Made by a program: the position numbers and the translations under genes
Shown here: positions 1 through 39,136 of the stretch, piece after piece
How positions within the stretch are numbered: position 1 is the first letter of the stretch
Layout of the letters: each line of letters starts with the position of its first letter
IMG/VR virus record: IMGVR_UViG_3300037313_001206
Span: 1-39,136 of that record
Reading direction: 5' to 3' (one strand)
From: a virus
Lineage: Duplodnaviria > Caudoviricetes
Length of the DNA stretch: 39,136 nt
The notes under the pieces: model-generated
What the model saw: only the letters and a program-made list of their open reading frames with translations
Told to the model about the DNA's origin: nothing
Databases searched by the model: none

Positions 1-145
1 GCAGACATGCGGGGTTACTCCTCAAGTATTACGCCCCGTTTACCGTTTAGCAAAGCCCAGACGCTCTTCCATCTCCTTGATTGACAGGTCTTTAAAGTCC
101 TTCTCTTTCGGAGCGGCGTGCGTCGTGGCATTGCCGCGTGGTACG
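1..145. repeat. Terminal direct repeat / circular overlap (copy 1)
   Basis: 1-145 matches 38992-39136 except position 127 (G) vs 39118 (T). Scaffold and major capsid genes become adjacent across the junction. Confidence 0.97.
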
Positions 146-741
146 GCGGCTTGTTGCTTCTGGGCTAGCTCTGAAAGGGTGTCTTTCTTCGCCTGAGACT
201 GTACTGCACTCACCCCGCCGGATTGCATGACGGCGACAGCGTATAAACTGTCAAGATCGCCAGCTAAGTATGGCTTGTCAGCCAGTACTTCGATCATTTT
301 GCTTTCCATGGCAGCATCGTGGCTCGGGTCATTCCAGAAGTCGCGAACGGCTTCTTTGACTTCGACACGTTGCAAGCGCTTCAATAGCTCCGGATCTTGT
401 CCGGTCGCGGCAGCTTCGGCGGCGGCGTTGTCATCGGCCACGGCTTGGGTGGCTTTTTCCAACTCTCCGGCGCGTTGACCATGCCGACCAGCCAGCTTTT
501 CAGCTTCACGGGCCATTTTGGCAGCTTTACGGGTGTTATCACTATCGAGTTGCAAACCTTTCTTTGATGCCCAATCAGCAAGTTGTGCGTCATCATCGTC
601 CGCGCTCGCCGTGGTTGCTTCGGTTTGTACCTCAGTAGCAGTATCGGTTGGTTCGACCGCTACAGTTGTCTCAGCGGGGGCCGGTTGTGCGGAAGCCGCG
701 CCGGTCTCGACTGGAGCTGAAGTTGTGGTGTCTTCGTCCAT
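40..741 (-). CDS. Capsid scaffolding protein
   Basis: Acidic T/A/E-rich disordered N-terminus, helical core and short C-terminal helix (DLSIKEMEERLG). Lies after the portal and directly before the major capsid across the junction. Confidence 0.75.
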   Translation of the reverse strand: MDEDTTTSAPVETGAASAQPAPAETTVAVEPTDTATEVQTEATTASADDDDAQLADWASKKGLQLDSDNTRKAAKMAREAEKLAGRHGQRAGELEKATQAVADDNAAAEAAATGQDPELLKRLQRVEVKEAVRDFWNDPSHDAAMESKMIEVLADKPYLAGDLDSLYAVAVMQSGGVSAVQSQAKKDTLSELAQKQQAAVPRGNATTHAAPKEKDFKDLSIKEMEERLGFAKR

Positions 742-793
742 CTCTGTTACTTTCTCTTATTAGCAGGCTAGTCCCTAGCCCAGTGGTAACGGC

Positions 794-1045
794 TCAGACA
801 TCGGGCTGATTATCTGAACCGGCACCACTGGAATACCGACTGGTGACGTGCGCATCACTGACGCTGCTAATGTGCTGGAGCACCTGACCGTATCCCTTAG
901 CAGTTGCCACGTAATCGCGGGCGTACTCGGGGTTTGCTTCGGCCCGGTCATGCTCAGTTGTACGTTGTTCTTGCAACCATGTCAACAGGCTTATGCCTGC
1001 CGGACTATTAAAGAACTGCTCGTACTCGCGGGCAAACCGGCTCAC
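794..1045 (-). CDS. Small head-module protein between portal and scaffold
   Basis: 83 aa ORF overlapping the portal stop. The 'FFNSPAGISLLTWL' N-terminus resembles small post-portal proteins. Confidence 0.65.
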   Translation of the reverse strand: MSRFAREYEQFFNSPAGISLLTWLQEQRTTEHDRAEANPEYARDYVATAKGYGQVLQHISSVSDAHVTSRYSSGAGSDNQPDV

Positions 1046-3180
1046 GCGGCCGCTCCTTGGCTGTCCTGGGCGCGTGCCGCCACGAGTTGGGCCAGCTCGT
1101 CGGGTGTCAGGTCACTCGGGGCAGCCAAGAGGGCTTCGGGTGGCAGTCCAGCGAGCGGACTCGTTCCAGGCGCTGGAGTTTTACTTGTCGCAGCGGCACT
1201 GGAAGCGGCGACCGGGGCGGCGGCGAGTGGTGGGGTTTGCTCGGGCGGCAAGCCAAGTGACGCCAAAATCGCATTGCGGACGGCTGGGTCATCGGTACTC
1301 GAGAACATTTTCACCATGTCAGCTGTTTCGTGGACTTGGCCGCCGGGCGTGGTTGCCATACCAGGTAGCGGCAGACCTGGGGTTGGTGCTACACCGGCTG
1401 CCAATGGTGCGGGCGGCAGCGCTGCGGCATCGGCGCCTGCCATACCTTCGGGTACGCCCGGCTGCGGCATGGCTTGGGTGGGATCAGGTACTAGTAGCTG
1501 TTCAACCTCGTCAGGATCGAGTTCAAAACCACGGGATAGTACCAGTTTTGTCAGCTCACGCTGCGCCACATTGGGATCATTTAAGAAAGCTTTTAAGAGG
1601 TTGGCGGCGTCTTGCTGCTGGGTCTGCTTCTTCTGCTGCACGGTTAGGTCAAGCTGCACGCGTGGCTCATACAATCCCCTGAACTCTGCGGGGTCAAACT
1701 CCTGCCAATTGGCACCATCTTTGCCCACGATACGCACCATCATCGGTTCAGTCACGTACAGTTGGATTAAACGGAAGACAATCTTTGCCATGCGGTGGAA
1801 GTAGCCGTTTTCCAACTGGGTGACTTTCAAACTAATCCGTTGTCCGGCTCCGGCAACTTGGGCGTTAATCTCGGTGGCGGTCTGCTTAGCGCCAGCCGTC
1901 TGGCCGACACCCTTAATCACCTCATTCGAGGCCGTCGTTTCTCGAATCTCGTTCTTGATGTTCATGCGCTCATTAAAAGCGTCGGGCGGAATGACGCCGG
2001 TCGGCACCGGTACATACGCACCCGCTTCGACGGGGATGATTTCGCCAGGCAGGTTTTCGATTTCCTGCATTAAGTGCTTGTACTTCGGATCGAGCGTCTT
2101 CTGTTGGTTCAAGTTAAAGGAAATCGCGTCCTTTTCCTGGTTACTGAAATCGTTTAGATCTTCCTGTTGGTCGGCGATGAAGTCTACGTCGCCCTTCGCG
2201 TAAAACAGCGAACCATCGACGTAGTTGCGAGCGTCAGCAAAAGGCAGTAAGCCTTGGGGGAACACTTCACTGGCTTTTTTGCCCGCCGCTACCTGGTTGG
2301 CCCGGTCGCGGGCTTTGAAGTAATTCTCAGTGTCCTCAATTACTACCCGGCGATTGGCGATAGAAATCGTCCGATCAACCGTCCAGTACTCAATGACTTC
2401 GATCTGGTCTTTGACTTCGGGCAGAACTGACCCATACAGCAAGTCCTTTTCCTGTTTATCAGTCTTCTGGTCGCCCGCCGAACTGCCACTGCTCTCGACT
2501 GATTCGTCAGCGCTGTCACCTTTTAACTGGTCGAGATTCTTATACTTCGGCTTCATGTCACCAGTCGGATTGCCCTCTTTGTCGAGCTTATCGAGATCCA
2601 CCACTTCGTACTGTTCGAGCTCATCAAGAGTGGTGAGATAGCGGCGGCCACACCAGCGCGTCGTCCGTTCATCGAGTTCATAGGCGAATGGGTCAATGCA
2701 AAAGTCCCATACGGGCACATTGATGAGCACCGGATGGTCAATGTCCCACGTAAAGTAGTCGATGGCGGTGCCTTCACGGATAAAACCACGCCCCGTGTTG
2801 ATACACTTGACACTCCACTGATCCTTATCCCAGTAGTAGTCAATGAGGCCGTTCAAGATGGTAGTGTCTTGATCTTGACGGTCTTGCGGTGGCAAGAACT
2901 GGAGCTTCGGCTTGGTGCCAAACAGGGCCGAGGTTAGCGTTTCGACGGTACTGAACGTCATTGGGACGAAGGTGTCAGAGACGCCGAGGTAACCCCGTTT
3001 GATACGCTCATTGTTGTACAGTTTGTAGTTATCAAGCCAGCGATTATGCCAGCTGCCAGTCACGTACTCCCAGTGGTTATTAAAATCTTCTATGACCATC
3101 GCCAGAGTTTCAGCTTCGGCTTGCTTAGCCTGCCGCTGCTCTTTGGTCAGTTTCTCTGTTTCGCCTTTAGTCGTCGCCAT
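1042..3180 (-). CDS. Portal protein (podovirus/P22-like) with Pro/Ala-rich C-terminal tail
   Basis: ~712 aa directly after TerL, with the portal-like 'QTATEINAQ...ISLKVTQLE' motif. Start placed at MATTK (3180), 8 nt after TGTTACAAT. Confidence 0.88.
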   Translation of the reverse strand: MATTKGETEKLTKEQRQAKQAEAETLAMVIEDFNNHWEYVTGSWHNRWLDNYKLYNNERIKRGYLGVSDTFVPMTFSTVETLTSALFGTKPKLQFLPPQDRQDQDTTILNGLIDYYWDKDQWSVKCINTGRGFIREGTAIDYFTWDIDHPVLINVPVWDFCIDPFAYELDERTTRWCGRRYLTTLDELEQYEVVDLDKLDKEGNPTGDMKPKYKNLDQLKGDSADESVESSGSSAGDQKTDKQEKDLLYGSVLPEVKDQIEVIEYWTVDRTISIANRRVVIEDTENYFKARDRANQVAAGKKASEVFPQGLLPFADARNYVDGSLFYAKGDVDFIADQQEDLNDFSNQEKDAISFNLNQQKTLDPKYKHLMQEIENLPGEIIPVEAGAYVPVPTGVIPPDAFNERMNIKNEIRETTASNEVIKGVGQTAGAKQTATEINAQVAGAGQRISLKVTQLENGYFHRMAKIVFRLIQLYVTEPMMVRIVGKDGANWQEFDPAEFRGLYEPRVQLDLTVQQKKQTQQQDAANLLKAFLNDPNVAQRELTKLVLSRGFELDPDEVEQLLVPDPTQAMPQPGVPEGMAGADAAALPPAPLAAGVAPTPGLPLPGMATTPGGQVHETADMVKMFSSTDDPAVRNAILASLGLPPEQTPPLAAAPVAASSAAATSKTPAPGTSPLAGLPPEALLAAPSDLTPDELAQLVAARAQDSQGAAA

Positions 3181-3200
3181 TTTCACGCATTGTAACACGC

Positions 3201-4424
3201 TTATGCGGCACGCGCATACTTTTGCTTGACGCCACGGTATTCTGGCGGTTTGTAAACATGCACGTCATTCATCGGTACTAAACTGTTCATGCCGTAGATT
3301 GTCGCCATCATGCCATCAGACCAGTAGTGGTCGTATTCATTGAGGATTTTGCCATCTTTATCGGTCTTCCACATGAAGTTGCGGTAGCTTTTTATGAGAC
3401 TTGTCGAACGTTTGGTAATGCTGATTTGCTGCGATTGCACGTAGTCGATCATGCGTTTGACACTACCCGGCCCTTTGTCAGCACCGGTAATGTTGACCCC
3501 AAAGTTGCCAATCTCGTCAATGCTCTTCGGTTCAGCAGAATCTGCCACGACGAGTATGTTTGACTGCGGCAATGCGTTAATCTTGTCGGCGATGTCCTTA
3601 TTATGCATTCCCTTACGGTACAGCTGCTCATCGAGAATGTAACCACCATTATAGTAATAGATATCTACAAGTGCGGTTGGGTCGTTGGTAAAACCGAAGT
3701 CCAGACCGCGTCGTTCCAAACGGGCCTCGTGCGGTATCTCGTCTATAATCTTCCAGCCAGTAAAGATTTTACCCTCAAGATCACCGCGTTTACCCTCGGC
3801 ATAGACTTTCCCCCACTGCGGGTTACTCCGGGCTTTGCGTTTGATATCCTCGATAATAGCGGCCTCCAAAGCTTCATTGTCCTTATAGGTGAGGATTAGG
3901 AAGTCTACGCGATCGTCAGTGGTACTCGGTTCCCGCTCGTCTTGCAGACCATAATCCTCGTACATGTAGAAATCATTGACTGGGTTCCAGTCCGCTAGGG
4001 CAAACTCTCGAGTACGAAACAGTAGCTGTTCCCAGGCTTCTTTGGGCACATTGTTGACCTCGTTGACGTACAGACGGTCTCGACGGGGGCCACGCACCTT
4101 ACTCGGCTGGTCGGCACTAAAGAACTCGAGCTTACTGCCTGTCTCAAAGGTGTATGTAAAGTCAGTCTTAGACCACCGAGCGTCTTCGTAATAACTGTGC
4201 TCCTCCATGATGTTTAAGAAGTCACGCATGGCGCCACGGCGTAAATGAGGAAATGATTCACTGACTACGGAGGTTAACGTTGGTTTTTGATCATACTGAC
4301 ACTTTGCAATGAGGTACAGAAGCGTGCTAATGGTTTTACTTGCACTGGTGCCACCAGCTAGTAAGCGTATGCGTTTGTGTAGGCGCTTAACTTTCTTGGT
4401 TGCCGTCGTTTCCAGGTAGGGCAT
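3201..4424 (-). CDS. terL: Terminase large subunit, PBSX family
   Basis: Walker A GGTSASKT, Walker B RLYVNE, 'DWNP', nuclease motifs GLDFGFTNDP and ADSAEPKSI. Confidence 0.95.
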   Translation of the reverse strand: MPYLETTATKKVKRLHKRIRLLAGGTSASKTISTLLYLIAKCQYDQKPTLTSVVSESFPHLRRGAMRDFLNIMEEHSYYEDARWSKTDFTYTFETGSKLEFFSADQPSKVRGPRRDRLYVNEVNNVPKEAWEQLLFRTREFALADWNPVNDFYMYEDYGLQDEREPSTTDDRVDFLILTYKDNEALEAAIIEDIKRKARSNPQWGKVYAEGKRGDLEGKIFTGWKIIDEIPHEARLERRGLDFGFTNDPTALVDIYYYNGGYILDEQLYRKGMHNKDIADKINALPQSNILVVADSAEPKSIDEIGNFGVNITGADKGPGSVKRMIDYVQSQQISITKRSTSLIKSYRNFMWKTDKDGKILNEYDHYWSDGMMATIYGMNSLVPMNDVHVYKPPEYRGVKQKYARAA

Positions 4425-4764
4425 CGTGTTCCTCTAGAGACATGATAGGTGTGACCTGTTTTACGGTGGCGTCAATCTCCTGACGTTTGGCCCAACCCGA
4501 CTCAAACAGTGCTTTATAAGCAGCCGTGTCGCCACTCGCCGCCTTAGTAATCTGGGCTTGAATAATTGCCTTAATGGGAGCACCTTTGAACTCGACCATC
4601 TTGTATCCTTGTAGGATAGTCATTTTAAAATCTTCATCGTGCAACAGCTCCTGCACCCAGGTATTGATGTGCTTCTTGCCCTTTTTAGCCAGGCCGCCTT
4701 TACGACCTAGCTCGCTTGCAGTTTCACTAGTAATGTGTATTAAATTGTCTTTTGGGTCTGCCAT
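4387..4764 (-). CDS. Putative terminase small subunit
   Basis: Overlaps the TerL start. N-terminal 'ASELGRKGG' and C-terminal 'KAASGDTAAYKAL' are TerS-like. Confidence 0.7.
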   Translation of the reverse strand: MADPKDNLIHITSETASELGRKGGLAKKGKKHINTWVQELLHDEDFKMTILQGYKMVEFKGAPIKAIIQAQITKAASGDTAAYKALFESGWAKRQEIDATVKQVTPIMSLEEHDALPGNDGNQES

Positions 4765-4878
4765 AGTCTAGCCTTAATCTAGCTATTTTGTACCACTTAT
4801 GGCCTATTTCGTCTAGTCCACCGTATTAATAACAGGAGTACGAGCGTAACTGTCAGCAGCCATAAATGTATCGTATCA

Positions 4879-5244
4879 CTAATTGTTTGCTTGGGTGTCA
4901 TCTAGTCCACTGGCACGCTTAGCTGCTTCATAATCCGCAAGCGGTGGTAGTATACTGACGTCTAGAATCGAGTTGTAGTCTATACCATGTTTCACCATCC
5001 ATTCGGGATTTAGGACTGGGCTAGAGTTGTAGATTAGCTTGAACTGTACGTCATTGGTATCAACCCATCCGTCGTCGGTAAAAGCTTGCTTGATTTGGCT
5101 CACCAACCCATCCCAATACTCTTCCGCTGCTGGATTATCTGTCAAAGTCTGCTGCATTCGGGGAGAAGCAGTCTCGTATTGTTTCGCTAAGTCTACGATG
5201 AAGCCATCGACAACACCCTTCAGTTTCTCATCTAAATCACTCAT
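4879..5244 (-). CDS. Hypothetical protein (MSxLD..QIK family)
   Basis: 121 aa, overlaps the upstream stop. Shares an MSxLD start and QIK motif with the 10592 and 10783 ORFs. Confidence 0.7.
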   Translation of the reverse strand: MSDLDEKLKGVVDGFIVDLAKQYETASPRMQQTLTDNPAAEEYWDGLVSQIKQAFTDDGWVDTNDVQFKLIYNSSPVLNPEWMVKHGIDYNSILDVSILPPLADYEAAKRASGLDDTQANN

Positions 5245-5501
5245 CCCCGCTTAGCCATCCTTCCTGCTTGTAGCCACTCACCAGCTTTCTTGCGCTCTTC
5301 ATCGGTATACACGCGCTTAGACTTCTTACCGCCAATAGCTCCAAACACACGGGCACGCTCCCTGCCCTCTTCACCAGCAGCAAAGCCACCGGTTTTAGAG
5401 GCCCTACCGCCTTTTGCGCCCAGCTCTCGGTAAAAGTTCTTGCCGTAGCGTTCTTTGTTAGTACGTGCAGCTGCCATACCACCAGATTTTGTTCCAGCCA
5501 T
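5241..5501 (-). CDS. KGG-repeat general-stress-like protein (Saccharibacteria type)
   Basis: MAGTKSGGMAAARTNKERYGKNFYRELGAKGG...TGGFAA...ARVFGAIGG closely resembles KGG proteins I recall from Saccharibacteria. Confidence 0.8.
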   Translation of the reverse strand: MAGTKSGGMAAARTNKERYGKNFYRELGAKGGRASKTGGFAAGEEGRERARVFGAIGGKKSKRVYTDEERKKAGEWLQAGRMAKRG

Positions 5502-5735
5502 CTATTTCTTCCCCTTCACATTTTTAGTAAGCATGAATCCCAATACCTCATGCGCAATAGCAATGTTGTCATCTGCTAGGTCTAGCTCACGCAGATATTT
5601 GCTGTGCTTGTCACCTTTCTGATGGACAGTTACTAGTTGCATAGTTTTTTCACGTAACTTCATTAAATCGCTGATTTGTCCAACTTGTTCACTGACTTCG
5701 TCTAGGCTATACGGCATCTTACGGGTTAGTTTCAT
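5502..5735 (-). CDS. Hypothetical protein
   Basis: 77 aa ORF tightly packed in the minus-strand operon. Confidence 0.65.
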   Translation of the reverse strand: MKLTRKMPYSLDEVSEQVGQISDLMKLREKTMQLVTVHQKGDKHSKYLRELDLADDNIAIAHEVLGFMLTKNVKGKK

Positions 5736-5738
5736 AGG

Positions 5739-5906
5739 TTACTTTCCCTGCTTCCTTTTGGCTTCATCTAGTGCATCCTTAAATTCATGCCCTAAGTTGA
5801 CTATAGCCGGGTCATTGTCATACATAGGATGCGTGTACAATTTCCCATCAATCCAATCGTCAAGTAACCGGTGGGCCTTGGCTCGAGATGTCTCGTATTC
5901 TTTCAC
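5739..5906 (-). CDS. Small hypothetical protein (55 aa, below ORF-track cutoff)
   Basis: GTG start after GAGGAA, translated by hand as MKEYETSRAKAHRLLDDW...KQGK*. Fills the gap in the operon. Confidence 0.6.
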   Translation of the reverse strand: MKEYETSRAKAHRLLDDWIDGKLYTHPMYDNDPAIVNLGHEFKDALDEAKRKQGK

Positions 5907-6151
5907 TTCCTCACTCCTAATGTACTCGCGTACGAATCTTTAATCTCTAGTGGTTCAGGATACATGGCTAGATATGACTGTGGCGCATGTGCGCGGTTTA
6001 GGTAAATGCGGTCAATCTGGGCGATGAACTCGGCTTGCGCCTCGTTCTCTGGTTCGCTGACCCCGATCAACACGTTCCATATGTGGAGTGCTTTTACAGG
6101 GTCAGAGATAGCCATAGGACGCTTACCAGAGTTGAAGGTCACAAACGCCAT
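5903..6151 (-). CDS. Hypothetical protein
   Basis: 82 aa, TGATG-coupled to the upstream ORF. Confidence 0.65.
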   Translation of the reverse strand: MAFVTFNSGKRPMAISDPVKALHIWNVLIGVSEPENEAQAEFIAQIDRIYLNRAHAPQSYLAMYPEPLEIKDSYASTLGVRK

Positions 6152-6222
6152 CAGTTTCTACTCTCTATAACTGACGCTATTGCTAAGATTAAGGCTAAAA
6201 TTGACACTACATAAGCAAACAT
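6151..6222 (-). CDS. 23-aa hydrophobic membrane peptide
   Basis: MFAYVVSILALILAIASVIESRN*, preceded by AAGGAGG. Confidence 0.5.
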   Translation of the reverse strand: MFAYVVSILALILAIASVIESRN

Positions 6223-6223
6223 A

Positions 6224-6394
6224 CTACCCCTCCTTAACCCGCATCTTAACCACAGTAGAGCAATTACAACCGAGTACGGCGTATTCTACTTTCTCGTAGA
6301 GGTTTTTGTGGGTAACTACTGGCTCATACACGTCATATGTTTTGGCAATAAAGAACTTGTGGGAACCAAATAGGGGACAGTCGTCTTTAGTCAT
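6224..6394 (-). CDS. Small Cys-containing hypothetical protein (56 aa)
   Basis: MTKDDCPLFGSHKF...LGCNCSTVVKMRVKEG*, overlapping the upstream ORF. Confidence 0.55.
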   Translation of the reverse strand: MTKDDCPLFGSHKFFIAKTYDVYEPVVTHKNLYEKVEYAVLGCNCSTVVKMRVKEG

Positions 6395-6506
6395 TGGATT
6401 GTTTCTCTTCCTGTAGTTTCTTGTGGAGCCATTCTGGGCGGTCTTGGATACTGTTCCAGATGGCGTCGTCTTCTTTACGAATAAATATGTTATATCTCGG
6501 CATCAT
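6387..6506 (-). CDS. 39-aa putative ribbon-helix-helix DNA-binding protein
   Basis: MMPRYNIFIRKEDDAIWNSIQDRPEWLHKKL shows a beta-strand followed by two helices. Confidence 0.45.
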   Translation of the reverse strand: MMPRYNIFIRKEDDAIWNSIQDRPEWLHKKLQEEKQSND

Positions 6507-6520
6507 TTCTTTCTTCTTAG

Positions 6521-6633
6521 TGGAGGCGCAGACAGGGTTCTCACCTGCAAGGTCTATGAATCGTAAAACCTCATCAATCGATGCCCTGCCTTAGAGTTAA
6601 CGTACGACCTCTTAAGACATTGGCAACTGCGCC
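6521..6633 (-). ncRNA. tRNA-like RNA with CCA end and non-canonical D/anticodon region
   Basis: Acceptor GGCGCAG/CTGCGCC followed by T and CCA, T-arm GCAGG-TGAGAAC-CCTGT, 113 nt. Confidence 0.6.
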
Positions 6634-6642
6634 ACATAGGCA

Positions 6643-6716
6643 CCTGAGCTGACCGGCTATCGCAGATTTCTACTGCTCCATCAAATATTCTACGGTCACT
6701 TTAGCTGACACTCAGG
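6643..6716 (-). ncRNA. Structured RNA with T-loop-like hairpin
   Basis: Closing CCTGAG/CTCAGG, inner TGACCG/CGGTCA, hairpin GCAG-TAGAAAT-CTGC. Confidence 0.45.
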
Positions 6717-6727
6717 GTATTACATCA

Positions 6728-6946
6728 TTATTTGTGCTCCCAAAGCTCGGGCGCTATTTCGCGTATGTATTTTGTTCCGTTAGGGTCATCCCCAGATCTG
6801 TAGCCAACCTTTACACCACGTTGGTATAAGTCCTGTGTCCATCGCTCAGCTGCGAGGATAAGCTCAGCTAGTTCACTGCTTGGTAGGTTGAGCCTTCGGC
6901 CCAGATCGAGAATGATCTCATAGGGTGACTTTTGGTTATCTTCCAC
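6728..6946 (-). CDS. Hypothetical protein
   Basis: 72 aa, coupled to the upstream ORF. Confidence 0.6.
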   Translation of the reverse strand: MEDNQKSPYEIILDLGRRLNLPSSELAELILAAERWTQDLYQRGVKVGYRSGDDPNGTKYIREIAPELWEHK

Positions 6947-7137
6947 TACAGTACCGCATACGCTTTCTGTGCAATGTCCCGCTGAGCCTCGCTTAAAAAC
7001 TTGCTTTTAAGGATGAATCGTACTCCTTGCTCTGGTGTGTAAAGCCGGGTGGCTACATCATCAGCAAGTTGTTTGAATCCAAATACATTGAGCAGTTCAG
7101 CAATTTGCTTTACTGTTGTGTCGCTGTAAGAAGTCAT
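6946..7137 (-). CDS. Hypothetical protein
   Basis: 63 aa with a strong GGAGG RBS. Confidence 0.7.
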   Translation of the reverse strand: MTSYSDTTVKQIAELLNVFGFKQLADDVATRLYTPEQGVRFILKSKFLSEAQRDIAQKAYAVL

Positions 7138-7292
7138 TAATTTGCCTCCTCCCCACAGTTCTCGCAGTGCATTGTGTCACCGTGGGTCACTTCACCATAG
7201 TTTGCCATGCTGACGTATTCACGGTTATTAAAAATGGCGTTCATACCACAGTTGGTGCAAACTTTGCGCTCTTGGAGTAGTTGGTCTGTCAT
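7137..7292 (-). CDS. 51-aa zinc-ribbon protein
   Basis: CTNC...CENC. First gene after the 7331-7359 promoter, preceded by AAGG. Confidence 0.6.
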   Translation of the reverse strand: MTDQLLQERKVCTNCGMNAIFNNREYVSMANYGEVTHGDTMHCENCGEEAN

Positions 7293-7330
7293 GATGCTTT
7301 TGTGCCTTTCATCATTAGTTGATACTTAGA

Positions 7331-7359
7331 AGTATACACACCCTATACACACATGTCAA
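7331..7359 (-). promoter_or_regulatory. Sigma70-type promoter for the leftward operon, with direct repeats
   Basis: TTGACA-17 nt-TATACT, with two TGTGTATA copies in the spacer/-10. Confidence 0.8.
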
Positions 7360-7380
7360 CAAGATTCTTACGCTTTCCAT

Positions 7381-7420
7381 AAAATAACTCCCCAATCTCG
7401 GCTACGAGTAACTGGGGAGT
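7381..7420 (-). terminator. Intrinsic terminator
   Basis: ACTCCCCA...TGGGGAGT stem followed by TATTTT. Confidence 0.7.
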
Positions 7421-7443
7421 GTACAAAAGATGGGATATCCGGT

Positions 7444-7604
7444 TGTAGACCATGGGCGAGTTCGTACGTATAGGCTGATACTCTGTAAGCAAGTTACTGT
7501 GCAGTTCGCATCCCGTACCCGACTATTAAGCGCTAACCTGTTCCTTGGGCCTGTAACAGCTTGCTGGGGCCAGTTCTCGCCACGCCGGACATGCTTGGTC
7601 TACA
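7444..7604 (-). ncRNA. ~160-nt rod-like structured RNA
   Basis: Extended -10 TGCTATATT (7611-7619). Nested stems TGTAGACCA/TGGTCTACA, GGCGAG/CTCGCC and AGCAA..GTTAC/GTAACTTGCT. Terminator downstream. Confidence 0.6.
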
Positions 7605-7657
7605 TTTCGTAATATAGCACACTTGCTTTTTTGAGTAAGAATGCTTACAGTAATAAG

Positions 7658-8272
7658 CACTATTTGCTATTCGTAATAACAAATAGAAAACCCACCGGTT
7701 AAGGTGGGCTGCTATTCGTAATACTTACAATATAGCATTTCTATTTCATTACGTCAACACTAACAAGTAGTTAGTCTGGGGAGCCTTTATGCGGGCACCG
7801 AACAACTCGGCTGAGACGACGATAAATTAGGCAGTCCGAGCGGTACACACCTTAACAGTAGATATTGGTAGTGAACTGCTCAGATGTAGTTTACTTGGAT
7901 AAAACACCACTCCCTTAAAAAAGGCAGAGGAGAAGTTCGTTAAACCCGAACCGCTGAGGCTCACTACCATTCACCTACTGTTAAGGCCACAAGCATAAAC
8001 AACGTTTAGTGCTATCGTAAAGCGCCTGGTGACGTAGTGAGGATAGATACGCCCTCCGCCCTTTAACAAGTACGATAAGTTGATCCCCTCCTTTTCCCTA
8101 CGGGACTGTGAGCCTAGCTAACGCCTTTTATATGCCTTTAGTTAGAACGAGAGACCATCTAATAACCACTGACTATGTATAGTACGACACACTTTGGACA
8201 GGTTGCACTACCGAGCCAGAAGAATGTGAGGTACCCCTTTAGCCGCTAGGCAGCGAAAAGAAAGGGGTTATT
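7658..8272 (+). ncRNA. Candidate ~600-nt structured RNA / replication-origin region
   Basis: TTGCTT-17-TACAGT promoter (7623-7651) and no ORF >=60 aa. 12-bp inverted repeat 7850-7861/7975-7986 encloses a 9-bp one (7866-7874/7961-7969). Terminal hairpin 8233-8268 followed by TATTT. Confidence 0.45.
7686..7722 (-). ncRNA. ~37-nt cis-antisense sRNA
   Basis: TTGACG-17-TATATT promoter with TG extension (7757-7729), and terminator CCCACC/GGTGGG followed by TTTTC. Confidence 0.6.
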
Positions 8273-8296
8273 TGTCGTGGTAAAATAAGGAGAATT

Positions 8297-8389
8297 ATGA
8301 CAAACAAGAACAGCCTCATTCCCTGCATGGACAACGGTCAAGGCGCTTGTGTGTTCTGTGGTGAAGAACTGCACTGCATCTCTCTATAA
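8297..8389 (+). CDS. 30-aa Cys-rich mini-protein
   Basis: TAAGGAG RBS, MTNKNSLIPCMDNGQGACVFCGEELHCISL*. Confidence 0.5.
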   Translation: MTNKNSLIPCMDNGQGACVFCGEELHCISL

Positions 8390-8392
8390 CCT

Positions 8393-8468
8393 AAAACCCC
8401 CAAGCGCAAAGAGGTAATCAAAACACTTGGGGGTTTGTATTTAGCTTACGGTACAGCATGGATACCGT
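8393..8468 (-). ncRNA. sRNA cassette 3
   Basis: TGCTATACT (-10 at 8475-8480), 5' hairpin ACGGTA/TACCGT, and terminator AAACCCCCAAG/CTTGGGGGTTT with a 21-nt loop. Confidence 0.6.
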
Positions 8469-8482
8469 GGCTGTAGTATAGC

Positions 8483-8568
8483 AAAAAGAAAAAGACCCCA
8501 AACGCACAGGGTCTTTTCTATAACTGATGTGAGCATGCGCGCTTACAGCCAGTAGCAACTTTCTAGCC
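8483..8568 (-). ncRNA. sRNA cassette 2
   Basis: TGATATGCT (-10 at 8574-8579), and terminator AAAAGACCC/GGGTCTTTT followed by a T-tract. Confidence 0.55.
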
Positions 8569-8583
8569 CTACTAGCATATCAC

Positions 8584-8650
8584 AAAAAGAAACACCTCCG
8601 GGATCAAGGGAGGTGTTCACTTATCGAAATGTGTGAGGGTGCGCTCACGA
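8584..8650 (-). ncRNA. sRNA cassette 1
   Basis: TGGTATAAT (-10 at 8656-8661), 5' hairpin GTGAG/CTCAC, and terminator AACACCTCC/GGAGGTGTT followed by TCTTTTT. Confidence 0.6.
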
Positions 8651-8656
8651 GTTTGA

Positions 8657-8935
8657 TTATACCAACACATTACGCTCTGGGCCAAATTCCGGCCAACGAT
8701 CGCGCAGTTGCTCTGCATAATTCGTCTCCGAAATACTGTCGTATACATTCGCATAGCTCAGCAAAGCCACTTTTCCGGCCATTTCAGCGCCTTTATACAC
8801 GATACTGGTAAATGTATTGGCTGCGGTGCCTAAAGCTGCTTGGAGGGCTTCTACGCGTTGCTGGCGGACAAAGCTAGGGTCTAGTTCCCCGTCGCGGGTA
8901 ATGGTGAATTGTTCTAGTGTTTGTGTTTCTTTCAT
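8657..8935 (-). CDS. Hypothetical protein
   Basis: Start likely MKETQ (8935), shortly after TGTTATTAT. Divergent from the 9002 ORF. Confidence 0.65.
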   Translation of the reverse strand: MKETQTLEQFTITRDGELDPSFVRQQRVEALQAALGTAANTFTSIVYKGAEMAGKVALLSYANVYDSISETNYAEQLRDRWPEFGPERNVLV

Positions 8936-9001
8936 AGTGATTACATAATACACTATCTACAGTGACTTGTAAATAACTTGTTAGTACGATATAGTATCCG
9001 T

Positions 9002-9286
9002 ATGAGTACAACTGCCCACACCAATGACTTTTCAGAACTTATAGAATCTTACCTAGATGCCGATATGAAGGCTGCTATACAAGATGCTTTCGACCGTGCC
9101 ATTGAGCAAGCCGTAGCTGAGGCAGAAAACAAACGTGATGAAGTAGTAGCCTCTACCCTACTCAAGTTATCCAAACACATGAAAGTAGTAGCCTCTAACC
9201 TACTCAAGTTATCCAAACACATGAGTATTCAGGACATGTCTACAGCTCTTCGTATTGAAATTAGTAAACCAGATAAGGATTTATAG
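9002..9286 (+). CDS. Hypothetical helical protein with 14-aa internal duplication
   Basis: ATG 6 nt after TATAGT (leaderless-type). VVASTLLKLSKHMK / VVASNLLKLSKHMS. Confidence 0.7.
   Translation: MSTTAHTNDFSELIESYLDADMKAAIQDAFDRAIEQAVAEAENKRDEVVASTLLKLSKHMKVVASNLLKLSKHMSIQDMSTALRIEISKPDKDL
9141..9224 (+). repeat. 42-bp tandem duplication (2 copies, 1 mismatch)
   Basis: AAGTAGTAGCCTCTA[C/A]CCTACTCAAGTTATCCAAACACATGA x2. Confidence 0.95.
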
Positions 9287-9453
9287 TGCCATTTAACACC
9301 TCCCAACACTCCAACCTAGGCTATGTAGATAAAGAGTACAAAGTACTGTTAGACAAGCTCTGTGCAGCCGAGAAGCGATCCATTAAAGATGAACTGGAAG
9401 TACTCATTTATAGGGCTGCCGTGAGTATGGATATAACCACTAGCAAAAAGTAG
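9286..9453 (+). CDS. Arc/RHH-like DNA-binding protein (55 aa)
   Basis: GTG start after AAGGA. VDKEYKVLLDKLCAAEKRSIKDELEVLI fits the Arc-like L..L...A.E.RS...E pattern. Confidence 0.6.
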   Translation: MPFNTSQHSNLGYVDKEYKVLLDKLCAAEKRSIKDELEVLIYRAAVSMDITTSKK

Positions 9454-9482
9454 TTGACAAGTTACTTACACTAGACTACACT
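9454..9482 (+). promoter_or_regulatory. Sigma70-type promoter for the rightward early operon
   Basis: TTGACA-17-TACACT. Confidence 0.8.
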
Positions 9483-9576
9483 ACTCAGTAGATTCAACCG
9501 CCAGCTGACCGACACCGCGAGTGCAGCCAACCGAATCTACCATTATCAACCGTAAATGCAGGGGATCACTAGAAAT

Positions 9577-10302
9577 ATGCAGTTACACAAATACCACGTT
9601 ATCGCAACGCCCAAGACCAACCTTCCAGGCGGCTCCGTGATGACAGCCAATGTTATACAAATCGCAAATCCTAAGCGCGGCCCTAAGCAGATGCTTACCC
9701 TCGCCGACCTGCGGAGGAGCAAGTAATGTACTTCGTCACCTACCTAACTGCTAACGGCAAATATGAGATGCCCTTTCCAACTAGGAAAATGGCAAAAGAA
9801 TTTGCAGCCACACTTGTAGATATAAACAAAGTTAAGGGTCACCTTGCTTCGGGCATACGAATTGTGGAGGAAGTAAAATGAGCTTCTCAGACTACTACAA
9901 CAAGCATATTCTGCCCCAAACTAACGCTATGATGGATAACGTGGCACATCTACACGACAATCCCTTCACAACCGTCAAGAACCCGAAGGTACGGAAATGA
10001 CTGCCAAAGATTTTACCACCCTGGCCCGCACTCTCAAAGACGCCCCGGTAAGGACAATCACCAACGCGCTCATAGATATGTACTACAGGGGTGCGAATGA
10101 CGCACTCGACAAACTAGAATCAGTAGGAAACAAATAAATGACTACAATAGAAATCAGTGGCGCAGGCTTACCCCTGACTGTCCTACAGCAAATTAACAAT
10201 GACCTTGCGAGTATCCAGCACTTCAGCTACCAAGCTAACTGTAACCACTCCTTCGAGAATGACACCTGCAATAACTGTGGTCTTGAGATTGTGAGCTGGT
10301 AA
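9577..10302 (+). other. Chain of five translationally coupled small ORFs (9577-9726, 9726-9881, 9878-10000, 9997-10137, 10138-10302)
   Basis: Translated by hand, 40-54 aa each, with TAATG/ATGA junctions and GGAGG-like sites before some. Confidence 0.6.
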
Positions 10303-10595
10303 TGGGAGAGATCGAGGAACGCAAGAAAGCCTGGCAACGCAAGATGCAAGAAGTAAATAGGACTAACCGCAGTAACCCATACCTAAACCCTACTGGCCTT
10401 AAACAGGATTCCCTCAACGCTGTTACTTCAGCCATGCAAGGAGGTGCAGGAATCACAAAGCACCAACACCAGTTCACTATCCCAGTAGCTTGGAAATATA
10501 TAGACACTAAGAAAACATCTGTAACCAGTCATTGGCCCGAACAAAAGGAAGTAACCAAACTACGCTGCCCTTGCGGTGAGGAGATTGAACGATGA
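10302..10595 (+). CDS. Hypothetical protein (C-terminal CPCG)
   Basis: 97 aa coupled ORF. Confidence 0.65.
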   Translation: MGEIEERKKAWQRKMQEVNRTNRSNPYLNPTGLKQDSLNAVTSAMQGGAGITKHQHQFTIPVAWKYIDTKKTSVTSHWPEQKEVTKLRCPCGEEIER

Positions 10596-10786
10596 GTGCC
10601 CTGGACGACATGGAAATAGCAATCAAGCTTCTACACGACTACAAAGCGGGTGACACATTAGTTCTTGAATTTAGGCAATTACTTGAATACAAGCAGCAAA
10701 TCAAAGCCCTGTTCTTAGAACTCATCGGTGATAGCACAACCTGTGTGCAAGTGAGCGAGCTGAAGGAGAAGATAAACAACCTATGA
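10592..10786 (+). CDS. Small helical protein, paralog A
   Basis: KQQIKALFLELIGD motif shared with the next ORF. Confidence 0.7.
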   Translation: MSALDDMEIAIKLLHDYKAGDTLVLEFRQLLEYKQQIKALFLELIGDSTTCVQVSELKEKINNL

Positions 10787-10995
10787 GTCAGTTAGACGAC
10801 ATCCTAGATACGATTGATCTCGATCCATATTACGGGGAAATAGTAGAAGGAAGAGAAGAAGCTAAGCAACAAATCAAAGCCCTAATTTTAGAACTGATTG
10901 GCGAAGACCACACCCTTGAAGGGGATACCTACGGTATACATGAGGCGCAAAACGACCTGAAGTATGAACTTCGCCAGAAAGTCCAAAACCTATGA
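10783..10995 (+). CDS. Small helical protein, paralog B
   Basis: KQQIKALILELIGE, ends KVQNL versus KINNL in paralog A. Confidence 0.7.
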   Translation: MSQLDDILDTIDLDPYYGEIVEGREEAKQQIKALILELIGEDHTLEGDTYGIHEAQNDLKYELRQKVQNL

Positions 10996-11079
10996 ACCTC
11001 CACCCCATCACCCAAGAACTAGAACAAGTAGACCGTTTACGACAACTGAAAGTAGCAAGACTAAGGAAGAAATGGAGTC

Positions 11080-11304
11080 ATGAGTAGAACAGGATACGTT
11101 TTTGAATCACATGGGCGCTACGACCGCAAGAAACACGTTGTACGCAGCCTCTGTAGCCAGTGCGGGGTTCATGAGCATCCAAAAGGATTCAAACGACTCT
11201 ACATGCACGGTACGTGGTTCAGGGGCGAAGATGAGCAACTAGGTATTTACTGCCGAGACTGTGCCCAAAAGTTCATTGCAGAACATTCAGAAGAGATGAA
11301 ATAG
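11080..11304 (+). CDS. Zinc-finger hypothetical protein
   Basis: CSQC...CRDC, GGAG RBS. Confidence 0.65.
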   Translation: MSRTGYVFESHGRYDRKKHVVRSLCSQCGVHEHPKGFKRLYMHGTWFRGEDEQLGIYCRDCAQKFIAEHSEEMK

Positions 11305-11312
11305 AAAGCTAA

Positions 11313-11504
11313 GTGGAGCAACAAATGAGTTACTTACTGAAAGATGAATATGGCCCATATGCTCATCTGAACTACACCGATGACGAGAAAATTGGCACAT
11401 TCTGGGTACTGCACTGCGAAAAGCACGGGGACACACTCTCCTTTACCGATAAGTCCGGCGCAGACAACTGCATTGAATGCATCAAAGAGCTAATAGAAAG
11501 CTAA
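11313..11504 (+). CDS. Zinc-binding hypothetical protein
   Basis: CEKHG...CIEC. Confidence 0.6.
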   Translation: MEQQMSYLLKDEYGPYAHLNYTDDEKIGTFWVLHCEKHGDTLSFTDKSGADNCIECIKELIES

Positions 11505-11984
11505 ATGGGAGACAGAAAGATGACTAGGGAAATAAAGTTCCGTGCATGGGATAAGACTGAAAAGCGTTGGATCGGTGACAATAACAAGACCTATGTAGCA
11601 ATTAGCGGAGAATTAGGTTTCCTCTGTGAATATGCACCTCACCCGAGTGGAACATGGGAACCAAAAGTCATCCGAGCTTTTACCTGGAATGAAATGAAAA
11701 ATCTTGAGTTCGTTGAATACACCGGCCTGAAAGACCGTAACGGCAAAGACATCTATGAGGGAGATATATTGCGGCACTTGCTCCGCTACCCTGTTGAACA
11801 TCAAGAGAAGTATCCCCGTGATAAATATGGCGCATTGCGTGGCCCAGTAACTTGGCAGGATGGTTGGTTGTACGCCGATGCCAAGACAGACGGCGTAGAG
11901 AATAACTTGCTCTACAAAGAAGTAGCCAAGAACTACGAAGTTGCTGGTAACATACACGAAAACGGAGATTTACTAAATGCGTAA
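11505..11984 (+). CDS. YopX family protein
   Basis: REIKFRAWD, YTGLKDRNGKDIYEGDIL, EVAGNIHEN. Confidence 0.92.
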   Translation: MGDRKMTREIKFRAWDKTEKRWIGDNNKTYVAISGELGFLCEYAPHPSGTWEPKVIRAFTWNEMKNLEFVEYTGLKDRNGKDIYEGDILRHLLRYPVEHQEKYPRDKYGALRGPVTWQDGWLYADAKTDGVENNLLYKEVAKNYEVAGNIHENGDLLNA

Positions 11985-12102
11985 CTTCACTACCGAACAA
12001 CTGACAGCCATGAAAGAACTTGCCCAGGAGTGGCGGAGTCATAAGATCACTACAGGTGAGTACCATGTGCGACTAACTAAGTTCTACGAAGATTAACAAC
12101 CC

Positions 12103-12167
12103 GCTGGTGCCTGCTACGTTGCAACGTTAGAACGCAGGTTAAATGAGAATCCATTTTGGCAGCCAGC
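12103..12167 (+). ncRNA. Three-way-junction structured RNA
   Basis: Closing GCTGG-TGCC/GGCA-GCCAGC, with arms CCTGC/GCAGG and AAATG/CATTT. Confidence 0.45.
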
Positions 12168-12207
12168 ATTCCCCGGTTCTTTAACAGCCAAGAAAATGTA
12201 TCCCATT

Positions 12208-12343
12208 GGCGGTGGGAAGTGGCGGACAGTGAGCCGTCGAAGGCGCTCCAGCTGTGAAAAGGCGAGGTTAGTAAGATGCATAAGAAAACTGAGTCACGCG
12301 CATATAAAGCTGGCCGCAGGTCAAACCCTGCCTTCCCACCGCC
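12208..12343 (+). ncRNA. tRNA-like RNA with expanded anticodon arm
   Basis: 12-bp closing stem GGCGGTGGGAAG/CTTCCCACCGCC, T-arm GCAGG-TCAAAC-CCTGC, and CCAGC/GCTGG stem enclosing ~55 nt. Confidence 0.6.
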
Positions 12344-12358
12344 TTCAGGTACATTTAT

Positions 12359-12436
12359 GGGCGCATGGTGTAACGGTAGATCACACCCCCGTACAGGGGA
12401 TATGAGGTTCCGGTTCGATTCCGGATGCGCCCACCT
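12359..12436 (+). tRNA. Atypical tRNA / pseudo-tRNA (anticodon possibly GTA, Tyr-like)
   Basis: Acceptor GGGCGCA/TGCGCCC, D-arm GTG..CAC, canonical T-arm TCCGG-TTCGATT-CCGGA. Anticodon arm CCCCC-GTACA-GGGG is irregular and the 3' end reads ACCT. Confidence 0.7.
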
Positions 12437-12451
12437 ATAACCAACCCTAGA

Positions 12452-12569
12452 TGTTGGCCGTTGATGGTAAGTGTCGTAGCAAGACGACAATAGTACGGGA
12501 AGGATATCAGGCCTGAGCAGGTTCGACTCCTGCTAAACCGTATTCTTGCCTTACCATCAGCAGTCAGCA
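12452..12569 (+). ncRNA. Long-stem RNA carrying a canonical T-arm
   Basis: ~20-bp closing stem with three G-U pairs, TGTCGT/ACGACA hairpin, and AGCAGG-TTCGACT-CCTGCT. Confidence 0.6.
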
Positions 12570-12852
12570 CCTAAGAAAAGATTAAGTAACTAAGGAGTAT
12601 AGAGAATGAGTTTGTTGCAGAGGGTTCTCAATCCAAACAATATCGACTATTGCCAGTATGCAGGTTGTAAACAACCTCGTATGGCCGAGTCTGGTTCTAC
12701 CATATGTTTCAAACACTATTTCATTACTCCACTAACCCAAAAGGCTGATAAATGAGCAAACTATTCAAGACTAGCGACCACTACGATTGTAGTGAACATC
12801 CTGATTGTGACGGCACAAACAACCCTAAAGGTGATACTTATGGGGCAGGCAT

Positions 12853-13194
12853 ATGACAGACATCGAGAGAGAACGAGCAACACCAACTAATAACACCCCA
12901 GACCAGACGGCAGAGCTGCGCGAAACCCTATTTAGCGTATGGCGAGCAGGTCGTGACGGCACCGACAGATACGAGACTGTTTACAAAGCAGAAAAGCGAC
13001 TCGCCGCCGACCGCCAAAAGGCAGTGGAGCGGGCTGAGGTGTACTTTGCTAAGGGCGTTCTGAATGACCTGAACCAAAAGCTATTCTTCAGCACTACGCA
13101 GCCAGATAGCCAGTTTGTTAAGGACGCGATAATTGAGGCGTTAGAGAAGCTAGAGCACCGAGATGCCGAGCTTCAGCAGAAAGGACAAGACTAA
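12853..13194 (+). CDS. Hypothetical helical protein
   Basis: 113 aa in a coupled operon. Confidence 0.7.
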   Translation: MTDIERERATPTNNTPDQTAELRETLFSVWRAGRDGTDRYETVYKAEKRLAADRQKAVERAEVYFAKGVLNDLNQKLFFSTTQPDSQFVKDAIIEALEKLEHRDAELQQKGQD

Positions 13195-13490
13195 TGGACT
13201 CCACCGAAAAGGTACGGGCAATCATCCGAGCCGCAATGATTTGGGCGCGGCTTCACAGTTACCAGCCGATTGACAATTACATTTCTGACTCTGAGGCCGC
13301 CATCACCCAACTACTGGACAAACCGCGATGCACTGTTGCAGGTAAATCCATAGAATTTGCCCATACGGCCGCAAACGGTGCTAAGCACCTGTTTATTGAC
13401 GGATATCACAACCCCGATATTTGTCCGGAATGTATTAAGCCAGGCGTGTTGCTGCAAGCTGCCCAGGAAGGAACACAAGCAAGTGAGTAA
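13194..13490 (+). CDS. Hypothetical protein (H..C..C motif)
   Basis: 98 aa, TAATG-coupled. Confidence 0.65.
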   Translation: MDSTEKVRAIIRAAMIWARLHSYQPIDNYISDSEAAITQLLDKPRCTVAGKSIEFAHTAANGAKHLFIDGYHNPDICPECIKPGVLLQAAQEGTQASE

Positions 13491-13884
13491 GCAAATAACA
13501 TTAGGCGAGTTGACTGATTGGCTAGAGCAAATCTCCGATAAATCTGCCGCAGTTTGTTTTGATTTTGGTTCAGCAGTGCCAACCGATTTTGGTTCTTGGC
13601 GCGGTGCTTACGACCAACTAGAACTTGGCTACAAATTGACAAGTTACGACTCTACAGAAGATGACGCACAAACTTGGCCTCAAGTGACAGTTGAGCAACT
13701 TTTAGAAAGGTGCAAGGCTGCGGACGGAGCGACATACACCGGCTGGAAGGGCGGAGATTTTACAATGAGTCGCTCCAACGTAATCTGGGTATCTAATGAC
13801 GGTAATGCCAGTAATAGCGGCATCTCAGACATGTGGGATAAAGGCTACCAAATAGTACTCTGCACAGAATGGTTTGACTACTAA
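13483..13884 (+). CDS. Conserved phage hypothetical protein
   Basis: GTG start (MSKQITLGELTDWLE). SWRGAYDQL and YTGWKGGDFTM motifs recall a common phage family. Confidence 0.75.
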   Translation: MSKQITLGELTDWLEQISDKSAAVCFDFGSAVPTDFGSWRGAYDQLELGYKLTSYDSTEDDAQTWPQVTVEQLLERCKAADGATYTGWKGGDFTMSRSNVIWVSNDGNASNSGISDMWDKGYQIVLCTEWFDY

Positions 13885-14198
13885 TGCCTAACCAACCAGA
13901 GCAACCCAACAGCGAGTGGCTAGACTTGTTCGAGGAAGCGCTTGAGTCAGCATATGAAGCTGGCAAAGACGACGCCAATCACGATATAGATATTGAGGAG
14001 CGCGCTAAAGCAGCTATTGAGGCTCACGTGCAAGCCGCTGTGGCTGAGGCCCGCATTGATGAGCATCGCCTGTTATGGAGCATCGTACCTACCGACGCCG
14101 AGCACATAGGGACAATTAAAGACATCAGCAATTTGAGAGTTGTAAAACTAGAAGCCACCCTGCGAACCAGCAAACCACAAGAGGAGAAAAGCGAGTGA
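13884..14198 (+). CDS. Hypothetical protein with 'EARIDE' motif
   Basis: AKAAIEAHVQAAVAEARIDE. Confidence 0.7.
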   Translation: MPNQPEQPNSEWLDLFEEALESAYEAGKDDANHDIDIEERAKAAIEAHVQAAVAEARIDEHRLLWSIVPTDAEHIGTIKDISNLRVVKLEATLRTSKPQEEKSE

Positions 14199-14557
14199 AA
14201 AAGGTACATATTGCCTTCGATGTAGATGGCACGTTAATTCGCAACGACGGCCCGGGCGACATGGATGGCGGTGTTCCAGTAGCTAATGAGCGCATCCGTA
14301 GCCTGCTAGTCACCCTAGCTTCGTTTAAGAATACCCGGATTACTGTCTGGTCTGGCGGTGGTGAACTATACGCCCGCCAGGTAGTAAACTCGCTTGGACT
14401 CAGCAAATACGTTGACGACTATGCGGGTAAGAACCTGGTCGGCAAAGATGCAGAAGGTAATTACGTCTTTGAGCCAGGATTTAAACCAGATATTGCCATC
14501 GACGACATACAGCACTGTGACCTAGGTAACCTAAACCTGATTGTGAGAGAGAAATGA
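14195..14557 (+). CDS. HAD-superfamily phosphatase-like protein
   Basis: Motif I FDVDGTL, VWSGGG, and C-terminal IAIDD. Confidence 0.85.
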   Translation: MKKVHIAFDVDGTLIRNDGPGDMDGGVPVANERIRSLLVTLASFKNTRITVWSGGGELYARQVVNSLGLSKYVDDYAGKNLVGKDAEGNYVFEPGFKPDIAIDDIQHCDLGNLNLIVREK

Positions 14558-14919
14558 ATCCCCCCGAACCCACAAGTAAAGGCGAAGCCGCTAGTGAACA
14601 GTGGCTGGCTGACCTATTGCCACAACTCAAAAGCATTCAACTACCCCGGGTAAAAGGCCGTATTAGCCTTGGCGGAAGATTGGAAGACAGGGACATAATC
14701 GCTATCGCCAAGTTCATCCGCCAACGCGACACCCAATTGATTGCTAAGCTGCGGGAGCTGGGGCCGAAGAAACGCAATGAGTATTACGGTATGGGTGACT
14801 GCGGCGATTTTAGCCACTGCATCCCAGGGTATATAGATGTTGAGTCTGTGGAATGGTGGAACGAAGTCATAGACGCCTACGAAACCCTGTTCCAACAAAT
14901 CGAAAGAGGAGAAATTTAA
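14554..14919 (+). CDS. Hypothetical protein
   Basis: 121 aa coupled ORF. The WNEVID motif is common in small phage proteins. Confidence 0.65.
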   Translation: MNPPEPTSKGEAASEQWLADLLPQLKSIQLPRVKGRISLGGRLEDRDIIAIAKFIRQRDTQLIAKLRELGPKKRNEYYGMGDCGDFSHCIPGYIDVESVEWWNEVIDAYETLFQQIERGEI

Positions 14920-15315
14920 ATGGGTGGATACAGAACCTTCAAAGGTACGCCTGGCCAGTACCGGACAATTCATAACTGGATCGCCCGGAAACTAGGCAAG
15001 GCGAGTCAATGCGAGAATTGTAATGCCAATGATGGGCGGCGCTTTGTATGGGCGAACATTAGTGGAGAATACCAAAGAGACACTTCAGACTGGGCAGAAT
15101 TGTGCTACCAGTGTCATGCCCTGATAGATGGGATGGGTCGTTCATCGGGCCACCACCCAAGAATACGATGCAAACGCGGCCACAGTTTCAGCGATGCTTA
15201 CGTGAACCCAAACAATGGATGGCGAACGTGTCGTAGCTGTATACCGCTCTATCCGAGCCACTACAAGTCCAAGCGAGCAGCTCATCACCCAAAGGAGACA
15301 TCTAATGCCAACTAA
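14920..15315 (+). CDS. HNH-related zinc-binding endonuclease-like protein
   Basis: IHNWI...CENC...WANISGEY...LCYQCH, plus a C-terminal CKRGH...CRSC module. Confidence 0.7.
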   Translation: MGGYRTFKGTPGQYRTIHNWIARKLGKASQCENCNANDGRRFVWANISGEYQRDTSDWAELCYQCHALIDGMGRSSGHHPRIRCKRGHSFSDAYVNPNNGWRTCRSCIPLYPSHYKSKRAAHHPKETSNAN

Positions 15316-15640
15316 CCCAGTACCGCAGTCATTACGGGAGAAGATTCTTAAAGAAGCCCATGTTGAAGCTGGGATAGTCCGATGGACTGGTGTTGAAGGG
15401 GATATCAAACAAACCTCATGCCCAATCGTACAGATTCCTATTGATGACCTCATGCAACTCTTCGCCCAAGAACAGCAATCCCTGCTTGAGCGGGTTAAGG
15501 TTGAGGTGATTAACCACCAGAGCCTAAGAGAAATAGGACCAGACGTGCATATAGGACTTCAGGAATGGGGCCGATACATTCGAGCTGGTCAGATTGGAGC
15601 CCTAGCGGCATTTGAGGAGGAGCTACGTGGTGCAGTGTAG
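15305..15640 (+). CDS. Hypothetical protein
   Basis: Start MPTNP at 15305 after AAGGAG. Confidence 0.7.
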   Translation: MPTNPVPQSLREKILKEAHVEAGIVRWTGVEGDIKQTSCPIVQIPIDDLMQLFAQEQQSLLERVKVEVINHQSLREIGPDVHIGLQEWGRYIRAGQIGALAAFEEELRGAV

Positions 15641-15715
15641 CCAGTGCCCAGCAGAAGCAACACAGGTGTGGGACAGTGAGCCTTTCTGTCAATACCACTG
15701 GCCGGGGCAAGCAAT

Positions 15716-16108
15716 ATGACGCTGCCCCTACCTTCCGAAGAAATAGAGCAAGCCACGTTTGTGCAGTGGCTTGAACTCAAAGGCATTCCTTTCTCCGCAA
15801 TTCCAAACTCTACGTATACCACCAGTTGGAAGCAAAAAGCTAAGAACACCCGTACTGGGCTGCGGCCCGGCCTACCAGATCTTTTACTCGTACTACCCTA
15901 CTCTTGCCTAGTATTTATCGAAATGAAAAAACAGAAACGTGGTGTAGTTAGCCCCGCACAGCAGCAATGGATCGAGACACTCAATACAGTACCAAATGTG
16001 CAGGCATACATCTGCTACGGCAGTGATGAGGCTATAGCAGTCGTTACCCGGCTAATGGGTAAGTCTCTTACAGTCACCTCCCCTGCCGAGTCAGACAGCC
16101 TCTTTTAA
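15716..16108 (+). CDS. VRR-NUC domain nuclease (PD-(D/E)xK)
   Basis: EEIEQ...GLRPGLPDL...FIEMK...SPAQQQW. Confidence 0.9.
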   Translation: MTLPLPSEEIEQATFVQWLELKGIPFSAIPNSTYTTSWKQKAKNTRTGLRPGLPDLLLVLPYSCLVFIEMKKQKRGVVSPAQQQWIETLNTVPNVQAYICYGSDEAIAVVTRLMGKSLTVTSPAESDSLF

Positions 16109-16183
16109 TCAGATCTAACACCTTAGGGAAGTGGTTAAGTTCGCTATTTGTTCGGAGCAGGGGAATGTGGTATAACTACAAAT

Positions 16184-16258
16184 ATGCTCTTAATTATCGG
16201 CACATTCTTTATAGGCGTTATGACCGGTATACTCATCCGGTCTATCTGGCAGGACTAA
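16184..16258 (+). CDS. 24-aa membrane peptide
   Basis: MLLIIGTFFIGVMTGILIRSIWQD*, ATG shortly after TGTGGTATAAC. Confidence 0.4.
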   Translation: MLLIIGTFFIGVMTGILIRSIWQD

Positions 16259-16431
16259 GCCTGTGGCGGTCGGTGCCACACCACAACTGGGTGCGCTGAC
16301 TCCAATAGCCACACCAAACCAACGACAAACGCAAACACACCTAAGAACGTGGTGCTAATGGCTACCCAGCCCATCCAGGTAATACCTAGTAAGATAAAGA
16401 AAACGGCGGTCAGTAACGTGGATAAATTCAT
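16255..16431 (-). CDS. 58-aa two-TM membrane protein
   Basis: GAGG RBS, MNLSTLLTAVFFILLGITWMGWVAISTTFLGVFAFVVGLVWLLE... Confidence 0.65.
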   Translation of the reverse strand: MNLSTLLTAVFFILLGITWMGWVAISTTFLGVFAFVVGLVWLLESAHPVVVWHRPPQA

Positions 16432-16449
16432 TGTTCAAAACCTCTCTGC

Positions 16450-16596
16450 TTAACTTGCAAGTACTGGGTAGGGATTAGATACCTTGCCCCCAAAATTAAC
16501 GAAGCTCACAAAAGTCCCAGGCATGTACCAGTGATGTACCGGTTCCTCCTCGGCTTCCGTACTAAACGTAAATTGGTGACCTACTTCATAGCTCAT
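16450..16596 (-). CDS. 48-aa hypothetical protein (leaderless?)
   Basis: ATG 6 nt after TGCTACGCT, MSYEVGHQFTF... Confidence 0.4.
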   Translation of the reverse strand: MSYEVGHQFTFSTEAEEEPVHHWYMPGTFVSFVNFGGKVSNPYPVLAS

Positions 16597-16649
16597 AGCA
16601 TAAGCGTAGCACAGCACACAAGCAGTTCAGTCATTACAGAAAATGTCTG

Positions 16650-16678
16650 TTGACAATAATAAACCATGCACATATACT
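16650..16678 (+). promoter_or_regulatory. Sigma70-type promoter of the SSB/HTH operon
   Basis: TTGACA-17-TATACT. Confidence 0.85.
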
Positions 16679-16711
16679 GGTAAGTACAAACAAAGAAAAG
16701 AGGTAATCGAT

Positions 16712-16882
16712 ATGGAAGAACTAAAAGGTATCAATGTAACCGAAAGGTTTGACAGTTTAATGGCGCGACGCGAAAAGCGAAACCCAGGTATTAAGAACAT
16801 TCGTTTTACTAAGTTCGATAAGCTCAAGGCCACGCAATGGAATATGTGGCTGGCGGCGTCCAAGAGTGACTTACTGTCATGA
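16712..16882 (+). CDS. Hypothetical basic protein, first gene of the SSB operon
   Basis: AAAGAGGT RBS. Start must lie downstream of the promoter, so MEELK is used. Confidence 0.7.
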   Translation: MEELKGINVTERFDSLMARREKRNPGIKNIRFTKFDKLKATQWNMWLAASKSDLLS

Positions 16883-16937
16883 CCAAGAAGCTAGAACACA
16901 CCATCATATGTGAGTGCCGTAAATGCTTAGGAGAAAT

Positions 16938-17108
16938 GCTATGGCGAAACCGAAAGCTTTCATAGATGTCCGTAGTCCGAAGATTTCATTTGGCTTAGGT
17001 GCCCTTACCGGTATGGTCATTATTGCTTCACCAGAGATTATCGGAGCCGCACTTTTAATGAGTATCCTAGTCCTTACGCTAAAGCTAATCGAGCAAGGGA
17101 GGATGTAA
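16938..17108 (+). CDS. Small membrane protein
   Basis: AGGAG RBS and two hydrophobic stretches. Confidence 0.6.
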   Translation, partial: AMAKPKAFIDVRSPKISFGLGALTGMVIIASPEIIGAALLMSILVLTLKLIEQGRM

Positions 17109-17408
17109 TGAGCCGAGAAAAGCACGAGATGTCCGAAGAGGCTTGGTGGACACAATTCGACCACCGCGAAGTTGACCAGTATGGCAACTACCCCGGCCAA
17201 ACAGAATACGAACGTAAGCAAGCTCGTCGGAAGCGAAAGCAATGAGCGATTTCTATGATGGCATCACTGAGGATACCGTAGAGAAGATGAAGCGGATGCA
17301 GCCATACATTGACCTGGCCATGAAACAAGGCGACGCCATACACCAAGAGCGACCGTACCAGTTAGTAATAGACATTAGATTACCCAAGCCAGCCAAGGAG
17401 AAAACGTA

Positions 17409-17951
17409 ATGGCACAGACCGTCACAGTAAAAGATTTTAAGATTGGAGACTTCAAAGACCAGAACGGCAACACCTGGTGTGAAGTTGAGTTTGAGGAGTT
17501 TCCAGGTAAGCAGATTAAGTGGGTAGTCAAAGACCCCACTAAAGTTCGGATGGGAGATAAAGTCTATGGACACACAGAACAGAAAACATCGAAAGCAAAT
17601 AAGCCTTACCTACGTTTTGTCCGTGACCAGAATCCCGATAAGCCAGTAGGTGGTTCGGGTGGTGGCACCCGTGGCAACTACCAGCCCAAGGATGAACACG
17701 CCATTGCTAAGGCAGTTGCCCTGAAGGCTTCGGTAGACTTCCACGCGAGTTCGGCTAAGAAAGACACCAACGTAGTACTTGCTGACGCTGACATGTTCCT
17801 GGAATGGCTAGAGACTGAGAAGGAAGTTGCTACTAATAGCGCTCCACTTGATACCTCACCTGACCCAATGGACAGGGTACATGCCAGTAACCCGATGAAT
17901 GAACCTGTCTATAGTGGTGAATCAGTAGACTTAAGCGACATTCCATTTTAG
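17409..17951 (+). CDS. Single-stranded DNA-binding protein (OB-fold, phage type)
   Basis: Beta-rich N-terminus, Gly linker, acidic tail ending DLSDIPF. Confidence 0.75.
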   Translation: MAQTVTVKDFKIGDFKDQNGNTWCEVEFEEFPGKQIKWVVKDPTKVRMGDKVYGHTEQKTSKANKPYLRFVRDQNPDKPVGGSGGGTRGNYQPKDEHAIAKAVALKASVDFHASSAKKDTNVVLADADMFLEWLETEKEVATNSAPLDTSPDPMDRVHASNPMNEPVYSGESVDLSDIPF

Positions 17952-17953
17952 CC

Positions 17954-18202
17954 ATGCCGTACAAAGTATCCCCCACACCCAGTATTGAAGCCGAGGGTGG
18001 CATTGTGGTACACATCAACAACTTCTTTATTAAGAAGGGATTACCGCACCGCTACGGCGATGTAGTGCGGCTGAAGAACCTGAAACTTGGTGGCCGCAGT
18101 ATCAGCAATACCATTGCCGCCAAGGAGTTAGGTGTCAGCAAAAACACTTTGCTAAAATGGTACAAGTTAATAGATAAGGAAGAATTACGTTCGGATGGTT
18201 AA
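17954..18202 (+). CDS. Helix-turn-helix DNA-binding protein
   Basis: SNTIAAKELGVSKNTLLKW. Confidence 0.75.
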   Translation: MPYKVSPTPSIEAEGGIVVHINNFFIKKGLPHRYGDVVRLKNLKLGGRSISNTIAAKELGVSKNTLLKWYKLIDKEELRSDG

Positions 18203-18301
18203 GGTTAGAGTTATAGATTGGAAAGCAATGATGGAAAGTGCAACGGGCCGTCCCTACGAACCACCTAAGCCCAAATCAGTACCCCAGAAGTACGTTACAC
18301 C

Positions 18302-18326
18302 AAAAGACCCTAATTACTAGGGTCTT
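18302..18326 (-). terminator. Intrinsic terminator near the convergence of the two arms
   Basis: AAGACCCTA/TAGGGTCTT hairpin with TTTT on the minus strand. Confidence 0.65.
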
Positions 18327-18375
18327 GTCAGTTATAAGCTAACCTGTTATATCTATCCAAAAGGATATAACAAAC

Positions 18376-18663
18376 ATGAGCTTTCCAAATCCAAGCTGGG
18401 CTGAAGTCGTTATTAGCTTCAAGTTGTTCGTGCTGCTGTATATACCGAAAAAGGCCCTAGACCTAATGCTAGAGCCTTTATTTAATCGGGAAGTACGAGT
18501 ATTGAAGCGAGCCGTTTACAAGCACCATATGCGCCACCACAAGGGCAGCTTACGCACCTGTACGGAAGATGTTTGTAAGCTTAAGCTGCAAAGTCAGCAG
18601 CAGTCTCGGGCGTATCTGTCGGCGCCGGAGCTAGCGGCTGTGCTACCGGAGTTGGAAGCGTGA
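18376..18663 (+). CDS. Hypothetical protein, N-terminal hydrophobic segment
   Basis: AAGGA RBS. Overlaps the 3' end of the holin candidate. Confidence 0.5.
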   Translation: MSFPNPSWAEVVISFKLFVLLYIPKKALDLMLEPLFNREVRVLKRAVYKHHMRHHKGSLRTCTEDVCKLKLQSQQQSRAYLSAPELAAVLPELEA

Positions 18664-19051
18664 CCTGCATAGAGTCAAGCTTCTCGGCCGTGTTCCAGAG
18701 CTTGGTAAACCAGGTCTTGGCCTTAATGGCGTAGACAAAGTTGGCAGCCGCGTAAATGCTCACCACGTAACCACCAATGTACGGTAGCGTTTCCAGTGTG
18801 CGCAGGTGCGTTTGCAGGAACGGTAAGTAGTACTGGATGCCAGTAAAGACGGCTGATACGGCCAGTAGCAGCTTATGCAGGGTTGCCTGGCTAAAGGCCA
18901 CGCCCTGCTTCAGGGTGTAGCGGTGCTTGACGTAAGCCACGACGGCAGATGTGACGAGGCCCGCTAGTAAGGCAGCGGCTACAATTGCCCAGTTGTGGTA
19001 CACGGCGACGAGTACTTTAACGAGCCAAGAGGGAAGAGTTACAGTTTGCAT
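18581..19051 (-). CDS. Putative holin
   Basis: Three hydrophobic segments, immediately after the endolysin candidate. Confidence 0.6.
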   Translation of the reverse strand: MQTVTLPSWLVKVLVAVYHNWAIVAAALLAGLVTSAVVAYVKHRYTLKQGVAFSQATLHKLLLAVSAVFTGIQYYLPFLQTHLRTLETLPYIGGYVVSIYAAANFVYAIKAKTWFTKLWNTAEKLDSMQVTLPTPVAQPLAPAPTDTPETAADFAA

Positions 19052-19062
19052 TTATTTATCCT

Positions 19063-20340
19063 TTATTTATTAACTTTCTTTCTACGGATGACATCCCAAA
19101 TCTTCAGTTTTGAGAGGTCACTCTTTAAGTAGTAAGCAACGTCTTGGAGGGTCAGGTATTCGTCGGGGGCTTGCTGTGGTTCAGGGGGGAGCTTCACAAT
19201 CACAGCCCGGCTGTTGTCGTCGAGTGCGGGAATCGCGTACCACCAGGCAAAGTGCTCGTCTCGAGCGGAACGGGTGCGGTAGAACTTGACGCCGTTCTTG
19301 ATGAACGTACCAGTAATATTCAGCTTTGTACCGTCTGCCAAACGTACAGGGTTCTTCTTGCCGCTGTATTCCTTCATCGTCCAGGGCTGTACCAGTTCAT
19401 ACTCCTCGCTACGGTTCTGCGGGTTCAACACTTGGTAACTTGATTTCCAGGTGTTGTCTGCTTGAGTTCCAATGGGTACTTCAGAGGGCTTTTTAGGTAT
19501 CTGTGATTCACGTACTACGGGCTGTAATGGTGGCTCGGGAGCCGGTTCGGGCGTGCCACTCTCGCGCGGGCCTACCCAACCATTATCCGTCGGAACCGGT
19601 GTAGGGGGTTCTGGTACGTGATTGTCATCGGGGTTGATCCAGTTACCGGCCACACCAGCGGTGCGCGTCAGGTTGTAGGCAACTATTTTCCCGTCAACGG
19701 TTTTCTTATTAAACACATAGTAACCTTCACCAGCAGATACCATAGTGTGCCCATTCCAATTAATGTGGTTAGCGGCTGAATTGGAAGTGCTGTAACCCTT
19801 GACATCTACTACGAGAGTGTATGTTTCAGTTGGAATAGGGATTGGAGCCGCTCCAGAAGGTGGCGGCGGGCTTGCTACAATAACTGGTACCGGTGGTGGG
19901 GTGCTCGTTACCACGACGGGCGCAGGCGCGGGGACGTCAATTGGTACAATGACCCGGGTACCGCCAATATCTTCACTCCAGCCAACGTACGCTACTCCAT
20001 AAATACGCTCCACTTCTGCAATGGATGGAAGGACGTCGGCGGTTGGCTTGTGGTGGTACGGACTTGACCAGACCTGCCCGTCCTTATAAATGGCAAAGTG
20101 ACCCATCTGGTGGTAGCCGGAGAACCAAATCGGTACATACACACCGCTCGGTAAGTCCCAATTCTGGTGTTTGAATTGTACGTGATCGTTCCAAGCTTCC
20201 CATGCGTTGCTACCGGCCCATCCTGCGTTAAAGGCAGTCTGGCCGTAGAGCAGACACCAGCCAAGCCAATCGGTTAGGGTGTGTCCGCCTTGGTAGAGTA
20301 CAGGATCGAGGTTCGGTGTGACCAGTTGGTTGTAGCTCAT
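19063..20340 (-). CDS. Putative endolysin (CHAP/Cys-His peptidase N-domain, Pro-rich linkers, SH3-like C-domains)
   Basis: GWCLLY...NAWEAW...GHFAIY Cys/His pattern, at the end of the late operon beside the holin. Confidence 0.7.
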   Translation of the reverse strand: MSYNQLVTPNLDPVLYQGGHTLTDWLGWCLLYGQTAFNAGWAGSNAWEAWNDHVQFKHQNWDLPSGVYVPIWFSGYHQMGHFAIYKDGQVWSSPYHHKPTADVLPSIAEVERIYGVAYVGWSEDIGGTRVIVPIDVPAPAPVVVTSTPPPVPVIVASPPPPSGAAPIPIPTETYTLVVDVKGYSTSNSAANHINWNGHTMVSAGEGYYVFNKKTVDGKIVAYNLTRTAGVAGNWINPDDNHVPEPPTPVPTDNGWVGPRESGTPEPAPEPPLQPVVRESQIPKKPSEVPIGTQADNTWKSSYQVLNPQNRSEEYELVQPWTMKEYSGKKNPVRLADGTKLNITGTFIKNGVKFYRTRSARDEHFAWWYAIPALDDNSRAVIVKLPPEPQQAPDEYLTLQDVAYYLKSDLSKLKIWDVIRRKKVNK

Positions 20341-20351
20341 ACGACTCTTCC

Positions 20352-21908
20352 CTATATCCAAGCGCTTTCAAATGTAATATTCGTGTTTGGAGTCAATTGC
20401 AACAGGCTAATGTTGGCCGACGTGCTTCCGATAAGTAAGTAGTAAGAGGTAAGGGAGGACACGTCGATAGTGTCTTCCGCATAGGTGGTTGGCGCGTCGA
20501 GCTCAGTACCGGCCGTCTGATAGTCAAACTGGGTAAACAACTTACTGTATGGAAGATTATTGGTGAGGTCGACTGTGGTCGTGGGGGCAACGATGAATGA
20601 TACCATGTTAAATCCCTGGCTCACACTTGATGTCATCAGACCATTGTACTGGGCCTTGATTTTCCATGACCCAGTGGGGAGGCCAAAATTGAGGCCACCA
20701 ATATTTTGCATCTGATAGCGAACAAGACTGGATGATTTTGGAATGGTCGTATTCATTGGGAAAACGAGCGACCACTTACTACTTTGGGAGGGGAAACCAA
20801 ACGGCGTCTTGACCATACTGTAGTAGAAGTTTTGAACCGTCGCATTCGGTACAGTGTAGTCATTACCGGTGAAGACCGTTAACGTACTAGATGTCACCTT
20901 CGTGACGATAGCGTACTCCGTCGCGTTGTAGGGATTGGCGGCCTGCGTGGCAATTGCACCGTTGGCGGCCGTCAAAGTATTGGCGTTCGATGTCTTGTCG
21001 CTAAAGTCACCGGCGCCCCGGAAACATGCAACGAGGTTCGTTTCACTACCAGCACAGTTAATCGCCATGTTCGCCTGGGTAGACGATTGGGTTTGAGCAG
21101 CTGCCCAAACTCGGGTCTCAGCCGTGTAGGCGTTAAGGTACGCAGTGTTTGCGTTACCCCGCCCCATCTGTAAGTTGGCGGTCGCTTGTACCACTGAGGT
21201 AGCACCCGTAGCGGTCATAGTCGAGGCGACTAGCGAACCGTTAATGTAAAAAGCAGCCGTCGGGGTTGCCACGGTTGCGCTGGCAGCGATGTGTACCCAC
21301 CGATTGAGCGGTATCGCTTGGTAGGTGCTGCCCGCACTCGTACCGCTGGCATTGCGCCAAAACAGTTGGATGCGTCCATCAGACTTAATATCAAATTCCC
21401 AACCCGAGCCACCACCGCCGGTGTTGTCGCGGCCGATAATCGCGGCGTCCCCCGATGGGTAGGACAGTAGGTAAATCCACGTTTCACACGTAAAGTTACC
21501 GGTAAACGTCAGGCCGCTGGGACTCGTCTTAGCAGCTGTCTGTGAACTCGCCGCCGCGAAACTCATGCACTGTGTGGGTGGTGTTGTCCCACGGGTATAA
21601 CGTAAACGCATTCCCGCCGAGAGAATACCCGTTAAATCGGAGGGTGTGTTGATGACGAACTCTTTGTTACCGTTATTCGCATTATAGGTGAAGCTACCAC
21701 TGACGGCCTGCCACCCTCCGGCGGTATTAGTGTCAAAAGCGCTTGCCGGTAATGAAGCGGCGGTTATTTTGGTGCCCGATAGACTACTTATGTTGCTGCT
21801 GTCTAGGTTGCCATTAATGGCGGTAACGATAGTGGTAATCGGGGTATTGTAGTCGGCCACGTCGGCCGTGGTGCCATCTTGGGGAAGGGTGACTGATATG
21901 GTGCCCAT
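20352..21908 (-). CDS. Tail fibre/spike with LamG (ConA-like) domain
   Basis: FTCETWIY...IPLNRWVHIA...FYING...ETRVW LamG pattern and N-terminal INGNLDSSNI attachment segment. Confidence 0.8.
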   Translation of the reverse strand: MGTISVTLPQDGTTADVADYNTPITTIVTAINGNLDSSNISSLSGTKITAASLPASAFDTNTAGGWQAVSGSFTYNANNGNKEFVINTPSDLTGILSAGMRLRYTRGTTPPTQCMSFAAASSQTAAKTSPSGLTFTGNFTCETWIYLLSYPSGDAAIIGRDNTGGGGSGWEFDIKSDGRIQLFWRNASGTSAGSTYQAIPLNRWVHIAASATVATPTAAFYINGSLVASTMTATGATSVVQATANLQMGRGNANTAYLNAYTAETRVWAAAQTQSSTQANMAINCAGSETNLVACFRGAGDFSDKTSNANTLTAANGAIATQAANPYNATEYAIVTKVTSSTLTVFTGNDYTVPNATVQNFYYSMVKTPFGFPSQSSKWSLVFPMNTTIPKSSSLVRYQMQNIGGLNFGLPTGSWKIKAQYNGLMTSSVSQGFNMVSFIVAPTTTVDLTNNLPYSKLFTQFDYQTAGTELDAPTTYAEDTIDVSSLTSYYLLIGSTSANISLLQLTPNTNITFESAWI

Positions 21909-21920
21909 GTGTGTTTCTCC

Positions 21921-23792
21921 TTACTGTCCGTAGCCAGACGCTAGCAGCGCGTTAATTAAGTCACTGGAACTGCCAGAATTAGCAGCGTTACCGGAATTAC
22001 CCTGGATGTAGGGCTGGAACAGCGTCATCAGGTTTTGGATTTTCTGTTGCTGTAACTGGGCGCTATCACCTGGTTGCGGGAGCTGACCTTTGGCGGCCTT
22101 GACTTCTTCCGGGGTAGCCGTGGCACCGGTTTCCAAGTGGATGAGGCTTTGCAGCACATTATCACTCAGCGCGTGGTAATCGCCTGCCCCGGCGGCGTTC
22201 GTGATTAGACTACCAACCAGCGGCAGGCCCTGTCCTGGTGTGGCGTTGCGCTCCACGATACTCGGATTATTGCTAATTAACTGGGCGAGCTGCTGAAGGC
22301 TGTTCATACCGCCTTGAGCGAGGCCGTACTGCTGCGAGGTCGGCTTAATCGTGCTACTGGATGACGGCTGCGGGTTGAATATCTTGTCTAGCGCCGAGTA
22401 AGTACTAATGTAGTCACTGGCGTGCTTCGGATCACGCTGAATATCGGCCATGAGGTTATCTTGACTATACGGGCTGTTGTTAGTCGGCTGCTGCTGGGCG
22501 TTGAGCAACGCAGCAGTCAAATCGGGCGATAAACCGGTAGTCTGGGGTGACTGGGTAGCTGCGTTTTGTGCCGGTGAGCTCTGCGCGAGCGCTTGGGCGG
22601 CCCCAATAGGCACCGTACGGCTGGCAATCGCGCCGGGTGTCAAACCGGCCGTTGGCGATTCACCACCACCGAGGGCATTCCCAAGGTGTTCAGTTGCCTT
22701 ACCGAGCGAACCTTCAGCCTTTTGAACTGGCCCGGACGCTGCCACACGACCAATGAGACCGCCGCCGGGGTTGTTGAGGCGTTTGGCTTCAGCTGAGATA
22801 AATGGCTTGATTTCAGATAAGTCGTGATACTGCTGCATCCCGTCAACGGCTCCCAGTTTGTCTGCCAAGAACTGCCGACCGGCTTTGACGGCTTTTAATT
22901 GATTAGAGAGCACGTTGTCACCGGCGGCCATCTTACTGTCAGGGATACGGCTGTCGAGCCCCTTGCGGAACTCCCACAGTCCCTTGGTGTCGGTGACGCT
23001 ATTCTTGAGATCGTTAGCAATAACGTTGGCTTCTTTGACGACGCGTGGGTCAGACGTACCGATACTCTTCACGTAATCGCGGGCAATGTTGTTGACATCA
23101 GTCTTACTGAGCGGGGTGTTATTACCAGTAAAGTGATCGCTAATTTGCGAACCGTACTGATCGAGTTTAGCTTGGACATCACGTAGGGTGTTGTTAGCGT
23201 TCCCCGTCTTAATGCCCTCATTCTGGAGCGTCTGAAGCATGGTAGCGGTATCTTGAGGGGTGAGCTCTTTGTTGGCAATCTTCTGTCCGGCACTAATACC
23301 AGAAACCCGGCCTTGGGCGGCTTGACCTTGGGTGACGAGATTCTTTGCGGTGTTACCCAGTAGCGGTGTATTGGCACGTTCCCCGGCTGCCGTCAAAGCA
23401 CCGGCGAGCCCTTCTCCCGCGCCAAGGGCTTCCGCTCCAGCCTTGACGCCGACGGTGCCGAGTTTAGCGAGGCGCAGTGGGCCTGCACCGAGTACACCCT
23501 GTTCAACGGCCTGCCCTGCCACCCCATTGGTGAGTTTCTGATGCTCGGCAGCATTTTCACCAACCTTACCGGCAGCACCTCCGGTGGCACCCCCCAGTAA
23601 GGCGCCCAGTAGGGTGCCAATGCCCGGTGCAATTGCGGTACCGAGGGCTGCCCCACCGATCGCCCCACCAGTACCCCCAATCGTCGGGATAAGATGCGTC
23701 AAGAAGTTACCAGCGTGACTCTGCTGTTGCGGCGCCGTCAGCGTCTGGTGAAAAGCAGCCAGTTCGTTTGGGTCAATTGGTGCGTATGCCAT
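21921..23792 (-). CDS. Putative DNA ejection (internal virion) protein
   Basis: N-terminal glycine zipper (GGAIGGAALG...) and A/G/Q-rich composition, located after the tail genes. Confidence 0.65.
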   Translation of the reverse strand: MAYAPIDPNELAAFHQTLTAPQQQSHAGNFLTHLIPTIGGTGGAIGGAALGTAIAPGIGTLLGALLGGATGGAAGKVGENAAEHQKLTNGVAGQAVEQGVLGAGPLRLAKLGTVGVKAGAEALGAGEGLAGALTAAGERANTPLLGNTAKNLVTQGQAAQGRVSGISAGQKIANKELTPQDTATMLQTLQNEGIKTGNANNTLRDVQAKLDQYGSQISDHFTGNNTPLSKTDVNNIARDYVKSIGTSDPRVVKEANVIANDLKNSVTDTKGLWEFRKGLDSRIPDSKMAAGDNVLSNQLKAVKAGRQFLADKLGAVDGMQQYHDLSEIKPFISAEAKRLNNPGGGLIGRVAASGPVQKAEGSLGKATEHLGNALGGGESPTAGLTPGAIASRTVPIGAAQALAQSSPAQNAATQSPQTTGLSPDLTAALLNAQQQPTNNSPYSQDNLMADIQRDPKHASDYISTYSALDKIFNPQPSSSSTIKPTSQQYGLAQGGMNSLQQLAQLISNNPSIVERNATPGQGLPLVGSLITNAAGAGDYHALSDNVLQSLIHLETGATATPEEVKAAKGQLPQPGDSAQLQQQKIQNLMTLFQPYIQGNSGNAANSGSSSDLINALLASGYGQ

Positions 23793-24646
23793 TACAGTCC
23801 TAACCTCGCGAGTCCACTCGTACTACCACCCAAGTTAGTGATACTGTTGTTTACTTTGGTTGGTGCCTTGTAGTTAATGGCGTTTTTGAGTAACTGTAGG
23901 TATGGCGAACCACTGTTGGCACTCGTCGTGTTCTTAGGTGGGTTTAGTATTGAATCAAATAATTGCATTTTGTACTGGTCATAAATGTTGCCGTGGGCCG
24001 CGCTACTCTTAATGGCGTTGTACGTTTGGTTAATCAGCGCCGTGTTCTTGGTGTTCAACAACTGGGTGATGGCAGTCTGGGCGTTCTGCTTGTTAATAGC
24101 AGCGTACGGGTCAGCCTTCGCCGCTGGGGCAGCCGGAGCCGAAGCCGTCCCCGTGCTAGCACCCGAGTAACCGAGCGTGGGACTAAAAGCGGCGGCCGCA
24201 GCCCGCGCAGCAGCGGCCCGGTCGGCAGCGTCTTTAGCCTGTTGGTACTGGAATTGGCGTTCAGCGAGGTCTTGCTGCTGACCGAACTGGTAAATCTGCT
24301 GGGCGTTGTTGGCCCGGTTCTCATTTATTTGATTCAGGGCATCCTGAAGAGCGCTGCCTTTGGTGGCGTAGGAGCTTTTCAGGTTGGCGAGGGCCGGTAA
24401 GTAGTTTGTGGCATTGTACTGGGCTTGTTCCTGTAGTGGAATGCCGCCAAAAGCGACGCCAGTGCCACGGCTACGGGCGCCGTTTAAAATATCGTTGTAT
24501 GAGCTCGTTTCCTGGGCTTTGAGAGCAGCTTCATCGCTCTGCTGTTGTTGGGGCAACTGCGCTTGCTGGGCCTGAATACTCTGCACCTGCGGGTCATACA
24601 CAGAGCTGAGACTAGCAAGCACCTGATCGAGCGTCTGAGCAGCCAT
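23792..24646 (-). CDS. Putative ejection/pilot protein
   Basis: Q/A-rich coiled coil with 'ARSRGTG..FGG'. Confidence 0.6.
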   Translation of the reverse strand: MAAQTLDQVLASLSSVYDPQVQSIQAQQAQLPQQQQSDEAALKAQETSSYNDILNGARSRGTGVAFGGIPLQEQAQYNATNYLPALANLKSSYATKGSALQDALNQINENRANNAQQIYQFGQQQDLAERQFQYQQAKDAADRAAAARAAAAAFSPTLGYSGASTGTASAPAAPAAKADPYAAINKQNAQTAITQLLNTKNTALINQTYNAIKSSAAHGNIYDQYKMQLFDSILNPPKNTTSANSGSPYLQLLKNAINYKAPTKVNNSITNLGGSTSGLARLGL

Positions 24647-24792
24647 TACTGCCCTGCTCTGTTCGTATTTGGTTCGTAAGTCGCTAACATCATAAGTAGA
24701 TACGTTAGCCCGATTAGCTGAATTGTAACAAACCTTACAATACTTGACAATTGGTACTTGACAAATTCATTGTTATACTGTATATTAGGCTT

Positions 24793-25320
24793 ATGATAAA
24801 AACGAAGCTACTCATTACTGGTATCAGTTCCCTGCTCGTTATTGGTGGCACCACGGCTGCCCTCACCACGCATAAACCACTACCCACCACTACCCACAAA
24901 GCGGTACAATCAGTTAAAGTGAACAATGACGACAGCGGCGACGCGCCCATCCATCCTCTCACCAGTGAATCTACCGAAACTGATCCGGTAACGGTTGACC
25001 CGATTACTAATGCCGCCCCGACCCCGCCACCAACTGACGATAACACCGCCGATCCAGCCCCGGCAGCCGATCCCGTCGAAACCCTCCACCAGACAGTCGT
25101 CAGGCAGGCCACCCAATTGGCTGCCCTCTTTGCTCCCGATAACACCGATAACTTCATCTACATGCAGTGGTACTGTCTCGGTCGGGGCATTGACAGCACC
25201 ACACCACAAAGCACCCTCGACGACCGGGCTAACTTTCTCGTCCCGACGACCGCAGCTGATGGACGGCAGGTGTACAAGTACTTCACCGGTGGCTGCCGGG
25301 TGATTGAAATGTACCGTTAA
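24793..25320 (+). CDS. Exported/membrane-anchored protein (moron-like)
   Basis: Own promoter TTGACA-17-TATATT (24759-24786) with ATG 6 nt later. Signal/TM helix, T/P/D-rich linker and two Cys. Opposes the late operon. Confidence 0.75.
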   Translation: MIKTKLLITGISSLLVIGGTTAALTTHKPLPTTTHKAVQSVKVNNDDSGDAPIHPLTSESTETDPVTVDPITNAAPTPPPTDDNTADPAPAADPVETLHQTVVRQATQLAALFAPDNTDNFIYMQWYCLGRGIDSTTPQSTLDDRANFLVPTTAADGRQVYKYFTGGCRVIEMYR

Positions 25321-25706
25321 AATGGAGCGTTAAACAGCGATACCCGTAAATTCACGAAGAATTGGCCGAGGCTGAGACTGCCACCGGTCTGATTGATGAC
25401 GTACGTTTCAACGTGTAAGTTGCTTCCCGAGTAGTACGTCAATGTTTCGACTTGGAATTGCCCGGCGTTGTACGTCAAGGTAATGGCACCGCTCGTGAAA
25501 CGCCAGACATTATCGAGTGTGTAGGCCAGTTGCAGACTCGTAATGGCGTTGGTGTTACTAATTGGAACGTCAGTCTGCCACTTACTGACGCCGCCCGCAG
25601 GCAGTGTTTGGGCATCTACACTGAAGAAGAACGGCACATTATTGTAGTTTTCCAGCCCTGCCAGGAAGCTGGCAAAACGGGTCTGGCTGAACTTAGTTAT
25701 CGGCAT
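25317..25706 (-). CDS. Putative tail structural protein
   Basis: Beta-rich protein in the tail module. Confidence 0.6.
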   Translation of the reverse strand: MPITKFSQTRFASFLAGLENYNNVPFFFSVDAQTLPAGGVSKWQTDVPISNTNAITSLQLAYTLDNVWRFTSGAITLTYNAGQFQVETLTYYSGSNLHVETYVINQTGGSLSLGQFFVNLRVSLFNAPF

Positions 25707-26454
25707 AGTAAATCCTGACGTATATTGTGCCGGTCATCGGTCCAGCGCCACTGCTGTTATCAAAGTACAGCGACAAAGTGTTATTGTCACTCCAAGCCTG
25801 GAAAATGGTGTACTGGCTGACGAAGTAGCCAAAATCATAGAGTGCCGTGTTATCGGCCGCAAACGAGAAGTTACTAATATACAGACGGTACTTCGGAACA
25901 TACCCAAGATTATGGTTGAGCGCGGCCGTCGTCGCCCCAATCGGCCAGCTAAAATTGGCGGGAGTGTCGGTAAATATCTTCTGGTAATTAAGCTGCGAGT
26001 TAAAGTTGCGTTGCTGTGCAGCTGGTTGGGGCGTGATGTTGCCCTGGCCGGGCATGGCGAACAGCACCACTTTAAACAGAAATGTCACCGGACTAGCCGT
26101 AAAAGTAATGCCATCACTGGTGCGGTTCCAGTTATCACCGGTGATAACTAGTTGACCTGGCAACGAGCGCCCATAGACCATTTGGGTTTGTAGGTTAGCG
26201 AAGCCCCCGAGCTGGATTGATCGGTTAGAGTTGAAGTCTACCCATGTGTCCCCGTTGTCGGTTGAGAAAACACCCTGAAAAAACGTCCGTTCGGGAATGT
26301 TCGTTGTCACCGTCGTACTGGCGCTTACCTTATCGGGAAAAGTTGTCGTACTGGTGGCGTTGACACTGAGGCTGCCACTAAACGTACCGAGTATTTGATC
26401 CACTGGAATGCGGCTGGCAAAAGCGATGTCTTTGACGTGATCGAGCAGGGCCAT
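25693..26454 (-). CDS. Putative tail structural protein
   Basis: Beta-rich with the HNLGYVP motif typical of fibre/tail domains. Confidence 0.65.
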   Translation of the reverse strand: MALLDHVKDIAFASRIPVDQILGTFSGSLSVNATSTTTFPDKVSASTTVTTNIPERTFFQGVFSTDNGDTWVDFNSNRSIQLGGFANLQTQMVYGRSLPGQLVITGDNWNRTSDGITFTASPVTFLFKVVLFAMPGQGNITPQPAAQQRNFNSQLNYQKIFTDTPANFSWPIGATTAALNHNLGYVPKYRLYISNFSFAADNTALYDFGYFVSQYTIFQAWSDNNTLSLYFDNSSGAGPMTGTIYVRIYYADN

Positions 26455-26456
26455 AG

Positions 26457-26741
26457 TTAATTGAATAGACTTAAGACGTTGACTCCTGGTTTGGCAATCA
26501 CGAGACCGGTTGTGCCGTCCGGGAGCACCCCAATGACAATGGTGGGAATACCGTTGGCGTCATAGTAGAGAGTACCATAACCGCCGTCGTAGGGTAGCTG
26601 GCCTTCGATAACCGCGATATTATTCCCGCTACCCTTAAAGACTTTAGTGGTCTGCTCCTTGTTGAGCTGCCGCACCATGTTGTTGACCTGGTTGTAGTTA
26701 CCGGACTGGCTGTTGTCGGAACTCAGTGGCAGTAACACCAT
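26457..26741 (-). CDS. Small tail protein following the nozzle
   Basis: 94 aa, located directly after the nozzle gene. Confidence 0.6.
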   Translation of the reverse strand: MVLLPLSSDNSQSGNYNQVNNMVRQLNKEQTTKVFKGSGNNIAVIEGQLPYDGGYGTLYYDANGIPTIVIGVLPDGTTGLVIAKPGVNVLSLFN

Positions 26742-28736
26742 TTAGCGCATCCTCCGTGATTGCAGCACGAATGAGTGGCCGTAGAACTTACACGGTTGGC
26801 GCGTCCCAGTGTGTTTGTAACGTACCGCTACGCGCTGGTATTCGCCGGGAATAGACAGTTGCGATTGGACACTGACTGTCGTGCCCCACGTGAAACTTCC
26901 CCACGTAATGCCACTGCCCCAGACCGGGCCCACACCCTGGACGTTCTGGCTGCTAAGTGTCTGCCAGTTTTCGCGCAGGTCGTAAGCGTACTGACAGTCA
27001 ATACTATAGTTACCCGACTGTGTGGCGAAGCGTGGCTCCCAGTACCGAAACTCTTTTAAGACGGCTGGGTTGTAATTGGTGAAGTACGGCCCGCGCAGCT
27101 CCCACTGTAAAGCTTCGCCGAGATTGTTGTACTCATTGGTTGCCAGTTCCTGCCAGTGAACTTGGCCGACAACCGAGCTACCAACTATGAGCTGGTCGTT
27201 GTCGCCGTAAGCCGTGAAAGCCCGCTGCACGTAGGCGCCCGTGTCCTTACTTTCTAAGCAGTAGTTAAAGTTGACGTTCCAGACGAAACAACTATCGTTG
27301 CTACCACTCGTGGCGCTAGCATACCACAGGTAGAGGCGTCCCTTGCTAATTGCCACGCAAGCTCCCGCCTTGTTGCTAATGTTCTTGACTTCCTCGTACG
27401 CGGCCGTGCTAATCAATTTCGATTCCGAGCCATTACTGCGTCGCAACCCATCGTCGGTCAGGAAGTAGACGAACTGCTCATCTTGGCAGACCGTTTCTTG
27501 GCTGTAGGTACCTTTTTGGTCGGGCGCTTCGTCAATACTAAAAGTGGCGTTGTTATCACCGGACAGGATAAAGTTGTTGTTCTTGCAGCGAATGAGCAAG
27601 TAGCCGTTGAGTGAGTTAAAGGAAACCGGTGGATCACCGGTTTTTGGCGCCCCGGCGTAAATGAAATCGGTACTCGTAAAGGTATCGTATAGACCGAAGT
27701 TAGAAAAGACGACGGCGTTGGGGTCAGGGCCGCCCCCGAGGAACATCAGGCCTTTGTGCCAGCAAATCAGGTTGTAATTCGTGGCGTTGACTTGACTCTC
27801 AGTGGTGAAATCATACTTCCGGTAACCATCATAACCGTTCACGTACCACAAGACATCGTTTGCGAAGGCAAATCGGTAATGCGTAGCGGCAGCGTTCAAT
27901 CCCGTCTTAATGGTATTAAGAGCACCCGTTGCCTCATTAATGCTATAGAGCGTCGTCCCGACTGCAAAGAAAGTGTACTTAGTACCGTCATTCTTGTAGA
28001 CGCGTACCAAACCGAGTACCCCTGTTAGCGTACTGTAGTACTGTTTGAAGTTCAGCGCATAGTTTTGGGCCACCCACGTGGCGCCACTGTCAGTTGACAG
28101 CTTGGCGCTGCTGAAAGCAGTCGTAGAAGCCCAGGAATAGCTATTGGTACCCGTCGGCTGAACGTACAACACTATCCAGTAACTGGTACTGACTTGCAGC
28201 AGTGGGGCAGAAGCAAATAGAAATGTCACGTAATTATTACTACTGGTGATGTTGATACTGTTGGTAGATGTCGAAGCGATTAACGTACCCGGCGCGCCAG
28301 CAGCGTCACTGTACAAGTTGACGAGCACGACCCCAGTAGCGTTACTGCTGGGGTTCTTCATGTTGATATCGAGCCGGGTCAGTTGGCCGCCCGCTGTAGT
28401 AGTGAACTTCTGGGCGAGGCGTGTGGTGGTCGAGAAACTGATATCAGCTGCCCCGGTCGTGCTGCTGATACCCTGGTCTTGCGTCTCACCGGCGGCTTGT
28501 GAGTAAAAGTCAAACCCTTTGCGGGTGTCATACTCGCCAATCGTGGTTATGCGGGCGTCTTGGGCGAGTCGCCACTTGTTTGGCCCCATCAGCCGACGCG
28601 TCTGACCAGTCATGACGGGGAACTTGTCGTTACTTGTGTAACTGTCCATTCCATCTGAGTAATCATTCATGTCGTACGCGGCTTGCTGGCTGGCGACGGT
28701 TGGGATTGGGCGTCGGGTACGGTTAGCCCACGGCAT
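26742..28736 (-). CDS. Tail nozzle / head-closure protein (P22 gp10 / T7 gp12-like beta-propeller) with inserted domain
   Basis: 664 aa beta-rich protein following the adaptor. Insert AQKFTT...YSDAAGAPGTLIAS...YWIVL. Confidence 0.7.
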   Translation of the reverse strand: MPWANRTRRPIPTVASQQAAYDMNDYSDGMDSYTSNDKFPVMTGQTRRLMGPNKWRLAQDARITTIGEYDTRKGFDFYSQAAGETQDQGISSTTGAADISFSTTTRLAQKFTTTAGGQLTRLDINMKNPSSNATGVVLVNLYSDAAGAPGTLIASTSTNSINITSSNNYVTFLFASAPLLQVSTSYWIVLYVQPTGTNSYSWASTTAFSSAKLSTDSGATWVAQNYALNFKQYYSTLTGVLGLVRVYKNDGTKYTFFAVGTTLYSINEATGALNTIKTGLNAAATHYRFAFANDVLWYVNGYDGYRKYDFTTESQVNATNYNLICWHKGLMFLGGGPDPNAVVFSNFGLYDTFTSTDFIYAGAPKTGDPPVSFNSLNGYLLIRCKNNNFILSGDNNATFSIDEAPDQKGTYSQETVCQDEQFVYFLTDDGLRRSNGSESKLISTAAYEEVKNISNKAGACVAISKGRLYLWYASATSGSNDSCFVWNVNFNYCLESKDTGAYVQRAFTAYGDNDQLIVGSSVVGQVHWQELATNEYNNLGEALQWELRGPYFTNYNPAVLKEFRYWEPRFATQSGNYSIDCQYAYDLRENWQTLSSQNVQGVGPVWGSGITWGSFTWGTTVSVQSQLSIPGEYQRVAVRYKHTGTRQPCKFYGHSFVLQSRRMR

Positions 28737-29411
28737 TTAGAAGTTCCTCTTGGCGATGGAGTAGCGGTTAATACGGGCGGTTTGCGAAGAGCCGACCTGG
28801 TTAACTGAACGCTGGTTGACAAGCTTCTGGAGTATTTCGTCGTACTTGTTTTGCAAAATACCGGCTTGGTCGTAGTTATCTTTAACCTGAAGCACCCGGT
28901 AAGCCGCACCTAGCACGAGTACCTCTTTGAACGCTGCCGGAATAATGGGAACGTCACCGTCGGCTGCTAAGTCAGTGGGTGACAAATAGTAGCGAAAACG
29001 GAGTGTCTTACTAGTCGTCGGTACGGGGAATAACTGCGGTACGCCAGCGTACATGTACCAGTAGGTAGGGTTGTTAGCGGTCAGCGGGATGGAGTCAGTC
29101 GGGTTGCCATATATCTGGTCAAGGCTGACGATATCCTTGTAGGGGATGAAGGTGTAGCCGCTAGCGGTAATATCTACCATGTCGATGCCAACCTGGAAGT
29201 TAGTCGGTAATCCGGTGCCGTTGGTAATGTCAGCCACATTAGCGACTGTCGTGTAGTCGTGGTACGTTTCCATGAACTTTAACCGGTACTCATTACAGAC
29301 GTCATTCTGGGTGTCGTTCAGGTACTGGGTAATTTCGGTGCCATCGTAATTAGGATCACGAACACGTTTACGGACTAGATCAACGAGGGTTGAAAGTTGG
29401 TAAGTAGCCAT
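28737..29411 (-). CDS. Head-to-tail adaptor
   Basis: LVDLVRKRVRD...ITQYLND...LFPVP...DVPIIPAAFKEVLVLGAAY. Confidence 0.8.
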   Translation of the reverse strand: MATYQLSTLVDLVRKRVRDPNYDGTEITQYLNDTQNDVCNEYRLKFMETYHDYTTVANVADITNGTGLPTNFQVGIDMVDITASGYTFIPYKDIVSLDQIYGNPTDSIPLTANNPTYWYMYAGVPQLFPVPTTSKTLRFRYYLSPTDLAADGDVPIIPAAFKEVLVLGAAYRVLQVKDNYDQAGILQNKYDEILQKLVNQRSVNQVGSSQTARINRYSIAKRNF

Positions 29412-29444
29412 TTGTGGTTATTGTAGCACGCTTATACTAGAGCG

Positions 29445-30149
29445 TTAACTCCCGACTCCCAGGAATAACAGATTATGTGCCGTTACGCCACCTCCTCCAC
29501 CACTCGCTGGATACACCGCGATACTAGCTGCCGTCCAAAAGCGGTTACTCCCTCCGGCGGCAAACGCACCGGGGTCTTCGGTTGTGGCGGCCGACAGTTG
29601 TTTGGTAGCGGTAGCTATTGAGACGGCTGAACCGCCCGATGAAGCACCGTTGTTCACAAAGCCGGAGTAGCCGGTCGGCCCTGCCGTAAATGCAGCGGCT
29701 GAAACAGCCGCGTGTCCAGCAACGGCAATAATCAAATAATCATTCGAACCGCCAGTCGGAGTAATGCTTGGCGGGTCGGCGGATGTAGCATCGCCAGACG
29801 TACTGGTAACTTCAGATGCGGTTGAGGCATGTGCGCCGGTGACTCTGATGACAGCCCAAATAGCGGTTGTACCGGTCGAAGCAACCCACGTCTTAGTCGT
29901 GCCACCTTCGGTGCCATCAGCAATCTTTTCGAAATACGTGGTTTGACCAACCGAGCCACCACCGCCCAACTGTTGCTTGAGCTGTGTGAAGCCAGTGGGA
30001 ATCGTTGACCACGTGCCGGAGTTACGAACCGACACCACGGCGATGAGCCGGTCACCACTGTTGACAGTGGCAGGCATGCTTACCGCCATAGAAGTGACGG
30101 AAGAGCTAAACGCGGTGGCAACCGGTGTACCTGGAGATGGAGCAGCCAT
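29445..30149 (-). CDS. Virion fibre/decoration protein (beta-sandwich)
   Basis: S/T/G/A-rich with repeated GDRLIAVV / DYLIIAVA strands. Confidence 0.6.
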   Translation of the reverse strand: MAAPSPGTPVATAFSSSVTSMAVSMPATVNSGDRLIAVVSVRNSGTWSTIPTGFTQLKQQLGGGGSVGQTTYFEKIADGTEGGTTKTWVASTGTTAIWAVIRVTGAHASTASEVTSTSGDATSADPPSITPTGGSNDYLIIAVAGHAAVSAAAFTAGPTGYSGFVNNGASSGGSAVSIATATKQLSAATTEDPGAFAAGGSNRFWTAASIAVYPASGGGGGVTAHNLLFLGVGS

Positions 30150-31315
30150 TACTTGTAGAAGAAGTTAACGTCACAGGTCGCACCCGTTGAACCGGTGCGA
30201 GTGGTGGTACAGGCGAAGCTAATGGCTGTTCCAAAGGCAATACCCTTATCGAAGTTCACCGTTACACCGCCAGAAGCCGGAATACCAATCGATATAGTTG
30301 GCGTGGTGGTGCCAAGCGTGACACTACCGGCAGCGACATTGAAGATTTGCACGTAAGCGACGGCTGCGGTGGTGTTAAACAAATGGTAGCCGTACAGCTG
30401 TCCGGCTGATGCCTTAATGGCAGTTGCCGTGCCGCCCACTGAGCCCGTAACAATAGACAGACCACCCGAGGTCACTGGCGTATCGACTACCGCGTTAGTT
30501 GTGCCTGGAGTCGTCTGGTCGATTCCCACCTTACCGATAAGGTTGGTACCGGCAGGCGTTGCTACGGTGTTTTTGACGTTGACCCAGACCCCATTGGTGG
30601 TATCACCCATCATACGGTCGTAGGTACTACCGTTGTACACGGAGTTGCGGCTAATAACACGCATCTTATCGGCCGTCGCACTAGTGGCGATGCCGTCGGC
30701 GTTATCGGCGCCGTAACTAGCGGTGTTGGCGCCGTTATAGATCATGACGCCCAAGTTACCCCGCGGGTCAACCTGGAGGTCGGCCCGCTGACCGTCCGTG
30801 AAGGTTGGTCGGGTAGCGTTGTACTTAGCGCCCACTTTCACTGGGTTCCCCGCGTCCGTCGCGGCTGATGCTACATTGCCCTGAGCCTGGAGGTTGCCGC
30901 CGGTGAGGGTCGCATCGAGCGCTAAACCGTTTGTTGTGCCAACGTTGGCCGTCACCGTGCCAGATACAGTCTGCGTGCCAGATGGAACAATTGTTACCTG
31001 GTCACTTGAAGTTAACGGACGTACGTCGAGCTGACCACTGGTGTTCGTCTTAATGGCACGGGCATTTGTGCCATCTGAGCCACCTACCTGTACCAACTTG
31101 GAAGGTACGGCGCTGGCAGCTGTGCCAACCACGTTTGGAATGTTGGTCGTGTTCGTAGCGACGCTAGCGAGATTGCCGCCCGTTTCTTGGGCGTAGTTGG
31201 TAATGTTGCCCGAGGCGATAGCTACGTTCAAGTTGCCTTGGTCACTGGCAATTACTACCGGCGCACTGTTCGCCTTGGTTGCTTGGCCGTTCGGGTTTGG
31301 TGGGATGTAACTCAT
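30149..31315 (-). CDS. Virion fibre protein
   Basis: GQATKANSAPVVIASDQ, SGTVTAN and GTNLIGKV repeats typical of fibres, with a C-terminal beta domain. Confidence 0.65.
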   Translation of the reverse strand: MSYIPPNPNGQATKANSAPVVIASDQGNLNVAIASGNITNYAQETGGNLASVATNTTNIPNVVGTAASAVPSKLVQVGGSDGTNARAIKTNTSGQLDVRPLTSSDQVTIVPSGTQTVSGTVTANVGTTNGLALDATLTGGNLQAQGNVASAATDAGNPVKVGAKYNATRPTFTDGQRADLQVDPRGNLGVMIYNGANTASYGADNADGIATSATADKMRVISRNSVYNGSTYDRMMGDTTNGVWVNVKNTVATPAGTNLIGKVGIDQTTPGTTNAVVDTPVTSGGLSIVTGSVGGTATAIKASAGQLYGYHLFNTTAAVAYVQIFNVAAGSVTLGTTTPTISIGIPASGGVTVNFDKGIAFGTAISFACTTTRTGSTGATCDVNFFYK

Positions 31316-31324
31316 ATTTTTGTC

Positions 31325-31960
31325 CTATATTACGTGCCAGTTGCTACCGTCAGATATAAAATTCAAGCTCATGTTGGCTATGGTGATACTGGCACTACTA
31401 CTACCGTTGATTGTTTGGGCAGCCGTCGTAGCAACGGTAAGGTTGCTGCCGTCGGTGTTGGTAATGGTGTATAAGTTGCTATTGCCAACCGCCGTCGGCA
31501 ACGTCACCGTGATACCACTTGACGCAAGGTAGACATAATCAGTGGTCGCGCTGCTGCCAGCGGTAGTATTGGTCGCAACGATAGATACGGTACGGGTAAT
31601 ACCTGAACCGCTCCCAGTGACAGTGGCCCAACTGCCATCACCCCGTAGGTAGGTACTGCTACTTGGGGTGCCACTTGCCGATATTTTGGCGACCGTCACG
31701 GTGGCGGCGTCAATTGTCCAGACGCTACCACCGCTCGAAACCGTGATGTCGCCCTTATCACCGTCGGTGATGCCGCCGCTGCCTGCGGCACTGATAACTA
31801 GTGGACTGATATTCGTGCCCTGACCGGTAATGGTAACGTTTGCTCCAGCGGTAATCAATCCGGTGACGTCACGTTGCACGTAACCATTCGACGACTTCAC
31901 CACTACCGGCGCGACCACGCTTATACCGGTTGGTGATAATGGGTCAAGCTGTAAGCGCAT
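31325..31960 (-). CDS. Virion fibre protein
   Basis: DGDKGDITVS, TYLRGDGSW, TVTLPTA...SDGSNW motifs. Confidence 0.7.
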   Translation of the reverse strand: MRLQLDPLSPTGISVVAPVVVKSSNGYVQRDVTGLITAGANVTITGQGTNISPLVISAAGSGGITDGDKGDITVSSGGSVWTIDAATVTVAKISASGTPSSSTYLRGDGSWATVTGSGSGITRTVSIVATNTTAGSSATTDYVYLASSGITVTLPTAVGNSNLYTITNTDGSNLTVATTAAQTINGSSSASITIANMSLNFISDGSNWHVI

Positions 31961-32720
31961 GGGCAGCCTCGCTTAAGTAAGTGTAGCGGTAGCTGGCAGC
32001 CTTTGTGAACGCCGTCGCGTAGCCTTCTTGCCCGAACACGTAACGCATCTGGCCGCTTTTGACGTCATTTTCGAGGATGTACCATTGCCCGTTAGGGTGT
32101 TCAAAGCCAACGTACTGGACGTCGCCGCTTTCTTTGATATCCTGGGGCCGAAAACACGATAAGTCGAGGGCTTCTTCCTGATCTTCCTCGCTAAAATAGT
32201 CCTGCAAAGTCTGCTGAAGTGGCTTAAGGTTAACTTGGGGAGCCTGCACGGTCACGTGGGGAGCCGGTACATTGACCACGGGCGCTACTTTGATGGCTTT
32301 TACAGCGTCCAGAAGCGCCACCGTCGCCTTACTGTCGCTGGCGCTATCTTCGCGGACGGCTTTCGTGTAGTCATCAAGGGCTGTTTTCAGTTGTTCGAGG
32401 ACTTTGACTTCCTGACCGTCGCTGCGTAAGTCTTGCAGGCCGTTGTGGATGGCGTCACTAATGGTAAGGCCGAGCTGTTCAATTTCCGTCGCCGCATTGA
32501 GGTTCGTCTGCACCACCACGGGTTCAGATTTTGGTTTGTTAAGGTAGTTATCGAGACCTTGACGGCGTAGTTCCTCTAGCAGTGACTGAATATCTTGGGG
32601 CGTCGTCAGCCCTTTAGTTGAACTACTAATAGCTGCCAGACTCTCTTGGTGCATGGAAGTAGACGCCTGCTTATCTCGGGCGGCTTGTCGTTGGGCGGCT
32701 ACGTCGTCATGCCAGGCCAT
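31944..32720 (-). CDS. Hypothetical structural-module protein
   Basis: 258 aa with a PVVNVPAP segment. ATG 8 nt after TGGTATACT. Confidence 0.65.
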   Translation of the reverse strand: MAWHDDVAAQRQAARDKQASTSMHQESLAAISSSTKGLTTPQDIQSLLEELRRQGLDNYLNKPKSEPVVVQTNLNAATEIEQLGLTISDAIHNGLQDLRSDGQEVKVLEQLKTALDDYTKAVREDSASDSKATVALLDAVKAIKVAPVVNVPAPHVTVQAPQVNLKPLQQTLQDYFSEEDQEEALDLSCFRPQDIKESGDVQYVGFEHPNGQWYILENDVKSGQMRYVFGQEGYATAFTKAASYRYTYLSEAAHALTA

Positions 32721-32741
32721 TTAGGCGCAGTATACCATATA

Positions 32742-33296
32742 TCAAGCGTTTCTCAGCAGCGTTTCCATATCCCAACTGCCCTTCCACTTAATAAAGTAGT
32801 CATTTTCCAGCACCATGTTCGTCCGGCCGTGTTTTTCGGTGAACCTATTACCATCAGCTAAGGGTTGCAGTTCCACGTACTCGCCCAGTTCCATGTACTG
32901 GCGGCACCACTGACCTTCACCTAATAGAACGTCATCAATTTTATTACGGACGGTTGGAAAAGTTAGCTTATCGACCTGCTGCCGCCGGAATTTGCCGAAA
33001 AACATCAGGAATCGTTCGCCGAGCATTACCGACTGTCCGGCGTAGTCTTTAAAGAGGATGTCCCACACGGCATTGTCCTTGATTACCATTGATTCGTTCA
33101 AGAACACAATCTCGTCGTAATCGAGTCGCTGGCAGGTCTGCTGAATGGCACCCATGCACCACTCACTACCGGTGTGGTTAGTAATTACTACTGGGTATTC
33201 GGTGTTAATCGATTGCAGCAGGGGAATCAGCCACTTTGCGTCACCCTCACGATGGTGGATGATACAAATGAACTGCCTTAACTTACGTTGTTTCAT
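32742..33296 (-). CDS. Possible divergent glycosyltransferase (GT-A-like)
   Basis: Last gene of the sugar cassette. YDEIVFLNES resembles the GT-A DxD strand. Confidence 0.45.
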   Translation of the reverse strand: MKQRKLRQFICIIHHREGDAKWLIPLLQSINTEYPVVITNHTGSEWCMGAIQQTCQRLDYDEIVFLNESMVIKDNAVWDILFKDYAGQSVMLGERFLMFFGKFRRQQVDKLTFPTVRNKIDDVLLGEGQWCRQYMELGEYVELQPLADGNRFTEKHGRTNMVLENDYFIKWKGSWDMETLLRNA

Positions 33297-34251
33297 GGTG
33301 CATCGTGTCGGTTTCGTGCGGCTGCGTCCATGTCCTGCCACAGTTATCGATATACCAGTCAATGGTGAGAGTCATCCCCTCTTTTAGAGGTATCAGTTCG
33401 TCTGGATGCATCCCAATAGCCCGTAAACTCTGGTTGTCGGCCGTCACCTTGTCACCGGCTTTTTCACCGGGGCGCATGGGCAAGCTAACGATATCGACCG
33501 GAGTATAGCCTTTGGCAGCGACAAGTTCGTTAACCAGGTCGGCGACCTGCCGAATCGTGTGGTGCTCAGTGGGGCCGACCTCTACCGCGTAATCGAGTAC
33601 TTCACCACGTTCAGCGCTTTCTAACGCGTTGACGAGTGCCCGAGCGACGTCACCGACGTACACCATGTCGGAGACCTGTGTGCCACCCCCGTACAGTTCC
33701 ATCGGCATACCAGATAAGGCCCGGCAAACCAGACTCGGGGTAATCTTACGGACTTTGCCGTGCGCAAACGGAGCGACGGCTAACTGACGTTCACCGTAAG
33801 CATTGACAGCCCGGACAATGTTGACCCGCGTGCCTCGATCCTTGTTGTACATGTGTGTGAAGCGCTCGATCATGTTTTTTGTAATCGAGTAGGGATTATT
33901 CATCCACCAATTTCCTACAGCGATGTAGACACCTGGTAAGTTATACTGACTGACGGCTTCCAGGAAATTGAGGCCGCCTTCTAAGTTACTGCGGGCTGCG
34001 GGTCGGGGGTTGGCAATCGTTTCCTGGGTGCCTAAGACAGCAGCCAAGTGGATGATACCATCGACGTGGGCTGCCAGTTCAGCCATGGCGACTTCATCAC
34101 GGACGTCACCGAGGAACATTTCGACGTCAGGCCGGTGTAGTTCGTGTTCGTGGTGGTCAAAGACGACCGGGTAGTAACCTCGGGCGATTAGTTCATCAAT
34201 AACGTGACTGCCAATAAACCCGGCCCCACCGGTAATGCCCACTTTTTTCAC
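33283..34251 (-). CDS. NAD-dependent epimerase/dehydratase (extended SDR)
   Basis: ITGGAGFIG, IHLAA, YSITK, NAYG, DMVYVGDVA. Confidence 0.92.
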   Translation of the reverse strand: MKKVGITGGAGFIGSHVIDELIARGYYPVVFDHHEHELHRPDVEMFLGDVRDEVAMAELAAHVDGIIHLAAVLGTQETIANPRPAARSNLEGGLNFLEAVSQYNLPGVYIAVGNWWMNNPYSITKNMIERFTHMYNKDRGTRVNIVRAVNAYGERQLAVAPFAHGKVRKITPSLVCRALSGMPMELYGGGTQVSDMVYVGDVARALVNALESAERGEVLDYAVEVGPTEHHTIRQVADLVNELVAAKGYTPVDIVSLPMRPGEKAGDKVTADNQSLRAIGMHPDELIPLKEGMTLTIDWYIDNCGRTWTQPHETDTMHHETT

Positions 34252-35252
34252 TGTAAATACTCCTTATTGTTTAGTGTCCACTCGACGGTACGTTGGAGTG
34301 ATTCCTCCAAACTGAACGGTGCTTTCCAGCCTAATGCCGCTAACTTCGACCCATCTAAGGCGTAACGTAGGTCATGCCCGGGCCGCGAGCTGTGAAAATC
34401 AGCCAATTCATACTTCAGCGGTTTGCCCATGTACTGGGCGACTAGCTGGGCCATTTGAAGATTGTCAATCTCCCGTTCGCCGACGATGTGGAACTTATCG
34501 GGTTTATCGCTGTCCCCGTAGCGAACCGGCTCGACGTGGGTGAGTAGGTACAGCAGTGCGTCGGCTTGGTTCCGGGCGTGTAAGTAGAAACGGGAGCCAA
34601 TTTCGCCCGTTTTGGAGGCGTGGATGGTTATTGGTTCGCCCTTGGCTACCTTTTGCATGACCATCGGGACGAACTTCTCAGCGTCCTGCAACTCACCGAT
34701 GATGTTCATGGTGTTAGTGATAATCAGGGGAATACCGTATGTACGCCAGTACGCAAAACAGATAGATTCCTGGGCAGCTTTGGAGGCTGAGTAAGGATTA
34801 CTCGGCAGGTATGTCTCCCATTCAACATGGTTGTGACCCTTCGGAGCCGGGCCATACACTTCATCGGTGCTGACCTGGAGAAACTTACTTACTGGGTACT
34901 CGCGGGCGTACTCCAGGAGTGTCAACATGAGCTGGACGTTGTTCTCAATAAAATCGCGTGGTTCGGCAATCGAGCGGTCAACATGGCTTTCGCTTGCCAT
35001 GCTAATGATGTAGTCCAAGCGCCCTATTTTGCGGGCCAGGATAGACGAAATTGGCACCCTGAGGTCGTGAACAAAGACGTGTACGCGGCTTTTGTCCTGT
35101 CCGTCTAATTGGGTGGCAACTCGGTCGGTTGTCCCCTTGTGCCGGAAACTGTCCAAAACGACAATTTCCCAGTCAGTATTTACCAGTAAGTGGCGCAAGG
35201 TGTGGGAACCCACAAAACCACCGGCTCCCGTCAATAACACTCGTTTTGGCAT
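34248..35252 (-). CDS. rfbB: dTDP-glucose 4,6-dehydratase (RmlB/RfbB-like)
   Basis: TGAGGFVG, ASESHVDRSI, STDEVYG, PSNPYSASKAA, RPGHDLRYA. Confidence 0.9.
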   Translation of the reverse strand: MPKRVLLTGAGGFVGSHTLRHLLVNTDWEIVVLDSFRHKGTTDRVATQLDGQDKSRVHVFVHDLRVPISSILARKIGRLDYIISMASESHVDRSIAEPRDFIENNVQLMLTLLEYAREYPVSKFLQVSTDEVYGPAPKGHNHVEWETYLPSNPYSASKAAQESICFAYWRTYGIPLIITNTMNIIGELQDAEKFVPMVMQKVAKGEPITIHASKTGEIGSRFYLHARNQADALLYLLTHVEPVRYGDSDKPDKFHIVGEREIDNLQMAQLVAQYMGKPLKYELADFHSSRPGHDLRYALDGSKLAALGWKAPFSLEESLQRTVEWTLNNKEYLQ

Positions 35253-35256
35253 GTTT

Positions 35257-36351
35257 TTAAACTCCTTTACTGTTATAAACTCGTTCAAAGAACGCTTTGT
35301 ACTCTTGCCAGTGGTCTTCTAAGCGCCACTTGGTAAGCTCGACTTGGGCGTGGCTGACCTGCTGCCGCCGGAACTCGACATTGTATATAAGTTTCTCCAA
35401 GGCGTGCAGCCATGGGTAGTAGTGGTTGCTGACTTTCAATGTCACCGTATCAGGCAAATCGGCGTACGGGCCGACGTTACTGCAAATGGTCGCGGCACCC
35501 ATACGCGTGGCTTCCTGCCACTTGATGTTACTCTTCCCCTCGTTAAAGATGTTATTTAAGACTGGGACGATACAAATATCCATTTGGAGCGTTGGAAACA
35601 ACTCGGTCACCCACTTTTCGCCGCGTTTGCCGTCGTGGAAGTGAGTGCGGGCTTTCGGAGTGTTCATTGCCATGGGCATGTTGATGGTTTTGAAGTGAAG
35701 GTTACGGTCTTTCCGCATCAAGTGTTTGATAGCTTGGGTGACATGGCTCTGGTTGAGGTCGCCGAAGTGGCTGGCACCTCCGAAATAGCCAATCACGGTG
35801 CGCGGTGTGTTGTCGAACGGGGGATGCTGGTAACTATCGGGCAGGTAATTGGGCAGTACCCCCACCGTTTCGATGTCTTGCGTGCGACGAGCGCGGAAAA
35901 CGTCAGCCAACCGTTCAGTAGTGGTGGTAATCCACGCGACGTCTTTAATCATGTTCTGCATGTACCAGACCTGCTCGTGGCCGACTTTCGTCCAAAAGGG
36001 GTTATCGGGGTTGACGTGGAACAGATCATCATCCGCATCGAGCACGAATTGGGTGCCGAAACGGTCGTGCACTACTTTCATGAGCAGGTAAGCGGTGTAA
36101 TCGGGGAAGTAACTGCTCCACACGATGTCAAACTGACCGAGGTAAGTGGCGGCTCTCTCCAGCTCTTCTTCGGAGAAGTCTTTTTTGTCCTTGTACTTCT
36201 CGATGCCCCTAATGAACGTTGGCTGCTCCTCGATTTGCCAATCAACGTGCTTTTTGAGCTCCCGGAGGGGTCGGACGATACGCCACAAGTCCACGGCTGA
36301 CTCGGCCTGTTCAACACCCCACCCGATGGAATGGATTGCCAGTAGCTTCAT
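35257..36351 (-). CDS. Glycosyltransferase (GT-B, phage type)
   Basis: LWRIVRP, DADDDL, IGYFGGASHFGD, DICIVPV..NIFNEGKSNIKWQEA. Confidence 0.85.
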   Translation of the reverse strand: MKLLAIHSIGWGVEQAESAVDLWRIVRPLRELKKHVDWQIEEQPTFIRGIEKYKDKKDFSEEELERAATYLGQFDIVWSSYFPDYTAYLLMKVVHDRFGTQFVLDADDDLFHVNPDNPFWTKVGHEQVWYMQNMIKDVAWITTTTERLADVFRARRTQDIETVGVLPNYLPDSYQHPPFDNTPRTVIGYFGGASHFGDLNQSHVTQAIKHLMRKDRNLHFKTINMPMAMNTPKARTHFHDGKRGEKWVTELFPTLQMDICIVPVLNNIFNEGKSNIKWQEATRMGAATICSNVGPYADLPDTVTLKVSNHYYPWLHALEKLIYNVEFRRQQVSHAQVELTKWRLEDHWQEYKAFFERVYNSKGV

Positions 36352-36412
36352 GCTACGCCCCAAAGATGAGAGTTAGGAGGAGCAGTATGATAATTAACCA
36401 TAGCATAGCCAG

Positions 36413-36631
36413 TCATGATCTCCGGTACCGGTTAAGTTTTGCTTCCATTCGCGTCGCTAGTTCAGCGAGCGTGGCACAACCATTCATGGGTGCGAACGGC
36501 GCCTCGGCCGGGGCGTCTTCGTCATACGCGAGATAAGCAGCTGACCACTGCCCGTACACGTCCCGGTTAATCGTCAGGAAGTAGCGGGTGTCGCCATCGG
36601 TGACGTAGCTCGGCAATTCTTCAATATTCAA
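36413..36631 (-). CDS. Hypothetical protein
   Basis: 72 aa, GAGG RBS. Confidence 0.6.
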   Translation of the reverse strand: MNIEELPSYVTDGDTRYFLTINRDVYGQWSAAYLAYDEDAPAEAPFAPMNGCATLAELATRMEAKLNRYRRS

Positions 36632-37152
36632 GACCAGTCCTCGTGTTCTTCACCCATGTAATCACGGATTTTGAGCTCGTACTCCAAACTTTTGGCTTGG
36701 TCATGCGTGCGGTTGGCTTCAATGAGGTGGTAGCGGAGTTCGGCCAGCCCGCGGTCTTTGAGCTGGCGTTCAATCTGGATGATGGTGTGTTCGGCCATGG
36801 CCCGCTTAGAGTTACTGTGGTGGTGCCGGGCAATGACTTTCATGCGCCGCAAATCGAGGTAGCGTGATTCGTCGAAGCCCGCGTTGTAACTGCTGCTGAC
36901 GACACCGGCTGGAAGGTCGGTGGTACCAATGAGTTCGGCTTTGACGTACTTGGGGTCGCACCAACTTGGGTCGGTGGCTTCCGCCGCTAGTTCCTGGTGC
37001 TTGTAACGGTAGTAGAAGGTACCGTCGTCATAAATATAGAAAGGACTCGGAAGTATTTTCCGAGCCGCTTCCTTACTGGTTGCCGCTACGATTGCTGAAT
37101 CATAGGTATACCAACCGGTGTTGCGCGACTGAGACAACTTGTAGAGTTTCAT
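36628..37152 (-). CDS. Hypothetical protein, apparent two-domain fusion
   Basis: N-terminal MKLYKL...YDSAIVAA...SYNAG phage module plus a helical C-terminus. Confidence 0.65.
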   Translation of the reverse strand: MKLYKLSQSRNTGWYTYDSAIVAATSKEAARKILPSPFYIYDDGTFYYRYKHQELAAEATDPSWCDPKYVKAELIGTTDLPAGVVSSSYNAGFDESRYLDLRRMKVIARHHHSNSKRAMAEHTIIQIERQLKDRGLAELRYHLIEANRTHDQAKSLEYELKIRDYMGEEHEDWS

Positions 37153-37461
37153 TTAATCAGTGGTGTAGTGGGCGCGTGCCGGGTTGCCATTAGGGTTGAC
37201 GCGAACTTCCGGGCCAGCCTCTGACTGGTCAATCAAATCGCCCTGCGTCTGGACTTCACTCATGTCGTCCAGTTCCAAAATATGCAACACTTCATCCACC
37301 GACCGGCGATACACTCGCGCAATGTCTTGAATTGAGCCCTGTCCAAACTGGTAGTGGACTTTAATCTTGTCCTCGTCAGTCTTCGCGGCAGCTAAAGCCT
37401 TGCTCGCTTCATCACGAGCTTTTGACACTCGTTCGCGCTCTACGTTATCGTTCTCAGCCAT
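37153..37461 (-). CDS. HTH-like protein
   Basis: SIQDIARVYRRSVDEVLHIL, AAGGAG RBS. Confidence 0.6.
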   Translation of the reverse strand: MAENDNVERERVSKARDEASKALAAAKTDEDKIKVHYQFGQGSIQDIARVYRRSVDEVLHILELDDMSEVQTQGDLIDQSEAGPEVRVNPNGNPARAHYTTD

Positions 37462-37473
37462 TGGTCATTCTCC

Positions 37474-37674
37474 TTATTTGTCGTTACGACTAGGTTTTAG
37501 AGAGGAAAACCTATTCTCGTTAAGCTTACCAGGCGCGTTGGCCTTTAGCAAGGCTTGCCCATCGCGTGTCTCTTTGGTGCCATAGGCCTGGACTTGCGGG
37601 GGTTGCGGGTACTGGATTGTCCCGTACGGGTCAGCCATGTTGGGGTCTGATCGCCGGGGAAAATTCGTTGCCAT
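37474..37674 (-). CDS. Small hypothetical protein
   Basis: 66 aa, TAATG-coupled. Confidence 0.6.
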   Translation of the reverse strand: MATNFPRRSDPNMADPYGTIQYPQPPQVQAYGTKETRDGQALLKANAPGKLNENRFSSLKPSRNDK

Positions 37675-37832
37675 TACTTGCCTTTCTTGAAGCCGGGGTT
37701 GGCGCGGTGGGCATTGATTGCCTTACCGACAATGTGCTTGCCGCTGACCACCTGAATACCGCTGTTTGGGTTGCTGCCGACTTTGTGTGGAAGCTTCACC
37801 GATGACATACCATTCGTACTCTTGATGCCCAT
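37674..37832 (-). CDS. Small basic K/G-rich protein
   Basis: MGIKSTNG...GFKKGK, AAGGT RBS. Confidence 0.6.
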   Translation of the reverse strand: MGIKSTNGMSSVKLPHKVGSNPNSGIQVVSGKHIVGKAINAHRANPGFKKGK

Positions 37833-37833
37833 A

Positions 37834-38019
37834 TTACTTACCTTTCTTTCCGTGGTAATTACTTTGACCGGGGGCGGCGCCCTTCTTCCGGGCAATCGCC
37901 CCAATGACAGCGCCCGGCACGCCTTTGGCTTTCAGTTGCGCGGCGCGGCCGCCGTAGCCGAGTTTGTTACTCTTGCCGCGATAGCTGCCGGTCTTCTTGG
38001 TTGATTTACTTGTTGTCAT
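37834..38019 (-). CDS. Small basic K/G-rich protein
   Basis: MTTSKSTKK...HGKKGK, AAGGA RBS. Confidence 0.65.
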   Translation of the reverse strand: MTTSKSTKKTGSYRGKSNKLGYGGRAAQLKAKGVPGAVIGAIARKKGAAPGQSNYHGKKGK

Positions 38020-38078
38020 TACGTCCTTGGTGGGGCGGAATTGCACCGCCCCTGTTTAGTTAGCTAGTAACTCAAAAG

Positions 38079-38999
38079 CTATGGCGTAGCACCAGTCTTG
38101 ATGTTAATCAACCACGCTGAGTTCAGCGTCTTACAGACGTAGTTAGCGGCCCACGATACCAAGCTGAAACGTCCAGCTGGGTTGCCGGAGTCAATTTGGG
38201 TGTGGGGGATGATGTACAGCTGCGGGCCATCGCCGGTCAGGTTAATGCACCCGAAGGCGTCGGAACCGTGAATGAAGTTAGAGTACACCGTCGTGGTGCT
38301 GGACTCAGATTTCTGGTTCGGGCTTTCCAGGAAGCGGACACCGAGAATCTTACCGATTTCACCGTTGTACAGCTTTTCAGCGCCGTTGTCGTAAATGTCG
38401 GCGTTAATGAATGTGGTGTCACTGGTCAAGTCGTAGCTCGTGTCCGGACCAATCTTGCCAAGCCATGGGGCAACCGGGTCTTGGTAGCGGCGGGCCTTGT
38501 TCTTCTTTAAGGTGCGAACAGCCTTCCGAATTTCGCTGACTGACAGCACGTCGGAAGCGGCCACGGCGGTCAAGGCTGCCTTACCACCGGCAAACTGGAC
38601 GGTCGCGCCGGTGAACAGCTCGTTACGGGTCAGTTCATCGAGCGTTTCGCCCATGTTCTGACCAACGACTTCGATCTTCTCTTTGTTGTTCTGGTCGATG
38701 GAAGTCAGGGCCAAGAAACGGCTAATACGGACGGTGTTACCGTACTCAGCGAGCGTCGCGCTCACCGTGGTGGCCGTCAGGTTGACTTCAGCCGGGTTGA
38801 CGCCTTCAGTCAGCGCGGTGGTGGCCGTTGCCAACGGGGTGTGACGGGTAAAGTAGACCGTCTTACCTTCGTTAGCGGGCATGTCACGCATCTGGGCGCC
38901 CTGGTTAAAGATGTACTCGTACTCTGCCCGAGCCAGGAAGACCTTCTCGTAGTAGGTACTCATTTCCGACGTCAGGCCGGAGGTTGTCTGTGCAGACAT
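38079..38999 (-). CDS. Major capsid protein, N4-gp56-like
   Basis: MPANEGKTVYFTR...ALTEGVNP...LAEYG...NGEIGKILGVRFLES. Confidence 0.92.
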   Translation of the reverse strand: MSAQTTSGLTSEMSTYYEKVFLARAEYEYIFNQGAQMRDMPANEGKTVYFTRHTPLATATTALTEGVNPAEVNLTATTVSATLAEYGNTVRISRFLALTSIDQNNKEKIEVVGQNMGETLDELTRNELFTGATVQFAGGKAALTAVAASDVLSVSEIRKAVRTLKKNKARRYQDPVAPWLGKIGPDTSYDLTSDTTFINADIYDNGAEKLYNGEIGKILGVRFLESPNQKSESSTTTVYSNFIHGSDAFGCINLTGDGPQLYIIPHTQIDSGNPAGRFSLVSWAANYVCKTLNSAWLINIKTGATP

Positions 39000-39136
39000 G
39001 CGGGGTTACTCCTCAAGTATTACGCCCCGTTTACCGTTTAGCAAAGCCCAGACGCTCTTCCATCTCCTTGATTGACAGGTCTTTAAAGTCCTTCTCTTTC
39101 GGAGCGGCGTGCGTCGTTGCATTGCCGCGTGGTACG
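38992..39136. repeat. Terminal direct repeat / circular overlap (copy 2)
   Basis: Matches 1-145 with one mismatch. Confidence 0.97.

Follow-up and report, generated by a model that had tools for sequence, protein, structure and literature searches.

The question raised by this locus is what a pair of short direct repeats between two convergent promoters does in a phage genome in which no replication initiator and no repressor have been detected. The window, that is, the entire 39,136-nucleotide stretch of DNA analyzed here, comprises a whole phage genome of 39 kb that has a terminal repeat and genes for terminase, portal and capsid, and the locus lies within a 1.3-kb gene-poor stretch that separates divergent operons. 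The ORF searches revealed no Rep, primase, helicase, polymerase, integrase or ParA, either in the window (67 ORFs with Pfam, 40 with PHROGs and 25 with NCBIfam) or among the 21 non-structural ORFs tested from the complete genome G002. Furthermore, the searched ORFs of both genomes yielded no repressor, although divergent control regions usually hold one. Because most of the small ORFs have no family match, a Rep protein could have been missed.

The host of this phage is probably a Saccharibacterium, one of a group of tiny parasitic bacteria, as suggested by the terminase matches and by the presence of one allele of the switch described below on a phage contig binned with a Saccharibacteria-class genome. 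In 2 of 301 genomes, from the class that includes a MAG titled "Candidatus Saccharibacteria", the window terminase has matches at 61-62% identity; with cultured phages it reaches 42% at best. Among the other features of these genomes are a tRNA-Val(TAC) gene at 12359-12435, the only Rfam match in the window to reach the gathering score; next to the capsid module, two genes for NAD-dependent sugar epimerases/dehydratases (33283-35288), with sugar-modifying genes also found downstream of the switch in L057 and in G115:C64; a 42-nt tandem duplication (9141-9224) within the ORF at 9002-9286; and a 92-aa protein (8657-8935) with one relative, for which no function was found. The 757-aa terminase gene of L438 (8174-10447) carries a long insertion, overlaps a 200-aa ORF in a different frame, and by eye resembles a gene with an intein or an intron with an endonuclease.

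The preliminary description of this locus reported a 14-mer, TGCTATTCGTAATA, present twice, and we found both copies as described, at 7665-7678 (copy 1) and 7710-7723 (copy 2) on the plus strand. Of 20,000 stretches of 200 nt simulated with the same composition, 5 contained an exact 14-nt repeat, and such a repeat with copies less than 100 nt apart was found somewhere in 7 of 300 simulated whole windows; no further site with one or two mismatches exists anywhere in the window. Upstream of copy 1, a plus-strand promoter is predicted at 7623-7651 (-35 TTGCTT at 7623-7628, -10 TACAGT at 7646-7651, spacer 17), with a start at approximately 7657-7659; this promoter was read by eye and is below the threshold of the promoter scan. 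Both of its hexamers are unchanged in L001, X4 and X7, with variation in the spacer. On the minus strand, the scan found a promoter at 7729-7757 (TTGACG-17-TATATT) and a terminator (7710-7689), which lie on either side of copy 2; the terminator segment as a whole (7687-7710) consists of the GC hairpin H2 (7691-7708) and a U-tract. Together, these signals would delimit a minus-strand antisense sRNA (7683-7722) of about 37-40 nt, with a 13-nt 5' tail followed by the terminator hairpin.

The arrangement can be compared among related phages. The sister phage L001, with structural genes 98% identical to those of the window, matches the window up to position 7668, diverges until approximately 8280 and then matches again. 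The swapped block (7669-8279) has the same layout and contains a different 14-mer, again present twice. Three more alleles (L057, L081 and L155) came from pattern scans, and a sixth, L428, was found by a sequence-only model built from the other five. Across the six alleles, all from uncultured phages, there are six different repeats, with lengths of 14, 14, 10, 13, 12 and 9 nt. At the first six variable positions, the two copies match within an allele in all 36 comparisons, a value reached by 1 of the 720 permutations (mean 19). Among related phages, the two copies thus change together, which is what would be expected of an incompatibility or immunity signature, and the check proposed in the preliminary description is borne out. 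The spacing between the copies ranges from 43 to 54 bp over the six alleles, with no fixed helical phase.

The switch appears to be patchily distributed, given that a search of 23 virus records with related terminases, including 7 that are at least 90% complete, did not find it. Among public contigs, X2 (near-identical to the window), X3, X4 and X7 carry the window allele, X5 and X6 carry the L001-type junction, and X1 may be from the source sample. The upstream flanks of the sisters L057 and L081 are 97.6% identical. Among 241 pattern matches, 11 rows were switch elements, with a shared prefix of 10-14 nt, and of the other 230, a single one, a tandem coding repeat, had a prefix of at least 10 nt. 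The exact two-copy pattern of the window had no match in viral contigs, and a further viral pattern scan, covering 33 of 64 parts, added no member. A scan of GTDB gave 92 matches, none with the switch layout, using a pattern that cannot catch the window's own -35 variant. In Saccharibacteria-class genomes, model R1 produced 15 weak matches, of which one was true (298 genomes), and the pattern search of 401 genomes gave two matches, one of them true, along with two control matches.

The elements of the putative sRNA gene are retained along with the duplication. All six alleles have TTGAC(A/G) and a -10 box 16-17 nt away in the antisense promoter, the terminator, and a promoter-like plus-strand site at an equal distance. 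The predicted sRNAs are 36-41 nt long, with a 5' tail of 9-13 nt ahead of the terminator hairpin. In every allele, the repeat ends within ~1 nt of the predicted sRNA start, with the length of the repeat decreasing as the -10 box gets closer. Copy 2 can therefore be interpreted as the template of the sRNA tail. In the plus transcript, it is largely buried in hairpin H3 (7710-7738), which likewise marks it as a template rather than an equivalent second target, contrary to the two-target scheme put forward initially. Copy 1, the predicted target of the tail, lies, as had been proposed, in a predicted 5' hairpin of the plus transcript, H1 (7660-7686), with the allele-specific nucleotides in the loop or upper stem. 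For L057, L081 and L155, its variable bases are predicted to be entirely unpaired; in the window and L001, they are in part paired.

The proposal that the 5' end of the sRNA is unpaired holds in part. In the version that ends in the U-tract, the first 7-8 nt are predicted to be open (P ~0.9-1.0), but nucleotides 8-11 can pair with the tail; in a 49-nt version extending to 7675, the 5' end is predicted to be folded back almost completely. Net binding of the sRNA to H1 is predicted at -8.1 to -14.0 kcal/mol for the cognate pairs of the six alleles and at 0 to -4.1 kcal/mol for the 30 non-cognate pairs, so that binding is predicted to be allele-specific. These models support the claim of a tiny antisense RNA with a 5' tail matching the hairpin copy of the opposite transcript. 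We also considered a mechanism in which the tail would act as a guide primer for many sites and rejected it for this element, given that there are no scattered matches to the tail across the genome.

The third, partial copy of the repeat noted previously, TTCGTAATA, is indeed present at 7606-7614, but a role for it in the switch did not hold up, because it does not covary with the repeat. It is unchanged in L001, although the L001 repeat differs, and it is altered in contigs X4, X7 and X8, while X4 and X7 retain both full copies. From these comparisons, the third copy is part of the neighboring promoter and outside the switch: it overlaps a separate minus-strand promoter, arranged back-to-back, in the -10/+1 region. 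That extended -10 promoter (7619-7610) precedes a second non-coding unit on the minus strand (7383-7619), in which a helix of 9 bp closes 7604-7444 and a strong hairpin lies near 7388-7418. The unit shares 89% identity with L001 and has no counterpart in Rfam; its overall fold is not significant (z = -0.55). A different conserved RNA of ~95 nt, with its own promoter, is located directly upstream of the switch in L057 (2400-2500) and at the equivalent positions in L081 and L155; its terminator overlaps the switch plus promoter, its column identity is 83%, and it has no Rfam match. The segment at 7650-7659 appears to be complementary to the repeat and covaries between the window and L001, but it is mostly upstream of the predicted plus start. 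In a Saccharibacteria-class genome, L431 (G045:C1), a different 15-nt direct repeat flanks a GC hairpin at 336-475, just upstream of a 288-aa ORF that looks by eye like a tyrosine integrase; this is possibly another repeat-based antisense control.

Folding of growing plus transcripts suggests what the antisense RNA would act upon. We distinguish four plus-strand segments: alpha (7659-7668; ACT(A/G)TTTGC in all six alleles), the 5' arm of H1; beta (7678-7689), its 3' arm; gamma (7735-7754), an alternative partner of beta; and delta (7764-7771), a later partner of alpha that can alternatively form a local hairpin (7759-7775). Five alleles undergo the same predicted rearrangement, from alpha:beta to beta:gamma plus alpha:delta, and L428, which was found after the switch had been defined from these five, folds likewise. 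Tested against shuffled sequences in each allele, the three helices gave p = 0.0003-0.055, and the combined p-values are inflated because the tested intervals were chosen after the five folds had been seen and the alleles are related; controls with shifted intervals gave combined p = 0.68 and 0.07. Position 4 of alpha and its partner in delta form A-U in three alleles and G-C in the other three, and the only change in 7657-7857 of X4 and X7, G7767A, converts a G-U pair of alpha:delta to A-U. When copy 1 is blocked in the folding, most of the alpha:delta pairing is lost and delta pairs locally; in the window, the equilibrium weight of alpha:delta is low. In the window allele, gamma can also pair with a distant segment at about 8029-8046, which was significant there (0 of 60 shuffles) but not in the other five alleles (18-56 of 60), and we rejected this long-range pairing as a general feature. 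Judged from the covariation of the repeats and these fold models, the locus very probably encodes a conserved, allele-specific antisense switch.

Downstream of the switch, the plus transcript would continue as a long non-coding RNA, the body of which (7760-8280) was swapped as part of the block that differs in L001. In the six alleles, the plus RNA has no SD-led ORF longer than 20 aa for the first ~290-640 nt, and in L428 none at all within 900 nt. The fold of window 7659-8300 is more stable than those of 20 shuffles (z = -4.6). The long RNAs of L001 and L081 are homologous (z = 15.5), with 8 of the 30 pairs compensatory; this is the only alignable pair among the six, so no shared primer motif is detectable. 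The window RNA is related to that of another phage, L031, with 68% identity over 7986-8280 and a common structured domain (window 7850-8280, L031 17-437), in which a flanking helix (window 7850-7861/7975-7986) keeps its pairing with a different sequence; contig X4 has modular insertions. The first sizeable ORF of the plus RNA with a good ribosome-binding site encodes a 30-aa product with Cys/His pairs that is not hydrophobic (8297-8389); its DNA is 98% identical in L001, and the ORF is also kept in X9. It is followed by a hairpin and U-rich run (8394-8441), where the plus transcript is likely to end. In L001 and L081, the RNA continues without a break into an endonuclease gene (GIY-YIG and HNH, respectively), which is absent in sister phages, so in these cases the RNA is also an mRNA. 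The combination of homologous RNAs (L001 5972-6517, L081 1245-1721) with unrelated endonucleases suggests cassette homing.

Several small antisense RNAs of plasmids and phages share parts of this design. The C4 RNA of P1/P7 and CI of P4, to which the locus was first compared, are similar in that short variable segments of phage RNAs set heteroimmunity, but these are ~77-nt three-stem RNAs that are processed from a larger transcript and pair with sites up- and downstream in the same transcript (PMC5320573, PMC4825925). The likeness therefore does not extend to anatomy: C4 and CI are processed from the same strand as their targets, whereas the sRNA in the window has its own promoter on the opposite strand and relies on direct repeats. 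No same-strand complement of the first 9 nt of the sRNA (at most one mismatch) is present between -600 and +1500 in any of the six alleles. Rfam gave nothing over the window switch at E<=10 and nothing at the five other loci at E<=1, with six sub-threshold matches elsewhere in the window region and no match to either the C4 model or RNAI; no antirepressor or replication gene was detected downstream of the switch.

In ColE1, antisense control works via competing helices in the long RNA, and ColE1-type primer RNAs carry a G-rich tract. As with RNA I and RNA II of ColE1, a small cis-antisense RNA here is predicted to bind a long untranslated RNA at its 5' end while this is being transcribed and to alter its fold; no Rep was detected, and allele changes would create incompatibility groups (PMC3035462, PMC5415839). 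An antisense RNA that alters the 5' fold of a long non-coding RNA is found here at the level of prediction and covariation. Unlike ColE1 RNA I, which is ~110 nt long with three stem-loops and complementary to the very 5' end, the RNA described here has ~40 nt, consists of a hairpin and a tail, and would reach its target through a duplicated segment; there is no common G-rich tract across the six long RNAs. The MRB replicons of Vibrionaceae have a conserved core of ~110 bp in which the antisense gene lies together with its promoter; the long RNA is variable, and alleles are compatible (PMC3035462). The conserved antisense core and variable long RNA are shared with the present loci, but MRB RNA I has 68 nt, two stem-loops and full complementarity to RNA II, and the available part of the source describes no duplicated target (PMC3035462). 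A single hairpin and tail stand here against two stems, and there is no sequence match to MRB.

Other systems approach the switch in single features. The par locus of pAD1 (RNA I/RNA II, DRa/DRb) has convergent promoters, an sRNA of ~40 nt and direct repeats that provide complementarity and allele specificity (PMC7472228). Convergent promoters with direct repeats are present here as well, but the switch differs from par in having no toxin ORF and no bidirectional terminator and in targeting an element of RNA folding instead of a ribosome-binding site. RNAII of pMV158, reported to be the smallest replication-control antisense RNA, with a single hairpin and a functional 5' tail, is similar in this respect but blocks repB translation, and no rep gene follows here (PMC4485353). 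An attenuator of the pT181/pIP501 type finds no counterpart: none of the six alleles has a plus-strand terminator within the first 700 nt, and there is no rep gene. Cluster A mycobacteriophages have RNA-based prophage origins, and those that lack RepA require a non-coding RNA for replication; these origins adjoin parABS, and the available part of the source describes no antisense regulator (PMC7157519), whereas no ParA was detected here. Searches with blastn found no match for 7590-8300 among 72,556 plasmids or for 7300-8700 among 50,697 phages, and a similarity search with the L057 region returned terminator-like scraps only. Overall, we could not match the switch architecture, as read from the sequences, to any catalogued family: taken as a whole, it falls outside ColE1, MRB, par, C4 and CI. 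The switch is not described in the literature consulted, mostly freely available and in part in excerpt, and it might be an unnamed entry in the motif tables of RNA surveys (for example, PMC8040213).

Some readings give the repeats a role outside the proposed switch, or none. A chance duplication without function has next to no probability: nearby 14-mer repeats do occur in 7 of the 300 simulated windows, but six alleles retain the duplication while its sequence changes. The preliminary description also raised the possibility that the repeats are operators or iterons for a phage protein, and the copies do overlap the starts of two promoters; the product of the ORF at 9286-9453, which we take to be RHH-like (there is no family match), is only 43% identical in the sister phage and could therefore track the allele. 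Against this, the spacing of the copies varies, the repeat length follows the sRNA start, the hairpin stems around the repeat covary, phages whose repeats differ have HTH proteins that are 99% identical, and the interval swapped between L057 and L081 contains no DNA-binding gene; we regard protein operators as improbable. Still less probable is a type I toxin-antitoxin module of the par/Fst kind, with the direct repeats as a second complementarity site. The convergent promoters, ~40-nt sRNA and allele-variable direct repeats are par features (PMC7472228), but this reading is largely refuted by the lack of any short hydrophobic, toxin-like SD-led ORF within 900 nt in the six alleles; moreover, the terminator is one-directional, and there is no ribosome-binding site near the target.

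In the antisense switch that we favor, the plus RNA would first fold H1 (alpha:beta), exposing the allele-specific nucleotides, and, with no sRNA bound, would refold about 100-120 nt later into beta:gamma and alpha:delta. The single-stranded tail of the sRNA would pair with the H1 loop and invade alpha, blocking alpha:delta, whereupon delta would take its local partner and the downstream RNA would fold differently. Because the sRNA gene ends before H1, the tail can reach H1 only via the duplicated sequence, and this dependence would force the two copies to change together. As for the output, the correctly folded long RNA would prime phage DNA replication, as in ColE1, and the sRNA would limit priming in proportion to copy number; phages with the same allele would be incompatible or excluded, and those with different alleles would be able to coexist. 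The argument for primer control is that a negative regulator that is specific to its allele and acts on the folding of a long RNA that is not translated, where no Rep has been detected, follows the logic of ColE1 and MRB. The long RNA's early stretch with neither an SD-led ORF nor a plus-strand terminator and its structured downstream part also speak for a primer. We put this whole reading, a ColE1-like antisense switch with the long RNA as replication primer, just short of an even chance; replication control is the likeliest output of the switch but a tentative assignment, with the balance leaning slightly against it. The skew at four-fold degenerate sites indicated no replication asymmetry, with null results in the other three records; in the window, the G/C effect at these sites is opposite to that expected if the plus strand were the leading strand (OR 0.77, p = 0.016). 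Further points against priming are the lack of a common G-rich tract, the many unassigned ORFs and, in two alleles, the continuation of the RNA into an endonuclease gene.

The same switch could have other outputs. Premature (Rho-type) termination or loss of an antiterminator, controlling the downstream operons, would serve RNA-based immunity or a lysis/carrier decision, as with P4 CI or pT181 attenuation. All the evidence for the switch fits this equally, the switch is located in a divergent control region, the usual site of a repressor that was not detected here, and the plus RNA leads into long operons in L057, L081 and L155. However, no allele has a hairpin and U-tract after delta, the window RNA ends after the 30-aa ORF, the downstream genes differ in every phage, and in L428 no gene in the sense direction follows the RNA for ~2 kb and the RNA runs into a convergent one; on this evidence, termination control appears unlikely. 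We consider it more unlikely still that the long RNA has a function of its own (as a protein scaffold, ribozyme or anti-defense decoy) or that the switch regulates how the downstream endonuclease or small ORF is translated. The downstream RNAs do have structure, and in L001 and L081 a conserved helix pairs the segment just after delta with bases beside the ribosome-binding site, but this helix leaves the Shine-Dalgarno sequence uncovered, in three alleles the RNA is not directly followed by an endonuclease gene, and there is no Rfam ribozyme match.

If priming is indeed the output, these loci could represent an undescribed, protein-free replicon family of Saccharibacteria phages, in which copy-number control and superinfection immunity would come from one 120-bp switch, a duplicated, freely mutable address would lead a 40-nt RNA to the folding nucleus of a primer RNA, and at least six mutually orthogonal alleles would be exchanged as cassettes, sometimes spread by adjacent homing-type endonucleases. 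We offer this as a speculative possibility, with the chances against it as a whole. The switch is a concrete candidate for how Patescibacteria phages replicate and how they avoid superinfection, in genomes with no recognizable initiator, repressor or integrase, and the natural allele pairs provide built-in controls. An RNA-only origin, if true, would be a starting point for Saccharibacteria plasmids. Whatever the output, the six sRNA/target pairs of ~40 nt, which are predicted to be orthogonal, provide a compact model of co-transcriptional antisense control.

Follow-up and report, generated by a model that had tools for sequence, protein, structure and literature searches.

There is good support for a new class of large RNA, lying behind a conserved antisense gate, in the 39,136-nt stretch of DNA analysed here (the window), which is a complete 39-kb phage record. 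Judged from sequence comparison, the RNA, about 505 nt long, is conserved, folded and previously uncatalogued. The initial annotation had seen in this region either an RNA-primed origin analogous to that of ColE1 or a new large non-coding RNA, and the second part of this claim is borne out by homologs, covariation and the lack of an Rfam match. By analogy with known systems, the cassette formed by gate and RNA could serve the phage as a replication-initiation and copy or immunity control module, which we consider its most likely role while giving it less than an even chance.

The phage genome closes via a 145-bp end overlap. Its structural genes are encoded by the minus strand, its small early genes by the plus strand, and near-identical DNA is present in soil and rhizosphere runs. 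Because the phage capsid protein is 50% identical to the capsid of a prophage in a Saccharibacteria genome, the host is likely a member of the Saccharibacteria. No polymerase, primase, helicase, Rep/initiator or integrase was recognised among 67 window ORFs searched against Pfam and 46 searched against PHROGs, which confirms at the profile and atlas level, and for a closed genome, the earlier claim of a phage with no replication protein or integrase. A 180-aa ORF with an acidic tail was read as SSB-like; atlas look-ups of this ORF and of the neighbouring 98-aa ORF named no family.

Searches of the window for tmRNA, tRNA and RNase P with ARAGORN and Rfam returned only a tRNA-Val at 12359-12435. 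It lies in an ORF-poor stretch (11985-12855, z −3.8, partly common to the sister phage L002) that also holds another perfect long-range stem of 12 bp (12208/12332) and, near 12520, a T-loop-like hairpin. An ORF-free block at 7383-7610 is 89% identical in L002 and has a terminator on the minus strand as well as a 9-bp stem that closes it; the minus-strand 220-nt stretch 7378-7610 folds no more strongly than chance (z −0.5). The large RNA is followed by a ribosome-binding site and a small ORF (together 8285-8389), whose 30-aa product has no family in Pfam or PHROGs. A 101-bp segment at 8481-8583, with an extra terminator and flanked by short repeats, is missing in L002 and in run X5. Within the structural module, 32742-36363 encodes two NAD-dependent epimerase/dehydratases and glycosyltransferase-like ORFs, and similar clusters occur in the G001 prophage, G406 and G412. 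The RNA run X10 covers just 8529-8891 of the window and runs X8 and X9 cover none of it, which does not argue for absence.

The leader (7655-7757), which is separable from the large RNA, comprises a convergent promoter, a predicted antisense RNA of about 40 nt and a duplicated 14-nt seed (Table 1). Both the minus-strand promoter and the minus-strand terminator that had been proposed were recovered by the scan. The plus promoter is present in the sequence as described but scores under the promoter-scan threshold. The 14-nt direct repeat at 7665 and 7710 (R1 and R2) was absent from the initial annotation. The leaders of four phages (the window, L002, L175 and L176) were compared, and all exhibited the same order of elements: a TTG(C/A)TT box, a seed hairpin, a minus-strand terminator made up of an A-run and a hairpin, the second seed copy, and a TTGAC promoter in convergent orientation. 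The box equivalent to the plus promoter and a hairpin like that of the window, with differing seeds, recur in L002, L175 and L176, and a TTGAC(A/G) box with a −10-like hexamer stands in the same place in 4/4 leaders.

The four leaders carry four different seeds, each exactly twice in its own leader. Each of the four predicted antisense RNAs pairs best with its own leader, the self pairing being −19.5, −14.4, −27.6 and −24.2 kcal/mol against −5.7 to −14.6 kcal/mol for non-self pairs, in a test where the L002 window contained only part of the seed. The predicted antisense RNA of the window folds at z −5.7, and the leaders of the window and of L002 at z −4.8 and −4.0, respectively. When R1 was blocked in silico in these two leaders, alternative folds existed and no clear terminator was exposed. 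The leader pattern was found in 0 of 401 host-class genomes. The proposed 5' counter-transcript finds support in these four phages, whose seeds co-vary.

Table 1. Features of the gate, the large RNA and the exchanged cassette in the window (R1 and R2, seed copies; PB and PC, core helices; D2 and D3, variable domains).
Feature	Position	Strand	Evidence or remark
Predicted plus promoter, −35 TTGCTT, 17 nt, −10 TACAGT	7623..7651	+	Sequence; outside swapped cassette
Leader hairpin with first seed copy R1 (7665-7678), predicted antisense target	7660..7686	+	
Swapped cassette, 611 nt replaced by 960 nt in sister phages	7669..8279	+	L002, X5 contig
Predicted ~40-nt antisense RNA, 14-nt 5' seed (template R2, 7710-7723) and terminator hairpin 7710-7689	7683..7722	−	
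Convergent promoter TTGACG-17-TATATT with TG	7729..7757	−	Promoter scan
Large structured RNA, ~505 nt, no known family	7774..8280	+	Homologs L032, L059, L063; covariation; no Rfam match
Variable long helix D2 with the 12-bp and 9-bp stems; sequence replaced, helix kept	7850..7986	+	
Conserved core: CCACAAG, PC 3' strand, invariant 29-mer	7987..8028	+	
Variable domain D3, closed by covarying basal helix	8026..8219	+	
3' core: GAATGT (PB 3' strand), hairpin 8233-8268 with A-rich bulge, conserved U-rich tail	8220..8277	+	
30-aa Cys-rich ORF with ribosome-binding site	8297..8389	+	Downstream of both alleles, outside swap

The region had been described as one unit of about 600 nt; the comparison places the start of the large RNA near 7774, after the separable leader. 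Its ORF-free character stood, the longest ATG ORF in the stretch being 47 aa, and the region 7655-8285 folds at z −4.0 on the plus strand and −4.75 on the minus strand. Three homologs were found: a 5'-truncated copy in a phage, at a different locus and in a different orientation (L032), a copy ahead of a tyrosine integrase on a metagenome contig (L059), and one at the edge of a Saccharibacteria prophage, between the tRNA attachment repeat and the integrase (L063). A 29-nt invariant core and conserved 3' blocks are common to all four copies, and variants in runs X4 and X7 differ only within the variable helices, where D2 has been rebuilt as another helix. A different small RNA of about 75 nt and a terminator come before the large RNA in L059 and L063, and there the large RNA points at the integrase; the gate and the large RNA are therefore separable.

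The 12-bp (7850-7861/7975-7986) and 9-bp (7866-7874/7961-7969) stems reported earlier are perfect, a perfect 12-bp complement arising in 1.4% of 500 shuffles, and D2, which contains them, folds at z −3.3 to −7.5 in 4/4 homologs while its arms are replaced in X4 and X7. Helix PC pairs 7786-92 with 7993-99, and the invariant 29-mer includes the 5' strand of helix PB (8002-07) and a hairpin of 5 bp with a 7-nt loop (8009-8025). In the basal helix of D3, 5 of 12 pairs change on both sides; the D3 interior is poorly folded in the window (z +0.6) compared with L059 (−6.9) and L063 (−5.7). The terminal hairpin of the 3' core is present as annotated, but was not called as a plus-strand terminator by the scan. 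For the 3' core, the 5' end and the core are alternative pairing partners, and both of the competing 5'/3' pairings show consistent changes. The switch pairing originally put forward, AGGCTCAC with GTGAGCCT, exists, yet 8-bp complements occur in 91% of shuffles and the pair is lost in the homologs, and we do not retain it.

In the four-sequence alignment with a hand-derived structure, 97.8% of 185 cells are paired, and the search for covariation in homologous loci gave two-sided changes in 12 of 53 pairs (n = 4). This was reached by 0/500 shuffles, and slid controls gave 37-42%; with so few sequences, from which the structure itself had been derived, the shuffle result is not to be taken as a probability. 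D2, D3 and the core hairpin also emerged independently from RNAalifold, which in addition proposed that the 3' tail pairs with the core in competition. In L059 the consensus fold coincides with the energy minimum; in L063 it lies within 3.5 kcal/mol of the minimum and in the window 19 kcal/mol above it. Conserved G-U pairs, and plus-strand energies that are lower in 6/6 homolog domains, point to the plus strand, the window's own two domains being lower on the minus strand. No Rfam match was obtained in the gathering-level and E ≤ 10 scans, and the covariance models of ROOL, GOLLD and OLE gave none; group I and group II introns were not matched even at E ≤ 10, and no flanking exons are seen in the four contexts.

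Homologs were searched by sequence patterns, DNA search and a 61-position core model, a range in which remote homologs are under-searched. The pattern scans gave mostly chance matches: the true homologs were 1 of 3, 1 of 2, 1 of 2, 1 of 65 and 1 of 23, all of them the L032 record, and 1 of 5 and 1 of 6 in the scans that yielded L059 and L063. The RNA was found only in G001 by DNA search of 401 host-class genomes; the core model was strong only in G001 among 151 genomes and gave nothing strong in 17 phage records, and GenBank phages gave no match. Two of six weak core-model matches were inspected and both are coding, an 18-nt match in L031 lies inside an ORF, and nine chromosomal GIY-YIG matches have neither such a leader nor such an RNA. 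The RNA is not described in the literature searched; supplements of motif-discovery papers and bioRxiv preprints could list it.

The sister phage L002 is 98% identical across the structural module and shares 7383-7668 and the sequence from 8280 onward. Between these points it carries a leader of the same design, an ORF-free stretch of about 270 nt and a gene for a 181-aa protein with a coiled coil and a GIY-YIG domain (Pfam E 1e-5), and the swap joint was also found on a contig of run X5. The swap begins just past the promoter and ends just past the large RNA, so that the control element travels with its payload. None of L002, X3, X4, X5 and X7 showed an empty slot. An intact protein in the slot of relatives had been named as a sign of a decayed gene: the GIY-YIG gene does lie there, but the RNA is not its decayed remnant, and the two alleles show no relation beyond the leader.

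The coiled-coil and GIY-YIG protein has 53 homologs, and a profile search added two phages, L175 and L176, both with the leader and the ~270-nt RNA. In fold it comes closest, though weakly (best E 0.01), to UPF0213, Slx1 and I-TevI; the GIY-YIG family includes homing endonucleases. The ~270-nt RNA (L002:6515-6800, minus strand; L175:9735-10000; L176:9670-9940) forms a three-way junction on a long covarying helix, with 20 of 55 predicted pairs changing on both sides in three sequences, and matches neither Rfam nor the large RNA of the window. Together with the GIY-YIG gene directly downstream, it is a candidate RNA-nuclease pair.

Further RNAs were observed on the prophage side. A small RNA of about 75 nt at L063:5205-5300 (minus strand) shows complementarity over about 25 nt to the leader of the early operon at the opposite end of the prophage (L074:107-132), and is likely an RNA-only repressor; the prophage early promoter seems to come to lie in front of its genes only once the prophage has excised. 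The early operon also has two ORF-free stretches of about 650 nt (L074:787-1440 and 1700-2330; z −5/−7 and −9/−7), with no Rfam match and no homolog among the loci compared. A conserved ORF-free leader precedes the prophage integrase (L059:960-1095; L063:4375-4515, minus strand), and its 5' part recurs upstream of a small ORF in two other host-class chromosomes (L069:1500-1560 and L071:1500-1545).

An RNA-primed origin is our leading reading of the cassette, as a possible rather than a probable one, and a ColE1-like mode of priming is plausible by analogy. In such an origin, the plus promoter would make a single transcript, and the seed of the ~40-nt counter-transcript would pair with the nascent leader, in which it has two copies, R1 and R2. 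This pairing would decide whether the large RNA is made or correctly folded, and the seed would set incompatibility or immunity between phages. The full-length RNA would refold between two mutually exclusive 5'/3' pairings and form an R-loop near 8280, which host RNase H, Pol I and PriA would use as primer, these steps being the weakest of the scheme. In the sister allele, its RNA and the GIY-YIG nuclease would achieve the same end in a different way. More broadly, and with a good deal less than even likelihood, Saccharibacteria phages may replicate with no initiator protein through interchangeable RNA replicon modules, in which the seed-variable antisense gate would define incompatibility or immunity groups and license an RNA-only or RNA-plus-GIY-YIG initiator, whose primer or nick would be handed to host PriA.

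Several observations favour RNA priming. The closed genome has no recognised initiator, helicase, primase or integrase, the swap moves control and payload together with no empty slot seen, both competing 5'/3' pairings show consistent changes, and the four seeds are self-specific. Replication functions are gated by known antisense systems with a 5' counter-transcript or two targets, namely ColE1, pT181/pIP501 and CI of P4. The distance from promoter to 3' end is about 620 nt, near the 550 of ColE1, and PriA was above the cut-off in 31/31 host-class genomes, so that a PriA route is feasible, which speaks to feasibility only. None of six related phage or prophage genomes examined shows a full-length replication initiator. 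For G402, G417, G418, G406 and G412 the scan covered 81 of 111 listed ORFs, all of at least 85 aa and from part of the sequence in the case of G417 and G418, after overlapping opposite-strand frames and some structural genes had been dropped; in the prophage, 29 ORFs were scanned and gave RecT, YqaJ, HNH and integrase but no initiator. The only replication-family match in the scan, at L176:11142-11531 in G418, which has the same leader, covers the C-terminal half of a lambda-O/DnaD-like initiator (PHROG E 7.8e-10); it stands by itself about 700 bp after the GIY-YIG gene, with no N-terminal part. PHROG rows for 'primase' and 'helicase' in related phages are secondary matches on methyltransferases.

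Against RNA priming, the RNA core is absent from the complete sisters G402, G417 and G418 and from G406 and G412, the last two of which also show no initiator and have neither cassette, so that a missing Rep is not specific to the RNA. The skew check that had been proposed gave no origin signal, four-fold-site skew tracking the coding strand in nearly all bins of 5 phages. In ColE1 a G-rich tract nucleates the RNA-DNA hybrid, but no G run of at least 4 is shared by the homologs and L059 has none. The prophage copies sit behind another small RNA and face an integrase, the prophage early operon of L063 has two other ORF-free stretches of about 650 nt that fold more strongly, the R1 block gave no clear terminator switch, and the covariation-supported fold lies well above the minimum for the window's own copy.

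The likeness to ColE1 (PMC5043065) concerns the lack of a recognised element-encoded initiator, a non-coding transcript of ~550-600 nt and a short counter-transcript over the 5' end of that transcript, here predicted from sequence and four-phage conservation. Unlike ColE1, the phage has no RNA I/RNA II homology in Rfam scans (gathering level and E ≤ 10), an antisense RNA of ~40 nt with a duplicated seed instead of ~110 nt, no conserved G-tract, and leader and large RNA as separable modules in a tailed phage, with priming proposed here by analogy. The immunity RNA C4 of P1 is comparable to CI of P4. The phage leaders resemble both in their two target sites, R1 and R2, in 4/4 leaders and in the lack of a recognised repressor protein, but have no Rfam C4 match and no kil, icd or alpha genes. 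CI, an RNA-only control with two target copies, seqA and seqC, in the operon leader (PMC4825925), is processed from the sense transcript, whereas the phage RNA would be an opposite-strand counter-transcript with its own promoter. In pT181 and pIP501 a convergent antisense RNA over a structured leader gates a downstream payload (PMC2879508); specificity likewise varies between elements, but what lies downstream in the phages is an RNA, alone or with a GIY-YIG gene, and no Rep gene.

The strongest alternative to RNA priming, in our view rather doubtful, is that replication is dealt with elsewhere and the gate controls cargo acting in exclusion, addiction or host takeover, the RNA being a trans effector or scaffold, ROOL/GOLLD-like in kind and exchangeable with a nuclease. 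The other payload is indeed a GIY-YIG protein with 53 homologs, three loci carry the RNA, which occurs in either orientation and under two different controls, and the combination of invariant core, variable helices and an end resembling a terminator would suit a free RNA. Phages also carry ROOL and GOLLD, RNAs of like size and of unknown function; these and OLE have in common with the RNA described here the phage or prophage location, a length of ~500-800 nt and a conserved core with variable parts (bioRxiv 2024.12.08.627333). The RNA described here differs from them in matching no Rfam model, in its antisense gate and in its allelic exchange with a nuclease cassette. What tells against cargo is that an empty allele was never seen, that phage-specific duplicated seeds exceed the needs of simple cargo, and that replication is left unexplained.

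A mobile ribozyme or intron-like element inserting behind existing promoters is improbable. Differing insertion contexts, an invariant core with large exchangeable helices and a sister allele from a family with homing endonucleases would agree with it, but the intron models gave no match, no gene or tRNA is interrupted and, instead of a clean empty site, the sister holds a different cassette. We give slightly less credence still to the RNA being a long attenuator or antiterminator that works in cis, with read-through set by its 5'/3' switch: the 3' hairpin and U-rich tail compete with the 5' pairing, both covary, and a ribosome-binding site and small ORF come next, yet the downstream genes differ across all four homologs, L059 and L063 have a separate conserved leader ahead of the integrase, and 500 nt with an invariant core is more than such a device needs. 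A decayed gene or chance-folded spacer, to which the protein gene in the sister's slot and the chance-level folding of the window's D3 interior might have pointed, is largely refuted by the invariant 29-mer and compensatory changes over four divergent copies and by a GIY-YIG allele that is unrelated beyond the leader.

The analysis adds two classes of structured RNA not catalogued before, together with an antisense gate whose seed varies. It also makes testable an open problem, namely that none of the six related genomes shows a full-length initiator. If the large RNA is cargo, it would be an RNA substituting for a nuclease cassette. If it primes replication, tailed phages would have arrived at ColE1-type logic through an unrelated fold, and the cassette would be a first replicon for Patescibacteria genetics.
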